Shown piece after piece: positions 1-64,000 of a stretch of DNA of 64,000 bases. How positions within the stretch are numbered: position 1 is the stretch's first letter; each line of letters begins with the position of its first letter. Source of the stretch: Flavobacteriales bacterium (GTDB lineage: Bacteria; Bacteroidota; Bacteroidia; Flavobacteriales_F; PHOS-HE28). The notes beneath the pieces are model-generated. The model was not told where the DNA came from and made no database searches. It was given only the letters and a program-made list of their open reading frames with translations. The stretch lies in contig JAHDVX010000005.1 in the NCBI GenBank assembly GCA_023382455.1, positions 133,861 through 197,860 on the forward strand, given 5' to 3'. Position numbers and translations under genes: made by a program.

Positions 1-51
1 ATCGTTTTTCGAGGCCGCGAAAGTAACCATCCCCGCGGTTCGGTCAAAAGC

Positions 52-1245
52 TCATTCCTTTTTTCCGATGATCGGCAGCCGTTCAAAGGGCTTGTTGCGG
101 TCAAATAGATAGCGGTAGGTGGCCAGGTTGCGGTAGTTGTGCGCGCCGAGGTTCTCGCACACACGCAACATCTTGGGGTTGAAATCGCCGATCCAGGTGA
201 GCACCGTGGTGGTGTAGCGCCGCGTGCGCAGCAGCCACTCGCCCATGAAGGCGATCATGGCGCCCTCCACGCCCTTGCCCTGCCATTCCTTGGCCACGCC
301 GAACACGATGCCCGTCATGGTGGTGGCGGTGCCGCGCCATTTGTGCCAGAGGAACTTCAACTTGCCCAGCCAATTGAGGTCGCCGTTGACGTGCCGGAAG
401 ATCTCGTTGAGCTCGGGCAGGTTGATGTAGAAGGCGATGGGCGTTTGCTTGTGGTACACGAAGACGATGATGCGCGGGTCGATCACCGGCTTCATCTGCT
501 GGATGGTCTTCAGCGCCACCTCCTTGGGCATGGGCTTGAAGTTCTCGTGGTCCACCCAGGCCGCGTTGAGCACCGTGCGGAAATCCTCAGCGAGCCTTTC
601 CACGGACATGCCGCGTGCGTCGCACACCTTATAGTCGGGGTCGTGCTTCAGCTGGTTGTACTTGCGCCGGAAGATGGGCTGCACCTCTTCCAGCGCATCG
701 CGTTTGAAGAAGAGCTGTTTGAAGTACAATTGGAAGCCGTACCGCTCGAAGAGCTGCACGTAGTAGGGCGGGTTGTAGTTGGTGCCGTAGATCGGTGCGT
801 CCGTGAAGTTCTCGATCAGCAGGCCCCAGAACATGTTGCGCTCACCGAGGTTCACCGGGCCGTCCATGGCTTCCAGGCCTTGGGCCTTCAGCCAATCGCG
901 GGCGGTGTCGAACAATAGGTTGGCGGCGGCCTGGTCGTTGATACACTCGAAGAAGCCGCATCCGCCGGTGGGCTGCTGCTCATCGGTCCAGGCGGTCTTG
1001 GGGTCGATGAAGGCGGCGATGCGCCCGCAGGCCTTGCCTGCACCGTCGTACAGCACCCATCGCTTCACGGCGCCAGCCTTGCGGTCGGGTCGGGGCTGCA
1101 GCAGCTTGTTTCGCTTGGGGTCGAAGACCTTCTCGATGTCCTGCTTCAGGTGCGGCACCCAGTTGGGGTCGTCGGCGTAGATGCGCCAAGGCAGCCGCAT
1201 CCAATCGTGCAGGGCTTGGCCGCTATCCGCTTCCTGGATCTTCAT
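52..1245 (-). CDS. GNAT-family N-acetyltransferase, ~397 aa (start uncertain; the track ORF extends to 1773 through low-complexity sequence)
   Basis: The C-terminal two-thirds has a GNAT-like acyl-CoA N-acyltransferase pattern. The upstream part of the 573-aa ORF is P/R/S-rich and overlaps the divergent aroK start. Met-177 leaves a 64-bp divergent promoter region. Confidence 0.6.
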   Translation of the reverse strand: MKIQEADSGQALHDWMRLPWRIYADDPNWVPHLKQDIEKVFDPKRNKLLQPRPDRKAGAVKRWVLYDGAGKACGRIAAFIDPKTAWTDEQQPTGGCGFFECINDQAAANLLFDTARDWLKAQGLEAMDGPVNLGERNMFWGLLIENFTDAPIYGTNYNPPYYVQLFERYGFQLYFKQLFFKRDALEEVQPIFRRKYNQLKHDPDYKVCDARGMSVERLAEDFRTVLNAAWVDHENFKPMPKEVALKTIQQMKPVIDPRIIVFVYHKQTPIAFYINLPELNEIFRHVNGDLNWLGKLKFLWHKWRGTATTMTGIVFGVAKEWQGKGVEGAMIAFMGEWLLRTRRYTTTVLTWIGDFNPKMLRVCENLGAHNYRNLATYRYLFDRNKPFERLPIIGKKE

Positions 1246-1309
1246 GGCTGTTTTGCAGGCGGCCAAGATAGGATCGACGGACCGGGACGGATGCTTACTT
1301 TGTGTCACC

Positions 1310-1825
1310 ATGCGCATCTTCATCATCGGCTTCATGTGCAGCGGCAAGAGCGTGGTGGGGCGGGAACTGGCCCAGCTGACCGGCCGCCGCTTCGTGGACC
1401 TGGACCGGGTGATCGAGCAGCGTATCGGGCCGATCCTGCCCTGGATGCAGCAGCATGGTGAAGCGAAGTTCCGCGAGGTGGAAAGCGCGGTGCTGGGCGA
1501 ATTGCTCACCGGTGGTGATGTGCTGGTGGCCTGCGGCGGCGGCACGCCGATGGCGGCGGACAACATGGACCGCATGTTGGCCGCCGGCCGTGTGGTGTAC
1601 CTGGACGTGCCCCATGAAGTGCTGCTGGCCCGGGCCATCCGCTCCGGCGGCGACCGCCCGTTGCTGTTCGGCCTGCATGGACAAGCCCTGAGCGACCGCA
1701 TCGGGGAGTTGATGCGCGTACGGGAACCGGTGTACCGGCGAGCGCCGGTGCACGTGCCGGGAGGGGGCACCACGGCGGAGACCGCGCAATTGATGGCGGA
1801 AATGCTCGGCCTTCAGGAAAGGTAG
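1310..1825 (+). CDS. aroK: shikimate kinase
   Basis: N-terminus MRIFIIGFMCSGKSVVGRELA carries a Walker A motif. Size is 171 aa. A TACTTTG -7-like box lies ~10 nt upstream. Confidence 0.85.
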   Translation: MRIFIIGFMCSGKSVVGRELAQLTGRRFVDLDRVIEQRIGPILPWMQQHGEAKFREVESAVLGELLTGGDVLVACGGGTPMAADNMDRMLAAGRVVYLDVPHEVLLARAIRSGGDRPLLFGLHGQALSDRIGELMRVREPVYRRAPVHVPGGGTTAETAQLMAEMLGLQER

Positions 1826-2316
1826 ACAGTGTCCTTGCGGCCCAGCTCCACGCTGATGTGTTCCTGCAACGTGGTGGTAAGGGTGAGCCCCACGATGTCC
1901 GCGCGGATGGGGAAGGTGCGGTGTAAGCGGTCCACCAGCACCACGGTGGTAAGGCGCTTGAGCGGTGCGGCCACCAGGTGCGCGGCGGCGTACATCAGGG
2001 TGCGGCCGCTCATCAGTACATCATCCACCAGCACCACCGCGCGGCCGTTGAGGTCCACATCGCCCTTGCCCAATTTGGCAGGGCCTTTCATCGGGGCGTC
2101 CTTGTCCAACGCAAGCTCGTGCAGTTCCACCTTCAGGGGTGAGATCTCCTCCAAGTGGGCCTTGAGCCGCATGGCCAGCTTGGCGCCGCGCGGGGCCACG
2201 CCCACCAGCACCACCGAGGTTTCGCCCACATGGCCTTCATACACCTGAAAGGCGATACGCCGCAACTTCCGCTGGATGCGGTCGTGCTCCAAAATCACTG
2301 TGCGTGTCCCGGCCAT
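1813..2316 (-). CDS. pyrR: PyrR-like phosphoribosyltransferase family protein (pyr operon regulator / uracil PRTase type)
   Basis: VVLVDDVLMSGRTL PRPP-binding motif and a PyrR-like N-terminus (ILEHDRIQRKLRRIAFQV). ATG at 2316; the track start at 2331 is TTG. Confidence 0.7.
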   Translation of the reverse strand: MAGTRTVILEHDRIQRKLRRIAFQVYEGHVGETSVVLVGVAPRGAKLAMRLKAHLEEISPLKVELHELALDKDAPMKGPAKLGKGDVDLNGRAVVLVDDVLMSGRTLMYAAAHLVAAPLKRLTTVVLVDRLHRTFPIRADIVGLTLTTTLQEHISVELGRKDTVYLS

Positions 2317-2382
2317 GGGCCGAAAGTACAAGAGCGGCGGATGATCCGCGGTTTTCCCCGCCGGTGCTGAACTTCGCCGCCG

Positions 2383-3135
2383 ATGCTGATCGTCCTTTCC
2401 CCCGCCAAACGACTAAACGAAGGACCCGTTGACAGCCTTCGAGGCACCACGGAGCCGGTGTTCGCTGAACCCGCCCTGCAACTGGTGGAGAAGCTGAAGA
2501 AGCTTTCCGCCAGCAAGCTGCGTACGCTGATGGGCGCCAGCACGGAGATCGCCGCGCTGAACCACGCCCGCTTCCAGGCCTGGGAGGAAACACCGCGCAA
2601 GCCCGCGGCCCTGCTTTACGACGGCGAGGCCTACCGCAAGCTGGACGCACCTTCACTCGATGCCGACGACCGGCGCTTCGCCCAGCGCCACCTGCGGCTG
2701 CTCAGCGGCCTCTACGGCGTGCTGCGCCCCTACGACCTGATCACCCCGTACCGCCTGGAGATGGGCACGCGCCTTCCCGTGGGCCGCGCCAAGGACCTGT
2801 ACGCCTTTTGGGGCGGACGTATCACCGCGGAACTGGCCGACACCGCACGAAGGAACAAGGATGAGGTGCTGCTGAACCTGGCCTCGGAAGAGTACGCCAA
2901 GGCCATCCACCGGGAAACGCTCGGTGTGCCGGTGATCACGCCGGTCTTCAAGGAACGCACGGCCAAAGGGCTGCGTACCGTGATGGTGCATGCCAAGCAC
3001 CAGCGCGGGGCCATGGCACGCTGGATCATCCAGCGGCGGGTGCTGGATGCGGATGCCATCAAAACATACGAGGTGGACGGCTACCGCTTCCAGCCCGGGG
3101 AGAGCAACGGGGCGGAATGGCTGTTCGCGCGGTAG
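2383..3135 (+). CDS. yaaA: YaaA/UPF0246 (DUF328) peroxide-stress family protein
   Basis: N-terminus MLIVLSPAKRL with length and pattern typical of the YaaA family. Confidence 0.8.
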   Translation: MLIVLSPAKRLNEGPVDSLRGTTEPVFAEPALQLVEKLKKLSASKLRTLMGASTEIAALNHARFQAWEETPRKPAALLYDGEAYRKLDAPSLDADDRRFAQRHLRLLSGLYGVLRPYDLITPYRLEMGTRLPVGRAKDLYAFWGGRITAELADTARRNKDEVLLNLASEEYAKAIHRETLGVPVITPVFKERTAKGLRTVMVHAKHQRGAMARWIIQRRVLDADAIKTYEVDGYRFQPGESNGAEWLFAR

Positions 3136-3155
3136 ACCGGGGATAACTTTACGCG

Positions 3156-3980
3156 GTGCTCGCCTTTCTCCTATACTCGTTGGGCCTGTTGGGCCTGGTC
3201 TACCTGGGCGTCTGCCTCTTCTACTGGTGGTTCCAGGAGCGGTTCATCTTCGTGCGCTTCCCCTTGCCCGAGCGTTATGTGTTCCGCTTCCCGCAACCCT
3301 TCGAGGAATGGCGCATGGAACGGCCGGACGGGGCAAGGCTGCATGCGCTGTTCTTCACGGTGGACGAACCGGCCGGCGCGGTGCTCTACCTGCACGGCAA
3401 CACCGGCAGCCTGCGCCGCTGGGGCAAGCGCGCACCGCGCTTCACCAACCAGCGCCATGCCGTGCTGATGCCCGACTACCGGGGCTACGGCAAGAGCACC
3501 GGCGCACTCTCCGAGGCCGCCCTGCACGCCGATGTGCTGGCCTGGTACGACCGGCTGGCCGCCCGTTTCGGCGAGGGGAAGGTGCTGGTCTACGGCCGCT
3601 CCCTGGGTACCGGAATGGCCGTGCCCGTGGCCGCGGCCCGCTCGCCCCGCGCCCTGGTGCTGGAGTCTCCGTTCGCCAATTTCCTGGATGTGGCCCGGCA
3701 CTACCTGGCCATCCTGCCCTACCGCTGGCTGCTGAAGTACCGCTTCCGCAGCGATACAGCCATCCGCAAGGTGCGCTGCCCGGTGTACATCTTCCACGGC
3801 ATGCGCGACCCGCTGGTGCCCTACAGCAGTGCGCTGCGCCTGTATGCCGCCATACCGACGGACGTGCCCCGCGAGCTCATCACCTTCCCCAAGGGCTACC
3901 ACAGCGACTTGGCGGGCTATCCGCGCTTCCGGCGCAAGCTGCGCGCCATCCTGGGCCGGGGAGAGGAAAAGCCCCGTTAA
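3156..3980 (+). CDS. alpha/beta hydrolase (membrane-anchored)
   Basis: N-terminal TM segment, GRSLG nucleophile-elbow-like motif, HG oxyanion region. Confidence 0.75.
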   Translation: MLAFLLYSLGLLGLVYLGVCLFYWWFQERFIFVRFPLPERYVFRFPQPFEEWRMERPDGARLHALFFTVDEPAGAVLYLHGNTGSLRRWGKRAPRFTNQRHAVLMPDYRGYGKSTGALSEAALHADVLAWYDRLAARFGEGKVLVYGRSLGTGMAVPVAAARSPRALVLESPFANFLDVARHYLAILPYRWLLKYRFRSDTAIRKVRCPVYIFHGMRDPLVPYSSALRLYAAIPTDVPRELITFPKGYHSDLAGYPRFRRKLRAILGRGEEKPR

Positions 3981-4037
3981 CGATCATTGCGCCGCCGCAT
4001 GTGCCGGCCGTGTACCTTCGCCGACCATTTCAAACCC

Positions 4038-4763
4038 ATGAACATCAAACTTTCCTTTTTCACCTTGCTCGCCATCCTGGCCAGCGCCTGCACCAACCAG
4101 GCCACCGGACAGCTGGGCCGCGACCTGAAACTCGCCAGCCGACTGGATTCCGTGAGCTACGGCATCGGTTCGGACGTGGGGGGCAACCTGAAGATGAACC
4201 TGGAGCAGGCCGGGCTTGATTCCCTGAACATCGACGCCCTCTTCATCGGCATGCGCGACGCCATGGACAGCAACATGCGCTTCGACCTCGAGAAGATCAA
4301 GGCCACCGTGCATGCCTACATGCTGGATGCCCAGAAGGCCGCCATGGCCAAGCAGCAGGCCGAGGCCGAGGCCACCTTGGCGGAAGGAACCAAGTTCCTG
4401 GCCGAGAACGGCAAGAAGCCCGGCGTGGTGACCACGGCCAGCGGATTGCAGTACGAGGTGCTGCAGATGGGCAAAGGCCCGAAGCCCGCGGCCGAGGAGA
4501 CCGTGAAGGTCCACTACAAGGGTACCCTGATCAACGGGAAGCAGTTCGACAGCTCCTACGACCGCGGCGAGCCGGCCGAGTTCCCCGTGAACGCGGTGAT
4601 CCCCGGGTGGACCGAGGCCCTGCAGCTGATGCCGGTGGGTTCGCGTTGGAAGCTGTACATCCCCAGCGACCTCGCCTACGGCCCGCAGGGCGCCGGGCAG
4701 GACATCCCGGGCAACAGCACGCTCATCTTCGAGGTGGAGCTGCTGGACATCGTGAAGAAGTGA
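4038..4763 (+). CDS. fkpA: FKBP-type peptidyl-prolyl cis-trans isomerase, FkpA-like lipoprotein
   Basis: Lipoprotein signal MNIKLSFFTLLAILASAC. C-terminal FKBP domain (YKGTLINGKQFDSSYDRGEPAEF...LIFEVELLDI). Confidence 0.85.
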   Translation: MNIKLSFFTLLAILASACTNQATGQLGRDLKLASRLDSVSYGIGSDVGGNLKMNLEQAGLDSLNIDALFIGMRDAMDSNMRFDLEKIKATVHAYMLDAQKAAMAKQQAEAEATLAEGTKFLAENGKKPGVVTTASGLQYEVLQMGKGPKPAAEETVKVHYKGTLINGKQFDSSYDRGEPAEFPVNAVIPGWTEALQLMPVGSRWKLYIPSDLAYGPQGAGQDIPGNSTLIFEVELLDIVKK

Positions 4764-4781
4764 TCCCGGACCACGGCACAT

Positions 4782-4810
4782 GGAAAGGCCCGGGCGACCG
4801 GGCCTTTTTC
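4782..4810 (+). terminator. rho-independent terminator after fkpA (GGCCCGG-GCGA-CCGGGCC followed by TTTTT)
   Basis: Perfect 7-bp GC stem, 4-nt loop, T5 tract seen directly in the sequence. Confidence 0.7.
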
Positions 4811-5093
4811 ATTCCGCGGCCGGGCCTTCGGGCAGGGGCCGCCAATGCGAGACCTGCTCGAAGAAGCAGTTGCTGCTGCCCTCCCCAAGCCAAAAGTGCC
4901 GGTGCGTGGCGCGGCCGGTCTTGCTGGGGTTCTTGATGAACCAGTCCTCGGCGAAGCGCAGGATCACCACCAGGCGGGCCTCCCGGCCGGCCAGGCCGGG
5001 CAGCTGAACGCCATGGCCGGGCAGCCAGCAGAGCACGCGTTGCCCGTCGGCGGGCAGCCGTTCGGTGCAGGGTATCCAATCCGCCGTGCTCAT
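4809..5093 (-). CDS. small DUF551-like protein (94 aa) translationally coupled downstream of malate synthase
   Basis: The start ATG overlaps the aceB stop as ATGA. N-terminal W-I-P-C-T-E-R-L-P and C-terminal S-H-W-R-P-L-P-E-G-P motifs resemble DUF551 (phage-associated). The ORF ends at the terminator. Confidence 0.5.
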   Translation of the reverse strand: MSTADWIPCTERLPADGQRVLCWLPGHGVQLPGLAGREARLVVILRFAEDWFIKNPSKTGRATHRHFWLGEGSSNCFFEQVSHWRPLPEGPAAE

Positions 5094-6655
5094 GCGTCCG
5101 TGCCGGGCTTGGCGTCCTCCTCCAGCAGGTCCGGGGGCACGGCCGGCGAAAGTGCGGCGGACAGCAGGCGGTCCACGGCGCGGTCCGCGCTTTGCTTGTC
5201 CTGCGCGATGCCACGCTCGGCGAGCTTCTTGCCCTCCTTGCGGATGAGGTATTTCACCACCTCCTCATGCACCTCCAGCCCGGTGTTGGTGATGAAGCAG
5301 ACCTTGCTGCGCGTCCAGTGCCAGATCAGCAGCGTGGCCAGGCGGATGGAGGTGCGGTCATGCACGCGGCCGCCTTGCACCACCAGCCCTTGGTGGCCCG
5401 GATACTGGACCAGGGCGTGGAGCACCGTGCGGATGCAACGCTGCATCCCCTCGGTGGTGAGGTCGCCGGCCGGGTGCATCACCAGGTCCTCGGGGGTGCT
5501 GGTGTCCGGCCGTTGGAAGTACATCTGGTGGGAGCGGGGCATGCTCTTGTTGAACTCGGCCATGGCGGGGTTCACCAGGCCGGGGAGGGCCACCAGCGTA
5601 CCGTCATGCCCGTCCACCGCCTCGCGTTCCTTGTCCGCCAGCATCTCCAGGAAATCGGCGCGCAGCACGCCGTCCGGCTGGGGCGGCAGAACGAAGGCCG
5701 GTGCGCCGATGGCGTGTGCCTGGCGGCGGTGGCAGATGCTGATGGTGCGCAGGCTGGCGCTGCGCAGGAAATGCGCATTCAGCCCGATGTGCTCCCGGTC
5801 GGGCAGCACGGGCTTGTCCGGGTGGCTGAACAAGGCCACATGGTCGGCGGCGAAGGCCTGCGGGGCCATGGCCAACCCGGCGGAATGGTGCCGCAGTTCG
5901 TGCAGCACCTCGTCGGCCTCCAGCAGCACGGCCAGGCTGTCCATCATCACCGTGGCCTTGAAGGTGCCGCGCGCGAATTCAAGCCGGTCCTCCAGCAGGC
6001 TGAAGATCTCCTTCCACAGCCGCGCTTCCGCATGGCCGCCCAGGTCGCGCAGGTACAGGTACACGCCGCCTTGGCGCAGGCGCATGCGCTCGGCACTGAG
6101 CACGGCCACCAGGGCCAGGTCCACGAAGGTGGCGGCCAGGGGTTCGCCGGGCGTGCCGATGCAATGGTCCGTGGCGTGCAGCGGCCGGGGCACCACCATC
6201 AGGCGCGTGGTGCTTCCGGGGTTGATCCGTACCCGCGATCCGTCGTTGCCCACGTAGGCGAGGTGCAGTGCGGCGGCCCGCTCGATGTTCTTGTGGGCCC
6301 GAAGGATGGCGCCCCGCTCATTGGGCGTCATGTCCCAGAGGTCGGCCACATAGCTCTTGGCCCCGGCGTTCATGCCGTCGATCAGTTCCTTTCGGCTGCA
6401 TCCCCCGATCAGTTCCACCCGGCGTTCCAGCAATTCGGCCGGCACAGGGTCCACCTGCCAGTTGCCATGCCGCGTGGCCGCGGTCTCCGCGAGCTCGCCC
6501 ACGGACCCCGTCCGCAGGGCATCGCGGCGCGCTTCCCCTTGCTGCAGCACCTGTAGCCGCTGCTCGCCGAAGCGCGCGTGGAGCAGGTGCACCAGCTCCA
6601 TCACCGCAGGGGTGAACAAGCGGTCCGTGTTGCGGGCTGTCAAGGTGGTCGGCAT
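5090..6655 (-). CDS. aceB: malate synthase A
   Basis: 521 aa, collinear with E. coli AceB (RRVEL.G..RKELIDGMNAGAK...DLWD; DGHDGTLVALPGL; EGMQRCIR). No isocitrate lyase gene is present in the window. Confidence 0.9.
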   Translation of the reverse strand: MPTTLTARNTDRLFTPAVMELVHLLHARFGEQRLQVLQQGEARRDALRTGSVGELAETAATRHGNWQVDPVPAELLERRVELIGGCSRKELIDGMNAGAKSYVADLWDMTPNERGAILRAHKNIERAAALHLAYVGNDGSRVRINPGSTTRLMVVPRPLHATDHCIGTPGEPLAATFVDLALVAVLSAERMRLRQGGVYLYLRDLGGHAEARLWKEIFSLLEDRLEFARGTFKATVMMDSLAVLLEADEVLHELRHHSAGLAMAPQAFAADHVALFSHPDKPVLPDREHIGLNAHFLRSASLRTISICHRRQAHAIGAPAFVLPPQPDGVLRADFLEMLADKEREAVDGHDGTLVALPGLVNPAMAEFNKSMPRSHQMYFQRPDTSTPEDLVMHPAGDLTTEGMQRCIRTVLHALVQYPGHQGLVVQGGRVHDRTSIRLATLLIWHWTRSKVCFITNTGLEVHEEVVKYLIRKEGKKLAERGIAQDKQSADRAVDRLLSAALSPAVPPDLLEEDAKPGTDA

Positions 6656-6893
6656 GGATGGAGCGGGCCGTTATACGGTGCCGGACAGACGGGAGTTCCC
6701 CTGCCGGGCGGCGCAAAGTTCGCAACGGTTCGGCGTTGCACACATCCCGGTCCAGGCCCGTTCACGAAGGTATGGCCACCTTGCCTTCTTGGTTGCGCGG
6801 CCGGGCGGGAAGTGGCGAGGCGCAAGCGGCCCGGCCGTCGGGGTGGCATGCCGTACTTTCGCCACCCCCTTTGCGCTACCAAGGCAATTCAGC

Positions 6894-8213
6894 ATGAGAG
6901 CGATCCCCACAATTTCCGCCTGCATGATGGCAACCATCACGGCCACGGCCCAGACCCGCGAGATCCAATTCACCGAGTTCGACCTGCCCAACGGGCTCCA
7001 TGTGATCCTCCATGAGGACCACAGCACCCCGATCGTGGCCGTGGGCGTGATGTACCACGTGGGCAGCAAGGACGAGGCCAACGACCGGCGCGGCTTCGCC
7101 CACTTCTTCGAGCACCTGCTCTTCGAAGGATCCGATAACATCGGCCGTGGTGAGTTCGCCAAGTACGTGGAGAAGGCCGGCGGCGTGCTCAACGCCAACA
7201 CCACCGGCGACCGCACCTACTACTACGAGGTGCTGCCCAGCAACCAGCTCGACCTCGGCCTTTGGCTGGAGAGCGAGCGCATGCTCCACGCCAAGGTGGA
7301 CACCAAGGGCATCGAGACGCAGCGCGAGGTGGTGAAGGAGGAGCGCCGCCAACGCTATGAGAACCAGCCCTACGGCAGCATCCTGCCCGAGGTGCTCCGC
7401 CGCGCCTACCACAAGCATCCCTACCAGTGGCCCACCATCGGTTACATGGAGGACCTCAACGCCGCGACGGAGAAGGACTACCGTGAGTTCTACAAGACCT
7501 TCTACGTGCCCAACAACGCCGTGCTGGTGCTGGCCGGAGACCTGGACAGCAAGAAGGCCACGGCGGCGCTCACCAAGTACTTCGGCCCCATCGCCAAGGG
7601 CAAGGCCGTGCCCCGCAACAAGGTGGTGGAGCCGCCGATGACGGGCGAGGTGCGCGACACCGTGTATGACAAGATCCAACTGCCCGCCGTGGTGCAGGCC
7701 TACCGCATCCCCGCGCTGGGCACGCCCGACTTCTATGCCGTGGACATGCTGAACCGCCTGCTGAGCAACGGCAACAGCAGCCGCCTGGTGAAGAACGTGA
7801 AGGATGCCGAGCAGAAGGCCGTCTTCGTCGGATCCTTCAGCCTGCCCTTCGAGGATCCCGGCTTGGCCATCGCCTTCGCCGTGGCCAACATGGGCGTGGC
7901 GCCCGACAGCCTGGAAGCCAGCATGGACCGGCAGTTCGCACGGGTACGGGAGGAGCTGGTGCCCGAGGGCGAACTCGCCAAGCTGAAGGTGCAGATCGAG
8001 ACCGAGCACGCCAACGACAACGGGCGCGTGAGCGGCATCGCCCACAACCTGGCCAACGCCTACACCTTCCTGGGCGGGGCGGACAAGGTGAACACGGAGA
8101 TCGAGCAATACCTCGCCGTCACCCCGGCCGACCTGCAGCGCGTGGCCCGCAAGTACTTCATGCCGGAGAACCGCGTGGTGCTCTATTACCTGCCCTTGAA
8201 CCAGAAGAATTAA
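6894..8213 (+). CDS. M16 family zinc peptidase (insulinase-like), secreted
   Basis: Signal peptide, then HFFEHLLFEG (inverted zinc motif HxxEH). ~439 aa. Confidence 0.85.
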   Translation: MRAIPTISACMMATITATAQTREIQFTEFDLPNGLHVILHEDHSTPIVAVGVMYHVGSKDEANDRRGFAHFFEHLLFEGSDNIGRGEFAKYVEKAGGVLNANTTGDRTYYYEVLPSNQLDLGLWLESERMLHAKVDTKGIETQREVVKEERRQRYENQPYGSILPEVLRRAYHKHPYQWPTIGYMEDLNAATEKDYREFYKTFYVPNNAVLVLAGDLDSKKATAALTKYFGPIAKGKAVPRNKVVEPPMTGEVRDTVYDKIQLPAVVQAYRIPALGTPDFYAVDMLNRLLSNGNSSRLVKNVKDAEQKAVFVGSFSLPFEDPGLAIAFAVANMGVAPDSLEASMDRQFARVREELVPEGELAKLKVQIETEHANDNGRVSGIAHNLANAYTFLGGADKVNTEIEQYLAVTPADLQRVARKYFMPENRVVLYYLPLNQKN

Positions 8214-8230
8214 CCCGCCATCCCAGGAAC

Positions 8231-10390
8231 ATGAAAAGCCTCCTGCTTCATCCCCTTGTGCTGGCCTCAACATTCCTGATCCCGGCCATGACCATCGCCC
8301 AAGTGGACCGCACCAAAGCCCCCGCACCCGGCCCCGCCCCTGAAGTCCATCTCGGCGGGCACAAGAGCTTCACGCTGGACAACGGCATGCGCGTGATCAT
8401 CGTGGAGAACCATAAGATCCCCATCGTCAGCGCCCAGCTCCGCTTCGATTTCCCGCCGGTGCTGCAAGGCGACAAGGCCGGCTACCTGGAGCTGGTGGGC
8501 GAGCTGCTCACCAGCGGCACTGCCCGCCACACCAAGGCCGAGCTCGATGAGCTGGTGGACAGCCTCGGTGCCCGCCTCAGCGGATCGAGCGACGGGCTCT
8601 ATGCCTCCAGCCTGAAGAAGAATTTCCCCGCGCTGATGGACCTGGTCTACGAAGTGGCCACCGCCGCCAACTTCCCGGCCGATGAGTTCGAGAAGGCCCG
8701 AACCCGCCTGCTTTCCCAAGTGCAGGCCCGCACCGACGACCCCGACCAGATCGCCGATGTGGTGGGCCATTCCCTGACCTACGGCAAGGACCATCCCTAC
8801 GGCGAAGTGAGCACCGAGGCCAGCTTGGGCAAGGCATCCCGCGATGCCGTGTACCAGTACTACCGCTACTTCTTCCAGCCCAAGCAAGGCTACCTGGTGC
8901 TGGTGGGCGACATCACCGCGCAGGAAGGCGAGGCCATGGCCCGCAAGTACTTCGGCCTGTGGAAGGGCGCGGATGTGGCCGTGACCAAGGATGCCGAGGG
9001 GCATGACGTGGTGAAGGACCTCGGACCGGTGATCACCGGCGGGAAGCAGCCCAAACTGCCCGGCAAGACCCGGGTGGCCTTCGTGGACCGCCCCGGCAGC
9101 GCCCAGAGTGTGATCAAGGTGGTGTTCCCCGTGCAGTTGAAGCCCAATGATCCCATGGCCCTGCAGGCCCAGGTGCTCAACACCATCCTGGGCGGAGGCG
9201 TGTTCAACGCCCGCCTGATGCAGAACCTCCGCGAGGACAAAGGCTACACCTACGGCGCCTATTCCAGCCTGGACGCCGACCGCTGGTGCGGCGCCTTCAG
9301 CGCGGGCTGCAGCGTGCGCAACGAAGTGACCGACAGCGCCGTGGCCGAGGTCTTGGGCGAGATCCGGCGCATCCGTACCGCGCCGGTGACCGCCGATGAG
9401 CTGGCCCTGGCCAAGAACTACATGGCCGGCAGTTTCGCCCGCGGCCTGGAGGATCCCCGAACCGTGGCCCGCTTCGCGCTGAACACCTACCTGAACGACC
9501 TGCCCGAGGACCACTACGCCAGCTACCTCAAGCGCTTGGATGCCGTCACCGCGGAACAGGTGCAGCAGGCCGCCGTGCGTTTCCTCCACCCCGACAGCTG
9601 CACGGTGCTGGTGGTGGGCGACAAGCAGTCCGTGGCCAAAGGGCTGGAGCGCATCAGCCCCACCGGGCGCCTGCAGGACTACGATGCCAACGGCGATAAC
9701 GTGCGCCCAGACCCCTCCGAGGGCGCAACGCCGGCCCCTGCGGGCATGACCGCCCAGGACGTGCTCGATGCCTACATCAAGGCCATCGGTGGCAAGCAGG
9801 CCGTGGGGAAGGTGCGCGACCTGCGCATCGACTACACCACCAGCATCCAAGGCATGGACGCCGCGCTGACCGAGTACCACAAGGAGCCCAACAAGTACGC
9901 CATGGAGATGAAGGCAGGCAGCATGCTGCTGCAACGCATCGCCTATGACGGCGGCGACAAGGCGACAATGAAGAGCATGATGGGGGAGAAGGACCTGGTG
10001 GATGCCGACCTGGACGAGGTGCTCCAAAGCGCCTACACCTTCCCGGAGCTGCACTATGCCGACCTGCAGTACGCGGCCACGCTCATCGGCGTGGTGGACC
10101 TCAACGGAGCCAAGGCCTACCGCGTGAACGTGAAGACCCTGCCCGGCGGGCAGTTCGATGAGTACTACGACGTGAAGACCGGCCTGAAGCTGCGCCGCAA
10201 GGAGAACAAGACGCAGGAAGGCGGCGGGTTCCTCCAGGTGGTGACGGACTTCAGCGACTACCAACCCGAGGGCGGTGTGCTCTTCCCGCGCCAGGTGAAG
10301 CAAGGCGGCGGCCCCATGGCCATGACCTTGAAAGCCGTGGCCGTCGCGGTGAACAAGGGCATCGATGGGGCCGTCTTCAGCGTGGAATAG
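8231..10390 (+). CDS. M16 family peptidase paralog (719 aa) with ~230-aa C-terminal extension
   Basis: Signal peptide. Tandem arrangement with the upstream M16 gene, as in PqqL/insulinase pairs. The extra C-terminal domain is of unknown function. Confidence 0.8.
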   Translation: MKSLLLHPLVLASTFLIPAMTIAQVDRTKAPAPGPAPEVHLGGHKSFTLDNGMRVIIVENHKIPIVSAQLRFDFPPVLQGDKAGYLELVGELLTSGTARHTKAELDELVDSLGARLSGSSDGLYASSLKKNFPALMDLVYEVATAANFPADEFEKARTRLLSQVQARTDDPDQIADVVGHSLTYGKDHPYGEVSTEASLGKASRDAVYQYYRYFFQPKQGYLVLVGDITAQEGEAMARKYFGLWKGADVAVTKDAEGHDVVKDLGPVITGGKQPKLPGKTRVAFVDRPGSAQSVIKVVFPVQLKPNDPMALQAQVLNTILGGGVFNARLMQNLREDKGYTYGAYSSLDADRWCGAFSAGCSVRNEVTDSAVAEVLGEIRRIRTAPVTADELALAKNYMAGSFARGLEDPRTVARFALNTYLNDLPEDHYASYLKRLDAVTAEQVQQAAVRFLHPDSCTVLVVGDKQSVAKGLERISPTGRLQDYDANGDNVRPDPSEGATPAPAGMTAQDVLDAYIKAIGGKQAVGKVRDLRIDYTTSIQGMDAALTEYHKEPNKYAMEMKAGSMLLQRIAYDGGDKATMKSMMGEKDLVDADLDEVLQSAYTFPELHYADLQYAATLIGVVDLNGAKAYRVNVKTLPGGQFDEYYDVKTGLKLRRKENKTQEGGGFLQVVTDFSDYQPEGGVLFPRQVKQGGGPMAMTLKAVAVAVNKGIDGAVFSVE

Positions 10391-12329
10391 GCTCCGCCGG
10401 GCCTTGCCGTACCGGGACGGGGCCATCCCCGCAGGCAACCCGTGGCACACGTTGGGGCTGCTGGTCCGCCGGCTCGGCCTGGTCGTCCTGCTGTTGGGCC
10501 TGTTGCGGCTGGTCTTCTGGTTCCTCTACCGGACCTCCTTCGGCAACGTACCCCCGGGCCAGGTGCCGCAGGTGCTGTTGCAAGGCCTGCGCTTCGATGT
10601 GGCCACGGTGGTGATCTGGAACGCGCCGCTGATCCTGCTGTTCCTGTTGCCAGTTCGCTGGCGTGATTCGCGCGCGGGCAGGCGCGTCTTCCGCACGGGC
10701 TTCATGCTGATCAACGGCTTGTTGCTGGCCGTCTGCTGCATCGACCTCATCTACTTCGGCTTCAACCACAAGCGCGTGGGCCGCGACCTGCTGGGCCAAC
10801 TCGGTGCCGGAACCCGCAACCTGCCGTCCTTCCTGGCGGACCACGGCTGGGTGGCGGCCGTGTTCATCCTGCTCCTGGTGGTGCTGTGGCGGGCCGCGCG
10901 AGGAACGCCCGGCCACCGCCCTGCGCCCCCGCGACCGTGGCTGGAGATCCCCGTGGCCTTGGGTGTGCTGGGCCTTTGCCTGTTGCTGGGGCGCGGCGGC
11001 TGGCAGTACCAAGGCATTTCACCGGCCCACGCCGCTGACCATGTGGATGTGGCCTTCGCTCCTTTGGTCACCAATTCGGCCTTCACCCTGGTCCACTCGC
11101 TGGGGCAACCCGTGGTGGAGCAGCGGCACTGGTTCAGCCAGGACGAGCTGGACCGCCGGATGCCCTTGCGCTACGCCATTCGCAGGGATCCCGGGGACCG
11201 CAAGGAGAACGTGGTGCTGATCATCGTGGAGAGCCTGGGCCAGGAGTACCTCGCCTCGCTCAGCGGGGCACCCGCCTACATGCCCTTCCTGGATTCGCTG
11301 GCCGGCCATTCCCTGGTGTTCGACAGGGCCTTTGCCAACGCCGAGCGCAGCAACAAGAGCTTCTGCGCCATCCTGGCCGGCATCCCCTCCTTCACCGATG
11401 AGGCCTTCATGAACACGCCCTACGCCGCCAACCGCCTGGACGGCCTGGGCACCCGCATGAAGCAGGCCGGGTATGCCACCTCCTTCTTCCATGGCGGCAT
11501 CAACGGCGAGTACAAGTTCGATTCATTCAGCAGGGCCGCGGGCTTCGATCGCTACTACGGCCGCGATGAATATCCAGACCCGGCCGGCTATGACGGGCAT
11601 TGGGGCATCTACGACGAGGAGTTCCTCCAGTTCTTCGCCGACCGCCTGGACCGGGAGCAGGTGCCCTTCTGCTCCGCGGTCTTCACGCTTTCCTCGCACC
11701 ATCCCTTCCTGGTGCCCGACAAGTGGAAAGGCCGATTCCCCAAGGGAACGCAGGAAATCCACGAATCGCTCGGCTATGCGGACATGGCCCTGCGCCGGTT
11801 CTTCGGGCGGGCCGCGCGAAGCCCTTGGTACCGGAACACGCTTTTTGTCATTACCGGCGACCACACCTTCCTGTACAATGCCCATCCGGCGTGGTACATG
11901 AATGCCGCCGGCCGATTTGCCGTGCCCATCCTGTTCTTCCGGCCGGACGGCAGCCTCAACGGGCGCGACCATGCCGTGGCCCAGCACCTGGACATCCTGC
12001 CGTCCATCCTGGACATCACCGGGTTCCAGGGCGAGGTGAACACCTTCGGCCGCAGCCTGTTCAAGCGCGACCGCGAACCGTACGCCGTGCAGTACCTGAA
12101 CGGACAGTACCAATGGATCTCCGCCGACCGCCTGTTGTTCTTCGATGGTGAGCGCGCCACCGGCCTGTATGCCTACCGCACGGACACCTTGTTCCACCAG
12201 GACCTGACAGCGGCGGAGCCCGACACCGTGACGCGCCTGCGGGAACGCCTCGAGGCCGTGATCCAGCGCCACGCCTGGGCACTGGACCGCAATGCTCTGC
12301 TGCCGCCAGCCCCGGACGGTCAGCCCTGA
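10365..12329 (+). CDS. LTA-synthase / sulfatase-like (alkaline-phosphatase superfamily) membrane protein
   Basis: N-terminal multi-TM region followed by a sulfatase-like domain (VVLIIVESLGQEY, FTLSSHHPF). The ATG at 10365 overlaps the upstream gene by 26 nt; an alternative TTG at 10452 is possible. Confidence 0.75.
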   Translation: MGPSSAWNRLRRALPYRDGAIPAGNPWHTLGLLVRRLGLVVLLLGLLRLVFWFLYRTSFGNVPPGQVPQVLLQGLRFDVATVVIWNAPLILLFLLPVRWRDSRAGRRVFRTGFMLINGLLLAVCCIDLIYFGFNHKRVGRDLLGQLGAGTRNLPSFLADHGWVAAVFILLLVVLWRAARGTPGHRPAPPRPWLEIPVALGVLGLCLLLGRGGWQYQGISPAHAADHVDVAFAPLVTNSAFTLVHSLGQPVVEQRHWFSQDELDRRMPLRYAIRRDPGDRKENVVLIIVESLGQEYLASLSGAPAYMPFLDSLAGHSLVFDRAFANAERSNKSFCAILAGIPSFTDEAFMNTPYAANRLDGLGTRMKQAGYATSFFHGGINGEYKFDSFSRAAGFDRYYGRDEYPDPAGYDGHWGIYDEEFLQFFADRLDREQVPFCSAVFTLSSHHPFLVPDKWKGRFPKGTQEIHESLGYADMALRRFFGRAARSPWYRNTLFVITGDHTFLYNAHPAWYMNAAGRFAVPILFFRPDGSLNGRDHAVAQHLDILPSILDITGFQGEVNTFGRSLFKRDREPYAVQYLNGQYQWISADRLLFFDGERATGLYAYRTDTLFHQDLTAAEPDTVTRLRERLEAVIQRHAWALDRNALLPPAPDGQP

Positions 12330-12955
12330 AGCAGGACCTCCCTGGCGCGTGGCCCGTGGTTCATCACCAGGTCCAGGATGCTGAGGTGCGGCCGGAAACC
12401 GTGGCGATCGCCGAACACCTGCGCATACGGCCCCACCGCGGGCACCCCGGCCGGCAACGGCCGCTTGGGGTGCAGGGTGTGGCGCAGGTTCCACAGCTTC
12501 CGCTCCTCCACGGCAACCGGCTCCACATACGTTTCCTCCACCACCAGCTCCGGCTTCAGCCCCAGCCATCCCAAGGCCATGCGCAGGGTGGCCAGGTCCA
12601 GGTCGGCCAGCCGCTCATGCCGGTGCCGCAGCAGCTTCCCCAGGTCGTCGATGTAATGGATGAACCACGGCGTTTGCCCGTACGCGCTGCGGATGGCGTG
12701 CAGGTGCCGCGCATGCCACGGCTCGGCATAGGAAAGCCCCACCGTGCGCATCGGCATGCGCTCCCCGCTTCGGCGCGTGATGTGCACGTCCAGCGCCTGC
12801 GGCCCGTTGGCCCCCAGGATGACCGTGCGCGTGCGGTGGCTCTGGCGTTCGTAATGCTCACCGATGTCCACCACGGCCCGCCCGCTGCGCGCAATCAGGG
12901 CGTAGTGCTCAACCGTCCCGAAGTAAAAGGCGGAGAACAACGGCGTGGCGACCAT
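12320..12955 (-). CDS. WbqC-like family protein
   Basis: N-terminus MVATPLFSAFYFGTVEHYALI matches the WbqC pattern (MQPYFFPYIGYF-like). ~212 aa. The upstream part of the track ORF is R-rich and likely not coding. Confidence 0.7.
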   Translation of the reverse strand: MVATPLFSAFYFGTVEHYALIARSGRAVVDIGEHYERQSHRTRTVILGANGPQALDVHITRRSGERMPMRTVGLSYAEPWHARHLHAIRSAYGQTPWFIHYIDDLGKLLRHRHERLADLDLATLRMALGWLGLKPELVVEETYVEPVAVEERKLWNLRHTLHPKRPLPAGVPAVGPYAQVFGDRHGFRPHLSILDLVMNHGPRAREVLLQG

Positions 12956-13062
12956 GGCGCGCAAAGATCGCCGCACGGCACTTGCTTTGCATGTGCAGAA
13001 GGCACCTTCCCGCGAAACACACGCACGAAGTGCCAACCGGCGATCAGCAACCAGAATACCCC

Positions 13063-13737
13063 ATGAAACCCCTCTTCCCGATCCTCTCCACCGCACTCCT
13101 CCTGGCATCCTGCACCGGCACCGCCGACCAAGTCCAGGAGACCGAGGCAGCGAAGGACAGCACCGCGACGCCAACGGCCACGGCCTGGGTGGGCAGCTAT
13201 GCCGATACGCTTCCCTGCGCCGACTGCCCGGGCATCTTCACACGCCTGGAATTGCGCCCGGACAGCACCTACATCCGGCGCGACCTCTACCTGGAGCGCG
13301 ACAGCATCCCCTTCGGGGAGATCGGCCGCTGGTCCGTGCAAGGGGATGTGCTGACCTTGGCCACCGGTGATGTGCCCGACCGCTGGCGCATGGGGGCCAA
13401 CGGCCTGGAGATGTTGGACCAGGAGGGGAAGGCGGTTGAAAGCCCCTTGAACTACACCCTGCGCCGGGTAGCGGGCGTGGCCCCGTCCAGCATGCGCCTG
13501 TCCGGGGGCTATGTGTACTACGCGGATGCGCACAGCTTCACCCCGGACGGCAGCAACCAGGCCATTCCGGTGGCCGCGGACAGCATCTCCATGGAATTGG
13601 GGAAGCTGTACACCCAAAAGGTGCAATCACCTCCTGCGCCGATGCCGGTGCGCATTGTTGCCCACCTGCAGGAAGGGCCCGCCATGGAAGGCAACGGCAC
13701 CGAGGAATACCTCTACGTGGAACGCGCGGAGCAGTAG
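13063..13737 (+). CDS. nlpE: NlpE/CutF-like lipoprotein (copper-resistance NlpE N-terminal domain)
   Basis: Lipobox LLLASCTG; WVGSYADTLPCADCPGIFTRLELRPDSTY motif typical of the NlpE N-domain. Confidence 0.7.
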   Translation: MKPLFPILSTALLLASCTGTADQVQETEAAKDSTATPTATAWVGSYADTLPCADCPGIFTRLELRPDSTYIRRDLYLERDSIPFGEIGRWSVQGDVLTLATGDVPDRWRMGANGLEMLDQEGKAVESPLNYTLRRVAGVAPSSMRLSGGYVYYADAHSFTPDGSNQAIPVAADSISMELGKLYTQKVQSPPAPMPVRIVAHLQEGPAMEGNGTEEYLYVERAEQ

Positions 13738-13744
13738 GTGCCGG

Positions 13745-13906
13745 TCAGTTTGCACAGGCGCGCACGGCCATGACCACCAAGCAGGCCAGGAACAGCAGGA
13801 TGCTGATCCGGTTGATGCCGTGCATGAACCGCAGGTTGATGTTGCGGTCTCCCTTGCCGAACAGCGTGACCGGATTGAGGTAGTGAAGAAGGCGCTTGAG
13901 GAACAT
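13745..13906 (-). CDS. unannotated small ORF (53 aa, MFLKRLLHYLNPVTLFGKGDRNINLRFMHGINRISILLFLACLVVMAVRACAN) with a predicted C-terminal TM helix
   Basis: Below the 60-aa track cutoff. GC3 is ~88%, matching genuine genes here. ATG start and TGA stop. Sits between nlpE and uvrB and is divergent from uvrB. Confidence 0.3.
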   Translation of the reverse strand: MFLKRLLHYLNPVTLFGKGDRNINLRFMHGINRISILLFLACLVVMAVRACAN

Positions 13907-13984
13907 GGGGTGGGCAGCTTCGCCCGCACGGTGAAAGTACTGCCATTCGCTCCCTGGGGCCTGAAGCTAACTTTACGCCCCTCC

Positions 13985-16030
13985 ATGCCCTTTACGCTTT
14001 CCTCGGAATTCCAGCCCACCGGCGACCAGCCGGAGGCCATCCGCCAATTGGTGGAGGGCGTGAATGAAGGCGTGAAGTACCAGACCCTGCTGGGCGTCAC
14101 CGGCTCGGGCAAGACCTTCACCGTGGCCAACCTGATCGCCCAGCTGGACCGGCCCACGCTGGTGCTGAGCCACAACAAGACCCTCGCCGCACAGCTCTAC
14201 GGTGAGTTCAAGCATTTCTTCCCCAAGGACCGGGTGGAATACTTCGTGAGCTACTACGACTACTACCAGCCCGAGGCCTACCTGCCGGTGACGAACACCT
14301 ACATCGAGAAGGACCTCTCGATCAACAGCGAGATCGAAAAACTGCGCCTGAGCACCACCAGCGCGCTGCTGAGCGGGCGGCGCAACGTGATCGTGGTGGC
14401 CAGCGTGAGCTGCATCTACGGCATCGGCAACCCGGCGGAGTTCCACAAGAGCGTGGTACACGTGCATCGCGGGCAGAAGGTCTCGCGCAACGCGCTGCTG
14501 CACCAGTTCGTCTCGGCGTTGTACAGCCGCAGCGACATCGAGCCGGGGCGCGGCAACTTCCGCGTGCGCGGCGATGTGGTGGAGGTGTACCTGGCCTACG
14601 CCGACGAGGGCATCCGCATCCACTTTTGGGGCGACGAGATCGAGAAGATCGAACGCTTCGACCCGACGAACGGCAAGACCCTGGAGGCCGTGGACGAAAC
14701 GCCGATCTACCCGGCGAACATCTTCGTCACCAGCAAGGACACGCTCAACGGCGCCATCCACGCCATCCAGGACGACATGGTGAAGCAGACCGGATTCTTC
14801 CAGGAGATCGGCAAGCACCTGGAGGCCAAACGGCTGGAGGAGCGCGTGAATTACGACCTGGAGATGATGCGCGAGCTGGGCTATTGCAGCGGCATCGAGA
14901 ACTACAGCCGCTACTTCGACCGCCGCCAGCCCGGCCAACGGCCCTTCTGCCTGCTGGACTATTTCCCGGAGGACTTCCTCACCGTCATCGACGAGAGCCA
15001 CGTGACCATCGGGCAGATCGGGGCCATGTACGGCGGCGACCGCAGCCGCAAGAAAAACCTGGTGGAGTACGGCTTCCGCCTGCCCAGCGCCATGGACAAC
15101 CGGCCGCTGACCTTCGAGGAGTTCGAGGGCATGCTCGGGCAGGTGGTCTTCGTCAGCGCCACCCCGGCGGACTTTGAGCTGGAGCGCAGCGAGGGCGTGG
15201 TGGTGGAGCAGGTGGTGCGGCCCACCGGCCTGCTGGACCCGCCCATCGAGGTGCGCCCCAGCAAGGACCAGATCGACGACCTGCTGTACGAGATCCGCAA
15301 GCGCAGCGAAAAGGAGGAGCGCGTGCTGGTGACCACCCTCACCAAGCGCATGGCCGAGGAACTGACGGAATTCCTGGGGAAGAACGGCGTGAAGTGCAAG
15401 TACATCCACAGCGACGTGGAGACCCTGGAGCGCATCGAGATCCTGCGCCAGTTGCGGCTGGGCCTTTTCGACGTGCTGGTGGGCGTGAACCTGCTGCGCG
15501 AGGGCCTGGACCTGCCGGAGGTCTCGCTGGTGGCCGTGCTGGATGCCGACAAGGAAGGCTTTCTGCGCAGCAACCGCTCGCTTACCCAGACGGCGGGCCG
15601 CGCCGCGCGCAACATCAACGGCCTGGTGATCTTCTACGCCGACACCATCACGGACAGCATGCGCCGCACCATGGAGGAGACCGACCGGCGCCGCGCCAAG
15701 CAGATGGCCTACAACGCGGAGCACGGCATCACGCCCACGCAGATCAAGCGCGACAGGGCCTCGGTGATGCAGCAGACCGCCGTGGTGGATCAGGTGGACC
15801 ACCCGGGCGGAAGGGCCTACGTGGAGCCCGAGGAGAGCAGCCTGGCCGCCGACCCCGTGGTGCAATACATGCCCGTGGAGCAGTTGGAGAAGAACGCCAG
15901 CTTGCTGGAAGCGCAGATGAAGAAGGCCGCCAAGGAGCTGGACTTCATCGCCGCCGCACAGCTGCGCGATGAGCTCTTCGCCATGCGGAAGCTGATCGAC
16001 GAGCGGACCAAGGCCACGGCCAAACCCTAG
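13985..16030 (+). CDS. uvrB: excinuclease ABC subunit B
   Basis: 681 aa. GVTGSGKTF Walker A and a full UvrB architecture including the C-terminal UvrC-binding coil ([13 protein letters not shown]). Confidence 0.95.
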
Positions 16031-16124
16031 GTGGCGGCCCGGCACACGCGGGGACAACCTACTTTCGCTGCAACCAATCGCCCCGGTTGCGCGTCACCCC
16101 TGCGCGACAAGATCCAAGCCCCCG

Positions 16125-18350
16125 ATGAACCAGATCATTACGCTGCTCGCCCTCGCCGCCGCCTTGGCTCCCTCCCAACTTTCAGCCCAATTGTCATTCG
16201 GCGGCCACCCCTACGGCGACAAGGCCGAGAAGCGCGGCATGCCCGTGGCCGTGGCGGTCCATTTACCCGCAGTGGACGTGGCCGCGCTGCTGGACGAGGA
16301 TGCCGCACGCGCCGCCCAGGGGATCAAGGGGCCGTTCCGCTTCGGTTTCGAGCACCACACCGACTTCACCTTGCAGAACAGTGGTTCCTGGTTCACCATG
16401 CCCAACGGCGACCGCGTGTGGCGGCTGATGTTGCACTGCCCGGAGGCGCTGGCGATCAACCTCCAGTTCAGCGAGTACGTGATCCCCGAGGGCGCACGCC
16501 TGTTCCTCTACAACGAGGCGGGCACAGTACGCGGCGCCTTCACCGCGCAAAGCAACCCGGGGCACACGGCCTTCGGCACGGCACCGCTGGAAGGTGACCG
16601 CATCACGGTGGAATACATCGAGCCGCCGGCGCGGGCCGGGCAGGGGAGGCTGACCATCAGCACCGTGGTGCACGGCTACCGCCTGCTGGGCAAGGGCAGC
16701 GACCGCGGCTTCGGCGACAGCGGCCCCTGCAACGTGAACACCATCTGCCCCGAGGGCGACCAGTGGCGGCCGGAGATCCGCTCGGTGGCCCACCTCGTCC
16801 TGGGCGGGGGCGTGTGCACCGGCACGCTGCTGAACAACTGTGCCAACGACAGCACGCCGTACTTCCTCACTGCCAACCACTGCACCGAGGGCAACAACTC
16901 CAATGCCTCCTGGGTCTTCATCTTCAACTGGGAGAGCCCCACCTGCGACCCCACGGAGAATGCACCGATGGACCATAGCATCACCGGTTGCGACAAGCTG
17001 CTGGAGAACCCGCCCACCGATGCCTCCTTCCTGCTCCTGAGCAGCACCCCGCCGCCCGACTTCCAACCCTACTTCGCGGGCTGGGACATCACCGGCACAG
17101 CCCCCGACTCCGTGGTCGGCATCCACCATCCCCGCGGCGACATCAAGAAGATCACCAGCTCCCACGGCCCCATCATCGAAGGGCAGATGAGCGGCGCGGA
17201 TTGCTGGCAGGTGACCGAATGGCATTCCGGCACCACCGAGCCCGGCAGCTCCGGCAGCGGCCTCTGGAACCAGGACCACCGCCTCATCGGGCAGCTCTTC
17301 GGCGGCCAGGCTTCCTGCGGCAACAACGTCAACGATTTCTACGGACGTTTCAACCTGACCTACCCGCTGCTGGAGGAATGGCTGGGTGCCTGCGGCGATA
17401 CGCTGGACGGCTTTGAGCCCGGTGTCGTCATCCCCGGCACCCTGGACGGCGCCGTCACCAGCATTGCCCAAGTGCCCAACGTGGTGTGCAACAGCGACAG
17501 CATCACCCCGGTGATCACGCTGAAGAACAACGGCGAAGAGGCCATCCAGTTCGCCAACATCAACTACGCGGTGGACGGCGCGCCGCTGGGCTCGATGCCT
17601 TGGTACGGCTCCATCCAACCGCTGCAGACGGTGAACGTGACCCTGCCCACCCTGCACCTGCCCAGCGGTGTGCATTGGCTGCATGTCTCGGTGAGCGACC
17701 CCAACCTCGCCGGGGATGCGAACCCGCTGAACGATACGGACAGCCTGCAGTTCATGATCAGCAGCCCGGGCCTCACCGCCGTGGTGCAGTTCGACCTGGA
17801 CCGCTTCGGCACCGAGACCACGTGGCGCATCGAGACCCCGGAGGGCTTCGCCGTGGCCACCGGCGGCCCGTACCTGAACAGCCCGAACGGATACGCCGTG
17901 ACCGAGGAGGTGTGCCTGGCGCATGATTGCTACCTGCTCACCGTGCAGGACGCCGTGGGCGACGGCATCTGCTGCAATTACGGCGAAGGGGATTTCCGCG
18001 TGGTCGACATCCTGGGGGATACGCTGCTGAACGGCTACGGCGATTTCGGCGCGAGCTACAGCGGCGAGTTCTGCATGAACTGGACCGGCGTACCGGAGGC
18101 GGCGGCCACGGCCTTGCAGGTGGCGCCCAATCCCAGCGATGGCCGCTTCACGCTCTACCTGCCGGGCCCGGCGGGCCGCACCGACCTGCGCGTGCAGGAT
18201 GCCTTGGGCCGCCTGGTTTGGACCGGCCGGACCATACCCGGCGCGGACCGCATGCTGATCGACCTCGGGCACCTGGCCAATGGCACTTACCTGCTAGTGG
18301 CGGAAGGGAAGGAGGCCCGCGCCGTGCAGCGCCTGGTGGTGAGGCACTGA
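16125..18350 (+). CDS. secreted S1-family serine endopeptidase (lysyl-endopeptidase-like) with T9SS C-terminal sorting domain
   Basis: Signal peptide; LTANHC (His), GSSGSG (Ser) catalytic motifs. The C-terminal ~80 aa (FTLYLPGPAGRTDLRVQDALGRLVW...YLLVAEG) is a Por/T9SS CTD. Confidence 0.8.
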   Translation: MNQIITLLALAAALAPSQLSAQLSFGGHPYGDKAEKRGMPVAVAVHLPAVDVAALLDEDAARAAQGIKGPFRFGFEHHTDFTLQNSGSWFTMPNGDRVWRLMLHCPEALAINLQFSEYVIPEGARLFLYNEAGTVRGAFTAQSNPGHTAFGTAPLEGDRITVEYIEPPARAGQGRLTISTVVHGYRLLGKGSDRGFGDSGPCNVNTICPEGDQWRPEIRSVAHLVLGGGVCTGTLLNNCANDSTPYFLTANHCTEGNNSNASWVFIFNWESPTCDPTENAPMDHSITGCDKLLENPPTDASFLLLSSTPPPDFQPYFAGWDITGTAPDSVVGIHHPRGDIKKITSSHGPIIEGQMSGADCWQVTEWHSGTTEPGSSGSGLWNQDHRLIGQLFGGQASCGNNVNDFYGRFNLTYPLLEEWLGACGDTLDGFEPGVVIPGTLDGAVTSIAQVPNVVCNSDSITPVITLKNNGEEAIQFANINYAVDGAPLGSMPWYGSIQPLQTVNVTLPTLHLPSGVHWLHVSVSDPNLAGDANPLNDTDSLQFMISSPGLTAVVQFDLDRFGTETTWRIETPEGFAVATGGPYLNSPNGYAVTEEVCLAHDCYLLTVQDAVGDGICCNYGEGDFRVVDILGDTLLNGYGDFGASYSGEFCMNWTGVPEAAATALQVAPNPSDGRFTLYLPGPAGRTDLRVQDALGRLVWTGRTIPGADRMLIDLGHLANGTYLLVAEGKEARAVQRLVVRH

Positions 18351-18468
18351 GGGCATTGGTGATCGGTGGTAGGACGCAGGCCGTAGGGATGCTCTCAGCC
18401 TGCGGATGGAGGCTTGTGCCTCGCAGCCAAACGCTCAACGCCGCCTTCTGCGACGCCCCTTGCAGCAA

Positions 18469-19131
18469 TCAGTACCGGAACCGGTAGTAGACCAGCTTCA
18501 CGTACTCGTTGTTCAGCATGATCAGGCCTTCCTCGGAGCGCCACCAGTGTGCCTCATCGAAGGTGGAGGAGGGTGCCCCATGCAGCAGCACGGTGATGCC
18601 GGCCTTGCGGAACGGCTCGCGGAAGACCCTGCCGATCCGCCGCAGGTGGAAGCAGCTGGAGATGACCATCACGCTGTCGATGCCTTCGGCCCGGGCATGG
18701 GCCAGCAGCGCCTCGAATTCCTCGTAGGTGCTGGTGCCGGCGTTCAGCACCGTGGTCAGCTCCCGTGGAAGGCCGGCCTCCACCGCGGCATTGCGCGTGC
18801 ATTCCGCCTCGGTGCTGTCAATGCCCAGGGCCTCCAACGCCGATGGCACGGGTGCCCCGGTGAAGACGAAGCGGTCACTCAGGCCTTGCCGGTGGACCCG
18901 GGCCGCCTCCAGGCCGCGGTCCTTCACGGAGCCGCCCAGCACGTACACGGCATCCACGTGGGCATCGGCATCCGCCGCGGACAGGTACCTGCCCAGACCG
19001 CGCATCACGGGTGTGCGCAGCAGCCATAGCGCGGAGGCGGCCAATGCCAGCCAAACGGTCCAGCGCAGCAGCCGTGACCGGGAACGTCTTGGCCTTACGG
19101 CCTCCCTGGTCGTGGGCTCGTCTTGCTGCAT
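18469..19131 (-). CDS. DUF218 (YdcF/ElyC/SanA-like) protein
   Basis: N-terminal TM, DAVYVLGG...FVFTG motif typical of DUF218. Confidence 0.7.
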   Translation of the reverse strand: MQQDEPTTREAVRPRRSRSRLLRWTVWLALAASALWLLRTPVMRGLGRYLSAADADAHVDAVYVLGGSVKDRGLEAARVHRQGLSDRFVFTGAPVPSALEALGIDSTEAECTRNAAVEAGLPRELTTVLNAGTSTYEEFEALLAHARAEGIDSVMVISSCFHLRRIGRVFREPFRKAGITVLLHGAPSSTFDEAHWWRSEEGLIMLNNEYVKLVYYRFRY

Positions 19132-19137
19132 GGCCGG

Positions 19138-21222
19138 TCAGTAGGCACCGCTGCGGCGGCGCAGCAGCCATTCCAGCGTGAGCAGGCCCAGCAGCAGGAA
19201 GAAGATCCAACGCAGCCCGATCAGGTCGCTGAAGCGGTTGTGGGAATAGGAGCGGGCCGCCAGCTCGGGCTTTGCCTGCAGGGCCTCCGCGATGCGGCCC
19301 ATGTCCGCCGGCGTGGTGGCGATGCCACCGGTGCGCGCGGCCATGTTGCGCCACAGCCCATGGTCGGCCACGGTGTTCAGGCGCTCGGCCACCAAGGGTT
19401 TCACCAGGAATTCACCCTTGGCCGTGAGCCGCTCCCCGTCCAACGTGGTGGCCGCGGACCACGTGTAGCGGCCTGCCGGGAGCATCCCGGCATCCAGGCG
19501 GTAGCCGGTGCCGGTGCGGCTAAAGGTGTAGGGCAGCTGGCGCCCCTCCTCGTTCACCAGGGTGATGGTGGCCTCCGGCGTGTTCACGGGCTCGTAGCTG
19601 GCGTTGTACAGCTCCGCGTCCAGCACGATGCGGTCACCTTGGCCGAACTCGCGCTCACCATGCACGCGGAAACGGCTCTTGTCCTCCTTGAGCGCCAAGA
19701 ATTGCACGGTCTTTTGCACCAGCTCGTCGAAATGGGCGGTGGTGTTGTTCTGCCGCATGTCGGCCAGGCGCCAGCGCCACAGGCCCTCGCCGCAGGTGAT
19801 GGCCGTGCGCCGCTCGGTCCGGGCCTGGAAGGCGAACAAGGGCTGGTCCGTCACCACCTGGCCGATGCGCTGCTCCAACAGGGCGGTGGCCGAACGGCCC
19901 AAGGAATAACGGCCGAAGGGCACCTGCAGCGGCGGGAAGCGTTCGATGGCCTTTCGGGTCCCTTCCTCCAGCACGAAGAGCGAAAATCCATCCGGCACCT
20001 TCGCCTGCACGTCCGAATAGCTGCCGCGCCCGGGCTCGATGGCCACGCCGTTGCCGAGTTCATCGGCTTGCCGCAGGTTGGTCTGCTGGCCCAGGATGGT
20101 CCAAGTGGGCGTGCCGCGCTTGGCAATCTGCTGGAACACCGGCTGAAGCGGGGCGTCCGTGGCGGGCAGCTGGTGGAGGATGATCAGGTCGTAGGCCTCT
20201 GCACGCCCCGCGAGGTCGGCCGCCAGGGCCACGTCCACCGCGTAGCCCTCCATGCCGGCCAGCGCCTGCCGGATGGCGGCCACGTCCGGATGTGGCGAAC
20301 GTGCGAGGATCAGCACCTTGCGCCGGTCGTCCAGCACGTCCACATAGATCTCGCGCCGGTTGTTCTCCACGCTGATCTCGCCATCCACCGTGCGCAGCAC
20401 CACCGTGAAGCGCTGCAGGCCCGAGGCCTCGGCCTTCACCATCAGGGGCACCTCGGCCATCAACGGGTCCTGCCCGATCACGAGGTCCTTGCCGGCCACC
20501 TCCTTGCCTGCATGCAGCACGCTCACGCGCGTTTTCCCGCCCTTCAAGTGGTCGGCCCGCAGCTTCACCAGCACCGGGAATTCATTGCCCAGGTAGGTGA
20601 TGCGGTTGTGTTCCACGTCGCGCAGCACAAGGTCGGGCCGCACGGTGGTATCGCCCAGCATGATGGCAAAGACCGGCACCCCCAGGCGTTCCGCCGCCAG
20701 GCGCGGGTCGCGGCCACGGTTGTAGATGCCGTCCCCGTCGATGATCACCGCTCCCAGGTCAGGTCCGGCGAAACGGTCGTACACCGTGCGGAAGAGTTCG
20801 TCAATGTCCGTCTCTTCCTCGTGCTGGCCGAAGTGCAGGCCGTCCGAAACGCCGTTGCCGTATGTGAAACTGCGCACCTCATAGCGGTCGCCCAGTGCAG
20901 CCGCCAGGTCGGTCAGTTGCGCCGGATAGCTTCCACGGAATGCCGTGCTGTCCCCGACCGCCAGCAGGGAGGAGGACCCATCGTGCGCCAGCACCACCAC
21001 GGGCTTGCGCACCTCGCGCACCAGTATGCGCACCATGGGTTCCAGCAGGAAGAAGGCCACCAGCGCGATCACCACTGCACGGCAGGTCCCCAGGAACCAT
21101 TGCAGCCCGGGGCTCCAGCCATGCTGCATGCGCGTGCCGCGGTACAACAGCCAGGCCGCCACAATGCCCAGCAGCGCGCACAACGGTGCCAGCCAAAGGG
21201 AATGCGCGGTGGTGAGGCTCAT
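19138..21222 (-). CDS. N-terminal double-TM (two-anchor, Bat-like) membrane protein with degenerate vWA-like region and C-terminal TM, 694 aa
   Basis: Two N-terminal TM helices, VVVLAHDGSSS, and a C-terminal TM (IFFLLLGLLTLEWLL). Function unknown. Confidence 0.55.
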   Translation of the reverse strand: MSLTTAHSLWLAPLCALLGIVAAWLLYRGTRMQHGWSPGLQWFLGTCRAVVIALVAFFLLEPMVRILVREVRKPVVVLAHDGSSSLLAVGDSTAFRGSYPAQLTDLAAALGDRYEVRSFTYGNGVSDGLHFGQHEEETDIDELFRTVYDRFAGPDLGAVIIDGDGIYNRGRDPRLAAERLGVPVFAIMLGDTTVRPDLVLRDVEHNRITYLGNEFPVLVKLRADHLKGGKTRVSVLHAGKEVAGKDLVIGQDPLMAEVPLMVKAEASGLQRFTVVLRTVDGEISVENNRREIYVDVLDDRRKVLILARSPHPDVAAIRQALAGMEGYAVDVALAADLAGRAEAYDLIILHQLPATDAPLQPVFQQIAKRGTPTWTILGQQTNLRQADELGNGVAIEPGRGSYSDVQAKVPDGFSLFVLEEGTRKAIERFPPLQVPFGRYSLGRSATALLEQRIGQVVTDQPLFAFQARTERRTAITCGEGLWRWRLADMRQNNTTAHFDELVQKTVQFLALKEDKSRFRVHGEREFGQGDRIVLDAELYNASYEPVNTPEATITLVNEEGRQLPYTFSRTGTGYRLDAGMLPAGRYTWSAATTLDGERLTAKGEFLVKPLVAERLNTVADHGLWRNMAARTGGIATTPADMGRIAEALQAKPELAARSYSHNRFSDLIGLRWIFFLLLGLLTLEWLLRRRSGAY

Positions 21223-21237
21223 GGGTTCAAGTTGCCG

Positions 21238-21352
21238 GTTGTCAGTTGTTAGTTGTTAGGGGGAGAATCGACAACGGACAACGGACAACCAACAACTAAC
21301 AACTGACAACTGAGAACTGAGAACGGACAACAGACAACGAACCACGGACAAC
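21238..21352. repeat. 20-bp inverted repeat (21238-21257 / 21291-21310) embedded in a 12-unit degenerate tandem heptamer array (NNACAAC / TGAGAAC, 21269-21352)
   Basis: Units are cgacaac ggacaac ggacaac caacaac taacaac tgacaac tgagaac tgagaac ggacaac agacaac gaaccac ggacaac. Three reverse-orientation units (gttgtca gttgtta gttgtta) lie upstream. The 7-nt period precludes coding. Confidence 0.8.
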
Positions 21353-21357
21353 CACCA

Positions 21358-22107
21358 TCACGTCAACATCCCCCCGCATACATGCAGGGTCTGCCCGGTG
21401 ACGTAGCCGCTGAGGTCGCTGGCGAGGAAGACGCAGGCATTGGCCACGTCCACGGGTGTGCCGCCGCGCTTCATGGGGATGGCCTCGCGCCAGCCTTGAA
21501 CGGTCTTTTCGTCCAAGGCTCCCGTCATCTCGGTTTCGATGAAGCCCGGCGCCACGGCATTGCAGCGGATGTTGCGGCTGCCCAGCTCCAGGGCGGTGCT
21601 CTTGGTGAAGCCGATCACGCCGGCCTTGCTGGCCGCGTAGTTGGCCTGGCCCGCGTTGCCTTTCACGCCCACCACGCTGCTCATGTTGACGATGCTGCCG
21701 CTGCGCTGCTTCAGCATGGTGCGCAGCACCGCCTTGGTCATGTTGAAAACGCTCTTGAGGTTGGTGGCGATCACCGCGTCGAAGTCGGCCTCGCTCATGC
21801 GCATCAGCAACTGGTCCTTGGTGATGCCCGCGTTGTTCACCAGGATGTCCAGCCCGCCGAAGGCCTCCACCACCTGGTCCACGGTGGCCTGTGCCGAATT
21901 GAAGTCCCCCGCGTTGCTTTGGATGGCCAGCACCTTGCGGCCATGCTTCGCGCCCAGTTCCTCGGCCAGGGCGTTCGCCTTTTCCGGGCTGCTCACGTAG
22001 GTGAACGCCACATCCGCGCCCTCTTCAAGGAAGCGCTCCACGATGCCTTTGCCGATGCCGCGCGTGCCGCCGGTGACCAGCGCCTTCTTGCCTTGTAACA
22101 GTGCCAT
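21358..22107 (-). CDS. fabG: 3-oxoacyl-ACP reductase
   Basis: KKALVTGGTRGIGKGI Rossmann motif, NNAG and YAASKAG SDR catalytic motifs. 249 aa. Confidence 0.9.
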   Translation of the reverse strand: MALLQGKKALVTGGTRGIGKGIVERFLEEGADVAFTYVSSPEKANALAEELGAKHGRKVLAIQSNAGDFNSAQATVDQVVEAFGGLDILVNNAGITKDQLLMRMSEADFDAVIATNLKSVFNMTKAVLRTMLKQRSGSIVNMSSVVGVKGNAGQANYAASKAGVIGFTKSTALELGSRNIRCNAVAPGFIETEMTGALDEKTVQGWREAIPMKRGGTPVDVANACVFLASDLSGYVTGQTLHVCGGMLT

Positions 22108-22217
22108 GCCTTGTTAGCGGTTGCTTGATATGGGGCGAAGGTAAACGGGGGGGAGTAATGGGGCGCCAGAATAGGAAAGTTGCGCAGTTGCGGCCTTCAT
22201 TGGACGCAGGCCACGCC

Positions 22218-22266
22218 CAACAACCGGGAACCAACAACTGAGAACCGACAACTGAGAACCGACAAC
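22218..22266. repeat. second degenerate heptamer array (7 units: caacaac cgggaac caacaac tgagaac cgacaac tgagaac cgacaac) immediately upstream of fabG
   Basis: Same unit family and orientation as the 21269-21352 array. The two arrays bracket fabG. Confidence 0.8.
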
Positions 22267-22277
22267 GACCCTTCAGG

Positions 22278-22346
22278 CCACCACCTCCTTCACCTTCGCC
22301 CCGATCGCCGCCGGGCTGTCCACCACGTGGATGCCGCATTCGCGCA
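22278..22346 (-). pseudogene. 69-bp perfect direct-repeat copy of the sucD 3' end (encodes ...[23 protein letters not shown]), a displaced gene-end fragment
   Basis: Identical to 23116-23184 inside the sucD 3' end. The track ORF 22273..22665 is chimeric: a SucD-identical C-terminus on an R/P-rich non-protein-like N-terminus. Confidence 0.75.
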
Positions 22347-22539
22347 AGAAGATCATCCGCGATGGACGATCTTGTGCCGGCATGTCAGCAGCGGAGCACC
22401 GGAAGGGAAGGCGGCCCAGTACAAAGGGCAAACATGAACGTGGCGCTGCGCGACGGATCCGGGATGCCGGGAAGGAGGCAGTGGATCGGAACCGGTGGCC
22501 GCCGCGCAAGCGCCCGATAGGTTGGAAGGGGCCATGGCC

Positions 22540-22547
22540 GTAACTTT
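22540..22547 (+). promoter_or_regulatory. TAACTTTG Bacteroidota -7 box (TAnnTTTG) a few nt upstream of the Sel1 ATG (leaderless or short-leader transcript)
   Basis: Perfect consensus match read directly in the sequence. Confidence 0.4.
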
Positions 22548-22555
22548 GGCATGCC

Positions 22556-23041
22556 ATGGCAAATCCTGGAAACGCATACCTGGCCCAGGCCAAACGGGCC
22601 GTGGTCCTGCACGGCCATGGCGAAGCCGCGTTCAGTCTGCTGGAGCGGTCGGCCGGGTTGGGCAACGCGGAGGCGATCTATGCCATAGGCACCTGGCACT
22701 TGTTCGGCACGCATGTGCGAAAGAATTTCCGCAAGGCTGCTGAATACCTTCAGCGGGCATCGGACCTCGGGCATGCTGCCGCCAGTTTCGACCTGGCCGT
22801 TTCGTATGAGAAGGGCAAAGGTGTGGAGCGCGATAAAGGCCACGCTTTCCGGCTGTACATGAAGGCAGCGCTGTTGGGGGACCGCCAGGCCAAGTACGAA
22901 GTGGGGCGCTGCTTTTACTGGGGCATCGGCACCGCCAAGGACCGGCAAGCCGCAGAGGTCTGGTACCAGGCTTATGGCCAGGAACCGCAGGCCAAGGCAG
23001 CGGCATCGCGGAAACCGCTGGCCCGCTTGCACGGACACTGA
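22556..23041 (+). CDS. Sel1-repeat (TPR-like) protein, 161 aa
   Basis: Three or four Sel1 repeats (AxYxxGxWHLFG..., FDLAVSYEKGKGVERD, KYEVGRCFYWGIGTAKD...AEVWYQ). Sits between the two 69-bp sucD-end repeats. Confidence 0.8.
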   Translation: MANPGNAYLAQAKRAVVLHGHGEAAFSLLERSAGLGNAEAIYAIGTWHLFGTHVRKNFRKAAEYLQRASDLGHAAASFDLAVSYEKGKGVERDKGHAFRLYMKAALLGDRQAKYEVGRCFYWGIGTAKDRQAAEVWYQAYGQEPQAKAAASRKPLARLHGH

Positions 23042-23110
23042 GGTCTTGGCATGGCGTAGTTGAACGCCCACCGGCGCACACGACGCTCCTTCGCCCTACG
23101 CCACTTCCAA

Positions 23111-23980
23111 CTAGCCCACCACCTCCTTCACCTTCGCCCCGATCGCCGCCGGGCTGTCCACCACGTGGATGCCGCATTCGCGCATCACCATCTTCTTGGC
23201 GGCCGCGCTTTCGTCGGCCCCGCTTACGATGGCGCCCGCGTGGCCCATGGTGCGGCCCGCGGGGGCGGTCTCACCGGCGATGAAGCCGACCACGGGCTTC
23301 TTGCAGTTCTCCTTGATCCATCGTGCGGCACGGATCTCCAGGTCGCCGCCGATCTCGCCGATCATCACGATGGCCTCGGTCTCCGGGTCATTGGCGAAGA
23401 GCTGGATGGCCTCCAGCGTGGTGGTGCCGATGATCGGATCGCCCCCGATGCCGATGGCCGTGGTGATGCCCATGCCGGCCTTCACCACTTGGTCCGCCGC
23501 CTCGTAGGTGAGCGTGCCGCTCTTGGAGACGATGCCCACCTTGCCCTTCTTGAAGACGAAGCCCGGCATGATGCCCACCTTGCATTCTTCCGCGGTGATC
23601 ACGCCGGGGCAGTTGGGCCCGATCAGCGTGCAGCCCTTGCCCTTGATGTACTCGCGGGCCGTCACCATGTCCTTCACGGGGATGCCCTCGGTGATGCACA
23701 CGATCACCTTGATGCCCGCCTCGGCGGCCTCCATGATGGCATCTGCCGCGAAGGCCGGCGGCACGAAGATGATGCTCACGTCCGCCCCGGTGGTCTTCAC
23801 CGCATCGCTTACCGTCTCGAACACGGGCCGGTCCAAATGCTTCTGCCCGCCCTTGCCCGGGGTGACGCCGCCCACCACGTTGGTGCCGTACTCGATCATC
23901 TGGGTGGCGTGGAAGGTGCCTTCGCTGCCGGTGAAGCCTTGTACAATGACCTTGCTCTGCTTGTTGACGAGTACGCTCAT
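23111..23980 (-). CDS. sucD: succinate--CoA ligase [ADP-forming] subunit alpha
   Basis: 289 aa. [25 protein letters not shown]-terminus and the conserved His-phosphorylation region GHAGAI. Confidence 0.95.
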
Positions 23981-24030
23981 GGTTGTATTGCGGTGTTCAG
24001 GGCCGCGAAGGTAACGCCTGGTGAAAATGC

Positions 24031-25206
24031 CTATGCACGATCGGTTGGTGCCCGGCGAAGGTCGCGCACATAGTACAGCACCGCCAGCATGATGGCCCCG
24101 GCGGTGACGTAGGGCAGGGCATGGCCCATGGAATAGAGCCGGCCGCCCAGGGCCGGGCCCGCAATGCGCGCCAGGGAGCCGAAGCTCTGGTTGGTGCCCA
24201 GTACTTCGCCCTGCTCATGCTGCTCCGCATTTCGGCTCAGCAGGCTGAGAATGGTGGGGTTCAGGCAGCCGTTGCCCAGGGCGATCAGCGCGATGGAAAC
24301 CGCGCTCAACGGCACGAACCAGGCCAGGGGGATGAAGGGGATCATGCCCAGGCCCACCACCAGGCACAGGCTGCCGTACACCATCAGCCGGTGCTCGCCG
24401 AAGGTGTGCTGCAGCCAGCCGATCATGCCGCCCTGCACAATGGCCGAGGCCACGCCCACCGCGGCGAACATCAGGCCGATCTGCTTCTCGGTGAGGTGGT
24501 AGTCGTCGATCCACAGCAGGGCCACGGTCATCTGCATCATGCTGGAGGCGGTGATGAAGATGAAGCTGATGAGGTAGAGGTTGCGGAAACGCTGGTCCTT
24601 CAACGCGGCCCAGGCACCGCTCACGGGCTTCACACGCACCTTGCGCCCGGCATCCCGGTGGGCGAGGGATTCGGGCAGGAAGGCCCAGACCGCCCAGAGG
24701 TTCAGCAGGCACAGGGCGGCAGCGAGGTAGCCCACCCATTCCACCCCCGAATGCGCGAAGACGAAGCTACCCAACGGCGGCCCGAAGATGAAGCCCAGGC
24801 CGAAGGCCGCGCCGATGATGCCCATGGCCTTGGCCCGGCCTTCCGGCGGCGTGATGTCCGTGATGTAGGCCTGCGCCGCCGTGATGTTGCCCGATCCCAG
24901 GCCGGTGAGCATGCGGCTGGCCATCAGCAGGAACAGGGTGGAGGCATGGGCGAAGATCACGTAGCTCACGGCCGAGATGGCCACGGCGATCATGATCACC
25001 GGGCGCCGGCCGTAGCGGTCGCTCAGGCTGCCCCATACCGGCGTGGCGATGAACATCATCAGCGAGAACAGCGCGCCCAGGTCGCCCACCAATGCGTCGC
25101 TCGCATTCAGCTCCCGGGCGTAGACGGGGATCACGGGAATGAAGATCCCGAACCCCATCAGGTCGATGAAGATGGTGAGGAAGAGAATGAGCAGGCGCCG
25201 GTCCAT
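24031..25206 (-). CDS. MFS transporter (Tet/TCR-like efflux family)
   Basis: 12 TM pattern; [12 protein letters not shown] motif A. Confidence 0.85.
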
Positions 25207-25276
25207 GGAAAAAGGGGCGCGAATCTACTCCATGGACCGCCCTGCTTGGTCGTGCCGTGCAGCCCGGTGGCCGGCG

Positions 25277-26626
25277 TCAGGCATGAACCGCCTTCGGGCG
25301 GGGCCCGCCGTCCTCCTGCGGGCCTTGCACCACGTATTCCTTCCGCACGTACGGCCGGATGATCAGCCGGATGGTATTGCGCCAGCTCAGGTATTTCCAC
25401 GCCCAATGGGTAAGCACCATGATGCGGCTGCGGAAGCCCACGATGCTCATCAGGTGCACGAAGAGCCACAGGAACCAGGCGATGGGGCCGCCGAACCGGA
25501 GCTTGCCGAAGTCCACCACGGCCTTGTACCGCCCGATGGTGGCCATGGAACCCTTGTCGCGATAAGCGAAGGGTTGCCATTGGGCCCGGTCTTTCCGGAG
25601 CAGGTTCTTCGCCAGGTGCCGGGCCTGCTGGATGGCCACCGGTGCCACTTGCGGGTGCCCCTTGGCCCATTTCGGGTCGGAGCGGTCCAGGGCGATATCG
25701 CCGATGGCATAGATGTTCGCCTTGCCCTCCACCCGGTTGAAGGCGTCCACGCGGTAGCGCGCCGGGCGCTCCTCCACGGCGCTTTCAAGGCCCGGGATCG
25801 GACGGCCCTTCACGCCCGCGGTCCAGATCACCGTGCTGCTGTCCATGGTGCTTCCGTCCTTGAAGGTGACCCGCTTACCGTCGTAGCCGGTGACGAGTGC
25901 GCCCAGCTTCACGTTCACGCCCAGCTGCTCCAGGAATTTCCGCGCCAGCTGCTGCGCCTTCGGCGAGAAATTGCCCAGCACGGCGTCGCCGCTATCCACC
26001 AAATGGATCTGCATCCGCCGGTTGTCCACCTCGCGGAATTCATGCTTCAGGATGGTCTTGCGGATCTCGGCCAAGGCCCCGGCCAATTCCACACCGCTGG
26101 GCCCGCCGCCCACCACCACGAAGTTCAGCCGTTGGCGCTGCTCTTTCTCATCGTCCAGGTAAAGCGCCGCCTCGAATTCCTGCAGGAAGTCGCTGCGGAT
26201 GTCCAGCGCCTGGTTGATGCTCTTGAGCTGCATGGCCTCGTGGGCGATGCGCTGGTTGCCGAAGAAGTTGGTCTCCGTGCCCGTGGCCAGCACCAGGTGG
26301 TCGTAGCGGAAGTTCCCGTGGTCGGTCTCCACCCGGTTTTCCGCGGGATTGATCCGCAGCACCTCCGCCATGCGGTACATCACGTTGGGCATGGGGCCCA
26401 CGCTGCGCCGGAAAGGGTAGGCGATGTTGTCCGCACCCAGGCTGCCGGTGGCCACCTGGTACAGCAGCGGCTGGAAACAGTGGTAGTTGTTCTTGTCCAG
26501 CAGGATCACCTTGAATGGTTTTCCAGAAAGCCGGTGGATCATCTCCAGCCCGGCGAACCCACCGCCCACCACCACCACCACCGGGTGGTCCAGGGCATCG
26601 AATGCGGCACGCTCAGGTGTTTTCAT
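25277..26626 (-). CDS. ndh: type II NADH dehydrogenase (NDH-2)
   Basis: VVVVGGGFAG and VVVGGGPSGVE dinucleotide-binding motifs, ~450 aa. The upstream part of the track ORF is non-coding-like. Confidence 0.85.
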   Translation of the reverse strand: MKTPERAAFDALDHPVVVVVGGGFAGLEMIHRLSGKPFKVILLDKNNYHCFQPLLYQVATGSLGADNIAYPFRRSVGPMPNVMYRMAEVLRINPAENRVETDHGNFRYDHLVLATGTETNFFGNQRIAHEAMQLKSINQALDIRSDFLQEFEAALYLDDEKEQRQRLNFVVVGGGPSGVELAGALAEIRKTILKHEFREVDNRRMQIHLVDSGDAVLGNFSPKAQQLARKFLEQLGVNVKLGALVTGYDGKRVTFKDGSTMDSSTVIWTAGVKGRPIPGLESAVEERPARYRVDAFNRVEGKANIYAIGDIALDRSDPKWAKGHPQVAPVAIQQARHLAKNLLRKDRAQWQPFAYRDKGSMATIGRYKAVVDFGKLRFGGPIAWFLWLFVHLMSIVGFRSRIMVLTHWAWKYLSWRNTIRLIIRPYVRKEYVVQGPQEDGGPRPKAVHA

Positions 26627-26817
26627 GGCTTGCAAAGGTTTCCGCCATGCGCGGTGGCCGGCATGAGGCACATCAGCTCCGTGGAATGTTGCATATCCGT
26701 GATGTTCATGCGCATGGCCGGTCCAAGCAAAGATCGTGCGGTTGGCCGTTCCTCGCCGGGGAGCCCCGTGGCATGGGGAATGAGCGGGCATGGCCGCGCC
26801 GTGCCCACCTTTGTGCC

Positions 26818-28179
26818 ATGTTCCAAGGCGATACCATTGCGGCTGCGGGCACGGCTGCGGGCACGGGGGCCATCGCCGTGCTGCGCATCAGCGGGCCGGA
26901 CACGCAGCGGATCATGCATGCGGTGGCGCCCACGATGCTGCTGACGCCCGAACCGCGCCACGCGGTGTTCGTCCGCTTCCGCGATGCGGAAGGGCCGGTG
27001 GACGAAGGCCTGCTCACCTGGTTCAAGGCGCCGCACAGCTACACGGGGGAGGATGTGGCGGAGTTCAGTGTGCACGGGTCGCCATACATCCGGCAGCGCA
27101 TGCTGGAAGCCTTGGTGAACGCGGGTGCGCGCCTGGCCCGGCCCGGCGAGTTCACCCAGCGCGCCTTCCTCAACCGCAAGTTGGACCTCAGCCAGGCCGA
27201 GGCGGTGGCCGACCTGGTGGCGAGCGAAAGCAAGGCCGCGCACAAGTTGGCCCTGCAGCAGCTGCGCGGCGGGTACAGCCAGCAGATCGACCACCTGCGC
27301 GAGCAGTTGATCAGCCTCAGCGCCCTCGTGGAGCTGGAGCTGGATTTCGGGGAGGAGGATGTGCAGTTCGCCGACCGCACCGAGCTGGTGACGCTGCTGG
27401 ACGGCATCGTGGCCGTGTGCGACCGGCTGATCGGCAGCTTCCGCTACGGCAATGCCGTGAAGCAGGGCATTCCCGTGGCCATCGTGGGGGCGCCCAACAG
27501 CGGCAAGAGCACCCTGCTGAACGCGTTGCTGCAGGAGGACCGCGCCATCGTGAGCGATGTGCCCGGCACCACGCGCGACACGGTGGAGGAAGCGATCACG
27601 CTGGAGGGTGTGCTCTTCCGCTTCATCGACACGGCGGGCTTGCGCCACACGGGCGATGTGGTGGAGCGCCTGGGCATCGAGCGGAGCTACCGGAAGGCCG
27701 CCGAGGCCAGCATCGTGGTGTTCCTGGGCGATGCCGCCTCGCTGAACGAGGACGCATTCCTGACCCAGGCCGACATGCTGCGGAAAAGGATCGGCGGGGA
27801 GCCGGTGATCATCCCCGTGCTGAACAAGTGCGATCTGCCCGGAACCGGCCATGCCAAGCCGGGAAGCACGGTGCTGCGCATCTCGGCGCGGCATGATCAG
27901 GGGCTGGAGGCACTGAAGGAGCGGTTCATCGCCCTGGTGCATGCCATGCAGGGGGGCGAGGGCGACGTGGTGGTCACCAATGCCCGGCACGTGGAGGCGC
28001 TGACCAAGGCCCGCTTGGCCCTGCTGGCCGCCAAGAAGGGCGTGGAGGAGGAGCTGAGCGGCGAATTGCTCGCCACCGACCTGCGGCAGGCGCAGTATCA
28101 CCTGGGCGAGATCACCGGCAAGATCACCCCGGATGACCTGTTGGGCAGCATCTTCTCGCGGTTCTGCATCGGGAAATAG
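26818..28179 (+). CDS. mnmE: tRNA modification GTPase MnmE (TrmE)
   Basis: N-terminus MFQGDTIAAAGTAAGTGAIAVLRISG; G-domain GAPNSGKSTLLN, DTAGLR; C-terminal CIGK. Confidence 0.9.
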   Translation: MFQGDTIAAAGTAAGTGAIAVLRISGPDTQRIMHAVAPTMLLTPEPRHAVFVRFRDAEGPVDEGLLTWFKAPHSYTGEDVAEFSVHGSPYIRQRMLEALVNAGARLARPGEFTQRAFLNRKLDLSQAEAVADLVASESKAAHKLALQQLRGGYSQQIDHLREQLISLSALVELELDFGEEDVQFADRTELVTLLDGIVAVCDRLIGSFRYGNAVKQGIPVAIVGAPNSGKSTLLNALLQEDRAIVSDVPGTTRDTVEEAITLEGVLFRFIDTAGLRHTGDVVERLGIERSYRKAAEASIVVFLGDAASLNEDAFLTQADMLRKRIGGEPVIIPVLNKCDLPGTGHAKPGSTVLRISARHDQGLEALKERFIALVHAMQGGEGDVVVTNARHVEALTKARLALLAAKKGVEEELSGELLATDLRQAQYHLGEITGKITPDDLLGSIFSRFCIGK

Positions 28180-28270
28180 CCGGAGCGGCAGATGTGCCTT
28201 GCTGCTGAAGGAGCAGGGCTGGCGGGGTTATCCATATAAACTTGAATAACGCCGTACGGGAAGGATGACC

Positions 28271-29749
28271 CTAACGCCCGTGCTCCTTCACGTACCGCTC
28301 CAACTGCTCCAGCAGGATGTCCACCTCGCGCTTGTGCGTGCGGAAGGACAGCACCGCCAGGCGAAGCCAGAATTGCCCGTGGAGCAGGGTGGTGGAGATG
28401 AAGACGCGGCCTTCCTGCTGCACCGCGTGCGCCATGGCCTTGTTGAAGGCGTCGGCATCGCCGCTGGCCGGCACGTAGCGGTAGGCCATCACCGATAGGT
28501 CGGGCGCTGGGGTGGTCTCAAAGCCGAGCTGTGCGATCCGGTGATGGAAATAGCGGGTGAGCCACAACTTCTCTTCCAGCGCGGCGCGGAAGGGCGTGAT
28601 GCCGTGCAGCTTCAGCGGCAGCCACATGCGCATGCCGCGGAAATGCTTGCTCAGCTCGGGCGAGAGCTCGGCCGGGGAGTGCTCCAGCGTCTGCTCCTGC
28701 GCATCCTGCATGTAGTTGGCCTCGTAGCTGTGGGCCTGCAGCAGGTGCCGCACGTCCTTCACCAGCACGATGCCCGTGCCGTAGGGCAGGAAGAGCCCCT
28801 TGTGCGGGTCCATCACCACGGAATCGGCGCGGTGGATGCCGGCCATCATGTGCATGCCGTGTTCCGTGAGCAGGAAGTAGCCTCCATAGGCCGCGTCCAC
28901 GTGCATCCACAGCTTGTGTTGCGCGGCCAAGTCGGCCAAGGTGTTCAGCGGATCCACGGCGCCCACATCGGTGGAGCCGGCATTGGCAATGAGCAGGAAG
29001 GGGTGCAGCCCGGCCGCCTTGTCAGCTTCCACCTGCGCTTGCAGGGCCTCGGGGTCCATGCGGAAACGGGCATCCACCGGCACCTTGCGCACGATGCACT
29101 CACCCAGTCCCGTGATGCGCAGCCCTTTGCCCAGGCTGTGGTGCGCCTGGTCCGATAGGTAGACCACGGTGCGCTCCAGGTCCCTGCCCTTGATGCCCTT
29201 GGCCGCCCGCGCCGTGGCGATGGCGATCAGGTTGGCCAGGCTGCCGCCCGAGGCCATCACCCCGCCGAAGCCTTTGCCGTAGCCCACCAATTGGCCGCTC
29301 CATTGCACCATGGCGTTTTCCATCCGCACCGCCCCCGGTGAGGCGTAGAAGGTGCCCGCATAGCGGTTGGTGATCCCCGCCAGGTAATCGCCCAGTGCCG
29401 CTTCAGGGATGCCCCCGCCCGGTATGTAGCCCAAGTGCCCGCCCGAGGCCGGGTTCAGGCCGGTGGTGTCCACCCGTTCCCGGATGAAGGTGAGCATACC
29501 CGCAATATCGCCCGGGGTTTCCTCCAGCTCGAAGCCGCGATCCGCCGGCGTACGCTCGTAGCCGGAAGCCTCGAAAGCCTTGCGATCGGGCATGGCCCCG
29601 ATGAACTCGCTTGCGTAGTGCGTCACCGCCTCCAACACCTTGGCCCGTTCACCGGGCGGCATTTCCAGCTTCCGGGCCGTACATTCACTTTCCTCCAGTT
29701 GCTGAAGGATCCGCTGCAATTCCCGGTCAGTGCCCACTAGTTCCAGCAT
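28271..29749 (-). CDS. pyridoxal-dependent (group II, aromatic-L-amino-acid-type) decarboxylase
   Basis: MHVDAAYGG and SLNPHKGLF-like PLP-lysine region (MDPHKGLFLPYGTG). 492 aa. Confidence 0.8.
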   Translation of the reverse strand: MLELVGTDRELQRILQQLEESECTARKLEMPPGERAKVLEAVTHYASEFIGAMPDRKAFEASGYERTPADRGFELEETPGDIAGMLTFIRERVDTTGLNPASGGHLGYIPGGGIPEAALGDYLAGITNRYAGTFYASPGAVRMENAMVQWSGQLVGYGKGFGGVMASGGSLANLIAIATARAAKGIKGRDLERTVVYLSDQAHHSLGKGLRITGLGECIVRKVPVDARFRMDPEALQAQVEADKAAGLHPFLLIANAGSTDVGAVDPLNTLADLAAQHKLWMHVDAAYGGYFLLTEHGMHMMAGIHRADSVVMDPHKGLFLPYGTGIVLVKDVRHLLQAHSYEANYMQDAQEQTLEHSPAELSPELSKHFRGMRMWLPLKLHGITPFRAALEEKLWLTRYFHHRIAQLGFETTPAPDLSVMAYRYVPASGDADAFNKAMAHAVQQEGRVFISTTLLHGQFWLRLAVLSFRTHKREVDILLEQLERYVKEHGR

Positions 29750-29766
29750 GGCGCAAAGATGCGCGC

Positions 29767-30432
29767 TCAGAACTGCACGTCGATCATGCTTTCGCTGGCA
29801 CCCAGTTCCACCAGGGCGTTCTTTACGGCCTTCACGAAGCCTTCCGGACCGCAGGTGTAGAACGGCTGGTTGAAGTTGGTGATGTGCTTCTTCAGGAAGT
29901 CCGCGCTAATGATCCCGTTCAAGTAGCCCGCTGCGTTCTCATTGCTGAGCACGGCCTGGAAGTTGTCGCCCAGCAAGCTCTTGAACTCATCTTCCATGAA
30001 CACGTCGGCCTTGGTCTTGTTGAAGTGGAACAGCGAGTTGCCGGCCAAAGTGCCGTCCACCTTCTTCTGGCGCAGGATGGCGATGAACGGGGTGACGCCC
30101 GTGCCACCCGCGATGAACACGCCCGGGCCTTTCAGCGCCACGGTGTCGAACGGCTCGCTGATGATCACCTCGTCGCCCTCCTTGAGCGTGGCCACCTGCT
30201 CGGTCATACCGTGGTGCGCGGGATAGCACTTGATCGTCAGTTGAAGGAAAGGGTCCGAGTTCAGGCCGGTAAAGGTGAATGCGGACACCTTGTCCTTTAC
30301 CTCGGGGCGGTTCAGCTTGAAGTCGATGGCTTGGCCGGCGCTGAAGAAGTAGTCTTTGGGGCGGTCCAGGGTGAGCCGGACCACATCGTGCGTGAGTTGT
30401 TCCTTTTTTCGGATCTTGACGGGAATGTCCAT
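29767..30432 (-). CDS. FAD-binding oxidoreductase (ferredoxin-NADP reductase-like)
   Basis: GVFIAGGTGVTPF NAD(P)-binding motif; FNR-like fold length. Confidence 0.75.
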   Translation of the reverse strand: MDIPVKIRKKEQLTHDVVRLTLDRPKDYFFSAGQAIDFKLNRPEVKDKVSAFTFTGLNSDPFLQLTIKCYPAHHGMTEQVATLKEGDEVIISEPFDTVALKGPGVFIAGGTGVTPFIAILRQKKVDGTLAGNSLFHFNKTKADVFMEDEFKSLLGDNFQAVLSNENAAGYLNGIISADFLKKHITNFNQPFYTCGPEGFVKAVKNALVELGASESMIDVQF

Positions 30433-30643
30433 GATGGGCTTATTGGTTGTTGGATGGGTTCAATGAGGCCTTCGCAGGGAACACTTGAGCGGCCTTGGCG
30501 GTTCAGCGGCCGGACGTGATCGCCTGCTTCCCCCATGGGATGCACGAAGATCGGAATGGTTACGGATCTTGTAACCTTGGGTCCACGGGTGTATCCAATG
30601 GGTGACACCGGAGCGGAAGCAAACCCCAAGCCGAACAGCAGAC

Positions 30644-31309
30644 ATGGAAGCATTGCGAATGAACATACCGGGGCCGACAGGCCTGCCGGACCAGGAGGTG
30701 GTGGAACGGGTGAGGAGCGGGGAGAAGGGCTTGTATGAGATCTTGATGCGGCGCTACAACCAGACGCTGTACCGGGCGGTGCGCAGCTATCTGCGGGATG
30801 GGGACGACGTGCAGGACGCGATGCAGGAGGCCTATGTGAAGGCCTACACGAAGCTGGACCAGTTCAAGGGGGATTCGGCCTTCTCCACGTGGCTGGTGCG
30901 CATAGGCATCAACGAAGCCTTGCAGGTGTTGCGCAAGCAGCGCACGATGCACATTTACACGGATCCCGGCCAGCGGGCCGAAGGATTGACACAACTACCG
31001 GACACCGGACAGATGAACCCTGAACAACGAACCATTCGGGACGAGCACAGGCGGCTCCTGGAGCAGGCGGTGGACCGGTTGCCCGACGGCTACCGCGCGG
31101 TGTACATGCTGCGCGAGGTGGAGGAAATGAGCGTGGCCGAGGTGTCCCAGGTGTTGGGCATCACCGAGTCCAACGTGAAGGTGCGCCTGCACCGCGCCAA
31201 GATCATGGTGAAGGATGCCCTGCTCAGCGCACACCAGGCGGGGGCGGCCTTCGAATTCGGCAATGCCCATTGCGATGCCTTGGTGGCGGCCGTGATGGCG
31301 CGGATCTGA
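30644..31309 (+). CDS. ECF-subfamily RNA polymerase sigma-70 factor
   Basis: Region 2 (YNQTLYRAVRSYLRD...DAMQEAYVKAY) and region 4 (MSVAEVSQVLGITESNVKVRLHRAK). ATG at 30644; the track start is GTG at 30602. Confidence 0.8.
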   Translation: MEALRMNIPGPTGLPDQEVVERVRSGEKGLYEILMRRYNQTLYRAVRSYLRDGDDVQDAMQEAYVKAYTKLDQFKGDSAFSTWLVRIGINEALQVLRKQRTMHIYTDPGQRAEGLTQLPDTGQMNPEQRTIRDEHRRLLEQAVDRLPDGYRAVYMLREVEEMSVAEVSQVLGITESNVKVRLHRAKIMVKDALLSAHQAGAAFEFGNAHCDALVAAVMARI

Positions 31310-31319
31310 GGGCGGTTGC

Positions 31320-32084
31320 TCACCCCTTGCGGGCGGCTTGCCAGATGCGCCAGGCCTCATCGGCCTGCACACGCAGCATGCCGGCCCCGCCGATGGCCTT
31401 GGCGCCGCGCTCCAGGCCGTGTTTCAGGAAGAGCGTCTCCTCCGGATTGTACACCAGGTCGATCAGGGTGTGCTGCGGGGTGAGCGCCGAGTAGGGCAGG
31501 GGTGGTGCGTCATGCACGTCGGGGTACATGCCGAGCGGCGTGGTGTTCACCACCAGCCGGCAAACGCGCAGGATGACGGGGTCGATCAGGTCCCAGGTGA
31601 GGTCGCCCCGGTTGCGGCTGCGGCTGACAATGCGGAAGCGGATGCCGGCCTCGCGCAGCACGTACGCCACGGCCCGGCTGGCCCCGCCGCTGCCGAGCAC
31701 CAGGGCCCTCGGCCGAATGGCGCTGCCCGGCTTGTCCAGGGCCCGTGCCGCCCGCGCCAGCAGCGACCGGAAACCCGCCACGTCGGTGTTGTGCCCTTGG
31801 GTGCGGCCGTCCTTCACCACTATGGTGTTCACCGCGCCCACTGCGGCCGCCAACGGGTCCAGTTCATCCAGGAAGGGGATCACCGCCTCCTTGTACGGCA
31901 CCGTCACGTTCAGGCCATGCAGGCCCGGCGTACGGCGCAGCAGGTCCGGGAGCGCCTCGATCTCCGGCAGCTCGTACAGGTCATAGCGGTGGTCCTTCAG
32001 CCCCGCCTTGCGGAAGACGGCCGTAAAGTGCTTCTTGCTGAAGCTGTGGCCCAGCTTGCGCCCGATCAGGCCGTAGCGATGCAT
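31320..32084 (-). CDS. aroE: shikimate 5-dehydrogenase
   Basis: MHRYGLIGRKLGHSFSKKHF N-terminus, VLGSGGASRAV NADP site. 254 aa. Confidence 0.85.
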   Translation of the reverse strand: MHRYGLIGRKLGHSFSKKHFTAVFRKAGLKDHRYDLYELPEIEALPDLLRRTPGLHGLNVTVPYKEAVIPFLDELDPLAAAVGAVNTIVVKDGRTQGHNTDVAGFRSLLARAARALDKPGSAIRPRALVLGSGGASRAVAYVLREAGIRFRIVSRSRNRGDLTWDLIDPVILRVCRLVVNTTPLGMYPDVHDAPPLPYSALTPQHTLIDLVYNPEETLFLKHGLERGAKAIGGAGMLRVQADEAWRIWQAARKG

Positions 32085-32147
32085 GTACGAAAGTTAGCCC
32101 GGGATGTGATCGGGATCGGGTTGAACGTGGAGGAACGATGGCGAAAA

Positions 32148-32192
32148 GGTGATCGGTGAATGGTGGTCGGGGATCATCATTCACCGATCACC
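32148..32192 (-). terminator. intrinsic terminator of the DedA gene: perfect 15-bp inverted repeat (GGTGATCGGTGAATG ... CATTCACCGATCACC), 15-nt loop, followed on the minus-strand transcript by UUUU
   Basis: Seen directly; lies between the DedA stop (32212) and the aroE start (32084). Confidence 0.6.
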
Positions 32193-32211
32193 ACTTACCG
32201 ATCAGCAATTT

Positions 32212-32874
32212 TCACTGCGCAGCAGCCTTCCCCCCGAACCGCATCCGCGCGAACTCGATCAGCATGGGCAGCACCGAGATGAACACGATGGCCAGGATCA
32301 CCATCTCGTAGTTCTTCTGCACGAAGGGATGCTGGCCGAACAGGTAACCGGCCAGGGTGAGCAGGGTGATCCACAGGATGCCCCCCGCGATGTCGAAAGG
32401 AAGGAACTTGCGGCGGTAGTCCATGCGGCCCACCCCCGCCACGAACGGGGTGATGGTGCGCACAATGGGCACGAACCGTGCGATGATGATGGTGCGCACG
32501 CCGTATTTGGCGAAGTAGCCCTGGGTCTTCGCCAGGTCCTTTTCCCGCACCAGCCGCTTGCCGAACAGGGTCCATTGGGTGACGCGTTCGCCGAAATAGC
32601 GGCCCACCCAGTAGTTGATGTTGTCGCCCAGGATGGCGGCCGGGATCAACAGCGCCAGCAGCAAGGAAAGCTCCAGGGAGCCCAGCGCGGCCAGCGAACC
32701 GGCCACGAACAGCAGGGAATCACCGGGCAGGAAGGGCATCACCACCAGGCCGGTCTCCACGAAAATGATGGCGAAGAGCAGGAGGTAGATCAGGTTGCCG
32801 TGGTCCTGGATGAACGCGGGCAGTGTCTCGTTCAAGTGGGTGATGAAGTGCCAGAAGGAGAGAATGAGATCCAT
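32212..32874 (-). CDS. DedA/VTT-domain membrane protein
   Basis: FVETGLVVMPFLPGDSLLF and GRYFG DedA signature. Confidence 0.85.
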   Translation of the reverse strand: MDLILSFWHFITHLNETLPAFIQDHGNLIYLLLFAIIFVETGLVVMPFLPGDSLLFVAGSLAALGSLELSLLLALLIPAAILGDNINYWVGRYFGERVTQWTLFGKRLVREKDLAKTQGYFAKYGVRTIIIARFVPIVRTITPFVAGVGRMDYRRKFLPFDIAGGILWITLLTLAGYLFGQHPFVQKNYEMVILAIVFISVLPMLIEFARMRFGGKAAAQ

Positions 32875-32993
32875 GCAGGGGGGAATTCAAGGGGCGGTGA
32901 TCGGACGAAGTTGCGGGAATGAAAAGGTGAACGCGATGATGGGTAACCCTTCCGGGTGTTGTACGAGCCTGGGTGGTGGGGAAAGCCTTCAGG

Positions 32994-33311
32994 TCAATCG
33001 CAGTGCAGGCTTTGGTCCACTTCGGCCTGCCAGGCCAGGATGCCGCCTTGCAGGTGCATCAGGTTGGTGAAGCCGTAGCGCGTGGAGAGGGTGTCCACCA
33101 CGGCACAGCTGCGCGAACCGCTGCGGCAATGCACCACCACCGGCCGGTCCTTGGGGATGTCGGCCAAGTGGTCCATCAACTGGCTCATCGGCATCGGCTT
33201 GCCGCCCATGGAGCACATTTCCGTTTCATAGGGCTCGCGCACGTCGATCAGCTCGAACGCCACGTCCTGCTCCCGGAACTTGCGCAGCTCCTGTACCGTG
33301 ATCAGCTTCAT
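32994..33311 (-). CDS. rhodanese-like single-domain sulfurtransferase
   Basis: VVVHCRSGSRS active-site Cys loop; 105 aa. Confidence 0.8.
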   Translation of the reverse strand: MKLITVQELRKFREQDVAFELIDVREPYETEMCSMGGKPMPMSQLMDHLADIPKDRPVVVHCRSGSRSCAVVDTLSTRYGFTNLMHLQGGILAWQAEVDQSLHCD

Positions 33312-34162
33312 TTTGCCTTTGCCTTCTCGGTGGCGTGTTCAGCCTCCTTGCCCGATCCCATGGGCTTTTCCTGCTTCACCTGGCGAAGGCCTTCGGCCAT
33401 GGCTTGGGGCAGGTACTCGAAGAAGGTGTCGCCCCGCAGGCCCAGACGCAACGCCTCCAGCGCGATCACTTCGTCCGGGGCCACGTTGCCCAGGTTCACG
33501 TTGGGGCCCACCTGCTTGATGAACCAGGTCTGCTGGCTCTTGATCGGGGCTTCCCAGATGATGTCCTTGCCCGGTACCTTGGCCATGATGCGGTTCACCA
33601 GGGTGGTATGGGCGTGGCCGCTGGGCCGGTAGATGCCCACGGTGCCGCTTTCACGGGCCTCGGCGATCACCTTCCAGCTGCCGGCGTCCAGTTCGGCGTT
33701 CATCATGCGCACCCACCGGGCGGGGCTGATCAGGATCCCCGTTTCCTTGCTGCCCACCTCGCTCAGCACCGTGCGGTCGCGGGCCAAGGTGTTGATGAAG
33801 CCGAGCTTCTGGTCGTGTTTCAGGTCGATGGACCCGTCGGAAACTTCCACGGTATCGAGCTTCAGGGTGTCCAGCAGTTTGCGGTAGTCGTCGAACTGGC
33901 CGCGTGCAACGAAGGCCTCGAACAGGGTGCCGCCGAGGTAGACCTTGATGCCGGCGCTCTGGTAAAGCGCGATCTTTTCCTTCAGTTTGGGGGTGGTGTA
34001 GCTGGTGCCGAAGCCCAGCTTCACCAGGTCGGCCAAGTGGCCGGCCCCATCGATCAGGTCCTCGGCCTGGCGCAGGCTCAAGCCCTTGTCCATCACCATG
34101 GTGAGCCCTTCCTCCCGGGGCTTTTTCGTTCGTGCGGGGATATGGTCAAGCCGGAAGTTCAT
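33308..34162 (-). CDS. comA: phosphosulfolactate synthase (ComA) family protein
   Basis: MNFRLDHIPARTKKPREEGLTMVMDKG N-terminus and (2R)-phospho-3-sulfolactate synthase-like pattern. 4-nt overlaps with both neighbours. Confidence 0.65.
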   Translation of the reverse strand: MNFRLDHIPARTKKPREEGLTMVMDKGLSLRQAEDLIDGAGHLADLVKLGFGTSYTTPKLKEKIALYQSAGIKVYLGGTLFEAFVARGQFDDYRKLLDTLKLDTVEVSDGSIDLKHDQKLGFINTLARDRTVLSEVGSKETGILISPARWVRMMNAELDAGSWKVIAEARESGTVGIYRPSGHAHTTLVNRIMAKVPGKDIIWEAPIKSQQTWFIKQVGPNVNLGNVAPDEVIALEALRLGLRGDTFFEYLPQAMAEGLRQVKQEKPMGSGKEAEHATEKAKAK

Positions 34163-35571
34163 CGGCGGTAAAGCTCAATTAGGTGGGCCACCAGGGGCAG
34201 TTTGGCCGCATCAGGCCAGTACTCCAGCAGTTGGCTATGTGCCGCGTGGTCGGTGGTGAGCGCCTCCTCCAGCTCCAGCAGGGCCTGCTGCTCACGCCCG
34301 GAGCGGAAGAGATAGCAGACCAGCCTATAGCGGTAGCGCACATCCAGCTTATGGACTTGGGCCGCTTCCTGGAATTTTGCCAACGCCGCGTCCGGACCTT
34401 TCAATTCAAGCAGCAGGTCGGCGTGGTCCATCCAGCCGTCCAGGTTGCCGGGTTCCAGTTGGTTCAGTTTGTCGTAGGCTGCCAGGGCCTCCTCGTACCG
34501 GCTCGCCCGGGCCAGGACGGCCGCGTAGTAATACAGCGCATCGGGATTCTCCGGGTGCAGCCGCACGGCATGCAGCAGCGCGGTCAATGCCTCGCCGGTC
34601 TTTCCCTGCATGTCCTTCACCACGCCCCGGCCGATCCAGGCATCCACCCATTCGGGGTCCAGCGCGATGGCCTGGTCGTAGCTGATCAGCGCCTGCTCCA
34701 GGTGCTCCATCTTCTCGTAGCATTCGCCGATGAAGCTGTAGGTGATGGCCTGCGGGCCATCGAAGGTGAGCGTTTCCTCGTAGCAGGCGATCGCCTCCCG
34801 GTAGCGTGCCGCGATCAGCAGGTTGCGTGCCTTGCTGAACCAGGCCGAGCTGAACCGCTCGTCGATGGCGATGGCCAGGTCCAGCGCCTCGTTGCTTTCA
34901 TCATAGCGCTCCAGCTTGGCCAGCACGTTGCCCAGACTGTACCAGGCCACGCTGGAATAGGGCTGGTCGTCGGTGAACTGCCGGAAGAAGCTGATGCTGG
35001 CCTCGTCGGCACCGGCCAGGTCGTAGCAGAAGGCCAGCTCATAGAGCACCGCCTCGTTCTCCGGGTTCAGCTCCAGCGCATTCTTCAGGCACTCGATGGC
35101 CGATTCGTAGTCCTCCAGGTTCTCATACTCGAAGGCCAGGTCGAGGTAGATCTCGTCCAAGCCTTCCTCGGCCAGTTCCAGGGCCCGCTTGTAGTGCTCC
35201 ACCGAGCGGCGGTGGTTGCGCTGCTGGCTGAAGATGCCCGCCTTGTTCAACTGCACCTCCTCGTTGTACGGCTCCACCTTTTCGATGGCGTCCAGCAGTT
35301 CCAAGGCCTTGCCCAAGCGGCCCAGGGCCATCATCACCACCGCCTCGCAGAAGGTGATGTCCGTGGAGGCCGGATGCAGCTTCTTGGCGAACACCAGCAC
35401 CCGCTCCGCACGCTTCGGTTCGTTCTTCTCCAAGTAATGGTCCACGATCATCTCGATCTCCTCCACATCGAAGAAGGCCTGGTCGTGGGCGGCCTCCATG
35501 GCTTCGTAGCGCCTTACGCACTGCTCCTGGTCGGCATTGTGCTCGGGCACGTTTCGCGGGGCTTCGCTCAT
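34159..35571 (-). CDS. tetratricopeptide repeat protein
   Basis: Multiple TPR units throughout; ATG at 35571. Confidence 0.75.
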   Translation of the reverse strand: MSEAPRNVPEHNADQEQCVRRYEAMEAAHDQAFFDVEEIEMIVDHYLEKNEPKRAERVLVFAKKLHPASTDITFCEAVVMMALGRLGKALELLDAIEKVEPYNEEVQLNKAGIFSQQRNHRRSVEHYKRALELAEEGLDEIYLDLAFEYENLEDYESAIECLKNALELNPENEAVLYELAFCYDLAGADEASISFFRQFTDDQPYSSVAWYSLGNVLAKLERYDESNEALDLAIAIDERFSSAWFSKARNLLIAARYREAIACYEETLTFDGPQAITYSFIGECYEKMEHLEQALISYDQAIALDPEWVDAWIGRGVVKDMQGKTGEALTALLHAVRLHPENPDALYYYAAVLARASRYEEALAAYDKLNQLEPGNLDGWMDHADLLLELKGPDAALAKFQEAAQVHKLDVRYRYRLVCYLFRSGREQQALLELEEALTTDHAAHSQLLEYWPDAAKLPLVAHLIELYRR

Positions 35572-35692
35572 ATGGTCAACCGGTAAGGTTGCCCCAAAGG
35601 TAGAAAAGCACGCGCCGACACGCCCCGGGTCCGCCCCGGTTGTGAACAATGGGCGGTGCACCCTTTTTGCTCCAACTGCTTGATGCTCTCGG

Positions 35693-35700
35693 TACTTTTG
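35693..35700 (+). promoter_or_regulatory. TACTTTTG -7 box (perfect TAnnTTTG) ~57 nt upstream of the glmM ATG
   Basis: Seen directly in the TPR/glmM divergent intergenic region. Confidence 0.4.
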
Positions 35701-35757
35701 CAGCCCTTCATCCCGGGTCCGGCACGGGGTGGCAATCTCCCCGAAGCGACAAATACC

Positions 35758-37149
35758 ATGACCTTGATCCGTTCCATTTCCGGCATCCGCGGCACCATCG
35801 GCGGAAAGCCCGGCGAAGGCCTTTCACCGATCGATGTGGTGCGCTACACCGCCGCCTTCGGCCAGATCATGAAGCAGCAGGCGGCAAAGGACCGCCCCAA
35901 GGTGGTGGTGGGCCGCGATGCCCGCCCCAGCGGCCCCATGGTGGCCGACCTGGTGCGCGGCACGTTGGTCGGCCTCGGCTTTGAAGTGATCGACCTCGGG
36001 CTGGCCACCACCCCCACCACCGAGATGGCCGTGGCCGGGGAGAAAGCCGATGCCGGCATCATCCTCACCGCCAGCCACAACCCCAAGCAGTGGAATGCCC
36101 TGAAGCTGCTCAACGCCAAGGGGGAGTTCATCAGCGCGGAGCTGGGGGCCGAAGTGCTCCGCTTGGCGGAGCGCGAGGAGTTTGCCTTCGCACCGGTGGA
36201 TGACCTGGGCACTGTGCGCGTGGATGAAAGCTGGACCGACAAGCACATCGCGGCCATCCTTGCACTGGACCTGGTGGATGTGCAGGCCATCCGGGCCAGT
36301 AGATTCAAGGTGGCCGTGGATGCCGTGAACTCCGTGGGCGGCATCGCCGTGCCCAAGCTGCTGAAGGCCCTGGGCGTGGCCGAGGTGGTGGAGGTGAACT
36401 GCACGCCCGATGGCCAATTCGCACATAACCCGGAGCCGCTGCCGGCCCACCTCGCCGACCTCAGTGCGGCCGTAGCGAAGGAGAAGGCCGATCTCGGCAT
36501 CTCCGTGGATCCCGACGTGGACCGCTTGGCGCTGGTCTGCGAGGACGGCTCCTTCTTCGGCGAGGAATACACCTTGGTGGCCTGCGCCGATCACGTGTTG
36601 GCCCACCGGCCCGGCGACACCGTGAGCAACCTGAGCAGCAGCCGCGCCCTGGACGATGTGGCCGCACGCCATGGCCGCAAGCGCCACGCCAGCGCCGTGG
36701 GCGAGGTGAACGTGGTGGAGCTGATGCGCCAAGTGAACGCGCCGATCGGCGGCGAAGGTAACGGCGGGGTGATCCTCAGCGAGCTGCACTACGGCCGCGA
36801 TGCGCTCGTGGGCATCGCGCTCTTTCTCACCCTGCTCGCCAAGAAGGGCATGAAGACCAGCGCACTGCGGAAGAGCTATCCGGACTATTTCATCAGCAAA
36901 AACAAGATCGAACTGAGCCCAGGAATGGATGTGCAAGCATTGGTGGATGCCATGCAGCAACGCCACAAAAACCAGCCCCACAGCACCGTGGACGGCCTCC
37001 GCATCGAGTTCGGCAAGGAATGGGTGCACCTGCGCAAGAGCAACACCGAGCCTATCATCCGCATCTATGCCGAAAGCGCTTCCAAGGAAAGCGCCGATGC
37101 ACTGGCGGAGCGAATCATGGCGGAGATGAAGGAGTTGGTGGTGGCGTAA
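35758..37149 (+). CDS. glmM: phosphoglucosamine mutase / phosphomannomutase family
   Basis: SISGIRG, TASHNP phosphoserine loop, GEGNGG sugar-binding motif. 463 aa. Confidence 0.85.
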   Translation: MTLIRSISGIRGTIGGKPGEGLSPIDVVRYTAAFGQIMKQQAAKDRPKVVVGRDARPSGPMVADLVRGTLVGLGFEVIDLGLATTPTTEMAVAGEKADAGIILTASHNPKQWNALKLLNAKGEFISAELGAEVLRLAEREEFAFAPVDDLGTVRVDESWTDKHIAAILALDLVDVQAIRASRFKVAVDAVNSVGGIAVPKLLKALGVAEVVEVNCTPDGQFAHNPEPLPAHLADLSAAVAKEKADLGISVDPDVDRLALVCEDGSFFGEEYTLVACADHVLAHRPGDTVSNLSSSRALDDVAARHGRKRHASAVGEVNVVELMRQVNAPIGGEGNGGVILSELHYGRDALVGIALFLTLLAKKGMKTSALRKSYPDYFISKNKIELSPGMDVQALVDAMQQRHKNQPHSTVDGLRIEFGKEWVHLRKSNTEPIIRIYAESASKESADALAERIMAEMKELVVA

Positions 37150-37985
37150 ATCGAATCGTCCATTAAATTGATTGGTACGAAGGTGACCTCATACGAGGTA
37201 TATTATACAATGAAGAGGCTTTGTTACTTAAATGACATTCTTTTCATTCCGAATATACGAGCTAAGCCATGGAATGTAGCCCTGACTAACTAATTTCAAT
37301 CGGTTATTTGACTTGCTCCGTACATTATCAAGCACCCAAGCAGTAAACCTTTTTGTCTCTTCAAGTGTAGTATCGTCCTTATCGCAAAACATCCAAGTGT
37401 TATTTTTTTTCCATATTATCCAGCTGTATTTCTGTACATGACATATAGCTTGTATGTGATTTATATTTTTTGATAGCCATGACTTGTCATGACCATTTTT
37501 CAATTCGGATATGCGATTTCCAGTAAAGCCGATTATGCCCTTTAAGACACTTATATCGCTTTTTAATCTTTTACTCTTATTCATGACTGAATCGAAATGT
37601 TTGAATTTTTCTTCTGTATCTTCTATTGATTTCTTGGTTAATGATGACTTCACCTCAATAACTGCCAGTACACTTTCATATGGAAAAACACCTAATCCAC
37701 TATTCTTAATTATCGGCGGTAAAATGCGATTATCCGTAATTATTATGTCCATCTGGTGACTTTGATTTCCATAAGCGTCCACGACTATTCCTGTTCCTAT
37801 GTCAAATTGGCTTGTTAAGTAGTTTGATAATAATTCACTTGTAAACAATTCTCTAAGTTCGCCCTTTGTTAGTTTGTGATTGAGCTTGGTTAATGATAAT
37901 ACGCGCTCATAAAAGCCCTTGAATTGGGCACTTGCATAGTCTTTAATCAACGTGCTATTGGTCATTCTGAGCAACAGTTAAGATT
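37150..37985. mobile_element. AT-rich (~36% GC) ~0.8-kb foreign insertion between glmM and the parDE module, carrying a single gene
   Basis: Abrupt GC drop from ~65% to ~36% at both edges. The right edge falls inside the parE coding region. Confidence 0.7.
37228..37974 (-). CDS. hypothetical PD-(D/E)xK nuclease-like protein (248 aa) on the AT-rich insertion
   Basis: QMDIIITD ... x30 ... VLAVIEVKSSL fits a D...(D/E)xK restriction-endonuclease-fold core. AT-rich codon usage is foreign to this genome. Confidence 0.5.
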   Translation of the reverse strand: MLRMTNSTLIKDYASAQFKGFYERVLSLTKLNHKLTKGELRELFTSELLSNYLTSQFDIGTGIVVDAYGNQSHQMDIIITDNRILPPIIKNSGLGVFPYESVLAVIEVKSSLTKKSIEDTEEKFKHFDSVMNKSKRLKSDISVLKGIIGFTGNRISELKNGHDKSWLSKNINHIQAICHVQKYSWIIWKKNNTWMFCDKDDTTLEETKRFTAWVLDNVRSKSNNRLKLVSQGYIPWLSSYIRNEKNVI

Positions 37986-38163
37986 TTGCTGATTCGTAGT
38001 TCATCCCGGAAGGCGGTGTGTTAGCGGCTTCCTGGCAGCCATGGATCAAAAGCCTGTAATAGGTCTCAGCCTGTTGCTCGGACCATCGCTTGATCGTGTA
38101 GGCCCAAATTAAGTTCAGTTCAGCAATGGCCTTGCGGCTCAGGACGAACCTGCGGTTAGCCAT
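37978..38163 (-). pseudogene. parE: C-terminally truncated ParE/RelE-family toxin (61 of ~95-100 aa)
   Basis: LSRKAIAELNLIWAYTIKRWSEQQAETYYRLLIHGCQEAANTPPSGMNYESAKS matches the ParE N-terminal two-thirds. The ORF terminates exactly where the AT-rich DNA begins, and the expected C-terminal beta-sheet region is absent. Confidence 0.6.
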
Positions 38164-38401
38164 GTTTGCGGGCCTTCAGTTCCTGGAGATGCCTTTCCGG
38201 GTCGAAGTCGGGGTCGAAACCACTTTCAATGCCTTCGTCTATGGCATGCTGAAGCGCCAAGATTCGCTTCTCATCGGGTTCCAATAGGCGAATACCTGCA
38301 CGGATCACCTCGCTCACATTCCGGTACCTGCCACTGGTGATCTGTCGCTGTATGAATTGCTCGAAATGTTCACCCAACGAAACGGAAGTGTTGCTCGCCA
38401 T
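38156..38401 (-). CDS. parD: ParD/CopG-family antitoxin
   Basis: 81 aa ribbon-helix-helix antitoxin ([41 protein letters not shown]). Overlaps parE by 8 nt. A TACTTTTG -7 box (38418-38425, minus strand) lies ~19 nt upstream. Confidence 0.8.
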
Positions 38402-38547
38402 GGAAGTTGACTTTGAACAAAAGTACCAATAACGGGTAAGTGGGAAATCCTTCTGCATATCGCTTCCCGCTCCCCATGCCCGCCAGCGCTTTAACCGTTG
38501 CTGAGGAATGGGGCAGCCTCCCCGCAACTCCGTAATTTCGCCGCCCC

Positions 38548-39687
38548 ATGGAACGCATCTATCTCGACAACGCCGCCACTACCCAACTGGACCCCGAGGT
38601 GATTGAGGCCATGCTGCCCTACATGCACGAGGTCTACGGAAACCCCAGCGCCATCCATGCCTTCGGGCGCAAGGCGCGGGCCGGCATCGAGCAGGCGCGG
38701 CGCATGGTGGCCAAGCTGCTCCACTGCGCACCGGGCGAGATCGTCTTCACCAGCTGCGGCACCGAGGCCGACAACATGGCCGTGTTCGGCAGTGTGCGCG
38801 ACCTGGGCGTGAAGCACGTGATCACCTCGCCCATTGAGCACCATGCCGTGGAGCATGTGGCCCAAGCGCTGGAGCGTACCAAGGAGGCCGAGGTGCATTG
38901 GCTGCGGCTGCAACCCGACGGCAAGGCCGACCTGGCCCACCTGGAGGAGTTGCTGAAGGCGCACCAGAACGTGCTGGTCTCGCTGATGCACGCCAACAAC
39001 GAACTGGGCACCCGCAACGACCTGATGGCCATCGGCACCCTCTGCCGCAAGTACGGCGCGCTTTTCCACACGGACACCGTGCAGACCATGGGCCACTACC
39101 GCTTCGACCTGGAACAGCTGCCCATCGACTTCCTCACCTGCAGCGCGCACAAATTCCATGGCCCCAAGGGCGTGGGCTTCCTGTACATGCGCAGCAGCTC
39201 GGTACTGCGGCCCATGATCGTGGGCGGGGCGCAGGAGCGCAACATGCGTGCCGGCACGGAGAACATCATCGGCATCGTGGCGCTGGCCAAGGCCATGGAA
39301 GTGGCCTACCGCGACCTCGATGAGCACCAGCGCCACATCCAGGCGTTGAAGGACCGCATGCGCGAGCGCATCCTGGCCAACATCCCCGGCAGCAGCGTCA
39401 ACGGCGACCCAAGCCCCGACAGCCTGTACACCGTGCTCAACATCCACCTGCCGGATGACGGCAAGGCCGAGATGCTGATCTACAACATGGACATCGAGGG
39501 CATCGCGTGCAGCGGCGGCAGCGCCTGCAGCAGCGGCAGCAACAAGGGCAGCCACGTGATCGACGCGCTCTATCCCGGCCGCATGGGCGCCAACATCCGC
39601 TTTTCCTTCAGCAAGTTCAACACCGAGGCCGACGTGGACCGCGCCGCGGAGGTGCTGGAGAAGGTGGTGATGCCGGTGGGGGTGTGA
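38548..39687 (+). CDS. cysteine desulfurase (NifS/IscS, class V aminotransferase)
   Basis: [13 protein letters not shown]-terminus, [13 protein letters not shown]-lysine, catalytic Cys loop [12 protein letters not shown]. 379 aa. Confidence 0.9.
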
Positions 39688-39696
39688 GTGGGTCCA

Positions 39697-39710
39697 GTTC
39701 TTAGTTGTCA
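39697..39710. repeat. two heptamer units (gttctta gttgtca) of the same family as the fabG-flanking arrays, in the 20-bp gap between the nifS stop and the HIRAN stop
   Basis: Seen directly; overlaps the HIRAN stop codon. This is the left boundary of the ~8-kb segment that ends at the nifS 3'-end remnant. Confidence 0.5.
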
Positions 39711-40244
39711 GATGCCGGTCGGGGGGGCATCCTCCTCCCCGCCGTATTCCGGCCGCAGCTTGTACCCCGCATCAGGCCGCGCCATGTACTCGTCCAAATA
39801 GGCGTCGAAGCTGGGGGTGCTGGGCAGCAGCAGGTACACCGAGAAGAAACATTGTTCCCACGGCGGCAGTTCGGGCGCGGTGTAGGCCACCTCGGCTTCC
39901 AGCAACAGGCCATGGTCCAACATGGCGGCCAGGCTGATGTTCTCGCCCATGGGCAGGTAGCCCAGCTTGTGCCCTTCCCAGTACACGGCCACGGCGTTGC
40001 TGTCGTGTTCATTGCCATGTTCGCGCACCAGGTCCAGCGGGTCCTGCGCCTTCATGCGATGGATCACCTTCGCACCATCGTGGTATTGAAAGCCGCGCAC
40101 GAAACTGTCGAACACGAACACCGAATGGCTATCCTTCGTCCAGGCCAAGCGGTCCTGCTCCTTGGCGCTCAGCAGCGTCCACGGCGGCAACGTCAGCAGC
40201 GCGGTGCCGCCCATCAGGCGCTTTAGGAAGGTGATGCGGTCCAT
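39708..40244 (-). CDS. HIRAN-domain protein (178 aa)
   Basis: HIRAN-like core ...EHDSNAVAVYWEGHKLGYLP.... ATG at 40244; the upstream part of the track ORF is non-coding-like. Confidence 0.65.
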   Translation of the reverse strand: MDRITFLKRLMGGTALLTLPPWTLLSAKEQDRLAWTKDSHSVFVFDSFVRGFQYHDGAKVIHRMKAQDPLDLVREHGNEHDSNAVAVYWEGHKLGYLPMGENISLAAMLDHGLLLEAEVAYTAPELPPWEQCFFSVYLLLPSTPSFDAYLDEYMARPDAGYKLRPEYGGEEDAPPTGI

Positions 40245-40346
40245 GGGGGGAAGGTAGGGTGATCCCGTGCGCCACCCCGAACCCGAAGATTTCCGGGGTC
40301 TGTCCGTTCCCAAATGCGATCTTCGCAAGGTAGCTTCCCGATCGCC

Positions 40347-40843
40347 ATGGACCTTACCCAATTGACCGATGCTGAACTTGAAGGCCTCAGGAAGATGCCC
40401 AAGCATGTCGTGAACGCTAAGGCCAGGACAGTACAGTACAGAAAGATGGAACGGACCAGCGTAACTACAACATTGTCAGCGACATCGGCAATCAGGAGTT
40501 CATCCTGTACTTGCGCCAGAACTTGCGGCCGGGCATGGAAGATGATTTCTCCTGTGGGCTCCGGATCGTAAGGCGGAACGGCCTTTCCTTGACCCTTTGC
40601 CGGTATAATGGTCCCAGCCATCGCCACAGGAATCATTTGGAAGGCAATGAGTTCAGGTTCAAGGCCCACATCCATCAGGCTACAGGGCGATATATCGATG
40701 CCGACTTACAGCCGGAAGGCTATGCAATTGATACCGACCGGTTCAGAACTTTGAAGGGCGCGCTCCACTGCTTGGTTCAGGATTGCGCTATTTCGGGCTT
40801 GGATACCGAAGCTGATGCACCTACGTTATTCGAAATGCCATGA
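40347..40843 (+). pseudogene. hypothetical gene disrupted by a 5-bp tandem duplication (ACAGT/AGTAC x2 at ~40428-40441)
   Basis: The N-terminus (MDLTQLTDAELEGLRKMPKHVVNAKARTVQ) is in frame 0 and the remainder (...KDGTDQRNYNIVSDIGNQEFILYLRQNL...TLFEMP) is in frame +2. Deleting one repeat unit restores a continuous 168-aa ORF. The 3' end overlaps the next gene as ATGA. Confidence 0.55.
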
Positions 40844-41622
40844 ACCTCGACCTCGATCAGCTCCAATCCAACCTTTGCAAGGCACTGTGCGCCGAGGTAC
40901 AGGTGGTGCCCCGGTCCAAGGACCTGGCCGTGGTGCTTACGCCATTCGAGTTTCCGGACGGTGATGCCTACCAACTCTATCTGAAGGAGTTGCAGGGAGG
41001 CAGACTTCGATTGAGCGACATGGGCCACACGTTGCTGCATCTCAGTTATGAGAACGAGACAGGCAAATTCCGCAATGGCACCAGGGCCAAATTGCTTGAA
41101 CGCATATTGGCCGAGACCGGTGTGGGCGAGGCGGATGGTGAATTTTATGTGGACACCGATCCCGCCGGTCTGGCACCAGCCATTTGGCATTTGGGGAAGG
41201 CGTTGGTGCAGGTGAACGACCTTACCTTCTTGAACCGGGAGCGGGCGGAAAGCACGTTCTATGAAGATCTGCGGGAGCAACTATTCGATCTGGTCCCGAA
41301 TGACAAGATCCAGGCGGACTACATCGTCCCGGAATTGCCGGAGGCCAAGTTGTACCCCATCGATTACCGGATAGAGGGCAAACATGCCCCGCTCTTTGTG
41401 CTGGGCATACCCAATAAGGACAAGGCGCAACTGGCCACGATCGTACTACAACAGTTGCAAGGCCAAGGCGTGGAGCACGAATCGCTCTTGATCTTCGCCG
41501 ACCAGACCGGCCTGCCCCGCAATGTATTGGCGCGCTTGAGCAATGTGGGCGGTGAACAGATCGCCAGCCTGGATGCGGAAGAGGATATCAAGCGTAAGAT
41601 CCTGCGGAAGGTGGCCGGTTAA
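40840..41622 (+). CDS. hypothetical protein (260 aa), translationally coupled to the upstream frameshifted gene; mid-GC (~52%)
   Basis: Clean ORF with ATG start and an ATGA overlap. Possibly a DUF1828-like family (uncertain). Confidence 0.55.
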   Translation: MNLDLDQLQSNLCKALCAEVQVVPRSKDLAVVLTPFEFPDGDAYQLYLKELQGGRLRLSDMGHTLLHLSYENETGKFRNGTRAKLLERILAETGVGEADGEFYVDTDPAGLAPAIWHLGKALVQVNDLTFLNRERAESTFYEDLREQLFDLVPNDKIQADYIVPELPEAKLYPIDYRIEGKHAPLFVLGIPNKDKAQLATIVLQQLQGQGVEHESLLIFADQTGLPRNVLARLSNVGGEQIASLDAEEDIKRKILRKVAG

Positions 41623-41943
41623 CAAACAGCATTTCAATCCAAGCTCCTATTCCGAGCCTGGTACGTATAGGCCCGGGGCCAGTAAGCATACCTCTACCCT
41701 TATGCGGTCACGGTATTTGAGGCTCCGACCTGACCAATGCTTGGCATGGTTGCGACTGGCATCCTGACCCGCGCAATGAGTTATTTTCCAGTGAACGGCG
41801 AGGATGTGCCCCTGCGCTGCATGGGCTTGCGATGGCAATGGTAAAGCATGGGGGAATCCAGCAAGAGCATCTTCGGGAGTTCACTTTTGCCGGCAGACCC
41901 TGCCCAAGAGCCATGCAGAGGCTGGAATCACTGTGGATCGGCT

Positions 41944-42312
41944 TCACAATGGGAATTTCTTCTCATCCAAGGCATTGGCTGCGATCTGCGCTGCTTGGCC
42001 GAGTTCCTCCGCGCAAGTGGCATTCTTGGTAAATTCCATGGCTAGGACCAGTTGGGCACGTTTCTGTTGATCGTTCATGGATGCCAACAATTTCTCTATG
42101 GCCTTCCGTAGCCTGCCCTTTATCTGTTTTCTGAGCTCCTTCGGACTGATGCCAATTTGCGGCTTGCCTGATCTTTCTCTTTCCTCGTGGTACGCTAATC
42201 CGATCAAATCCTTTTCCGATGGGTCCCGGGCATCACCGGTACCATATTTCTTGCCCCGCACATGGAGGCACACCACTTCATAGGCCATTGCTGCCTTCTC
42301 AATGTTCGTCAT
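41944..42312 (-). CDS. hypothetical protein (122 aa), mid-GC
   Basis: Clean ORF, ATG start, 37-bp gap to the upstream co-oriented gene. Confidence 0.45.
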   Translation of the reverse strand: MTNIEKAAMAYEVVCLHVRGKKYGTGDARDPSEKDLIGLAYHEERERSGKPQIGISPKELRKQIKGRLRKAIEKLLASMNDQQKRAQLVLAMEFTKNATCAEELGQAAQIAANALDEKKFPL

Positions 42313-42348
42313 GACCTCGCTGTTCTGTAATCGTCACCTTTGACTTTT

Positions 42349-42918
42349 CTAAGCCCCTGCGGGCAGGTACGCCGAAAGGGATCCCATGGCCCCTGCAATT
42401 TTTTCCACCAGCGGTTTCGCCACCGCCTCGGATACCATCCCGGCCGCCACCCAATCGCCTACCGTCCCGGCAAACTGCCGTTTCCATTTCCGCTTGCCTA
42501 AATACATCAGATCCTTCAGGTCTTCCACGTCCTGGGCAATGATGCCCTGTCCGTCCCTGATCTGTTCGAGGTCCTTGAGGATCTGGTCCAAGCGATCCAG
42601 CATGGAATCCCGTTCTTCCGGCGTAAAGGCATCCTCATCCACATTCACCCCCAGGCGAGCCAGTTCCTGGTTCAGGAAGTAGCTGTTTTTCGGGTACGCC
42701 TTTTCATACGAACAATTCGGGCTGGTGCAGTTGGTCGCACGGTGTTCCATGATCCATTTGACCTGGTCTTCCAACAGAATGGTGAGAAAGTCGATCCGGT
42801 CTTTCCTGGAGTCGATCTCGTGTGCCGCCTGCCTCGCCTTGGGCAGGTAGTCCTTCGATTCGTAGTAGTTCCTGTTCTTTTTGGTAAACTCTTCAGCGAG
42901 CTGGCGGATGACATTCAT
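42349..42918 (-). CDS. hypothetical protein (189 aa), mid-GC, divergent from the MmeI-like gene
   Basis: Clean ORF, protein-like composition (CTSPNC motif, coiled-coil-like C-terminal half). Confidence 0.5.
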   Translation of the reverse strand: MNVIRQLAEEFTKKNRNYYESKDYLPKARQAAHEIDSRKDRIDFLTILLEDQVKWIMEHRATNCTSPNCSYEKAYPKNSYFLNQELARLGVNVDEDAFTPEERDSMLDRLDQILKDLEQIRDGQGIIAQDVEDLKDLMYLGKRKWKRQFAGTVGDWVAAGMVSEAVAKPLVEKIAGAMGSLSAYLPAGA

Positions 42919-43026
42919 GTTTCGAGTGGGTTGACGGCTATTTTGTCAAGTGAGGTTTAGTAAGATATGCCGCAAGGTGCAGCCCGTACACGGTAGTTAT
43001 CCACATCCTTCCCCATCTTCGCCTCC

Positions 43027-45873
43027 ATGCCGCTCAGCCGCCGCGAGATCCGCACCCGGGCCGTCCGTTTTGTGAAGCACTGGAAGGAGGCCGCCAACGA
43101 GGAGGCCGACGCCAAGCCCTTCTGGTACGAGTTCTTCCACATCTTCGGCATCCGCGCACGCACCGTGGGCAGCTACGAAGTACACGTGCGCAAGCTGGAC
43201 AATGCCCTGGGTAAGATCGACTACTTCTGGCCCGGACTGCTGCTGATCGAGCACAAGAGCCGTGGCCGCGACCTGCAGAAGGCCGCCGTGCAGGCCGCCG
43301 ACTACCTCCATGGCGTAAAGGAGCATGAGAAGCCCCGCTACATCATCGTCAGCGATTTTACACGCTTCGTGCTGCATGACCTGGAGGAGGGCAGCGAAAT
43401 CGAACTGGCCCTGGAGGAACTGCCGGAACGCATCGGCCTCTTCGACTTCATCGCCGGCTACGAGGCGCGGCCCGTGCGCGAGCAGGACCCCGTGAACATC
43501 CGCGCCGCCGAGCTGATGGGCCAATTGCACGACGAGCTCAAGGCCTCCGGCTATGCCGGCAAGGAGCTGGAAGTCTACCTCGTGCGCCTGCTCTTCATCC
43601 TCTTCGCCGACGATACCGGCATCTTCGAGCTCGATGCCTTCTACAACTACATCGTGGACCAAACGCGTGAGGACGGCACCGACCTCGGCCCGCAACTGGC
43701 CCGCCTGTTCCAACTGCTGAACACCCCGCCGGAAAAGCGCCAGAAGAACCTGGACGAGCGCCTGGCCGACTTCAAATACATCAACGGAAAGCTCTTCGCC
43801 GAGCCGCTGCCCATCGCCGATTGGAACGGCGGCATGCGCGTCACCTTGCTGGAATGCGCCAGCCTCAACTGGAGCCGCATCAGCCCGGCCATCTTCGGCG
43901 CCCTCTTCCAAAGCGCCATGGACGCCAAGGCCCGCCGCAACCTCGGCGCGCACTACACCAGCGAGGCCAACATCCTCAAGCTCATCAAGCCGCTCTTCCT
44001 CGATGAACTCTGGGCCGAGTTCGAGAAAGTGAAGGGCAGCAAGCCCAAGCTGGACCGGTTCCACAAGAAGCTCAGCGAACTGCGCTTCCTGGACCCCGCC
44101 TGCGGCTGCGGAAACTTTCTGGTGATCACCTACCGCGAGCTGCGCGAACTGGAGATCGCCGTGATAACCGCGCAACTGAAAGGCCAGCAGGTGGTGGACG
44201 TGGACAAGCTGGTGCTGCTGAACGTGGACCGCTTCTACGGCATCGAGATCGAGGAATTCCCCGCGCAGATAGCCCAGGTGGCCCTCTGGCTGATGGACCA
44301 CCAGATGAACCAGCGCATCAGCGCCGCTTTTGGCGAGTACATGGTGCGCATCCCGCTGCGGGCCAGCGCCACCATTTTATGCGCGAATGCGTTGCGTACC
44401 GATTGGCAAAGCCTGCTGCCGGATGGCGAGCGGTACGATTACATACTTGGGAATCCGCCGTTCATCGGCAGTAAACTGATGACCCCTGAAATGCGCGCGG
44501 CCATCCTGCGCATCTTCCCCGGGGTGAATGGCGCGGGCACATTGGATTTCGTGTGCGGCTGGTACGGTCTGGCCGTGCAGTACATGAAGGCACAGCGTGT
44601 CAGGCCGAGCGAAGCCGAGCAGCGTGTCAGGCCGAGCGAAGCCGAGCAGCGTGTCAGGCCGAGCGAAGCCGAGGCCACACGCTGCGCTTTTGTGAGCACC
44701 AACAGCATTACGCAGGGCGAACAAGTGGGCGCACTGTGGGGACCGCTGCTTGCCCAAGGCATCAAGATCCACTTTGCACACCGCACCTTCCGCTGGAACA
44801 ACGAGGCCCGTGGCGTGGCCGCTGTGCACTGCGTCATCATCGGCTTCGCGGATCACGATACGGACAAGAAGCACCTCTTCAGCTACGCCGATGAACGCGG
44901 CGAAGCGGAAGAACAGTTGGTGCGGAACATCAACCCGTACCTGGTGGATGGGCCGGACGTGGTGATCCGCAGCCGAAGCAAGCCGCTTTGCAAGGTGCCA
45001 GAGATCGGCATTGGAAACAAGCCCATCGACGGAGGTAACTACCTCTTCACCGATGAGGAGAAGGCTGCGTTCATCCATTTGGAACCAGCGTCCAAGAAGT
45101 ATTTCAGGCGCTGGTTGGGCAGTGATGAATTCATCAACGGCTGGCACCGCTGGTGCCTTTGGCTAGGCGAAGCGGCTCCAGGTGAGTTGCGCTCCATGCC
45201 GGAGGTGATGAAGCGCGTGGAAGCCGTGCGCAGGTTGCGGCTGGAGAGCAAGAGCGCGCCCACCCGCAAGCTGGCCGAAACCCCGACCCGCTTCCATGTG
45301 GAGAACATGCCGAAGAAGGAATACCTGATCATTCCGGAAGTTTCTTCGGAACGGCGGCCATTCATTCCGATCGGCTTCGAGAACCCAAGTACGCTTGCAA
45401 GCAACTTGGTCAAGATCCTTCCCAACGCATCGAAATACCACTTCGGCATCCTGAGCAGCACCATGCACAATGCGTGGATGCGAGCCGTCTGTGGAAGGTT
45501 GAAGAGTGACTACCGCTACTCCAAGGACATTGTCTACAACAACTTCCCTTGGCCCACCAATCCTACTGTCGCGCAACAGGCGGCCGTGGAGCAGGCCGCG
45601 CAAGGCGTGCTGGATGCGCGTGCAGCGCACACCACCCCTGTCAGTTCGAGCGCAGCCGAGAACGGCAGGGGTGCCAGCCTCGCCGACCTCTACGACCCGC
45701 TCACCATGCCGCCCAACCTGGTAAAGGCCCACGCCGCGCTGGACAAGGCCGTGGACAGGTGCTATAGGCCGCAAGCCTTCGAGAGCGATGCCAAACGGGT
45801 GGAGTACTTGTTCGGGTTGTATGAGAAGTACACGGCGGGGTTGGTGGGGGTGAAGTTGACCAAGAAGATGTGA
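43027..45873 (+). CDS. MmeI-family Type IIL restriction-modification enzyme (fused PD-ExK endonuclease + gamma-class N6-adenine methyltransferase + TRD), 948 aa
   Basis: N-terminal D-x-EHK nuclease motif (GKIDYFWPGLLLIEHKSRGRDL) closely resembling the MmeI N-terminus; DPACGCGNFL (motif I), ILGNPPF (motif IV), FVSTNSITQGEQV; length close to MmeI (919 aa). Confidence 0.85.
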   Translation: MPLSRREIRTRAVRFVKHWKEAANEEADAKPFWYEFFHIFGIRARTVGSYEVHVRKLDNALGKIDYFWPGLLLIEHKSRGRDLQKAAVQAADYLHGVKEHEKPRYIIVSDFTRFVLHDLEEGSEIELALEELPERIGLFDFIAGYEARPVREQDPVNIRAAELMGQLHDELKASGYAGKELEVYLVRLLFILFADDTGIFELDAFYNYIVDQTREDGTDLGPQLARLFQLLNTPPEKRQKNLDERLADFKYINGKLFAEPLPIADWNGGMRVTLLECASLNWSRISPAIFGALFQSAMDAKARRNLGAHYTSEANILKLIKPLFLDELWAEFEKVKGSKPKLDRFHKKLSELRFLDPACGCGNFLVITYRELRELEIAVITAQLKGQQVVDVDKLVLLNVDRFYGIEIEEFPAQIAQVALWLMDHQMNQRISAAFGEYMVRIPLRASATILCANALRTDWQSLLPDGERYDYILGNPPFIGSKLMTPEMRAAILRIFPGVNGAGTLDFVCGWYGLAVQYMKAQRVRPSEAEQRVRPSEAEQRVRPSEAEATRCAFVSTNSITQGEQVGALWGPLLAQGIKIHFAHRTFRWNNEARGVAAVHCVIIGFADHDTDKKHLFSYADERGEAEEQLVRNINPYLVDGPDVVIRSRSKPLCKVPEIGIGNKPIDGGNYLFTDEEKAAFIHLEPASKKYFRRWLGSDEFINGWHRWCLWLGEAAPGELRSMPEVMKRVEAVRRLRLESKSAPTRKLAETPTRFHVENMPKKEYLIIPEVSSERRPFIPIGFENPSTLASNLVKILPNASKYHFGILSSTMHNAWMRAVCGRLKSDYRYSKDIVYNNFPWPTNPTVAQQAAVEQAAQGVLDARAAHTTPVSSSAAENGRGASLADLYDPLTMPPNLVKAHAALDKAVDRCYRPQAFESDAKRVEYLFGLYEKYTAGLVGVKLTKKM
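44593..44673 (+). repeat. perfect 27-bp x3 in-frame tandem repeat (cagcgtgtcaggccgagcgaagccgag) inside the MmeI-like gene, encoding (QRVRPSEAE)x3
   Basis: Seen directly. Located between the MTase motif IV region and the FVSTNS motif. Confidence 0.85.
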
Positions 45874-45976
45874 GTCCGCCCGCGCATGCAGCGCAGGTGT
45901 GGCGGGGTACTGGCAAACCCTGCATCTGCCCTGGCATGAACTTGGCGCGGTCTCGCGGAAGACAAGAAGCATCCCC

Positions 45977-46591
45977 ATGTCCCGTTCAACCTTCATGCCT
46001 AGGATCCATCTCCACGCCGTCCGGCTATTGCTCGCCCTGCTGGCCGCATCGCCCGTAGCGGCGCAATCCGACTTCTGCGACCGCTTGGCCGATTCCGCGC
46101 TGGTGCTCACCACGCAACATGTGCAGTACGACCCGTCCTATTTCCGCATCGCCTACCCCAACGGGGATGTGCCGACCGGCAAGGGCGTGTGCACCGATGT
46201 GGTGATCCGCGCCTATCGGAAGGTGGGCATCGATCTGCAGAGGTTGGTGCATGAGGACATGCGCGCCGCCTTCGACGAATACCCTCGCAATTGGGGCCTT
46301 GCTCGTCCCGACCCCAACATCGACCATCGGCGCGTGCCCAACCTGATGACCTTCTTCAAGCGGCACGGGACCGTTTTGAAGCCGTCCAACGATGCCCGCG
46401 ATTACAAGCCGGGCGACGTGGTGTGCTGGGACCTCGGTGGGGGTATCACGCACATCGGGATCGTATCCAGGAAACGCTCCACGGATGGCCAACGCCCGTT
46501 GATCGTTCACAACATCGGGGCAGGGCAGGTCCTGGAGGATTGCCTTTTCCGCTTTCAGGTGATCGGGCACTACCGCTACGGGAATTTGTAA
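45977..46591 (+). CDS. DUF1287-domain secreted protein
   Basis: Signal peptide. YDPSYFRIAYPNGDVPTGKGVCTDVVIRAYRKVGIDLQ...NIDHRRVPNL...HIGIV matches the DUF1287 pattern. Confidence 0.7.
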   Translation: MSRSTFMPRIHLHAVRLLLALLAASPVAAQSDFCDRLADSALVLTTQHVQYDPSYFRIAYPNGDVPTGKGVCTDVVIRAYRKVGIDLQRLVHEDMRAAFDEYPRNWGLARPDPNIDHRRVPNLMTFFKRHGTVLKPSNDARDYKPGDVVCWDLGGGITHIGIVSRKRSTDGQRPLIVHNIGAGQVLEDCLFRFQVIGHYRYGNL

Positions 46592-46689
46592 ACAAGTGTG
46601 GTACTTGGCGGAAATTCCGGTCGGCATCATTGCATGTACTTCAGGGTACAATTGCCCCCGGAACTGTGGCCAGGGATACATTTGTAATC

Positions 46690-47400
46690 ATGCGGGTCGG
46701 CCTCTTCATCCTATTAGTCGTTTCGGTGGGTGCGGTTCGTGCGCAGCAGCCGGATACCACGGATCTGAAGGCCGACGGTGTGTATAAGCACATCGTTGGC
46801 GTGCATAACAAGAAAGGGGTTTATTCCGGCCATGTGGAGTACTTCGATTCGACTTGGACGCTCCGGCTACGGGGCTTTGCCAAGCGCGGGAAGTGGGAGG
46901 GTCTCGTGGAATATTTCGACTCTACGGGCGTGCTGCAACGAAAGGGCATGGCCCTACACGGCAAATGGAACGGGCTGGTCATCAGCTATTGGGGCAACGG
47001 GCAGGTCTTAAGCGAGACCCCCTTTGTCAAAGGCAAAGCCAGTGGTGTGTTTAAGGCGTATTATGCCAACGGCCGGATGTCCTACACCTTTCCGTACCAC
47101 GACGGGCGCATGTCAGGGGAATGGATGATGTGGGATTCCACCGGTGCCGCCGCGAATGGTGACCTGCTGATCAGGTGGCCTGGCGGTGGTTCCTTGCAGG
47201 TGCATTGCATCCAAGGCCGGCCGGAAGGTAAGATGGTCAGCAAGCGGATGGATGGCCAGTTTGCGGGGATCGGCATATTCCGGTCGGGCTTGCCGGAGGA
47301 TGACCTCATCTATTACAACCGCAACGGCACACCGGTCAGGAAGGACAGCTACAAGCAAGGCCGCTTCGTGAAATCCGTTCCCTTGAACCAGTATCCTTGA
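46690..47400 (+). CDS. YwqK-family / MORN-repeat protein, secreted
   Basis: Signal peptide, repeated G-x-W-x-Y-x-x-G MORN-like units. A TACATTTG -7 box (46677-46684) lies 5 nt upstream of the ATG, so the transcript is probably leaderless. Confidence 0.7.
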   Translation: MRVGLFILLVVSVGAVRAQQPDTTDLKADGVYKHIVGVHNKKGVYSGHVEYFDSTWTLRLRGFAKRGKWEGLVEYFDSTGVLQRKGMALHGKWNGLVISYWGNGQVLSETPFVKGKASGVFKAYYANGRMSYTFPYHDGRMSGEWMMWDSTGAAANGDLLIRWPGGGSLQVHCIQGRPEGKMVSKRMDGQFAGIGIFRSGLPEDDLIYYNRNGTPVRKDSYKQGRFVKSVPLNQYP

Positions 47401-47489
47401 TGAGGCCCCGAAAAGCTGGACAACGGAGTCCCACCTACCGAATCTGTCCGTCCCCGAAGGGTCCGCCATGAATCGGAGATCTGGGTAGG

Positions 47490-47580
47490 CGCGACCCGGC
47501 GGGGACGGGGACAAGGGCGGTCACGTCATTGATGCGCTCTACCCGGCCGTACCGGGGCCAACATCCGCTTTTCCTTTCGT
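47490..47580 (+). pseudogene. decayed ~75-bp remnant of a NifS/IscS cysteine desulfurase 3' end (about 80% identical to 39541-39610, with a frameshift)
   Basis: acaagggcggtcacgtcattgatgcgctctacccggccgt-accggggccaacatccgcttttcctt aligns to the intact gene's ...[23 protein letters not shown]... region, including a 19-nt identical run. Confidence 0.55.
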
Positions 47581-47785
47581 GGAGCGTCTGGTGTTCCATT
47601 CATGCCCGACGCGGCCCATGGCACAGGCATGGTTTGCTTCCTACAAGAGAAGCCCTTGAAGTGATGGTTCCTGCCGCGAATTGCAAAGCGCAATGCGAAG
47701 AGGAAACCGGTCCGCATGCCGGGACATTCCGTGGAAAAGGGGGTGGAGTCGCGGGTGGATGCGTGCTGGCTGCTACTTTCCCACC

Positions 47786-48733
47786 ATGAAATTGCGACAG
47801 CTTCCGCTCTTCCTCCTGCTCATCGCCGCCCTGAGCTCATGCAATGTGGTGCATATGGGCGTGCGCCGCGACACCAAGGCCATGGAGAAGGCAGGGCTGA
47901 AGGCCTACACCTTCACCGATGCCGCGGGGCCGCACTACGTGTGGAGCAGCACCAAGCCGGGCAGCGCCGATGATGGCCGGCCGAAGCTGATGCTGGTGCA
48001 TGGCATCACCAGCCAAAGTCTGATGTGGGCCAGGAACGTGAAGGACCTGTCCGCACACTACGACCTGATCATCCCCGACCTGATCGGCCATGGCCACAGC
48101 ACCGCGCGGTGGACCGGCAACAGCGTGAATGCCCAGACAGCGCACTTGGACCAGATCCTGGACAGCCTCAAGATCGAACAACCGGTGAACCTGGTGGGCG
48201 GTTCCTACGGCGGCGCCATCGCGGCCAACTTCGCCGAGCAGTACCCGGAACGCGTGAAGAAGCTGGTGATCTACGACGGGCCGGCCAGCGATTACACGCG
48301 CGCCATGGCGGACAGCGTGGCGCGGTCCGTGGGCGCCGCGGGCATCAAGGACCTCTTTGAGCCCAAGGACCCGGAAGGCCAGAGGCGCCTCATCTCATTG
48401 GTCACCTACAAACCGATGAAGGTGCCGCGCTTTGCCCTGCACCAGCTGTACGAGGCCATGAAGGACAAGATGCCGAACTACTCCTCACTGCTGCAGGACC
48501 TGCTGGACCGTGCACCGCAGTATGAGCAGAAGACCTACCGCTGGCCCATGCCGGTGTATGTGTTCTGGGGCGCGGGCGACCGCCTGATCCCGATCTCCGT
48601 GGGCCGGGGCATCGTGGCCCGGAACCACCTGCCGGCGGACCATTTCCTGGTGATCCCCCAAGCGGGCCATTCCGGAAACGTGGAGCAGCCGGAGTGGTTC
48701 AACGCCCATTTGATGGAGGTGTTGGGCAAGTAG
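47786..48733 (+). CDS. alpha/beta hydrolase lipoprotein
   Basis: Lipobox LSSC, HGITS, GGSYGG nucleophile elbow, C-terminal His. Confidence 0.8.
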   Translation: MKLRQLPLFLLLIAALSSCNVVHMGVRRDTKAMEKAGLKAYTFTDAAGPHYVWSSTKPGSADDGRPKLMLVHGITSQSLMWARNVKDLSAHYDLIIPDLIGHGHSTARWTGNSVNAQTAHLDQILDSLKIEQPVNLVGGSYGGAIAANFAEQYPERVKKLVIYDGPASDYTRAMADSVARSVGAAGIKDLFEPKDPEGQRRLISLVTYKPMKVPRFALHQLYEAMKDKMPNYSSLLQDLLDRAPQYEQKTYRWPMPVYVFWGAGDRLIPISVGRGIVARNHLPADHFLVIPQAGHSGNVEQPEWFNAHLMEVLGK

Positions 48734-48755
48734 GAAGCCTCTTGCCCGGGCTTCG

Positions 48756-49655
48756 TCATCGCGCTGCCGTCATCCTCCCCAAGACCAAGGTGAGCCAACA
48801 ACCCGCCACGAACGGAAAGGTGAACACCCCGCCAAAGGGGGCCAACCATCCTGAGGCCAGCAGGCCGAAATGCAGCGCCAGGGTGATCAGTACGGCGATG
48901 AACAGCCATCGCTTGCCTTGGCCTTCCTCGCCGGAGAAGGCAATGGCCGTAAGCAGTGCATTGAAGCCGAACAACCCGGACTGAACGGCCGCGTCCGGCT
49001 CGCCCAGGGCCAAGGCCACCGCAGAACCGGCGTATGCAGCCGCCAAGCCCAACAAGGCCGCGCGGGGCGAGGCCACCAGCACCCCGAGGAAGAAGAGGAT
49101 GCCGGACCAGGTGTTCCCCTGGAAAATGACCTGTCCGTAGCTCTTGGCCCCCCACAGCAGCATGGAGGATGGGCCTGCCGTTTCCATGGCTGCGGGCGCC
49201 GCCTCGGCAGCCCCGGGGAATTGGTGCAACACGAAGATGAAAACCCATGTGATCAGCACGTACGGGAAGGTGTATCCCGGAAGCTGCCGCCGAATGAAGA
49301 TGTGCTGCAGCATGGCCGCCAGCACGCCGCCCGCCACCACCATGGCCCAGATCAAGGTGGTTCCTTGGAAGACCAACACCAGCGCCACGCCCACCAACGC
49401 CGCACTGAAGCCGTGCAGCCCGGCTTGTACATCCGCCGGGCTGAAACGCAGCAACCGGGCGGTGAGCGTGCCCGCCACCGTGGCCACCAGCGCCGCCGCA
49501 CCGAAGTGCAGGCCGCCCACGAACAGGCCGGCCAGAAAGAACAGACCGGTAAAGCGATCTCCCTGCAGCATGATCTGCCCCAGGCCCTTCAGGACGGCAT
49601 CCGCGAAAGGCCAGCGGAGGAAGAACCGGTCCATGTGTGTGCGGAGGGCGTTCAT
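48756..49655 (-). CDS. urea transporter (UT family)
   Basis: ~10 TM; N-terminal region LKGLGQIMLQGDRFTGLFFLAGLFV resembles the UT signature. Start uncertain (49655 or 49634); the track M1 at 49733 is also ATG. Confidence 0.6.
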   Translation of the reverse strand: MNALRTHMDRFFLRWPFADAVLKGLGQIMLQGDRFTGLFFLAGLFVGGLHFGAAALVATVAGTLTARLLRFSPADVQAGLHGFSAALVGVALVLVFQGTTLIWAMVVAGGVLAAMLQHIFIRRQLPGYTFPYVLITWVFIFVLHQFPGAAEAAPAAMETAGPSSMLLWGAKSYGQVIFQGNTWSGILFFLGVLVASPRAALLGLAAAYAGSAVALALGEPDAAVQSGLFGFNALLTAIAFSGEEGQGKRWLFIAVLITLALHFGLLASGWLAPFGGVFTFPFVAGCWLTLVLGRMTAAR

Positions 49656-50049
49656 GGAAATCGGGTCCGTGGCCAAGGTAGTCCGCCGGGTGGCATGGGC
49701 ATCCCGGTACTGCTTGACTGGACCGTCGCCCATTGGGCCTGAGGCGATGGCCCTAACAATGCCTTGCGAGTGCCTCGAAGAACCTCGCTCCGGTCTCTTG
49801 CGCCATAACTCCTTGCTCCGCCGAAGCGGCTACTCAAAGGCGAAGTCAGCGACGGCGCGCGTCGTTCATGGCAAGGGCGTATAGCGGTCATCGCTTGCCT
49901 TCATTCGCCCCTACTTCTCCCGCCAAGTCGGAATGAAACAGTTGCCTCCGCCGGTCGGATGCTTCGTTCCCGTTTTCTCTCTTCGGAACGCCTCGTTTGG
50001 ACGAATGATAGCGGCGCGCGCCATCCGTTCGAGGTTTTTCGAGGCACCT

Positions 50050-50601
50050 TTATTCCACCGGCACTTGCCGATCCTCGCCGCGCAGGATCCGGCATTTGCC
50101 GGAAAAGGCCAGGTCCTGGGTGATGCTCCTGCGGCCATGGCCGAAGAACACCGCGGTATCCGGCTGGGAGGCATTCAGGTTCAGCAGCACGGTGTTCTCC
50201 TTCCATCGCCCGTCGGGCATCAGCGAACGGTCGTACCAGATCACGCCCACCGTGTCCCGGAGTACTTCACCGACGAAGACCTGGGCCTCATAGAAGCACT
50301 TCCCATCGCCACCGCCCAGCAGACGCCCGGGCATATGCCACGGGGTGAATCGTTCAAGGTTGGCCGTGCTGTCTGCCAGCGGAATGATGTACAGCCCGTC
50401 ACCGGCGGGTCCCGCACCATTGTCCGGCCTGTGCATCAGCAACCATGTGCCCCCGCTGGGCGTGGAAAGGCGCCGGAGCTCAACAGCGCCGGCAGGAGCA
50501 GGGCGCTTGTCCTGTTTTGAATCCGGTTGAAGGCCGGCACGGAATGGGGCTACCGCAACGGCCAAGGGAAGGAGGAGAAGCAGTGCGGGCTTGGCGTGCA
50601 T
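50050..50601 (-). CDS. hypothetical secreted protein (183 aa)
   Basis: Signal peptide MHAKPALLLLLPLAVAVAPFRAG; no recognisable domain. Confidence 0.45.
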   Translation of the reverse strand: MHAKPALLLLLPLAVAVAPFRAGLQPDSKQDKRPAPAGAVELRRLSTPSGGTWLLMHRPDNGAGPAGDGLYIIPLADSTANLERFTPWHMPGRLLGGGDGKCFYEAQVFVGEVLRDTVGVIWYDRSLMPDGRWKENTVLLNLNASQPDTAVFFGHGRRSITQDLAFSGKCRILRGEDRQVPVE

Positions 50602-50759
50602 GGGGGCAGGCTGGCTGGTGCACGAAGCTACTGAGGGCAGGTGAAAATTCAGCATCGCCCACCTGTTGGACGGATCATTTTGGCCCCGGAGAAGCAACGG
50701 GTCGCCATCGTCCTTGCCTGGTTCAACACACGCCCGCAGTTGGCGTGTTGGCGGAGTTG

Positions 50760-52178
50760 TCAAGGCGCAAGGCTTCCGGCCAGCCACTTCAGGCGCAGCT
50801 CCGCCATTTTCGCCTCGAACTGCGCGGTAAGCAACCGGTTCTCCGCCGCCAGCACGCCTTGTTGCACGTCGCGCAGCTCCACCGCCGTGAGCATGCCCAA
50901 CCGGTAGCTCTCCAGGGCCACGTGCTGCTGGGTGCGGAAGCCTTCCAGGTTTCCTTCCTCCAGGGCCACACGTTGGAGGGCATTCCGGTACTGCGTCCAG
51001 AGGTCGAGCAGGTCGCGTTCCAGTTCCAGTTGCACCTGTTGCACGGCGAGGTCCGCCTGCTCGCCCGCCAGGCGTGCCTGCTTCACCGCTTTCACGGCCC
51101 CGCCGCGGAAGAGCGGCACGCTGAGCGTGAGGCCGTATTGCGGCCCCAATCGCTCGTTGCTCTTGAGGAAACCGGCATTGGAGGTGCTGCGCGACCAGCC
51201 GTAGTTGGCGAAGCCATCCAGCTTGGGCAGCAGGGTGCCCCGCAGCTCCTTCACGCTGAGGTCCGCGGCGATGCGCTCCTCGCGGGCCAGTTGCAGGCCG
51301 GAGTTGGCGTTGAGTGCGGCCTGGCGCAAGGTGTCCAACTGCAACGGCGCCGTGGCGGGGATCACGCTGTCCACGGTGAAGGGGGTGCCGGGGTCGCGGC
51401 CCAGCAGCGTGTTCAACGCGGTGTGGGCCATGGCGGCCTGTTGGGCGAGGTCCAGCAGTTGGGCACTGTCGGTGCCCAGGTCCAGGCGCGCTTGTACCAG
51501 CTCCAGGCCGGAAGCGGCACCGAGGCGTTCACCGGTCTCCGCGATGGCGTAGCGCTCGCGGGTGGTTTCCAGGGAACGCTGCAGCACCCGCACGGCCTTT
51601 TCCAGCTGCACCAGCTGATAGTAGCCGGTGAGCACGCTGTAGGTGGTGGCCTCCAGTTGTTGGCGCAGTTGCTGCCCGCCTATGCGCTCCTGGGCTTCCA
51701 AACGGTCCTTGGCGGCGAACATCGTAAGGCCGTCGAAGAGGGTCCAGGTCAGTTCCACCTCGCCGCCGATCGATCGGGCGTCCGCGTTGTCCGTGGTGCG
51801 ATTTTCCCCGGTGAAGAACTCCTGCGTGGTGCTTGCATTGTCCACGCTGTAGCTGCCGTTGGCGTTCACCGACGGCAGCATGCCGGCCGCTCCGGGATTG
51901 TTGCCCAGCTTGGTGATGGCCGCGGCATTCCGCGCGATGCGCACGCCGTGGTTCTTCTCCAAGGCGATGGCCACGGCCTGCTCGGGCGTGAGCACTTGGG
52001 CCGTGGAGGCGAGGGGGAGGAGGAAGAGGAGGAAGGTGAGGAGGGTGACGGAGGGAAAGGAGGTAAGGATGGTAAAGGGGGTAAAGGAGGTGAGGCAGGT
52101 ATGGCCGGAACGGAGGCGGGGGATGCGGCGCCGCCCCGATGAACATGCCTGAGGCCACGGGAGGGTGGAGGTGATCAT
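50760..52178 (-). CDS. TolC-family outer-membrane efflux protein
   Basis: Two TolC repeats; ATGA overlap with the RND gene. Unusually long low-complexity N-terminal leader (LTSF/P repeats) before the signal-peptide cleavage region ASTAQ. Confidence 0.8.
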   Translation of the reverse strand: MITSTLPWPQACSSGRRRIPRLRSGHTCLTSFTPFTILTSFPSVTLLTFLLFLLPLASTAQVLTPEQAVAIALEKNHGVRIARNAAAITKLGNNPGAAGMLPSVNANGSYSVDNASTTQEFFTGENRTTDNADARSIGGEVELTWTLFDGLTMFAAKDRLEAQERIGGQQLRQQLEATTYSVLTGYYQLVQLEKAVRVLQRSLETTRERYAIAETGERLGAASGLELVQARLDLGTDSAQLLDLAQQAAMAHTALNTLLGRDPGTPFTVDSVIPATAPLQLDTLRQAALNANSGLQLAREERIAADLSVKELRGTLLPKLDGFANYGWSRSTSNAGFLKSNERLGPQYGLTLSVPLFRGGAVKAVKQARLAGEQADLAVQQVQLELERDLLDLWTQYRNALQRVALEEGNLEGFRTQQHVALESYRLGMLTAVELRDVQQGVLAAENRLLTAQFEAKMAELRLKWLAGSLAP

Positions 52179-55100
52179 GGTTGCGCGTTCTCGTTTTCCC
52201 CGGATCCACCGGCTTGTGCCTTCAGGTATTCCTTGCTTTCCCCGCTCATGTAGCTGTACAGCCCCGGCACTACGTAAAGGGTGAGCACCAGCGAGAACAG
52301 CAACCCGCCGATGATGACGATGCCCATGGGGATTCGGCTCTTGGCCGCCGCACCAAGCCCCAGCGCGATGGGCAGCACGCCCAGTACCATGGCCAAGGTG
52401 GTCATCAGGATGGGGCGCAGGCGCTGCGTGGCGGCATCGATCACCGCGTCGTACTTCCGCAGGCCATGTTCTTTGCGCTGATTGGCGAATTCCACGATGA
52501 GGATGCCGTTCTTGGTCACCAGGCCGATGAGCACGATGATGCCAATGTTGCTGAAGATGTTCAGCGTATGGTCGCCCAGCCAGAGCGAGATCACGGCACC
52601 GGTCAAGGCCAAGGGTACGGTGAACATGATCACCATGGGGTCCACCCAGCTTTCGAACTGGGCGGCCAGGATGAGGAAGACCAGCACCAGTGCGAGGGCA
52701 AAGGCGAACACCAGGCTGCTGCCGCTCTCGGCGAATTCCTTGCTTTCCCCGGCCAGTGCGGTGCTGAAGCTGTCGTCCAGCAAATCCTCGGCGATGCGGT
52801 CCATGGCGGCGATGCCGTCGCCGATGGTGTAGCCTTCGGCGGGATCGGCGCTGATGGTGGCACTTACGAAACGGTTGTACCGGAAGAGTTGCGGCGGCGT
52901 GCTTTCGTCGGTGAGGCGCACCAGGTTGTCCAACTGGATCAGGTCGCCATTGGTGTTGCGCACGTAGGCGCTGCTGAGGTCCACGGGGGCATCGCGGTTG
53001 CTGCGCATGGCCTGGCCGATCACCTGGTACTGCTTTCCCCGGAAGATGAAGTAGCCGTAGCGCTGGCCGCTGAAATAGAGCTGGAGCGTCTCGGCCAGGT
53101 CCTGCATGGTGACACCCATGGCACGCGCCCGGTCGCGGTCGATCTCCACTCGCATCTCCGGCTTGTTGAACTTCAGGTTCAGGTCGCTCACGCGGAAGGT
53201 CTTGTCCTGGTTCACCCGCTCCATGAAGGCCGGGATCACTTCGCGCAGCCGCTCGAAGTTCGGCGCCTGAAGTACGTATTGCACTGGCAGCCCGCCGCCC
53301 CGGCCCCCGCCGATGGTGGCTTCCTGTGCCACGAAGGTGCGGGCGAAGTTGTGCTTCTGCACCTGCGCCATCACCTGTTTGGCCAGTTGGTCCTGCGTAC
53401 GTGTCCGGTCCTCCGGTTGTACCAGGGCCACCATCACAAAGCCGGTGTTGGTGCTCAAGGCGGACCCGAAGCTGGGGGCGGTAACGCTGAGCAGGGATTG
53501 GCGCTCGGGCAATGTGTCCACGGTCTCGATGATGTCCGTCAAGTAGTCGTTCATCATCTCATAGCTGGTGCCTTCGGGCGCGGTGCTCATGATCCGGAAG
53601 CGGCTCTTGTCCTCCAAGGGCGCCAGTTCGCTCTGCAGCTGGCTGCCCACCAGGAGCGTGAGCCCCACGCTGGCGAGCATGATCACCCAGGCCACCCACC
53701 GCACGGTCATGAACCGCTTCAGCGACTTGTTGTAGCCCTCGGTCATCCGGTGGAAGAAGCGTTCGGAAGCCTCGAACAGGCGGCCACGGCGGTGGCGCAC
53801 CTTCAGGAAATGGGCGCTCATCATGGGGGTGAGCGTAAGGCTGACCACGGCGCTGATGATGACGGCACCCGCCACGGTGACGCCGAACTCGCGGAAGAGC
53901 CGGCCGGTGAGGCCGCTGAGGAAGATCACCGGCAGGAACACCGCGGCGAGCGTGATGGTGATGCTCACGATGGCCATGGCGATCTCCTTGCTGCCCTCGT
54001 GCCCGGCACGGATGGGGTCCATGCCGTGTTCGATCTTGCTGTAGATGTTCTCCAGCACCACGATGGCGTCGTCCACCACGATGCCCGTGGCCAGCAGCAC
54101 GGCCAGCAGCGTGAGGATGTTGATGCTGAAGCCCGCGATGTACATGATGAAGAAGGCGCCGATCAGCGAGATGGGGATGGCGATCACGGGGATGAGCGTG
54201 GTGCGCCAGTCGCGCAGGAAGATGAAGATGATGAGCACCACCAGGGCGAAAGCGATGAAGATGGTCTCCTCCACCTCGCTGATGGCCTTGCGGATGCCCA
54301 CGGTGGTGTCCATGGCCAAGGTGTAGCGCAGGTCGTCCGGCAGTTCCTTCTTGATCTGCTCGACACGCTGGTGGAAAGCATCGGCGATGGCGATGTAGTT
54401 GCTGCCCGGCTGCGGGGTGATGGCCACGGCCACCATGGGCACCGCGCCAATGCCGCGCAGCAGGCTCCTCTCGTTTTCCGGAAGCAGCTCGGCGCGGCCC
54501 ACGTCGCGAAGGCGCACCACGGTGCCGCCGTTGTCCCGCAGGATCAGGTCGTTGAATTGCACGGGCGTGCTCATCCGGCCCATGGTGCGGATGGTGAGCT
54601 CGGTGCGGTAGCCTTCGATGCGGCCGCTGGGCAGTTCCACGTTTTCACGCAGCAGGGCCGCGCGGACGTCACTCGGGGTGACGTTGTACCCCGCCATTTT
54701 CACCGGGTCCAGCAGCAACTTCATGCTGTACTTCTTCTCGCCCCAGATGTTGATCTGGCTCACCCCCGGGATCGTCTGCAGCCGTTCCTTGAAATCATTG
54801 TTGGCGATCTCGGTCAGCTCCAGCAGGTCGCGCTGGTCGCTTTGGATCGTCATGGAGATGATCGGGCTGCTGTCGGCATCGCTCTTCACCACGATGGGCG
54901 GGTCGGCATCCTGTGGCAGGTTGCGCACGGCCCGGCTCACGCGGTCGCGCACGTCGTTGGCTGCGGCCTCCAGGTCCTGGTCCAGCTCGAATTCCACCGT
55001 GATGGTGCTGCGCCCGTCCGTGCTGATGCTGCTCAGCGTGCGGATGCCGGCGATGCCGTTGATGCTTTCCTCCAGGATCTCGGTGATCTGGCTCTCGATG

Positions 55101-55273
55101 ATGTCGGCGTTGGCGCCGGGGTAGTTGGTGGTGACGGTGATCACCGGCGGGTCCACGCTGGGGTATTCCCGTACACCGAGGTAGGTGAAGCCGATCACCC
55201 CGAACAGTACGAGCAGGATCGAGATCACCGTGGCCAGCACGGGCCGGTTGATGGAGAGGGAGCTGATGTTCAT
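52175..55273 (-). CDS. RND multidrug efflux permease (AcrB/HAE1 family)
   Basis: 1032 aa, 12-TM AcrB architecture. Confidence 0.95.
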   Translation of the reverse strand: MNISSLSINRPVLATVISILLVLFGVIGFTYLGVREYPSVDPPVITVTTNYPGANADIIESQITEILEESINGIAGIRTLSSISTDGRSTITVEFELDQDLEAAANDVRDRVSRAVRNLPQDADPPIVVKSDADSSPIISMTIQSDQRDLLELTEIANNDFKERLQTIPGVSQINIWGEKKYSMKLLLDPVKMAGYNVTPSDVRAALLRENVELPSGRIEGYRTELTIRTMGRMSTPVQFNDLILRDNGGTVVRLRDVGRAELLPENERSLLRGIGAVPMVAVAITPQPGSNYIAIADAFHQRVEQIKKELPDDLRYTLAMDTTVGIRKAISEVEETIFIAFALVVLIIFIFLRDWRTTLIPVIAIPISLIGAFFIMYIAGFSINILTLLAVLLATGIVVDDAIVVLENIYSKIEHGMDPIRAGHEGSKEIAMAIVSITITLAAVFLPVIFLSGLTGRLFREFGVTVAGAVIISAVVSLTLTPMMSAHFLKVRHRRGRLFEASERFFHRMTEGYNKSLKRFMTVRWVAWVIMLASVGLTLLVGSQLQSELAPLEDKSRFRIMSTAPEGTSYEMMNDYLTDIIETVDTLPERQSLLSVTAPSFGSALSTNTGFVMVALVQPEDRTRTQDQLAKQVMAQVQKHNFARTFVAQEATIGGGRGGGLPVQYVLQAPNFERLREVIPAFMERVNQDKTFRVSDLNLKFNKPEMRVEIDRDRARAMGVTMQDLAETLQLYFSGQRYGYFIFRGKQYQVIGQAMRSNRDAPVDLSSAYVRNTNGDLIQLDNLVRLTDESTPPQLFRYNRFVSATISADPAEGYTIGDGIAAMDRIAEDLLDDSFSTALAGESKEFAESGSSLVFAFALALVLVFLILAAQFESWVDPMVIMFTVPLALTGAVISLWLGDHTLNIFSNIGIIVLIGLVTKNGILIVEFANQRKEHGLRKYDAVIDAATQRLRPILMTTLAMVLGVLPIALGLGAAAKSRIPMGIVIIGGLLFSLVLTLYVVPGLYSYMSGESKEYLKAQAGGSGENENAQP

Positions 55274-55277
55274 GGTC

Positions 55278-56390
55278 CTAATTCTCCTCGTCCGATTCCG
55301 CGATGTCCGGCTTGGCGGTGCCGTTGGTGGTCTTTTTGGCCAGGGCGGGCTTCACCGCCATGCCGTCGCGCACGGCCAGCAAGGCACTGGTGATCACCGT
55401 GTCCCCGGGCTGCACATGGCTGGTCAGTTGCACGCTGGTCTCCGTGCGGATGCCGATGTGGACCCGCACGCTGTGTGCCTTGCCGCCCTTCATCACCATC
55501 ACCTTTTCCCCTTGGATATCGGGCACCAGGGCTTCAGCAGGAATAGTAAGCGCATCCGGGATGGTCTCCAGCCGCACATCCACTTTTGCAAAGCTGCCCG
55601 GCACCAGGCGCCCGCCCGGATTGGCGCACCGCGCGCGCACCTTGATGCTGCGCGTGGCCAGGTCCACGCTGGCCTCCTCGGCATAGACCTCCGCCACGTG
55701 TTTCGTGGTGTCCCCTTCCAGGGTGAAGCCCACCTTGGTGCCCGGCCGCAGCTGGCGGGCATAGCGCTCAGGTACGGAGAAGTCGAGCTTGATGGGGTCC
55801 GACTGGGTAAGGGTGGCAATGGGCGAGTTCGGGCTCACGAAACCGCCTGCGCTGACATTGCGCAGGCCTACGGTACCGCTGAAAGGCGCCCGGATGGTGT
55901 ACTTGGCGATCAAGGCCTGCAGGTTGTCCACCTCGGCCTGCTTGCCGATACGCTGTGCGCGTGTGGCGTCGAAGGCCTCTTGGCTGATGCCCTTGGCCTG
56001 CAGCAGCTGCGCCTGCCTGTCCTCGGTGACCTGCGCCAACTGGAGCTCGGCCTGCGCCTTGCGCAGCTGGGCCTGCAGGTCGTCGTCCTGGAGGCGCACC
56101 AGCACTTGCCCTGCGGCCACGCGCTCGCCTTCACGGAAGTTGATCGACGCGATCCGGCCGTTCACCTCGCTTTGCAGCTCCACCGTTTCATTGGCCAGCA
56201 GCGTGCCGCTAGCACTGAACCGGTTGGTGAGTGGAGCGGGGGAGAGCACATGTACCTGCACGGCCATCGGGCCCGAGGGGCCCATGCCACCGGCAGGGCC
56301 GGCGCCCTTGTCCTCGCCACCGCAGCCGGCGGTGAGCATCAATAAGGCCAGGGCGGCTGTCCCGGACATGGACACATCGTTCTTCCTCAT
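55278..56390 (-). CDS. RND efflux periplasmic adaptor (membrane fusion protein)
   Basis: Lipobox LTAGCGG, coiled-coil hairpin, beta-barrel domains. Confidence 0.9.
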   Translation of the reverse strand: MRKNDVSMSGTAALALLMLTAGCGGEDKGAGPAGGMGPSGPMAVQVHVLSPAPLTNRFSASGTLLANETVELQSEVNGRIASINFREGERVAAGQVLVRLQDDDLQAQLRKAQAELQLAQVTEDRQAQLLQAKGISQEAFDATRAQRIGKQAEVDNLQALIAKYTIRAPFSGTVGLRNVSAGGFVSPNSPIATLTQSDPIKLDFSVPERYARQLRPGTKVGFTLEGDTTKHVAEVYAEEASVDLATRSIKVRARCANPGGRLVPGSFAKVDVRLETIPDALTIPAEALVPDIQGEKVMVMKGGKAHSVRVHIGIRTETSVQLTSHVQPGDTVITSALLAVRDGMAVKPALAKKTTNGTAKPDIAESDEEN

Positions 56391-56854
56391 CGCGTACTGC
56401 TTGGGTTCGTTTTGGTGCTTGAGTTGGCCTTTTTAAGCCGCTCCACCATGTATTTCACTTCCTGGATCGCCGCCCATCGCTCCGCTGCCGGCATCCCGTC
56501 CAAGGCGATGCTGTTCAAGGAACTGTAGGACCGCCGTATGGAGCGGACCAATGGACGGGCCTTGGGCAGCAGCTCCAGATGATGCTTCCGGCGGTCGTTC
56601 GGGCAAGGCCGGCGTGCCACGTACCCCTCGGCGCTCAGGTGGTCGATGGCACGCACCATGGTGGCCTTGTCCAGGCTCAGCTCATCCGCCAATTGCTGCT
56701 GCGAGAGCGGGGCTTGGGCATCGGCCAGGTGTACCAGGATGTAGAACCAGCGGTCCAGCCCCTGGGGAACCAGCATCCTGCGCATGGCCAGCAGGTATTG
56801 TTGCCCGGCCATGGCACACCAATAGCCCAATGAATCCTCCTTATTCTTCGGCAT
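56387..56854 (-). CDS. MarR-family transcriptional regulator (first gene of the efflux operon)
   Basis: wHTH region LSQQQLADELSLDKATMVRAIDHLSAEGYVAR. 4-nt overlap with the MFP gene. Confidence 0.8.
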   Translation of the reverse strand: MPKNKEDSLGYWCAMAGQQYLLAMRRMLVPQGLDRWFYILVHLADAQAPLSQQQLADELSLDKATMVRAIDHLSAEGYVARRPCPNDRRKHHLELLPKARPLVRSIRRSYSSLNSIALDGMPAAERWAAIQEVKYMVERLKKANSSTKTNPSSTR

Positions 56855-57024
56855 CCACGATTTTCCGGGGCGCAAAGGTACCATGGAGATCGTTTCAAGT
56901 GAAACTATCTCCGCCCGCCGGGTTAATGATCGTGAAAGTCCCGGTGAACAGGCGGTCCCGGTGGTGCCCGTTCGGTAGGCTTCCCTTACTTTGCCGCCCT
57001 TGAACGGATCAAATCGAACCATCC

Positions 57025-58203
57025 ATGCCCATGTACCGTACGGCGATCCTCGCCGCCCTCCTCATTGCCGGATCGCTCCATGCCCAGGACGATCTGGTGC
57101 GCAAGACCAGCGCCACCGCCACGGACAGCACCGGCTACCGCTTCACCACGGTGGTGAGCACCGAGGCGACCCCCGTGCAGAACCAAGCCTCATCCGGCAC
57201 CTGCTGGAGCTACGCCACCAACAGCTTCCTGGAGTCGGAGATGATCCGCAACGGCGGGCCCGCCATCCACCTCTCCAAGATCTACACCGCGCGCCGCTCC
57301 TATGAGGACAAGGCCGATGCCTACGTGCGCATGCACGGCAGCCTCAATTACGGCGACGGCGGGGAGCCGCATGACGTGGTCAATATGTACGCCAAGTACG
57401 GCACCATGCCCGAGGAGGCCTACACCGGCCTGAACTATGGCACGGACAAGAACCAGTTCGCCGAACTGCAGGCCATGCTCAAGGCGATGCTCGACGTGGT
57501 GATCAAGGCCCCCAATCGCGGCAAGCTCACGCCCGTGTGGAAGAAGGCCTTCAGCAATGTGCTCGATGCCTACCTCGGCCCCGTGCCCGAGACATTCACC
57601 TACAAGGGAAAGAGCTACACGCCCCAAAGCTTCGCCAAGGAGGTGGTGAAGCTGGACCCCGCGGACTACGTGGAGTTCCTCTCCATGACCACCGCGCCGT
57701 ACTATGCGGAGACCATGATGATGGTGCCCGACAACTGGGCGCTTCAGCAGGCGTGGAACATTCCCATGGAGGATATGGTCACCATCATCGACCATGCGCT
57801 GAAGAACGGCTACTCGGTGGCCTGGGGCGGTGATGTGAGCGAGCCTTCCTTCAGCTGGAAGAACGGCATCGCCTGGATCCCCGTGACACCGGCCGATGAT
57901 CTCACCAAGGAGCAGAAGGAGGACCTTTTCACCGGTCCGAAGCCGGAAATGACCATCACGCCGGAGCTGCGCCAGGAGGCCTTCGACAACTACACCACCC
58001 AGGACGACCACGGCATGCAGATCACCGGCATCGCCAAGGACCAGGCCGGCAACGAGTGGTACATCGTGAAGAACTCCTGGGGTGTGAAGAACGACCACGA
58101 AGGCTACCTCTACATGAGCAAGAACTTCGTGCGGTACAAGACCACCAGCTTCATGGTGAACCGCAAGGGCGTTCCTTCGGGCATCATGAAGAAGCTTAAG
58201 TGA
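57025..58203 (+). CDS. C1-family cysteine peptidase (aminopeptidase C / bleomycin hydrolase-like), secreted
   Basis: QNQASSGTCWSYA active-site Cys motif, signal peptide. 392 aa. Confidence 0.85.
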   Translation: MPMYRTAILAALLIAGSLHAQDDLVRKTSATATDSTGYRFTTVVSTEATPVQNQASSGTCWSYATNSFLESEMIRNGGPAIHLSKIYTARRSYEDKADAYVRMHGSLNYGDGGEPHDVVNMYAKYGTMPEEAYTGLNYGTDKNQFAELQAMLKAMLDVVIKAPNRGKLTPVWKKAFSNVLDAYLGPVPETFTYKGKSYTPQSFAKEVVKLDPADYVEFLSMTTAPYYAETMMMVPDNWALQQAWNIPMEDMVTIIDHALKNGYSVAWGGDVSEPSFSWKNGIAWIPVTPADDLTKEQKEDLFTGPKPEMTITPELRQEAFDNYTTQDDHGMQITGIAKDQAGNEWYIVKNSWGVKNDHEGYLYMSKNFVRYKTTSFMVNRKGVPSGIMKKLK

Positions 58204-58222
58204 GGGGCCTCGAACCCGGTGC

Positions 58223-58654
58223 TCAACCGGCCAGGTAGGCCAGTCCGCTGTTCACCTCCTCGTACAGGTCGCGCACCCGGTGGCTTTCGCACAGCTGCCG
58301 GAATTGGTCGCGGATGGGCTTGTAGCGCTCATGGAACGGGCAGGGGTGGGCATCGCTGCACTTGCTCAGGCCGAGCCCGCAGTTATTGAAGATGTCCCGC
58401 CCGTCAATCGCCTCTACGATCCTCACCACGCGCTGGTCCGCCTGTTTCGGCGTCAGGTAGAATCCGCCGGTGGGGCCCTTTGCGCTGCAGATCAGTCCGG
58501 CCTTCGCCAGTTTCTGCAGCATCTTGCCCACGGTGTGCTCGTTCTCGCCGATGTAGGCGGCCACTTCTCTCAGGCTGGAGCGCTCGCCCGTGGCCAACCG
58601 CGACCCCAGGAAGATCACGGCCTTGATGGCCGCTTTGCACGTCAAGCTCAGCAT
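58223..58654 (-). CDS. Rrf2-family transcriptional regulator (NsrR/IscR-like)
   Basis: Rrf2 HTH (SLREVAAYIGENEHTVGKMLQKLAKAGLI) and three Cys (CGLGLSKCSDAHPC) for an Fe-S cluster. Confidence 0.85.
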   Translation of the reverse strand: MLSLTCKAAIKAVIFLGSRLATGERSSLREVAAYIGENEHTVGKMLQKLAKAGLICSAKGPTGGFYLTPKQADQRVVRIVEAIDGRDIFNNCGLGLSKCSDAHPCPFHERYKPIRDQFRQLCESHRVRDLYEEVNSGLAYLAG

Positions 58655-58658
58655 CGTC

Positions 58659-58979
58659 CTATCCGCCCAGGTACATGCGGCCCGCCTCGGAGATCATGTC
58701 CTGCCGCCAAGGCGGGTCGAAGGTGATGTTCACCTGCACCTCCGCACCGGGGAACGTCATCTTCAAAGCCTCGGTCACATTGGACTGGATGGATTCCCCC
58801 ATGGGGCAGAACTCCGTGGTAAAGGTCATCAGGCAGGTCACCTTCCCGCTTTCCGGGTCGATGTCGATCTCGTAGATCAACCCGAGGTCAACCACGTTGA
58901 GGCCTACCTCGGGATCGTCCACGAAACGCAGGGCATCCAGCGCCCGGTCGATTTTATCGTCCTGTTCCTGTTCGTTCAT
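58659..58979 (-). CDS. DUF59 / SufT-like Fe-S cluster assembly factor
   Basis: 106 aa, VVDLGLIYEIDID...TFTTEFCPMGE matches the MIP18/SufT family. Confidence 0.8.
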   Translation of the reverse strand: MNEQEQDDKIDRALDALRFVDDPEVGLNVVDLGLIYEIDIDPESGKVTCLMTFTTEFCPMGESIQSNVTEALKMTFPGAEVQVNITFDPPWRQDMISEAGRMYLGG

Positions 58980-60271
58980 GGTTTGAACTTTTTGGTGAAC
59001 ACCATGCGGCCGATGTTCCAGTTGTAAAGGATGGCCGCTAGCAAGAGCAAGGCCGCGCCCGATTGCAACAGCAGCATGTTCCCGGCCAGGATGCCCACCG
59101 CGAAGCCGGCGAAGCCTGCCAAGTAGGTGAAGGCCATTGCCACGAACACCCGGTCGCTGTACAGGTCCTTGGGGCTGGGCATTTTCCCGATGTAGGCGCG
59201 TGGGCGGTATACTTTGTTCCACACGATGAATGGCAGCGTCTTGAAGGTCATGCCCAGGATGATCGCCGTGATCCATCCGAAGAAGATGGTGAAGCCGTAG
59301 AGGAGCGTCACCTCCGTGCGCTCGCGGCCGGTGAGCACCAGGATGGCGATCAGCACCAGCAGCACCAGCGTGGGCAGCACCAGCAGGCCCACTGAGAGCA
59401 GCGATACCTTCATCTGGTGGTCCACTTTCCTGCGGATCCGCACCATGTACGCTTTGCGGCAGTACCCGGCGAAAAGCAGCAGCGCCGCCAGCACCATCAG
59501 GGCCGGTATGAAGTTGAGCCCGGCTTGGGGGAAGTACAGGAAGAGCACGGCATAGCCCAGCAGGGCCGCGTTCACCAAGGCATAGATGGTCCACAGCATG
59601 CGCGGGTCGCTGTGCTTGCTGATCAGGAACATGGGGATCAGGCGCGACCCCACGCCCAGCACCAGCAGCAGGAACCAGCCCACGATGCCCAAGTGCGCGT
59701 GCAGGCTGAGGTAATGCAGCGAACCGCGCGGCAGCAGGTGGTGCGTGCCGGTGAAGTCGATCACCAACGTCAGGCCCAGCGCAACGGTCAGCAGCAACCA
59801 GAGCGCGGCGGTGAAGACGAACACAGCATGCACGTTCTCCCGCTTGCTCTTGCTGATGCTGATGAAGATGTTGGCCAGGTAGCAAAGCACCCCGGCCACC
59901 ACCAGGCTGCCACCCAGCTGCGCCGCCGCGCCCATGCTGAACCGGAAGAAGGCTTGCACAAGCACCGGAATGCCGAGGCCGGCCAGGAGGAATGAGGCAT
60001 AGGCCAGTTTCTCGCTGTACAGGTCCGCCTCGATCAGCACCGGGAACAGTTGGTGGCTGGCGCCCAGGATGATCATGGTGCCCCAGCCCAGCGCCATCGT
60101 GTGGGTGATCGCCAGGATGTGCGGCTGGAAATAGTGCCCGGTAAAGGCGCCGTGCGAGAGGAACAGCAGCACCGTGCCCGCCAGGAAGGAAACCGCGGCG
60201 TAGAGGTAAAAGGGGATCACCACTTTGTGGGAAGTGGTGCGTGCCACGTTGCCGAGCGGGGAGCCGACCAT
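58976..60271 (-). CDS. NnrS-like polytopic membrane protein (NO-response associated), 431 aa
   Basis: ~12 TM helices with conserved His. Sits inside an Rrf2/DUF2249/RIC operon. Family assignment is by pattern and context only. Confidence 0.5.
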   Translation of the reverse strand: MVGSPLGNVARTTSHKVVIPFYLYAAVSFLAGTVLLFLSHGAFTGHYFQPHILAITHTMALGWGTMIILGASHQLFPVLIEADLYSEKLAYASFLLAGLGIPVLVQAFFRFSMGAAAQLGGSLVVAGVLCYLANIFISISKSKRENVHAVFVFTAALWLLLTVALGLTLVIDFTGTHHLLPRGSLHYLSLHAHLGIVGWFLLLVLGVGSRLIPMFLISKHSDPRMLWTIYALVNAALLGYAVLFLYFPQAGLNFIPALMVLAALLLFAGYCRKAYMVRIRRKVDHQMKVSLLSVGLLVLPTLVLLVLIAILVLTGRERTEVTLLYGFTIFFGWITAIILGMTFKTLPFIVWNKVYRPRAYIGKMPSPKDLYSDRVFVAMAFTYLAGFAGFAVGILAGNMLLLQSGAALLLLAAILYNWNIGRMVFTKKFKP

Positions 60272-61087
60272 CTACGCCTTGAAGATCAACAGCTTCACGT
60301 TGCCTTCCGCGATCTCCCAGCTCCGGTGTTCAAACTTCCTGTCCTCCAGTTCGGGCAGCAGGAACATGGGGATCCGTTTATGGTTCACATACAACGCATG
60401 GTCCGCGGGCAAATGGTCCAACTCCTCCAGGATGGTCATCATCGGCAGGGGCATCTCCAGCTCGCGGACGTCGATCTCCTTCATCCGCCCCGCGTATTGC
60501 TTGAGCTTTTCCTCCCAGTCCGAACTGCGGCGCTCGGCCTTGGCAGCGCCCATCCGCACTTCGTCACCCTTGAAGAAGTACGTGTGGAACACACCGCCGT
60601 CCAACACCTCCCCGTAGGTCTGGAAGCCGCGTTTGCCCAGCAGTTGCACCAAGGGGATGGGGTCGAAATCGTTGATGATCCGCAAGGCCTGGCCAGGTGA
60701 CAACTCACCCACGTACTTCAGGATCAGGTTGAAGGGGTCCTGGCCTCCCGCGAGGATCGGGCGCACATCCAGGTCAACCACGTCGCCGGGCTTCAAGTGC
60801 TTCATGAAGGCCGGCATCGGCGCGGCCTGTGCGGCAACTTCGGCCACGGGTGCGGAACTGGCCTGGAATCCCAGGGGCTGCAGCTTGGCGAAAAAATCCT
60901 CCGGCCGGCAGCCGCCGATCTTGCTCGCCATGCCGATGGTGGTGCGCGAGGCCATCAGCTTGCGCAGCAACGGGTTCCGCAGTTTGGTGAACTTCGGGGA
61001 GAGCGATACAATGGCCTCCAGCGCCTCCGGGTTCTCCCGCAGCAGGGCGGAGATCTTGGTGTTTGCGTCAATCGTCATTTTGGCCAT
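60272..61087 (-). CDS. DUF1858 (ScdA N-terminal-like) + 2x DUF2249 fusion protein
   Basis: N-terminus MTIDANTKISALLRENPEALEAIVSLSPKFTKLRNPLLRKLMA (DUF1858), followed by two DUF2249-like units. Start at Met-13; the track start is GTG. Confidence 0.65.
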   Translation of the reverse strand: MAKMTIDANTKISALLRENPEALEAIVSLSPKFTKLRNPLLRKLMASRTTIGMASKIGGCRPEDFFAKLQPLGFQASSAPVAEVAAQAAPMPAFMKHLKPGDVVDLDVRPILAGGQDPFNLILKYVGELSPGQALRIINDFDPIPLVQLLGKRGFQTYGEVLDGGVFHTYFFKGDEVRMGAAKAERRSSDWEEKLKQYAGRMKEIDVRELEMPLPMMTILEELDHLPADHALYVNHKRIPMFLLPELEDRKFEHRSWEIAEGNVKLLIFKA

Positions 61088-61199
61088 GTTGATATCCTTC
61101 TTCCACCACACCCCGTTCACCACACGGCAAAGGAAGCAAGCGGCGCGGCGCGGCGTACGGATAACTCCGCATGGTCCGCGCCCCGGCTTTTATCATCTG

Positions 61200-62636
61200 T
61201 CAGAAGGATTTCTCCATCTCCGCGGCCTTGCGGAAGAGCAGGTGGTTCTCCAGGGAGATGTGGATGTGCGTGTCGTCGTCCAGTTCCTTCAGTTTGCGGA
61301 ACAGCAGCGAGTAGCTGGCACAGGCATCCTCCGGCGGCGCATAGCCTCCGGTGATCTCATGCAGCTCGTCGATCATGCCGCCTACCGAGGTGTGCTCCTT
61401 CACCAGCTTGTCCAACTTGTCCTGGAAACGGCCCATGCTGCTCGCGGGCAGCGGCTGGCCGGAGTTCTTGGCGGCCACCAGTTGCTTGATGTACGGGAAC
61501 ATGGTCTTCTCCTCGTCCGTGGCGTGCTCCAGCAGTTCATCGCTCACGGCCTGTACCAATTCGTTCACGCGGTGCAGCTCGGGGTGGTGCGCGCCGTGCA
61601 CCTTTTCCACCTTGGCCGAGTACATCTTGATGTCCGGGAGGTTCTTCCGCAGGAAGCCGTGGTGGGTATTCACGATGAAGTCCGCCAGGAAGTCGATGCT
61701 CCATTCATGGTAGGGCAGGGCGGAGCGGCTTTGGTCCTTCTCCACTTCACGCAGTTCCTGTTCCACGCGCGTCACGTCGATGCCCTTTGCGGCGCAGGCT
61801 TCGTTCAGGGTCATGTCGCCGTGGCAGCAGAAGTCCAGGTCGTGTTTCTTGAACACTTCGGCCTTGCGCATGTCCTTGGCCACGATCTCGCCGAGGGTCT
61901 CACCCGTGGTGCCTTGCGGCCGCTTGGTGATCTTCACCCGCCACCACCGCGGGCCCTGCTCCAAGTATTCCCAGGTGAACACGTCACCCATTTCTCCCTG
62001 CATCTGGTAGTACAGCGGCTTGGGGTCATGGTCGTTGTGGATGGTCAGGCTTTCACCTCCTTGCAGGGCGTGGTAGCGGCTGAAGATGGTGGGGTGCTTC
62101 TCGCGCGGGGCCAGCTTGGTCACGTCCAGGATGTTCTCGCCGCTCCCATCGGCCCCGGCGATCTTGCGGGTGATCTTCACTTTCCACCACACCGGGCCTT
62201 GCTCCAGATACTCCCAACCGAAGGCGTCGCCATGCTCGGCTTCCAAGTGGTAGCGTAGCGGAACGGGATCGTGGTCGTTATGGATGGTTAGGCTTTCGCC
62301 GCCCTGCAACTGGTCGATCCGGGCGAAGATGGTGCTGTGCTTCACCATCGGCGGCAGCTGGGTGACGTCAAGGATGTTCCGGCCTTTCTCATTCTGTGGG
62401 GCGCGCTTGGTGAGCTTCACCTTCCACCATTCCGGGCCTTGCTCCAGGTATTCCCAGGCAATGGTGTCCTGGTGCGTGTGGGCCAGCTGGTAGCGCAGCG
62501 GGGCGGGGTCGTGGTCGTTGTGGATGATCAGGCTTTCGCCATCCTGCAATTGGGCGATGCGGTTGAAGATGGTGCTGTGCTTCATCATCGGCGCCAGTTG
62601 GGTCACGTCCAGGATCTGCTCGGTCGTTGTTTCCAT
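61200..62636 (-). CDS. 3x DUF2249 repeats fused to a RIC (ScdA/YtfE, repair of iron centres) hemerythrin-like di-iron domain, 478 aa
   Basis: Three ~85-aa units ILDVTQLxPxxKHxTIFxRxxxLQxGESLxIHNDHDPxPLxY...WEYLEQGPxWWxVKI, then a ScdA/RIC-like domain with His-rich motifs (HHGFLRKNLP, HGAHHPEL). Confidence 0.7.
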   Translation of the reverse strand: METTTEQILDVTQLAPMMKHSTIFNRIAQLQDGESLIIHNDHDPAPLRYQLAHTHQDTIAWEYLEQGPEWWKVKLTKRAPQNEKGRNILDVTQLPPMVKHSTIFARIDQLQGGESLTIHNDHDPVPLRYHLEAEHGDAFGWEYLEQGPVWWKVKITRKIAGADGSGENILDVTKLAPREKHPTIFSRYHALQGGESLTIHNDHDPKPLYYQMQGEMGDVFTWEYLEQGPRWWRVKITKRPQGTTGETLGEIVAKDMRKAEVFKKHDLDFCCHGDMTLNEACAAKGIDVTRVEQELREVEKDQSRSALPYHEWSIDFLADFIVNTHHGFLRKNLPDIKMYSAKVEKVHGAHHPELHRVNELVQAVSDELLEHATDEEKTMFPYIKQLVAAKNSGQPLPASSMGRFQDKLDKLVKEHTSVGGMIDELHEITGGYAPPEDACASYSLLFRKLKELDDDTHIHISLENHLLFRKAAEMEKSF

Positions 62637-62814
62637 GGTTGGTTCGTGTAAGGAGGGGAACGGGGTGCAAAGGTAGGTAGCGGCGCCCTATAAAAGTAAA
62701 CAAATACCTTTATTGGACCGTCTGAACTCCTGGGGCGAACGATCGGGGGGCATCAGATCCCCAAGGGGGCCAGGCCTATCGGGAACGGAGGAGGTTGGAG
62801 GAATGGGAGACGGG

Positions 62815-63998
62815 TCACACGCCGGCCTTCAAGGTCCCTTGCTTCGCGGCGCCGTTGCCGGGCATGTAGCCGAAGAGCTTGTTGTCCTTGATCATGTTGT
62901 CCACGAAGGGGGGTACCAGCACTTCCCAGCCGGGTTTCCCTTCGCGGATCATCTGGAGCACCTGCACGCTGAAGATGTGCAACACCTGGGGGTCGAAGGT
63001 TTCGATGTCCACCATCCGCTTGTTGCTCATCAGGTAATCGTAGAGCGGCTTCACGCGCGGGGAGATTGCCATGTTCTCCAAGGTGATCAAGGAGGCTTCG
63101 GGGGCCGGACGGCTGGGGTAGACGTAGATCTTCAGGTCGCGGGTGAAGAGGATCCCGAAGGCTTCGAGCATGCCGCCGTTGAGGCCGCGGTAGTACTTCT
63201 CGTCGAAGACCTTCACCAGGTTGTCGATGCCCATGATCAACCCCATGCGCGCCTTGGTGTAGCGGCTGAAGTATTCCACCAGCTTGTAGTATTCCTGGTA
63301 GTTGCTGATCAGCACCGTCTGCCCCAGTGAGCACAGGATGTCGGCCCGGTCGATGAAGTCCTTCTCGTCCACGTCGCCGCTGTCGGCCTGCAGGTTGTTG
63401 AGGGTGATCTCGAAGAGCACCTGGAGGTTCTGCCGGTCTACACGCTGCTCCTTGATGAACATGTTGTAGCCGTTCATGATCATGTCGATGTTCACCTTGG
63501 TCACCGGCCGGAAGCTGCCACGGATGGCCAGGATGTTCTTCCGGTAGAGCACTTCGGCGGCTTGCAGGTTCTGCCCGTCCGGCCCGAAGATCACGGCATC
63601 GGTGTAGCCACGCTTCACCAGCTGCAGGCTCAGCAGCCTGTTGTCCACCTGGCTGAAGTCCGGGCCGGTCATCTGGATCATGTCGACCTCCACCACATGG
63701 CGGCTCACGTTGTCATACAACGTGGTCATCATCATGTCCGGGTCCTCATGGTGGAAGCAGCAGGCATGCAGGAGGTTCACGCCCAGCACGCCGATGGCTT
63801 CCTGCTGCAGGTTGATGTCCGGGTCGTGCAGCCGCACGTGGATCACCACATCATTGGTTGGCCGGCCCGGAGCGGTCTGGAAGCGCACGCCCAGCCAGCC
63901 ATGCCCTGTGTGCGGGTGGTTGTAGGTGCTGGTGGCCACCGTGTTGGCAAAGCTGAAGAAACGCTTGGAGGGATGGTCCTTGCGGTCAAGCCGTTCCA
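62815..63998 (-). CDS. hypothetical protein, first gene of the Rrf2-regulated cluster; may extend beyond the window edge
   Basis: 394-aa ORF with protein-like composition; GTG at the window edge; no family recognised. Confidence 0.4.
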   Translation of the reverse strand, partial: ERLDRKDHPSKRFFSFANTVATSTYNHPHTGHGWLGVRFQTAPGRPTNDVVIHVRLHDPDINLQQEAIGVLGVNLLHACCFHHEDPDMMMTTLYDNVSRHVVEVDMIQMTGPDFSQVDNRLLSLQLVKRGYTDAVIFGPDGQNLQAAEVLYRKNILAIRGSFRPVTKVNIDMIMNGYNMFIKEQRVDRQNLQVLFEITLNNLQADSGDVDEKDFIDRADILCSLGQTVLISNYQEYYKLVEYFSRYTKARMGLIMGIDNLVKVFDEKYYRGLNGGMLEAFGILFTRDLKIYVYPSRPAPEASLITLENMAISPRVKPLYDYLMSNKRMVDIETFDPQVLHIFSVQVLQMIREGKPGWEVLVPPFVDNMIKDNKLFGYMPGNGAAKQGTLKAGV

Positions 63999-64000
63999 CG

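Follow-up and report, generated by a model that had tools for sequence, protein, structure and literature searches.

The stretch of DNA analysed here (the window, 64,000 nucleotides) belongs to a high-GC Flavobacteriales (Bacteroidota) MAG lineage without Shine-Dalgarno (SD) sequences, and raises the question of why fabG is followed by a tandem array of GTTGTNN heptamers with an inverted set placed immediately before the next gene. Among the long simple-sequence repeats of many bacteria, tandem heptamers are the most frequent kind; they have served for strain typing since 1990, and the function of STRR/heptamer repeats has been a puzzle for 35 years. An initial annotation had proposed that the arrays form a structured leader, or else are tied to duplication and recombination junctions. 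We found that the second proposal fails, and we favour, with a probability of roughly 0.45, a model in which the polar inverted array would act as an intercistronic RNA hairpin that masks the G-poor leader of the downstream gene, which encodes a membrane protein of 694 aa.

The coordinates of the relevant features are given in Table 1. The 694-aa protein had no match in Pfam or NCBIfam, whereas the identity of sucD, like that of fabG, passes the NCBIfam cut-off. The fabG stop codon (21358-21360, minus strand) is overlapped by an ATG (TGATG), and fabG has a TACCTTCG (-7-like) box of its own about 35 nt ahead of its ATG. An 838-bp insertion with a Sel1/TPR ORF is marked by the sucD 3'-end duplicate, and between sucD and fabG lies a variable hotspot whose cargo genes differ from species to species. 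A T9SS sorting domain in a neighbouring gene and the sources named for homologous proteins place the window in Flavobacteriales rather than in a betaproteobacterial host. In Bacteroidetes, SD sequences are absent, initiation is tuned by mRNA structure and upstream A residues, and promoters are of the TTTG/TANNTTTG type (PMC6847099). The leader of the 694-aa gene is G-poor at the ACAAC arm and has no SD, which is therefore normal for a Bacteroidota genome; it also has no A at -3/-6, where this base promotes initiation in F. johnsoniae, a point that counts against the model favoured here. A sigma-70 promoter/terminator scan found no terminator-like site in 20900-22500 and a single promoter-like match, the sigma-70 model being irrelevant to Bacteroidota promoters. 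Rfam covariance models gave no match at the gathering score in the whole 64-kb window, and no tRNA or tmRNA genes were found in it.

Table 1. Repeat arrays, predicted hairpin and neighbouring genes (window positions)
Feature	Position	Strand	Basis or remark
Array A, overall	21238-21352	-	12-unit long arm and 3-unit inverted arm
Array A, long arm: 12 GTTGTNN units (variants GTTCT, GTGGT)	21269..21352	- (gene sense)	Reading and TRF
Array A, short inverted arm: AACAACT AACAACT GACAACC (gene sense)	21238..21258	-	Reading and TRF
Array B: about 7 units, period 14 (GTTGTCG GTTCTCA; GTTGTCGGTTCTCA)	22217..22266	- (gene sense)	Reading and TRF
Two-unit seed: GTTCTTA GTTGTCA	39697..39710	+	9 nt past the stop of a nifS-like gene
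Predicted hairpin	21230..21318	-	Arms 21291-21318 and 21230-21257, 28 nt at 89%, perfect over 20-22 bp
fabG (3-oxoacyl-ACP reductase), cistron 5' of array A	21358..22107	-	Identity passes NCBIfam cut-off
694-aa membrane protein gene, cistron 3' of array A	19138..21222	-	Start codon backed by conserved N-terminus
sucD 3'-end duplicate, 83 nt	22275..22357	-	93% to 23113-23195; context, outside the repeat element

The arrays themselves are as first described, both the 12 units with their three inverted units and the seven more on the other side of fabG, and TRF reports all heptamer arrays of A and B with a period of 7 or 14. Unit 1 of array A begins 5 nt past the fabG stop codon, and its short inverted arm ends 15 nt ahead of the ATG of the 694-aa gene (21222). 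Next to array B, as had been correctly stated, lies the displaced copy of the sucD 3' end, and the array begins 6 nt past the TGA of this copy. When GTTGTNNGTTGT was searched for in the window with at most one mismatch, 19 matches were obtained against 1.68 expected and a maximum of 6 in 100 shuffles, and all but two of the 19 (17) sit in clusters A and B. Within the window, dispersal of GTTGTYR units thus amounts to two arrays and one two-unit seed. The seed had been noted before and does exist, but it is statistically not distinguishable from chance because two isolated one-mismatch matches per window are what is expected. Array B and the seed both come after a stop codon, whether a present or a former one. 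By a GC3-based map of genes, backed by protein families and by gene calls in L001-L010, both arrays are intergenic, as expected from the proposal that they are non-coding.

The pairing claimed between the two arms of array A is perfect over 20 nt (21291-21310 with 21238-21257). Folded in silico as RNA, the minus strand gave an uninterrupted 22-bp stem at -65.4 kcal/mol (z = -3.7), in line with the structure anticipated by the initial annotation; its loop of 33 nt includes GGGGGAGAA on the plus strand. The hairpin does not resemble an intrinsic terminator, since it lacks a U-tract, CGGCAACUUGAACCC being the sequence after the stem. For array B, neither a partner arm nor significant structure was found (z = -0.17). 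Folding energy proved a poor guide to which strand is the RNA: no more than 5 of the 7 spacers, the window not among them, folded better in the sense than in the antisense strand, which counts against the favoured model. The ACAAC arm was also considered as a three-frame stop cassette; in the window it carries the stops TAA, TAA and TGA at spacer nt 103, 110 and 117, but this reading was dropped because the cassette is absent from L135, L142 and L171.

Among strains with identical FabG, array A contains one or two GTTCTCA units (+/-7 nt) and array B contains 2, 3 or 5 double units (x 14 nt). Near-identical strains thus differ by whole units, showing that arrays A and B are slippage-prone and grow and shrink by slipped-strand mispairing, and bearing out the repeat-number variation that had been put forward for checking. 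Contig breaks near array B might have been taken as a sign of a multi-copy repeat, but the 83-nt sucD duplication, together with array heterogeneity, accounts for them. The supposed link of the heptamers to gene-end duplication junctions was rejected on three observations: L135 and L136 share with the window the Sel1 insertion and the duplicated sucD end with no array there, L133 and L134 have a two-unit seed past an intact sucD stop with no duplication, and the second nifS-end copy has no heptamer.

Comparison of the orthologous spacers between fabG and the 694-aa gene showed that the layout stop-(GUUGUNN)n-loop-(NACAACN)3-4-ATG is kept in five other species with different units. It is carried by the window, L131/132/137, L133/134/157, L135/136 and L142, among which the 694-aa protein is 67-73% identical, with 5-15 GTTGTNN units, and a small version occurs in L171; a 3-4 unit ACAAC arm equivalent to that of the window is present in L131, L133, L135 and L142. 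The earlier suggestion that a structured element precedes the 694-aa gene is to this extent supported, by the recurrent layout and by the lack of a promoter-like box between array A and the ATG. The array-bearing spacers each fold as a long hairpin (z = -2.4, -5.2, -3.75, -1.8 and -1.7), and in the window and its orthologues the GUUGU-sense arrays begin 3-6 nt past stop codons. Variants in one arm keep the pairing, with GAGAAC opposite GTTCTC, GGCAAC opposite GUUGCC, and ACGAC opposite GUUGUU via G.U; these compensations were read arm to arm by eye, because arrays of unequal unit number do not line up by column.

In 34 distinct orthologous upstream regions, a YTTYGM box no more than 14 nt from the start and no ACAAC pair was found in 23, an ACAAC pair with no such box in six, and both together in none (hypergeometric P = 3.4e-4). 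The expectation that relatives would have the arrays thus held for the five two-arm species but not for most orthologous loci, from which the arrays are missing; the element is therefore dispensable. Array-bearing loci make up one clade and one distant case. In these Bacteroidota loci, arrays with a period of 7 are common and are built of many unrelated sequences; the same spacers of the relatives are also filled by numerous unrelated heptamers and further short tandem motifs, and it may be period 7, and not the GTTGT motif, that is the general property. L142 has one extra array, and L020 has an ACAAC array upstream of a promoter-like box, a position that would exclude it from the leader of that gene.

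Orientation was then surveyed in the first 120 matching loci, from many phyla, with crude ORF calls. Among the matches listed, arrays within 25 nt of a start codon were ACAAC-sense at 27 loci and GUUGU-sense at 4 (p = 3e-5), or 15 versus 1 in genomes below 50% GC. Arrays within 25 nt of a stop codon showed a marginal bias among these same matches, being GUUGU-sense at 20 loci versus 9 (p = 0.06; 13 versus 3 below 50% GC). Inverted partners were ordered 5'-GTTGT..ACAAC-3' in 30 arrays (23 loci) versus 1 among the matches listed, an asymmetry of orientation and arm order that a DNA palindrome alone cannot yield. Judged from array orientation, these polarity rules point to a putative RNA-level, translation-linked role in lineages not using SD sequences. 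Inspection of the TRF rows by eye revealed other heptamer inverted pairs only in L180 (ATTCAAA/AATTTTG) and L140 (AATTCCT/GGAATTA), neither with the G/T-first order, so that polarity is shown for the GTTGT family only. The commonest variant unit beside GTTGT arrays was GTTAT (18 loci among the matches listed). A shared substitution pattern that could mark a specific binding site was sought, but gave no evidence of a strict recognition code: most of the variation falls on position 4 of the heptamer (A > C > T), tying GTTGT to GTTAT and GTTCT.

The model that we favour would work as follows. The layout is polar, with the GUUGU arm right after the fabG stop and the ACAAC arm right before the start of the 694-aa gene, and the G-poor, A/C-rich ACAAC tract may serve as the unstructured ribosome-loading leader of this gene in an SD-less lineage. 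Having lost a start-proximal promoter box of its own, the 694-aa gene would depend on read-through from fabG; on the read-through RNA the GUUGU arm would pair with the leader in a stem of at least 20 bp, masking the translation-initiation region and probably long enough to be a substrate of a double-strand-specific RNase. The extent of masking would then depend on unit number and register, which could allow the repeat to adjust expression of the downstream cistron. Array B is taken to be a solitary array of the GTTGTYR family at its usual spot after a stop codon. The leader role, read-through, masking and tuning are steps that we infer from the layout and predicted folding.

A somewhat unlikely alternative is that the arrays are neutral or selfish slippage-prone DNA: heptamer SSRs would appear and last in dispensable intergenic stretches because 7-nt units are favoured by replication slippage, a template switch or a local inverted duplication would have supplied the inverted arm, and the hairpin would be without a role. 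Copy number drifts between strains, most orthologous loci lack arrays, relatives' spacers hold unrelated heptamers and other short tandem motifs, and array B is unstructured, all of which would be expected of such DNA, and Mrazek (2007), as summarised in PMC4679880 and PMC4692102, attributed the heptamer excess to polymerase slippage. Slippage, however, is blind to strand and gene orientation, and predicts neither the 27 versus 4 start-proximal loci nor the arm order at 23 loci versus 1 among the matches listed; nor does it predict the exclusivity with the promoter-like box, or a two-arm layout kept despite turnover of the units and flanking proteins about 30% different.

The same evidence bears on two explanations that retain a function but shift it elsewhere. 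That the hairpin is a 3'-end element of fabG, REP/BIME-like or a non-canonical terminator, which stabilises the fabG mRNA against 3' exonucleases or attenuates read-through while the downstream gene is incidental, seems quite unlikely. Such an element would account for GUUGU-sense arrays 3-6 nt past stops in the window and orthologues, for the stop-proximal excess (20 loci versus 9, and 13 versus 3 below 50% GC, among the matches listed), for the long predicted stems, and for the similar placement of Xanthomonas GGGAATC arrays about 28 nt from the 5' neighbouring ORF (PMC4692102); but the stop-proximal bias is marginal, neither a U-tract nor a terminator-like site is present in 20900-22500, array B has no hairpin, the short arm always adjoins the downstream start, and loss of the downstream gene's own promoter-like box means that read-through is needed, not blocked. 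We regard as very unlikely a DNA-level platform, whether for a promoter-architecture, nucleoid or recombination protein or as a slipped or cruciform recombination hotspot. The variable sucD-fabG interval, the L020 array upstream of its box, and a Nostoc heptamer deletion that altered the action of LexA and NtcA on a reporter (bioRxiv 10.1101/2022.06.06.494920) would suit a platform of this kind, whereas the array-free junction in L135/L136, the L133 seed with no duplication and the heptamer-free second nifS-end copy do not; moreover, a period of 7 bp does not keep step with the turns of the DNA helix, and a palindromic DNA target leaves the fixed 5'-GTTGT..ACAAC-3' order unexplained.

If the hairpin model is extended beyond this locus, 5'-(GUUGUYR)n - loop - (YRACAAC)m-3' could serve post-transcriptional control widely and across phyla, a generalisation that we consider rather doubtful. 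In that case, the ACAAC tract shortly ahead of start codons would be an SD-independent ribosome landing pad, the GUUGU tract shortly past the upstream stop a built-in anti-leader, and 7-nt slippage steps a heritable rheostat, giving the STRR/heptamer repeats a function. A further possibility is that the TGATG opens a short coupling ORF that ends inside the stem, in which case each 7-nt step would shift its frame and reach. The locus offers a compact natural test case, with alleles of different unit number, five two-arm species, and sister species in which a promoter-like box has taken the place of the arms. If the polarity rules are upheld, a descriptive curiosity becomes a testable hypothesis; if they are not, the arrays would be ordinary slippage products, useful as strain markers only.

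Compared with known systems, the repeats are a heptanucleotide simple-sequence repeat of consensus GTTGTYR in the STRR or long-SSR (LSSR) class, being tandem 7-nt units above chance that are intergenic and polymorphic by whole units. At L101 and L125, both of them Calothrix loci, the GTTGT arrays pass gradually into units of GTTGAC, which are the STRR3 (CAACAGT) family in the names of Mazel et al. 1990. REP/BIME elements of Enterobacteria and Pseudomonas are, like the window element, intercistronic imperfect palindromes and possible RNA hairpins, and hairpins of this kind between co-transcribed genes can alter relative cistron expression; a REP, however, is a fixed unit of 20-40 bp that bears a GTAG/CGTC head and is moved by RAYT transposases, with no tandem 7-nt arrays and no slippage (PMC3733652, PMC3116915), whereas the arms in the window are built of 7-nt tandem units with no GTAG/CGTC-headed unit (REPIN). 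The GGGAATC and GGGGAYT arrays of Xanthomonas and Nostoc are about 90% intergenic, lie about 28 nt from the 5' neighbouring ORF, and are kept between the same genes in related species with varied length and sequence and some inverted pairs (Rehm et al. 2015, PMC4692102), but their G-rich units form G-quadruplexes, which GTTGTYR cannot.

The TAACTGA direct repeats of marine Beggiatoaceae, Cyanobacteria and five Bacteroidetes (MacGregor 2015, PMC4679880) are likewise tandem heptamers, mostly intergenic, with 7-nt indels between strains. They are 'forward', lie a few nt upstream of SD-less start codons and are predicted to be unstructured as RNA, and S1, Csp and CsrA have been proposed as binding proteins (PMC4679880). 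The three ACAAC-sense units of the window occupy a similar position, 15 nt before an ATG with no SD; their sequences are TAACAAC and TGACAAC, and the reverse-complement register of TAACTGA, GTTATCA, is one base off GTTGTCA. An inverted set, found only once in the BOGUAY genome for the TAACTGA repeats (PMC4679880), is the main feature in the window. In Haemophilus influenzae, the heptamer SSR of hmw1A is the left arm of a 5'-UTR hairpin that is cut by RNase III and controls expression; the (ATCTTTC)n repeats of hmw1A/hmw2A are transcribed, their number sets expression, and strains vary in units (PMC12721329). The window also has an upstream hairpin arm, in silico, and its orthologues fold too, but the right arm in hmw consists of a G-rich tract that is not a repeat, the host relies on SD and the gene encodes a phase-variable adhesin (PMC12721329); cleavage and the expression effect are experimental there, whereas the window is known from sequence and predicted folding. 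The closest units are those of Nostoc sp. PCC 7120, in which csR1.1 (ttgtcagttgtcagttgtca) has 44 genomic copies and csR1.2 (ttgttagttgttag) has 11 (PMC2408588): the GTTGTCA and GTTGTTA units are identical in sequence to those of the window, and both sets are intergenic and tandem. The window, however, has two arrays in 64 kb of a high-GC Flavobacteriales host, and an inverted pair ahead of a start codon, not described for the Nostoc repeats, is a feature of its own.

In the gene map of the window, the genes surrounding the two heptamer arrays all lie on the minus strand. The window's lineage is an uncultured high-GC (about 65%) member of the Flavobacteriales; full-length homologues of the 694-aa protein number in the hundreds, those with a named source all being labelled "Flavobacteriales bacterium" or "Bacteroidetes bacterium" and derived from MAGs, and a neighbouring protease carries a T9SS C-terminal sorting domain.

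Features at the sucD-fabG locus, in gene order
Feature	Position	Strand	Remark
sucD	23980-23111	minus	
838-bp insertion	between sucD and array B		Sel1/TPR ORF (161 aa) on plus strand
83-nt copy of sucD 3' end	22357-22275	minus	left by the 838-bp insertion
Array B	22217-22266, between the sucD-end copy and fabG	minus	
fabG	22107-21358	minus	
Array A	21238-21352, between fabG and the 694-aa gene	minus	
694-aa membrane-protein gene	21222-19138	minus	no family match
DUF218 gene	next after the 694-aa gene	minus	

Read in gene sense, array A reads TGA-TGGTG, then 12 units (GTTGTCC GTGGTTC GTTGTCT GTTGTCC GTTCTCA GTTCTCA GTTGTCA GTTGTTA GTTGTTG GTTGTCC GTTGTCC GTTGTCG), then ATTCTCCCCCT-(AACAACT AACAACT GACAACC)-GGCAACTTGAACCC-ATG; array B reads TGA-AGGGTC-(GTTGTCG GTTCTCA)x2-GTTGTTG GTTCCCG GTTGTTG. 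Both were detected by TRF, and a search for the two-unit pattern that tolerated one mismatch gave 19 hits in the window versus 1.7 expected, 17 of the 19 falling within the two arrays. The arrays are real and statistically solid and had been correctly described in the initial annotation. The perfect 20-nt complementarity in array A, ending 15 nt before the ATG, was confirmed, and the minus-strand RNA is predicted to form an uninterrupted 22-bp stem (-65.4 kcal/mol, z = -3.7). The window had no Rfam match, and a terminator scan around the arrays found no terminator-like site. The arrays are also polymorphic. Among ten loci from genomes and metagenomes with a FabG identical to the window's, the flanks are near-identical and the unit number differs, with one or two GTTCTCA units in array A, whereas the GTTGTCGGTTCTCA double unit of array B occurs two, three or five times; the comparison between strains that had been proposed therefore revealed variation by whole units, of the slipped-strand type, in both arrays.

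The heptamers had also been tied to gene-end duplication junctions, a link that we reject. Array B sits after what was the sucD stop before the Sel1 insertion; in two loci (L133 and L134) sucD is intact, a homologous two-unit seed (GTTGTCGGTTCCCAGGCGTGGCC) comes after it and there is no duplication, and two others (L135 and L136) carry the Sel1 insertion and the sucD-end duplication with no array at that place. The two-unit copy at 39697, cited as further junction evidence, is within chance expectation. At the nifS-like 3' end, a 35-nt segment (39574-39608) is repeated 7968 nt downstream (47542-47576, 89% identity), consistent with an insertion of about 8 kb at the gene end, and no heptamer was found 3' of this second copy. 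The 838-bp insertion is bounded by an 83-nt direct repeat (22275-22357 and 23113-23195, 93% identity), its Sel1/TPR ORF lies on the other strand, and the same insertion and duplication are present in a species just 67% identical in the 694-aa protein (L135/L136). Elsewhere (among L131/L132 and L133/L134) the sucD-fabG interval holds RND-efflux and MarR genes, or a PEMT gene; because the cargo differs between species, this interval is a variable hotspot.

Other repeats are present in the window. The minus-strand spacer 32090-32212, after the gene ending at 32212, contains tandem units GTGATCGGTAAGTG / GTGATCGGTGAATG and an inverted copy, CATTCACCGATCAC (15-bp stem), after which comes a CTTTTCG box; this is a predicted second tandem-plus-inverted hairpin built on a different unit. 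Three perfect tandem copies of a 27-nt unit (CAGCGTGTCAGGCCGAGCGAAGCCGAG, 44593-44673) encode a 9-residue repeat within a 948-aa ORF (43027-45873), and a repeat with a 240-nt period (62004-62622, 2.6 copies, 74% matches), within the minus-strand gene 61200-62636, is probably a repeated protein domain.

A scan for four consecutive GTTGTNN units in one genome per species (596 Gb) gave at least 120 matches, versus about one expected by chance if equal base frequencies are assumed. The matches listed come from Cyanobacteria, Bacteroidota, Acidobacteriota, Planctomycetota, Chloroflexota and others, include genomes of 65-71% GC, mostly have YR (TA, TG, CA, CG) at unit positions 6-7, and have GTTAT, GTTGA and GTTCT as their most frequent variant units. 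The window's combinations GTTGTCG GTTCTCA and GTTCTCA GTTGTCA also occur in a Planctomycetaceae member (L080), a Bacteroides sp. (L102) and Hymenobacter rigui (L036), where units of this type directly adjoin an inverted ACAAC array. GTTGA variants connect the family to cyanobacterial STRR3 (GTTGACT), and GTTAT variants connect it to TAACTGA repeats (register GTTATCA). In 781 kb of collected Bacteroidota loci, period 7 was a peak (75 TRF rows, many unrelated units). TAACTGA arrays lie just 5' of SD-less starts in Beggiatoaceae, Cyanobacteria and five Bacteroidetes (PMC4679880), those of GGGAATC in Xanthomonas sit near the ORF on their 5' side (PMC4692102), and ttgtcagttgtcagttgtca (44 copies) and ttgttagttgttag (11 copies) are dispersed intergenic repeats of Nostoc PCC 7120 (PMC2408588); a heptamer SSR excess is general in bacteria according to the passages of PMC4679880 and PMC4692102 that cite Mrazek 2007. 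Because the same repeat family is widespread and in the literature, arrays A and B belong to an already described class of bacterial heptamer repeats and are no new kind of element.

Orthologous loci were collected by homologous-protein look-ups and a metagenome scan. We found the array A layout in five further species (L131/132/137, L133/134/157, L135/136, L142), whose 694-aa proteins are 67-73% identical. From fabG stop to ATG it comprises 3-6 nt, 5-15 GTTGTNN units, a spacer of 12-45 nt, 3-4 NACAACN units and 6-15 nt, and the unit sequences vary by species despite this shared layout. A long hairpin is predicted for each array-bearing spacer (z = -2.4, -5.2, -3.75, -1.8 and -1.7), and pairing is retained in arm variants: GAGAAC faces GTTCTC in L131, GGCAAC faces GUUGCC in L135, and ACGAC faces GUUGUU via G.U pairs in L133. 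A distant relative (L171) has a small version of the layout, and L162 a plain hairpin with the core GGTTGTTCGG / CCGAACAACC. In a neighbour-joining tree the array bearers fall in one clade, which includes the array-less L138, L144 and L140; the layout is kept in the clade yet dispensable. Orthologous spacers without heptamers contain other short degenerate tandem motifs with periods of about 8-10 nt: CAGATG (L138, L139, L144), CCCACATG (L149, L151) and GCAACG (L140, L143); this lineage's intergenic DNA thus seems generally prone to short tandem repeats of shifting sequence.

In Bacteroidetes, which have no Shine-Dalgarno sequences, initiation is tuned via mRNA structure and upstream adenines, and promoters have TTTG/TANNTTTG at -33/-7 (PMC6847099). 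Consistent with this, in the majority of window genes either the start is preceded at 8-12 nt by a TT(T/C)G box or the leader is poor in G and rich in A/C, and TACCTTCG lies about 35 nt upstream of the fabG ATG. Such boxes precede the starts at 2383, 23980, 25206, 29749, 38548, 43027, 61123, 62636 and others, suggesting that many genes in this lineage have very short or absent leaders. In most other relatives, GA(C/T)CTT(T/C)GC(A/G)CCCC stands immediately 5' of the start of the 694-aa gene orthologue and is read here as the putative -7 promoter element of a gene whose leader would be very short. Box and ACAAC pair exclude each other: in 34 distinct upstream regions, 23 had the box without the pair, six the pair without the box, none both and five neither (probability of zero overlap by chance, 3.4e-4). 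Array-bearing species thus have no recognisable promoter of the downstream gene's own next to its start, from which we infer expression from transcripts starting 5' of the array, most simply by fabG read-through.

Array orientation was counted with arrays masked in the first 120 loci of at least 120 matches, using crude heuristic ORF calls, which are safer in genomes below 50% GC. Among the matches listed, in which loci from one genome are not independent, arrays no more than 25 nt upstream of a start were ACAAC-sense at 27 loci versus GUUGU-sense at 4 (p = 3e-5; 15 versus 1 below 50% GC), and arrays just 3' of stops had a marginal GUUGU-sense bias (20 versus 9 loci; 13 versus 3 below 50% GC). 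Among these matches, arrays whose inverted partner lay no more than 150 nt away had the order 5'-GTTGT..ACAAC-3' in 30 cases, at 23 loci, and the opposite order in one. Array A obeys both rules, being ACAAC-sense near the start with its GTTGT arm 5' of the ACAAC arm. As DNA palindromes the two arm orders are equally good, and the RNA stems that they form are nearly equal, so the asymmetry points to a direction-reading process, such as transcription or translation. That the arrays act at the DNA level, as a protein platform or a recombination hotspot, seems quite improbable. It is somewhat doubtful, if possible, that they are neutral slippage DNA, and unlikely that the hairpin serves fabG as a 3'-end stabiliser or as an attenuator.

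The reading that we tentatively prefer, with a probability of about 0.45, is masking of the leader by the GUUGU arm, with possible RNase cleavage and tuning of the downstream gene by unit number. Specifically, the ACAAC tract would be an unstructured, G-poor leader where SD-blind ribosomes load; in read-through RNA the GUUGU arm would, judging from folding, pair with this tract and mask the initiation region to about -4; the perfect 20-22 bp stem might be a substrate for a double-strand-specific RNase; and unit number and register would tune expression. The leader hairpin proposed in the initial annotation is plausible, now with comparative support. In addition, five of the six array-bearing spacers have an ATG that overlaps the fabG stop (TGATG), and the short ORF from this ATG ends within the 5' arm in the allele of the window and at the ACAAC arm in an allele one unit shorter, so that each 7-nt step could alter how far a re-initiating ribosome melts the stem.

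The short or absent leaders putatively present in this lineage differ from the mRNAs of F. johnsoniae, which are reported as mostly leadered. The predicted stem of array A may be likened to the (ATCTTTC)n hairpin of H. influenzae hmw, which is cut by a double-strand-specific RNase (PMC12721329).

Follow-up and report, generated by a model that had tools for sequence, protein, structure and literature searches.

The element e14 and phage 21 reside in the icd gene of Escherichia coli, where they supply a replacement 3′ end and leave a displaced icd fragment. The target gene stays functional in this arrangement because the incoming DNA brings the 3′ end of the gene. Elements related to ICESt1 and ICESt3 show accretion at the 3′ end of fda in Streptococcus thermophilus. 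The tandem accretion of CIMEs and IMEs is described in a review (PMC5704250). For rhs and cdi loci, C-terminal displacement and orphan toxin–immunity modules are described in PMC5727410, citing Jackson et al. 2009. The rAID-1 arrays of Bacteroidales carry a 5′ XerD-like recombinase and at least two co-directional genes and have a GC content well below that of the genome (bioRxiv 10.1101/471110). A precedent for an immunity protein built of Sel1 repeats is Sel1E of Klebsiella, which acts against VgrG4 (PMC7108748).

The locus described here lies between sucD and fabG in a 64-kb stretch of Flavobacteriales DNA, here called the window. Like a CIME, it is an integrase-less segment whose flanking direct repeats include a metabolic gene's end—69 bp of sucD—with the gene itself intact; and as in CIME accretion, a second cassette beside the gene in a sister species (L105) goes with three repeat copies. 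It differs from CIMEs in that no cognate integrase-bearing element was found, strains show no polymorphism, and inheritance is vertical across species; in addition, the repeats measure 69–140 nt and run past the stop codon, and the cassettes stay below 1 kb. Of the features that define a CIME, the flanking repeat and a recombinase-less content (sORF53 and Sel1 only) are present; a related intact element at sucD was not found in the 80 loci and further contexts examined, nor was a presence/absence polymorphism with a precise empty site among the conspecific contigs. As with e14 and phage 21 at icd, a TCA-cycle gene remains functional and the displaced end is a pseudo-fragment, but those prophages span 15–40 kb and bring their own integrase, whereas the cassette here has 0.8 kb and none. 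The order of parts corresponds to rhs/cdi displacement as described in PMC5727410: a conserved 3′ segment, a new tip with its immunity gene, a repeated fragment of the segment, and then older material. Recombination anchored in a conserved segment, a cargo of a probable toxin C-terminal domain and its probable immunity gene, and the relatedness of sORF53 to RHS tips are further likenesses. However, the sucD end takes the place of an rhs core as the anchor, the neighborhood is free of rhs genes, and sORF53 begins with a start codon of its own and lacks a delivery domain. The DNA upstream of the cassette is the sucD-end copy, and neither an rhs core fragment before the module nor a full rhs gene upstream, as in orphan rhs modules, is found in the locus. 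The locus shares with rAID-1 the phylum, an array of immunity-type genes, and a repeated intergenic sequence between them; unlike rAID-1, it features no XerD-like recombinase in the DNA scanned, no co-directional genes, and no lowered GC. The Sel1E–VgrG4 pair (PMC7108748) has in common with the locus that a toxin domain, here a probable one, is directly followed by the gene of a small cytoplasmic Sel1-repeat protein; the two toxin domains are unrelated, however, and the locus has no secretion system close by. Of the marks of integrons and CALINs, neither an attC hairpin in the repeat nor, by a non-exhaustive scan, IntI with attI was found.

Anatomy and age of the duplicated sucD end

The gene sucD (succinate–CoA ligase alpha subunit, 289 aa) is an intact ORF on the reverse strand at 23111–23980, and fabG (3-oxoacyl-ACP reductase, 249 aa; Pfam adh_short/KR) lies on the same strand at 21358–22107. 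An earlier note on this DNA had described a perfect 69-bp duplication, and sequence comparison confirms it: positions 22278–22346 (in DR1) and 23116–23184 (DR2) agree at 69 of 69 nt, and they are the only two matches of the 69-mer in 64 kb even with three mismatches permitted. None is expected by chance, 100 dinucleotide shuffles having returned 0 matches. DR2 lies inside the last 23 codons of sucD. The identity ends 3 nt short of the stop—the real sucD reads GGC TAG and the copy GCC TGA—and, at the opposite boundary, at ...TGCGCGAA. With its own stop, DR1 spans 22273–22346 on the reverse strand. Directly after this stop, repeat analysis finds an array of GTTGTCN heptamers with a 14-nt period (22217–22272, reverse strand), whose copy number is strain-variable (two conspecific assemblies have insertions, of +14 and +42 nt). 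In L105 and in a further relative, L114, such heptamers come after the stop of the real sucD, and their presence behind DR1 speaks for a displaced gene end. No second direct repeat of the DR1/DR2 kind occurs in the window. Two short conspecific contigs break within the repeat, as would suit an assembly artefact. That explanation is already effectively refuted, since both copies occur with 0 mismatches in 8 independent conspecific assemblies—from different samples and assemblers, 99.2–100% identical over ~12 kb, with one contig of 1.36 Mb—and diverged versions are present in sister species.

fabG follows sucD in 28 of 80 related Flavobacteriales loci: L021, whose sucD is 93% identical at the amino acid level, and 27 others. 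The gap between the two genes is mostly ~110–200 bp and holds 0.8–3.3 kb of unrelated genes in eight loci. Neither Sel1 nor a duplicated sucD end occurs in any of the 80. By this comparison, sucD and fabG were directly adjacent in the ancestral gene order of Flavobacteriales. Relative to that order, the cassette is inserted DNA, and the sucD-end copy upstream of it is a non-coding gene end that was displaced. The earlier note had also taken the upstream copy for a displaced fragment, which is supported by the frame upstream of it being non-conserved and closed by stops in the sister species L101 and L105. DR1 as the C-terminus of a real antisense protein (a 130-aa ORF at 22273–22665) is rejected, as stops break the frame in the sister species. 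Of the integration of an element as the earlier note had pictured it, the insertion, the displaced end, and the missing integrase stand, and a content of Sel1 only does not; nor is a recent or active integration supported.

A fresh integration is contradicted by the duplicated arrangement being present in all conspecific assemblies and in both sister species. L101 is colinear with the window at 81% nucleotide identity over 3.5 kb, and its repeat is 140 nt long at 94% identity, extending 73 nt beyond the stop codon. In L105, three sucD-end copies bracket the Sel1 cassette and a PIN toxin–antitoxin pair. Within the species, no empty site was found: the 20–21 contigs with an identical sucD or Sel1 protein are all filled, and an empty site appears only in a relative whose distance is approximately that of the deepest lineages with the cassette. 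Relatives that share the duplication and show no empty site—the observation named in advance as speaking for an old rearrangement—are largely what was found. SNPs among the conspecific assemblies are too sparse to inform on the repeat. The duplicated arrangement is old, fixed across species, and vertically inherited, and the locus as it stands is a scar of evolution and no longer a mobile element that would be active. In L112 and L114, the cassette occupies the same place with no repeat, and it occurs in three other contexts without any repeat. No repeats of neighboring gene ends were found around the cassette in L109, L116, L117, L120, L112, or L114.

Between DR1 and the first gene of the cassette lies a linker (22347–22381, forward strand), delimited by multi-locus alignment. 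Its first ~20 nt are poorly conserved, and cassette homology starts thereafter (ACGATCTTGTGCC); the homology with L109, where the cassette has another context, begins at 22367. Two 8-mers had earlier been taken to hint at a short inversion at the junction, and both are present: aagaagat at 22346–22353, reaching into the linker, and atcttctt at 23190–23197. The inversion is rejected: GAAGAT[GC]ATC also stands upstream of sORF53 in the repeat-less L114, and the inverted 8-mer is absent from L101 and L105. The motif appears to be conserved cassette sequence. On the other side of the cassette, the spacer between the convergent stops of Sel1 and sucD covers 23042–23110, and comparison shows homology of its part 23071–23110 to a segment of ~73 nt that lies downstream of the gene end in L101 and is co-duplicated with it there.

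A missed small gene and its probable Sel1 partner

The ~770 bp between the copies do not carry only a Sel1 gene, as had been stated, but also a conserved 53-codon gene, sORF53, at 22382–22543 on the forward strand. It encodes a basic protein of 53 aa (MSAAEHRKGRRPSTKGKHERG...WKGPWP) and is left unannotated by the gene calls in all examined species but one. Between species, the alignment shows runs of synonymous changes, and the amino acid identity amounts to 60–89% across four genomic contexts (Flavobacteriales-type loci). A structured RNA, SRP-like or other, in the conserved 190 bp 5′ of Sel1 was tried as a candidate and rejected: because Rfam gives no match at E≤1 and the substitution pattern is codon-like, the 190 bp are read as a small protein gene and not as RNA.

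The domain formed by sORF53 yields 277 representative hits and is often C-terminal in the protein. The best 150 hits include 15 proteins with RHS_repeat, 11 with RHS, 3 with PT-HINT, 2 with Peptidase_C39, 1 with DUF4280, and 1 with eCIS_core, and in those proteins the match is the extreme C-terminal end (RHS, PT-HINT, and PAAR-like polymorphic toxins). This is the placement that marks the C-terminal domains of polymorphic toxins, at the extreme C-terminus of proteins with delivery modules. sORF53 keeps all conserved residues of the domain. No family match was found in Pfam, NCBIfam, Rfam, or PDB; a word-indexed protein search gave no candidates; and the AlphaFold model is of low confidence (pLDDT 63). 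The window holds no further sORF53-like match. Judged by these homologies, sORF53 is probably a small toxin—the C-terminal domain of a polymorphic toxin standing alone.

The Sel1-repeat protein (161 aa; 22556–23041, forward strand) scores 72.3 bits against PF08238, compared with a cut-off of 30.7 (Pfam Sel1 E=3e-20), and features three repeats. An N-terminal signal sequence is not evident by eye. Sel1 lies immediately 3′ of sORF53 in every context seen, which are at least five, and in addition directly after an RHS C-terminal tip carrying the sORF53 domain (P0234). Because of this recurrent pairing, Sel1 is probably the immunity or antidote partner of sORF53, and the two genes would probably make up a toxin–antidote-like cassette. 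A metagenome scan with the Sel1 profile yielded no more than two true relatives; most of the Sel1 proteins that it returned were unrelated. Between the two genes stands a TAACTTTG box (22541–22548, forward strand), the first three bases of which are the TAA stop of sORF53 and which ends 7 nt before the Sel1 ATG. Sites of the form TAnnTTTG number only 7 in 64 kb, and the position of the box is kept in L101, L105, L109, L112, and L114. The box may be an internal promoter element of the Bacteroidetes −7 type.

Origin of the duplication

No recombinase was found within ±6 kb of the locus or by a partial tblastn scan of the 64-kb window, which agrees with the element being integrase-less as first described; the same non-exhaustive scan gave no tyrosine recombinase of the IntI kind. 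Neither strand of the repeat shows better folding than its shuffles (z = 0.27 to 1.08), and an integron attC reading is rejected for want of a hairpin. Across the loci, the repeats measure 69–140 nt, straddle the stop codon, and have inner boundaries that vary between copies. This anatomy—long, stop-straddling repeats with variable boundaries, no hairpin, and no recombinase—would favor homology-type recombination over recombination at a core site.

At four-fold sites in sucD and fabG, the divergence of the window from L101 or L105 is 0.25–0.32. By a rough estimate, ~9 changes are expected in a neutral 69-nt copy on the branch of the window, and 0 are observed. Because of this deficit, recent gene conversion is the best explanation for the perfect identity of DR1 and DR2. 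The displaced copies of L101 and L105 differ from their own real ends at 5–8 of 60 sites. These differences lean synonymous in small counts, a suggestive pattern that would fit once-functional displaced ends and conversion followed by drift equally and is too thin to separate the models. It is very unlikely that DR1 is instead kept because it regulates fabG or the cassette, be it as a promoter, as a terminator, or in some other way, so that selection and not conversion accounts for the identity. The fabG-proximal copies do differ at only 4–9 of 60 sites between species, well under the divergence at four-fold sites. However, selection on DR1 alone would not hold synonymous sites equal to those of DR2, the same genes do without DR1 in L112, L114, and the three other contexts, and DR1 shows no secondary structure above shuffles. 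A promoter of fabG in DR1 is unlikely as well, since a conserved promoter-like box (TAnCTTCG) adjoins fabG and sits much nearer to it.

Our preferred reading, to which we assign a probability of roughly one half, is that an ancient homology-anchored displacement of the gene end (Campbell-type) captured toxin–antidote cassettes and that conversion followed later. In the ancestor of a small uncultured high-GC Flavobacteriales clade, the sORF53–Sel1 cassette would have been captured between sucD and fabG. The capture would have been anchored in the sucD 3′ end, with incoming DNA that carried the final ~70 nt of sucD and, at first, another ~70 nt past its stop. This DNA may have been circular and recombined with the resident sucD through a single crossover (Campbell-type), or one homologous and one illegitimate join may have brought it in. 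Either way, sucD would have stayed intact, with a second copy of its end placed on the far side of the cassette beside fabG. The same process, or a repetition of it, would have added the PIN toxin–antitoxin pair in one sister lineage and given rise to three sucD-end copies. The arrangement would then have become fixed and been passed on vertically, and in the lineage of the window a recent conversion between the two copies would have produced the identity over 69 bp. Since neither a donor nor a circular form nor an empty site for this model was seen among the genomes compared, the route is drawn from the anatomy of the locus.

A purely local event is unlikely, yet explains part of the pattern. 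In that case, the cassette was already in place, and either an illegitimate tandem duplication of the sucD end, its downstream DNA, and the cassette was followed by loss of one cassette or a staggered break of ~140 nt was filled; the extra gene end would arise with no incoming sucD-bearing DNA. The repeat-less cassettes of L112 and L114 at the same site mean that the repeat was either lost there or arose after the cassette, and the latter would favor local duplication. The L101 repeat, composed of gene end and non-coding downstream DNA, looks like a segmental duplication, and the hallmarks of a mobile element were not found. On the other hand, two steps are required, with a deletion that takes exactly one cassette copy; the event must recur with similar end points to account for the three copies and two cassettes of L105; and the two-cassette intermediate is seen in no genome. 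We consider it rather improbable that the repeats are attL and attR of a tyrosine- or serine-recombinase element at the sucD 3′ end that lost its recombination genes—a CIME-like stump, mobilizable from elsewhere—with the array of L105 as tandem accretion at a regenerated att site. Two unrelated toxin–antidote cassettes that stand in tandem, with a sucD-end copy after each of them, do resemble CIME/IME accretion (PMC5704250). Yet no integrase-bearing element at sucD was found in the 80 loci and ~30 further contexts (±5 kb flanks), and conspecific assemblies show no presence/absence polymorphism. The repeat is long, running 73 nt past the stop in L101, with a copy-dependent inner boundary, and the cassette is repeat-less in three other contexts. 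Moreover, the search for copies on plasmids, phages, or viral contigs gave nothing related, and the GC content of the cassette (0.59–0.66) matches that of the surroundings (0.62–0.70).

In this Flavobacteriales clade, the final ~70 nt of sucD might serve as a reusable landing pad for successive captures—an RHS-type tip with Sel1, then the PIN pair—each restoring sucD and leaving a displaced end, by way of a recombinase encoded elsewhere or of homology. Such a miniature integron-like accretion at a housekeeping gene, with a toxin domain family unmatched in Pfam, NCBIfam, or solved structures among its cargo, is a speculative proposal, and a decidedly doubtful one.

Implications for probable toxin–antidote cassettes

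Through the missed 53-codon gene, what was annotated as a lone Sel1 gene becomes a probable toxin–immunity pair. Many RHS-type toxins carry the sORF53 domain at their tips, yet it is unmatched in the family libraries searched. On the preferred reading, the locus would be a clean case from nature in which the end of a housekeeping gene was duplicated as selfish, probable toxin–antidote cassettes were captured with no resident integrase. The duplicated sucD end persists through speciation and has apparently been homogenized by gene conversion. If the sucD end does act as a landing pad, it would represent an accretion of small cassettes at a core gene that is distinct from both integrons and integrase-borne islands.

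The repeated sucD end and its spacer

The 3′ end of sucD occurs twice in the window: positions 22278–22346 (DR1, the displaced copy beside fabG) and 23116–23184 (DR2, the matching end within sucD itself; 23111–23980, minus strand) are identical over 69/69 bp, as the earlier note had described. This is the sole such pair in 64 kb with up to 3 mismatches allowed, the 69-mer has 0 matches in 100 dinucleotide shuffles, and a window-wide search gave no second repeat of the sucD-end kind. DR2 covers the last 23 codons of sucD minus the final codon. The identity stops 3 nt short of the stop codon—GGC TAG in the gene and GCC TGA in the copy—and has its inner limit at TGCGCGAA. Contig JASNYC010000001.1 of GCA_048500375.1 is identical to the window, and seven more long assemblies from other samples (99.2–99.8% identical to the window) carry both copies with 0 mismatches; hence, the repeat is real, being present in all eight. 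Two short contigs end within the repeat, as would be expected if it exceeds the assembler's word.

The ancestral downstream neighbor of sucD is fabG. Among 80 sucD loci (one genome per species), fabG follows on the same strand in 28, mostly with a gap of ∼110–200 bp; the gap is 351 bp in L021, a locus with 93% identical sucD. The gene for the same 694-aa protein follows fabG in L021 and many other loci. Both a Sel1 homologue and a second sucD end are absent from all the loci (0/80); the cassette is an insertion between sucD and fabG. Unrelated other genes, none of them a recombinase, fill the spacer in eight loci, making it a variable spot. In L203–L206, a lineage with 93% identical sucD, a convergent 166-aa protein without a Pfam family (5896–6396, minus strand) replaces fabG 25 nt after the sucD stop.

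GTTGTCN heptamers follow DR1 and, in the relatives L105 and L114, also the native sucD stop; stop codons just upstream close the DR1 frame in the sister species. DR1 is therefore a displaced, noncoding sucD end, as had been suggested. Tandem arrays of this heptamer occur at only two places in the 64 kb, 21230–21357 (after fabG; with an internal inverted pair and thus hairpin potential) and 22217–22272 (after the displaced end). Their copy number varies among conspecific assemblies, with differences of 7, 14, and 42 nt. The window features, in addition, a perfect 27-nt × 3 tandem repeat (44593–44673) and a 240-nt × 2.6 repeat with 74% matches (62004–62622), the latter probably within a coding region.

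A small gene ahead of Sel1

The earlier note had assigned only the Sel1-repeat gene (22556–23041, plus strand) to the cassette. This does not hold: across six species, the ∼190 bp from DR1 to Sel1 equal the Sel1 coding region in conservation, belong to no Rfam family, and differ between species in a codon-like manner (TGG CCG CCG CGC AAG CGC CCG versus TGG CCT CCA CGG AAA CGC CCC, both WPPRKRP). They contain a conserved 53-codon gene, sORF53 (22382–22543, plus strand), encoding a basic protein, which occurs at 60–89% identity wherever the Sel1 gene does. The TAACTTTG box, 7 nt ahead of the Sel1 start, begins with the sORF53 stop codon TAA. The gene is uncalled in the assemblies examined except for one species, where a 65-aa call exists (L114/L115).

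Neither Pfam nor NCBIfam has a family for sORF53, no relative of solved structure was found, and its AlphaFold model is poor. Among 1.8 billion representatives, a full HMMER scan found 277 matches; in many of these, the match spans the entire 51-residue domain and lies at the very C terminus, in proteins as long as 1,746 aa. The best 150 of the 277 contain RHS repeats (n = 15), RHS core (n = 11), and pretoxin-HINT (n = 3), with single PAAR-like DUF4280 and eCIS core domains; these are polymorphic-toxin delivery modules. The window's sORF53 retains every invariant residue of the domain. In P0234, an RHS tip with this domain leads straight into a Sel1-repeat protein, and on the distant high-GC contig L121, a shortened sORF53 lies 4 nt upstream of a 42% identical Sel1 gene. 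Together with the documented immunity role of Sel1-repeat proteins (PMC7108748), homology and gene order allow the cassette to be read as a toxin–immunity-like pair. In L105, the genes for a PIN_3-domain toxin and, upstream of it, an 83-aa partner (5626–6268, minus strand) lie between two sucD-end copies, so that both cassettes at the sucD site would be toxin–antidote pairs.

Distribution and age of the arrangement

The sORF53–Sel1 pair lies between fabG and sucD in five species-level lineages (the window, L101, L105, L112, and L114). Elsewhere, it adjoins a MarR/RND cluster (L109–L111) or lies between aconitase/bestrophin and an MR_MLE gene (L116–L118) or, in L120, between an enoyl-CoA hydratase-like ORF and a convergent 354-aa aminotransferase-like ORF, both judged by translation only. 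No flanking repeats surround it in these other contexts nor in L112 and L114. In L114, a short Por_Secre_tail ORF terminates in a ∼110-nt direct repeat (6070–6180/7788–7897; 81–86%) whose second copy lies 1.7 kb downstream, after a 443-aa gene, in the island between Sel1 and sucD; the two copies probably represent related T9SS C-terminal domains.

Over 3.5 kb, L101 aligns colinearly with the window at 81% identity, and its repeat of 140 nt (94%) comprises 67 nt of sucD and 73 nt past the stop. L105 has three sucD-end copies in the order sucD, PIN/antitoxin pair, copy 2, Sel1 cassette, copy 1, fabG. The duplicated arrangement is older than the split of these species. This is largely the case that the earlier note had itself named as refuting, and it speaks against a recent integration scar. 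Window positions 23071–23110 are homologous to the L101 segment downstream of the sucD stop. The original duplication probably spanned the stop codon, its DR1-side part having later been overwritten by the unstable heptamer array.

Compared with L101 or L105, the window shows a divergence of 0.25–0.32 at the four-fold degenerate sites of sucD and fabG. By rough estimate, a neutral 69-nt fragment would have gained ∼9 changes on the window branch; 0 are observed. In L101 and L105, copies and real sucD ends differ at 5–8/60 sites. The identity of DR1 and DR2 appears to be explained most simply by gene conversion that took place recently in the lineage of the window. Divergence of the fabG-proximal copies between species is lower than for neutral DNA, as would also be expected if they had been reset repeatedly from constrained sucD. 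The four-fold-site divergence of Sel1 is 0.53–0.59, about twice that of sucD and fabG; weaker codon constraint or a different cassette history could underlie this.

The suggested short inversion at the junction was rejected. Both 8-mers named for it exist in the window, but GAAGAT[GC]ATC upstream of sORF53 also occurs in repeat-less L114, and L101 and L105 have no corresponding inverted piece; the motif is best treated as cassette sequence rather than a junction scar.

Possible routes of recombination

The absence of an integrase was confirmed: no recombinase lies within 6 kb of the locus, ten mid-size window ORFs have no recombinase domain, and tblastn of the window with an approximate XerD query gave no significant hit. 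The 69-bp repeat shows no folding, the cassette has the GC content of the genome, and searches of plasmids, phages, and viral contigs did not find it. The sucD-end repeats are long, run across the stop codon, and vary at their inner ends. These features argue against a core-site integrase reaction and favor homology-anchored recombination at the sucD end, by which a circle would be inserted Campbell-type or one homologous join would be combined with an illegitimate one. A purely local duplication is a possible alternative, with which the repeat-less cassettes of L112 and L114 are consistent.

Of these routes, homology-anchored recombination is the favored one. The tandem pair of toxin–antidote cassettes in L105 resembles CIME accretion (PMC5704250), and the topology of this array matches the C-terminal displacement of rhs loci (PMC5727410). 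The locus is a case of gene-end displacement in which sORF53, a probable member of a toxin domain family without a match in the libraries searched, is carried with Sel1 as its probable immunity gene.

Follow-up and report, generated by a model that had tools for sequence, protein, structure and literature searches.

Two questions are raised by this locus: how a parDE toxin–antitoxin (TA) operon came to have a low-GC nuclease gene in the place of the end of its toxin gene, and what that nuclease does. The window, i.e., the whole 64,000-nt stretch of Flavobacteriales DNA that was analysed, shows a single AT-rich dip at ~37150–38000. Counted over 200 nt at a time, GC content is 0.31–0.37 across 37200–37999 and 0.60–0.72 on both flanks. 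The drop from ~0.65 described in an earlier note on this DNA is thus real, and it is the sole one, every other 1-kb bin having a GC content of at least 0.53. The nuclease gene has a GC content of 0.35 against 0.64 in the remaining window, and a GC3 of 0.36 against 0.8–0.9 in native genes. By composition, the segment is foreign to this high-GC Bacteroidota genome. Our explanation, which we hold at a probability of about 60%, is that a low-GC cassette replaced the 3′ end of parE, and that its product is a cA3 (cyclic tri-AMP)-independent, stand-alone anti-phage nuclease transcribed from the parD promoter.

Table 1. Layout of the parD–parE′–nuclease locus and its native flanks (window coordinates).
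Feature	Position	Strand	Basis and remarks
glmM-type phosphoglucosamine mutase	35656..37149	+	Native flank; four PGM_PMM Pfam domains; 88% nt identity to the syntenic L097 gene
Foreign AT-rich segment, ~841–856 bp	37150..38005		Low GC; without counterpart in L097, L127 and L131
78-nt 3′ spacer of the cassette, nuclease stop to glmM stop	37150..37227	-	91% identity in L006
DUF6602/NucC-fold PD-(D/E)xK endonuclease (predicted), 245 aa	37228..37965	-	Pfam, PADLOC, PDB, AF2 and Foldseek
12-nt leader, parE′ stop to nuclease ATG	37966..37977	-	Read off the sequence
parE′ remnant, 61 aa	37978..38163	-	~53–57 native ParE codons; remaining codons and stop come from the insert
parD antitoxin, intact, 81 aa	38156..38401	-	8-nt overlap with the parE′ start
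Probable parD promoter and possible ParD operator	38404..38425	-	TACTTTTG (-7 type) box over a short palindrome
Class-V aminotransferase/cysteine desulfurase	38548..39687	+	Native flank; Pfam Aminotran_5 4.9e-80; 91.5% nt identity to L097

The arrangement without the nuclease is seen in a syntenic relative, L097, which carries a cysteine desulfurase, ParD, an intact 101-aa ParE and GlmM. The flanks are 88–91% identical to L097, and homology breaks off between window positions 38006 and 37147. Native sequence amounting to ~240 bp (parE codons ~54–101 and the 100-bp parE–glmM spacer) was lost, and ~841–856 bp were gained. Because L097 keeps an intact ParE without the nuclease, the alignment identifies the event as a replacement of the parE 3′ end and the spacer by foreign DNA, that is, an insertion together with a deletion. 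The earlier note had proposed a foreign gene inserted into a TA locus. Its foreign character is borne out by its absence from L097, L127 and L131 and by its low-GC homologues, while a pure insertion does not account for the ~240 bp replaced.

Comparison with the intact-parE relative bounds the 5′ breakpoint only to parE codons 53–58 (window 38005–37990). The 3′ junction is the glmM stop codon, which is TAA in the window and in L006 and TGA in L097, L127 and L131; homology to L097 resumes at 37147. The junctions carry no target-site duplication, a feature for which the earlier note had suggested looking, the insert is flanked by no direct or inverted repeats above chance level, and no transposon- or integron-type terminal repeats were found at its ends. 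Likewise, no GTTRRRY core sites were seen at the junctions by eye, and an inverted-repeat search of the insert and folding of its 3′ spacer gave no attC-like hairpin or repeat. In the 3′ spacer, neither a terminator-like site nor a folding signal (z=-0.07) was seen, and an Rfam search gave no match. We propose that the event took place in an ancestral genome of this lineage: illegitimate recombination, leaving neither repeats nor a duplication, exchanged the 3′ 45% of parE and the spacer before glmM for a single-gene cassette that brought no promoter and came from a low-GC donor, probably another Bacteroidota. ParD and its promoter stayed intact.

The relatives were found via ParE′ and ParD protein searches. 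One of them, L006, has identical junctions and aligns gap-free at 91% identity, and the same junctions are present on 20 contigs. Two or more diverged sequence types share the replacement, which recombination has shuffled; parE′ itself occurs as two alleles, ~16% apart. A GlmM scan of genome contigs gave a best match of only 66% identity and no close species representatives, and a ParE′-fragment scan of metagenome contigs gave 600 pattern matches, 0 of them confirmed.

What is left of the toxin gene is a decaying remnant. The ParE fragment matches Pfam ParE_toxin (PF05016) only over profile positions 2–48 of 89 (23.2 bits, cut-off 23); the C-terminal half of the toxin fold is missing, and at 61 aa the fragment falls short of a complete ParE of ~90–100 aa. 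The syntenic orthologue (P0122) has 101 aa and is 68% identical over the retained part, which agrees with the truncation described in the earlier note and speaks against a ParE that is naturally ~60 aa long in this clade. The dN/dS of parE′ (0.62 versus L006) is indistinguishable from neutral (p=0.22). ParD, by contrast with this fragment, is complete, as the earlier note had it: it matches Pfam ParD (PF03693) over positions 1–77 of 81 (7.8e-25, 87.5 bits), a full-length match, and TIGR02606 at 1e-26 (92.6 bits, cut-off 46.2). Its dN/dS is 0.12–0.17, among lineages none of which has a functional ParE.

Sister lineages show that the nuclease is dispensable for toxin loss. Thus, parE has been lost independently without the nuclease, once by a clean deletion and once by replacement with another ORF, and parD is kept in all lineages that lost parE. 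The proposal that the nuclease disarmed the toxin therefore holds as a possibility and fails as a requirement. The syntenic loci of L127 and L131, which are without the nuclease, have an equally conserved parD, so that its retention here is uninformative about the nuclease. As in other degenerate parDE loci with an orphan ParD, toxin function is gone but antitoxin and promoter live on, and intact, truncated and deleted states of the same locus are found among relatives; the difference is that here a foreign nuclease gene fills the operon position of the lost toxin. This is a known kind of event, well documented here, and not a new kind of system. One chromosomal TA locus offers a natural before-and-after series, comprising the intact parDE, the nuclease replacement, the other-ORF replacement and the toxin deletion, with parD under purifying selection each time.

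Regarding transcription, a TACTTTTG box lies at 38425–38418 on the minus strand, 16 nt ahead of the parD ATG; the earlier note had also pointed to a promoter box for parD. A palindrome (ACTTT N5 AAGT-like) overlaps the box and may be a ParD operator. The box and the CTTTG..CAAAG palindrome also occur in L097, and in L127 with one mismatch. No TAnnTTTG box exists between parD and the nuclease ATG, where there are only one-mismatch sites that are not kept in allele B, and scans for sigma-70-type promoters and terminators gave nothing above chance. With a 12-nt leader after the parE′ stop, the nuclease has no room for its own promoter inside the insert. Since it starts so close to that stop, the nuclease gene is most likely the third cistron of a ParD-autoregulated operon, given this spacing and the missing promoter box. 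A 12-nt inverted repeat between the nuclease leader and parE′ codons 27–31 was considered separately and is unsupported (folding z -0.28 and -1.13).

This arrangement invites the idea of a new TA pair in which the nuclease stands in for ParE as the toxin, and the ParD protein or ParD-controlled transcription restrains it until ParD is degraded. The nuclease does occupy the exact toxin slot behind an intact parD, promoter and palindrome; parD is under purifying selection; and promoter-less defence cassettes in integron arrays are known to be driven by TA promoters. Against this, nuclease homologues elsewhere have no upstream antitoxin-like gene, and the enzyme is therefore not constitutively toxic. 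The equal conservation of parD in L127 and L131 and the specificity of the ParD C-terminus for the ParE fold, as in ParDE complexes, also count against such a pair, and we regard it as very unlikely. An exapted hybrid, also unlikely in our view though not quite to that degree, would have the TA promoter and the labile ParD repressor gate a ligand-independent NucC-fold nuclease in the parD–parE′–nuclease operon, so that phage-induced ParD loss or host transcription shut-off would release a burst of nuclease. If true, a defence effector would have taken over from a gyrase poison as the weapon mounted on a TA chassis.

Turning to the nuclease itself, the ORF (37228–37974, minus strand) reaches the 248 aa given in the earlier note only from a TTG; the ATG at 37965, favoured by gene callers (20 contigs) and by the family alignment, gives 245 aa. 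The restriction-type fold claimed for it stands and can be specified. DUF6602 (Pfam PF20247) is matched at 6e-26 (90.8 bits, cut-off 27) by residues 29–128 of the 248-aa ORF (26–125 from the ATG), and PADLOC profiles match at 1.5e-32 (PD_DExK, CRISPR-associated) and 2e-22 (NucC). In a PDB sequence search, NucC was hit at 4e-12, with the N-terminal ~125 residues recognisably homologous and the C-terminal half matching no PDB sequence. The AF2 monomer model (pLDDT 92.7) extends the similarity. Thus, the 14 best Foldseek matches in the PDB are all NucC (E 6e-13 to 9e-11, TM 0.63–0.73 over 225–256 columns), and the first non-NucC fold, BbvCI, follows at E 9e-3. On this model, the NucC fold runs along the full length of the protein. 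The restriction-endonuclease core carries an IDx30EAK-type site, MD73-x30-E104-V-K106, whose D73, E104 and K106 are conserved in 174–180 of 181 close relatives. The product is thus predicted, from fold and motif, to be a Mg2+-dependent PD-(D/E)xK DNA endonuclease. With a dN/dS of 0.22 versus L006 (p=1e-6), it is under purifying selection.

How far does the likeness to NucC go? The solved enzymes (PDB 6p7o, 6p7p, 6q1h, 6uxf, 7zgv) share the whole-chain fold, a length of 241–256 aa and an identically numbered catalytic motif, (I/M)D73 x30 E104-(A/V)-K106. In E. coli NucC, R53 and Y81 contact cA3 and both are needed for cA3 activation (10.1101/694703). These residues are present in all three solved NucCs (Serratia, V. 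metoecus and E. coli), whereas the nuclease has Q53 and I81; among its 181 close relatives, position 53 is Q in 155 and R in none, and position 81 is I/V/L in 172 and Y in none. The nuclease further differs in a short and variable segment at the gate-loop position and in a C-terminal half that is unrecognisable by sequence and has a conserved residue set of its own (W182, E203, K205, D213, R216 and Y237). NucC further contacts phosphate and adenine through Thr226/Val227, latches its gate loop with His136/Tyr141, and is a homotrimer that forms hexamers once ligand binds; the comparison of ligand contacts here covers positions 53 and 81. In addition, the nuclease is solitary, unlike NucC: the 43 other proteins of the window include no CD-NTase or Cas10, and none lies beside five homologues (L001, L003, L107, L108 and L110), which are solitary too.

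These data bear on whether the protein could be a true NucC effector, activated by cA3 from a CBASS CD-NTase or a type III CRISPR Cas10 elsewhere in the genome. The full-length fold, the catalytic numbering and the NucC and CRISPR-associated PADLOC matches would suit such an effector, and the cyclase search covered 64 kb of the genome. However, the NucC HMMs match only residues ~10–139, and the clade-wide replacement of R53/Y81 and the lack of a cyclase in the window or beside the homologues make this highly improbable. Because the clade has neither the ligand-contact residues of NucC nor a partner cyclase, the trigger is probably not cyclic tri-AMP, although the protein may still have some sort of ligand pocket.

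The family is small and scattered. Its best homologues are 55–66% identical and come from Bacteroidia contigs of 31–45% GC; only ~98 of 1.84 billion 50%-identity clusters reach E≤1e-30, in a patchy distribution. The ~180 relatives span bacteria and archaea, and the GC content of the gene is below that of the host everywhere, so the pattern looks like that of horizontal gene transfer (HGT). A common housekeeping family of Bacteroidota, which would have undone the reading of the earlier note, is rejected, since the gene is missing in syntenic relatives, occurs rarely and always has a lower GC content than its host. In viral contigs and a phage collection, all matches were distant and confined to the N-terminal half, the family being rare on phage contigs. 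Plasmid matches are 26–35% identical, solitary or fused, and uninformative on this clade.

As for function, the nearest relative with validated activity, judged by its published domain description, is Damona. This cassette of the chromosomal integron in Vibrio cholerae consists of one gene, was validated as active against phage, carries DUF6602 and is hit by the Cas PD_DExK and CBASS small-endonuclease profiles as well (bioRxiv 10.1101/2024.07.02.601686). The nuclease resembles it in being a single small DUF6602 gene with matches to the same two kinds of profile, and in being a promoter-less cassette that would rely on an upstream promoter. It differs in host phylum and in that Damona is an integron cassette, whereas the present insert showed no attC-like repeats. 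By this analogy, the protein most likely works as a Damona-type stand-alone anti-phage nuclease that would cut DNA during infection.

Alternatively, the gene might be a passenger without a defence role, either a selfish or neutral gene or a DNA repair/recombination nuclease, in an already dying TA locus. The repeated decay of parE without any nuclease indicates that the site tolerates rearrangement. The genomic company of the homologues, which the earlier note had proposed checking for defence islands, is mixed: FRG, integrase and HNH genes are neighbours in some cases, which we count towards a defence link, and three of the five contexts look like ordinary chromosome. The latter, like the rarity on phage contigs, would suit a passenger. 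On the other side stand the significant purifying selection on the nuclease, the strict conservation of its catalytic and C-terminal residues across ~180 bacterial and archaeal relatives, the patchy, HGT-like distribution with its low GC, and the fact that phage defence is the role of the only DUF6602 and NucC proteins to have been characterised. We consider a passenger rather doubtful, though a prospect to be taken seriously.

The stand-alone anti-phage nuclease remains our preferred reading. The clade of NucC-fold nucleases to which the protein belongs is small and widely scattered (~100 clusters at 50% identity); its members keep the catalytic site and miss the cA3 contacts and the cyclase partner. 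If these are active defence enzymes, they show how the fold of an effector that depends on a signal can function by itself, and they would be compact candidates for asking what substitutes for the second messenger. Finally, the window neighbourhood holds defence candidates, which we also count towards a defence link: a HIRAN protein (PDC-M03B), a DUF1828 protein (PDC-M24B) and a type IIG restriction-modification (R-M) enzyme.

The toxin gene of the parDE module has lost its 3′ end through a replacement. Relatives were found by searching proteins with the 61-aa product of parE′, the remnant of the ParE toxin gene; there were two matches, the product itself (P0121, present on 20 contigs) and P0122, a ParE of 101 aa with 68% identity to it. 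The P0122 locus, L097, is syntenic with the window and encodes, in order, an aminotransferase, ParD (83 aa), ParE (101 aa), GlmM, a TPR protein, ComA, a rhodanese, a VTT protein and shikimate dehydrogenase; it has no gene of the DUF6602 family, to which the window's nuclease belongs. Of the 89 profile positions of the ParE_toxin model, the 61-aa ORF covers 2–48 only.

The DNA of the window and L097 is 91.5% identical in the desulfurase flank and 88.3% in the glmM flank. The parD-parE region is 70% identical as far as window position 38006, and homology is back at the glmM stop, at 37147; in frame, similarity can be traced at most to ParE codon 57 (...SGMNY in the window vs ...SGAAY in L097). 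The intervening AT-rich DNA (~841–856 bp) stands in place of ~240 bp of L097, namely the last 45–48 parE codons and a 100-bp spacer. Neither a target-site duplication nor terminal repeats were found at its borders. Where the insert is present glmM ends in TAA, and elsewhere in TGA, and therefore the 3′ junction lies at or within this stop codon. The main interpretation of the earlier note, a foreign nuclease gene inserted into a toxin-antitoxin locus with truncation of the toxin, is correct and documented by the intact syntenic locus, except that the event was a replacement rather than a pure insertion.

The GC drop and ORF layout described from the sequence were both reproduced. In 200-nt windows, GC is 0.60–0.72 up to ~36900, 0.31–0.37 at 37200–37999 and 0.65 again by 38500, and the 37001–38000 bin (0.385) is the only one below 0.53 among 64 1-kb bins. 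The nuclease gene has a GC3 of 0.36, vs 0.8–0.9 in the other genes. The ATG at 37965 (245 aa) is the more likely nuclease start than that of the 248-aa ORF, because it is so called on 20/20 related contigs and the family alignment begins there. ParD, described as intact, is full length by profile match. Starting further upstream, some gene callers give it 100 aa and the longest ORF 123 aa (window 38402–38527); the family length (81–83 aa) and the Pfam match favour the 81-aa ATG.

Features of the parDE-nuclease locus and its surroundings (window positions)
Feature	Position	Strand	Basis
PGM/PMM-family mutase (glmM)	35656-37149	+	ORF, Pfam
AT-rich segment	37150 to 37990-38005		comparison with L097
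Nuclease ORF, 248 aa	37228-37974	-	ORF
12 nt before nuclease ATG	37966-37977		
parE′, 61-aa ORF	37978-38163	-	ORF
parE′ codons 27-31	38071-38082		
ParD, 81 aa (ATG at 38401)	38156-38401	-	ORF
CTTTG..CAAAG palindrome	38404-38425		
TACTTTTG box	38425-38418	-	
Class-V aminotransferase / desulfurase	38548-39687	+	ORF, Pfam
Strain-variable islet	39708-45873		

Over 8 kb, L087 (NCBI GCA_048500375.1) has 100% identity with the window, and the order parD-parE′-nuclease-glmM is common to 20 contigs from many samples. A second insert-bearing sequence type, L006, has the same order and identical junctions, at 91% identity with zero gaps. Between the two types the nuclease gene shows a dN/dS of 0.22 (dN 0.041, dS 0.182; Fisher neutrality test, p = 1e-6) and parE′ one of 0.62 (p = 0.22). 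Two parE′ alleles exist, ~16% apart: A in the window and L089, B in L006, L128 and L129. L128 is ~99.9% identical to the window elsewhere, yet carries allele B in a ~370-bp patch (38350–37980; L128 3300–3670) of L006-type parD-3′/parE′, which has 29 mismatches in ~200 bp and ends exactly at the parE′ stop. Since glmM identities are likewise mosaic among relatives, the locus has been exchanged by homologous recombination between related lineages.

Further locus states were reached via a ladder of ParD relatives. In L127 (ParD 85% identical), ParE codons 1–24 are left, followed by 543 bp of unrelated DNA (841–1383) and GlmM. This segment, of ordinary GC, holds on the opposite strand a 132-aa ORF with a signal-peptide/lipobox-like, lipoprotein-like N-terminus and no Pfam match; it is an independent replacement at the same site. 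In L131 (ParD 74% identical), ~8 codons of parE are left and the stop of glmM comes 8 nt further on (5240–5275), a clean deletion leaving an orphan parD, here directly downstream of two hydrolase-like ORFs. In all these lineages parD is kept (dN/dS 0.12–0.17 at dS up to 1.1). Counting the nuclease insertion of the window, the toxin has thus been inactivated at least three times independently, with the antitoxin retained every time. Either the nuclease caused the toxin loss, or it landed in a toxin gene that was already dispensable.

The assignment of the inserted gene to the PD-(D/E)xK nucleases holds. Pfam places it in DUF6602 (90.8 bits), and in PADLOC it is matched by one CRISPR-associated PD_DExK profile (1.5e-32) and by two profiles for NucC effectors (2e-22, 2e-20), all three confined to residues ~10–139. 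Searches of PDB sequences returned NucC proteins only, over the N-terminal half; the C-terminal half alone had no match there. The structure prediction proposed in the earlier note gave a confident AlphaFold2 model from 96 homologues (pLDDT 92.7, pTM 0.90), for which the best 14 Foldseek matches in the PDB are all NucC chains (E 6e-13 to 9e-11, TM 0.63–0.73, 225–256 columns), the next fold being BbvCI (E 9e-3).

NucC is a homotrimer with a pocket for cyclic tri-AMP (cA3), hexamer-dependent double-strand cleavage and a role in abortive infection (10.1101/694703). Its catalytic motif, IDx30EAK, comprises D73, E104 and K106 (10.1101/694703); the nuclease has MD73-x30-E104-V-K106, with identical numbering, and these three residues are kept in 174–180/181 close relatives. 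R53 and Y81 of E. coli NucC contact cA3, and mutation of either abolishes activation (10.1101/694703). Arg and Tyr are present in the Serratia, V. metoecus and E. coli enzymes, but neither is kept in the nuclease clade: position 53 is Q in 155/181 close relatives and R in 0/181, and position 81 is I, V or L in 172/181 and Y in 0/181. The clade has a conserved C-terminal set of its own (W182, E203, K205, F207, D213, R216, Y237). Roughly at the position of the NucC gate loop, between helix 111–127 and strand 141–148, lies a short segment of lower model confidence, where the window and L006 differ most.

Neither a CD-NTase nor Cas10 was found among the 43 other predicted proteins of the 64-kb window, and five homologues on long contigs all stand alone. 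In L001 the gene follows one for a Por-secretion-tail protein and in L003 one for an FRG-domain protein; in L107 it comes immediately behind a phage-type integrase, with HTH_17 and a gene resembling a terminase small subunit close by; in L108 it has unknown genes on one side and TonB-dependent receptors on the other, and in L110 it precedes an HNH_5 protein. The nuclease thus shares fold and catalytic site with NucC, but lacks the R53 and Y81 ligand contacts of NucC proper and, in the window and beside these five homologues, its genomic associations.

An exhaustive profile search over 1.84 billion cluster representatives gave 98 matches at E<=1e-30, 2465 at E<=1e-10 and 6718 at E<=1e-3, with named members from Bacteroidia, Thermodesulfovibrionales, Syntrophobacteraceae, Nitrosopumilales and Asgard archaea. 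The family is rare and horizontally scattered across bacteria and archaea, and a common housekeeping family of AT-rich Bacteroidota, the alternative raised in the earlier note, was rejected on these grounds. The DUF6602 gene is 3–10 GC points below its flanks in every homologue host, vs 29 points in the window. Beyond the desulfurase, a strain-variable islet (GC 0.53–0.57 at 40.3–43 kb) holds two small unknown ORFs and three defence-related genes, for a HIRAN protein (candidate defence family PDC-M03B, PADLOC), a DUF1828 protein (PDC-M24B, PADLOC) and an MmeI-family type IIG restriction-modification enzyme. Its position is taken in other strains by DUF6978 or an IS200-type Y1 transposase, and the islet is absent in L095.

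How might the nuclease be expressed? The putative parD promoter box noticed earlier is present 16 nt upstream of the ATG. The window's seven TAnnTTTG boxes are a chance number; even so, this one and two near 35600–35700 lie shortly before gene starts. In three diverged lineages, the window, L097 (5735–5760) and L127 (505–530), the parD box overlaps a CTTTG..CAAAG palindrome, which could plausibly serve as the ParD operator. From the parE′ stop to the nuclease ATG there are 12 nt, and parE′ and parD overlap by 8 nt; between parD and the nuclease there is no TAnnTTTG box, and one-mismatch sites there are not conserved in allele B. Because of this arrangement, parD-parE′-nuclease would form a single, ParD-autoregulated transcript. 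The 12 nt before the nuclease ATG are the reverse complement (11/12) of parE′ codons 27–31, and both arms are conserved in alleles A and B; the centroid fold of the window contains this pairing, without statistical support.

A DUF6602 domain and matches to the Cas PD_DExK and CBASS small-endonuclease profiles are described for Damona, one of the 16 V. cholerae chromosomal-integron cassettes whose expression protected against phage (10.1101/2024.07.02.601686); compared by this description, the window nuclease has the same signature. Integron cassettes are promoter-less, and toxin-antitoxin cassettes supply weak promoters in the array (10.1101/2024.07.02.601686), which parallels the parD-nuclease arrangement. 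We propose that the transcript yields a low level of a NucC-fold DNase, whose likeliest role, by analogy with Damona and NucC, would be DNA cutting in phage infection. With the R53 and Y81 contacts missing and no cyclase in the window or beside the five homologues, activation would probably differ from that of NucC; candidate triggers are modified DNA that the enzyme recognises, its own expression level, or another ligand bound by the C-terminal region peculiar to the clade. The nuclease is a further member of a described but barely studied, Damona-like family; the locus series and the NucC clade free of cA3 contacts are useful, but do not amount to a new type of system. A distant DUF6602 homologue (28% identical) on the Xanthomonas plasmid pXAC219 (L105, 6013–7222) has a small HD-domain gene 17 nt downstream, and the family may thus have a two-gene form.
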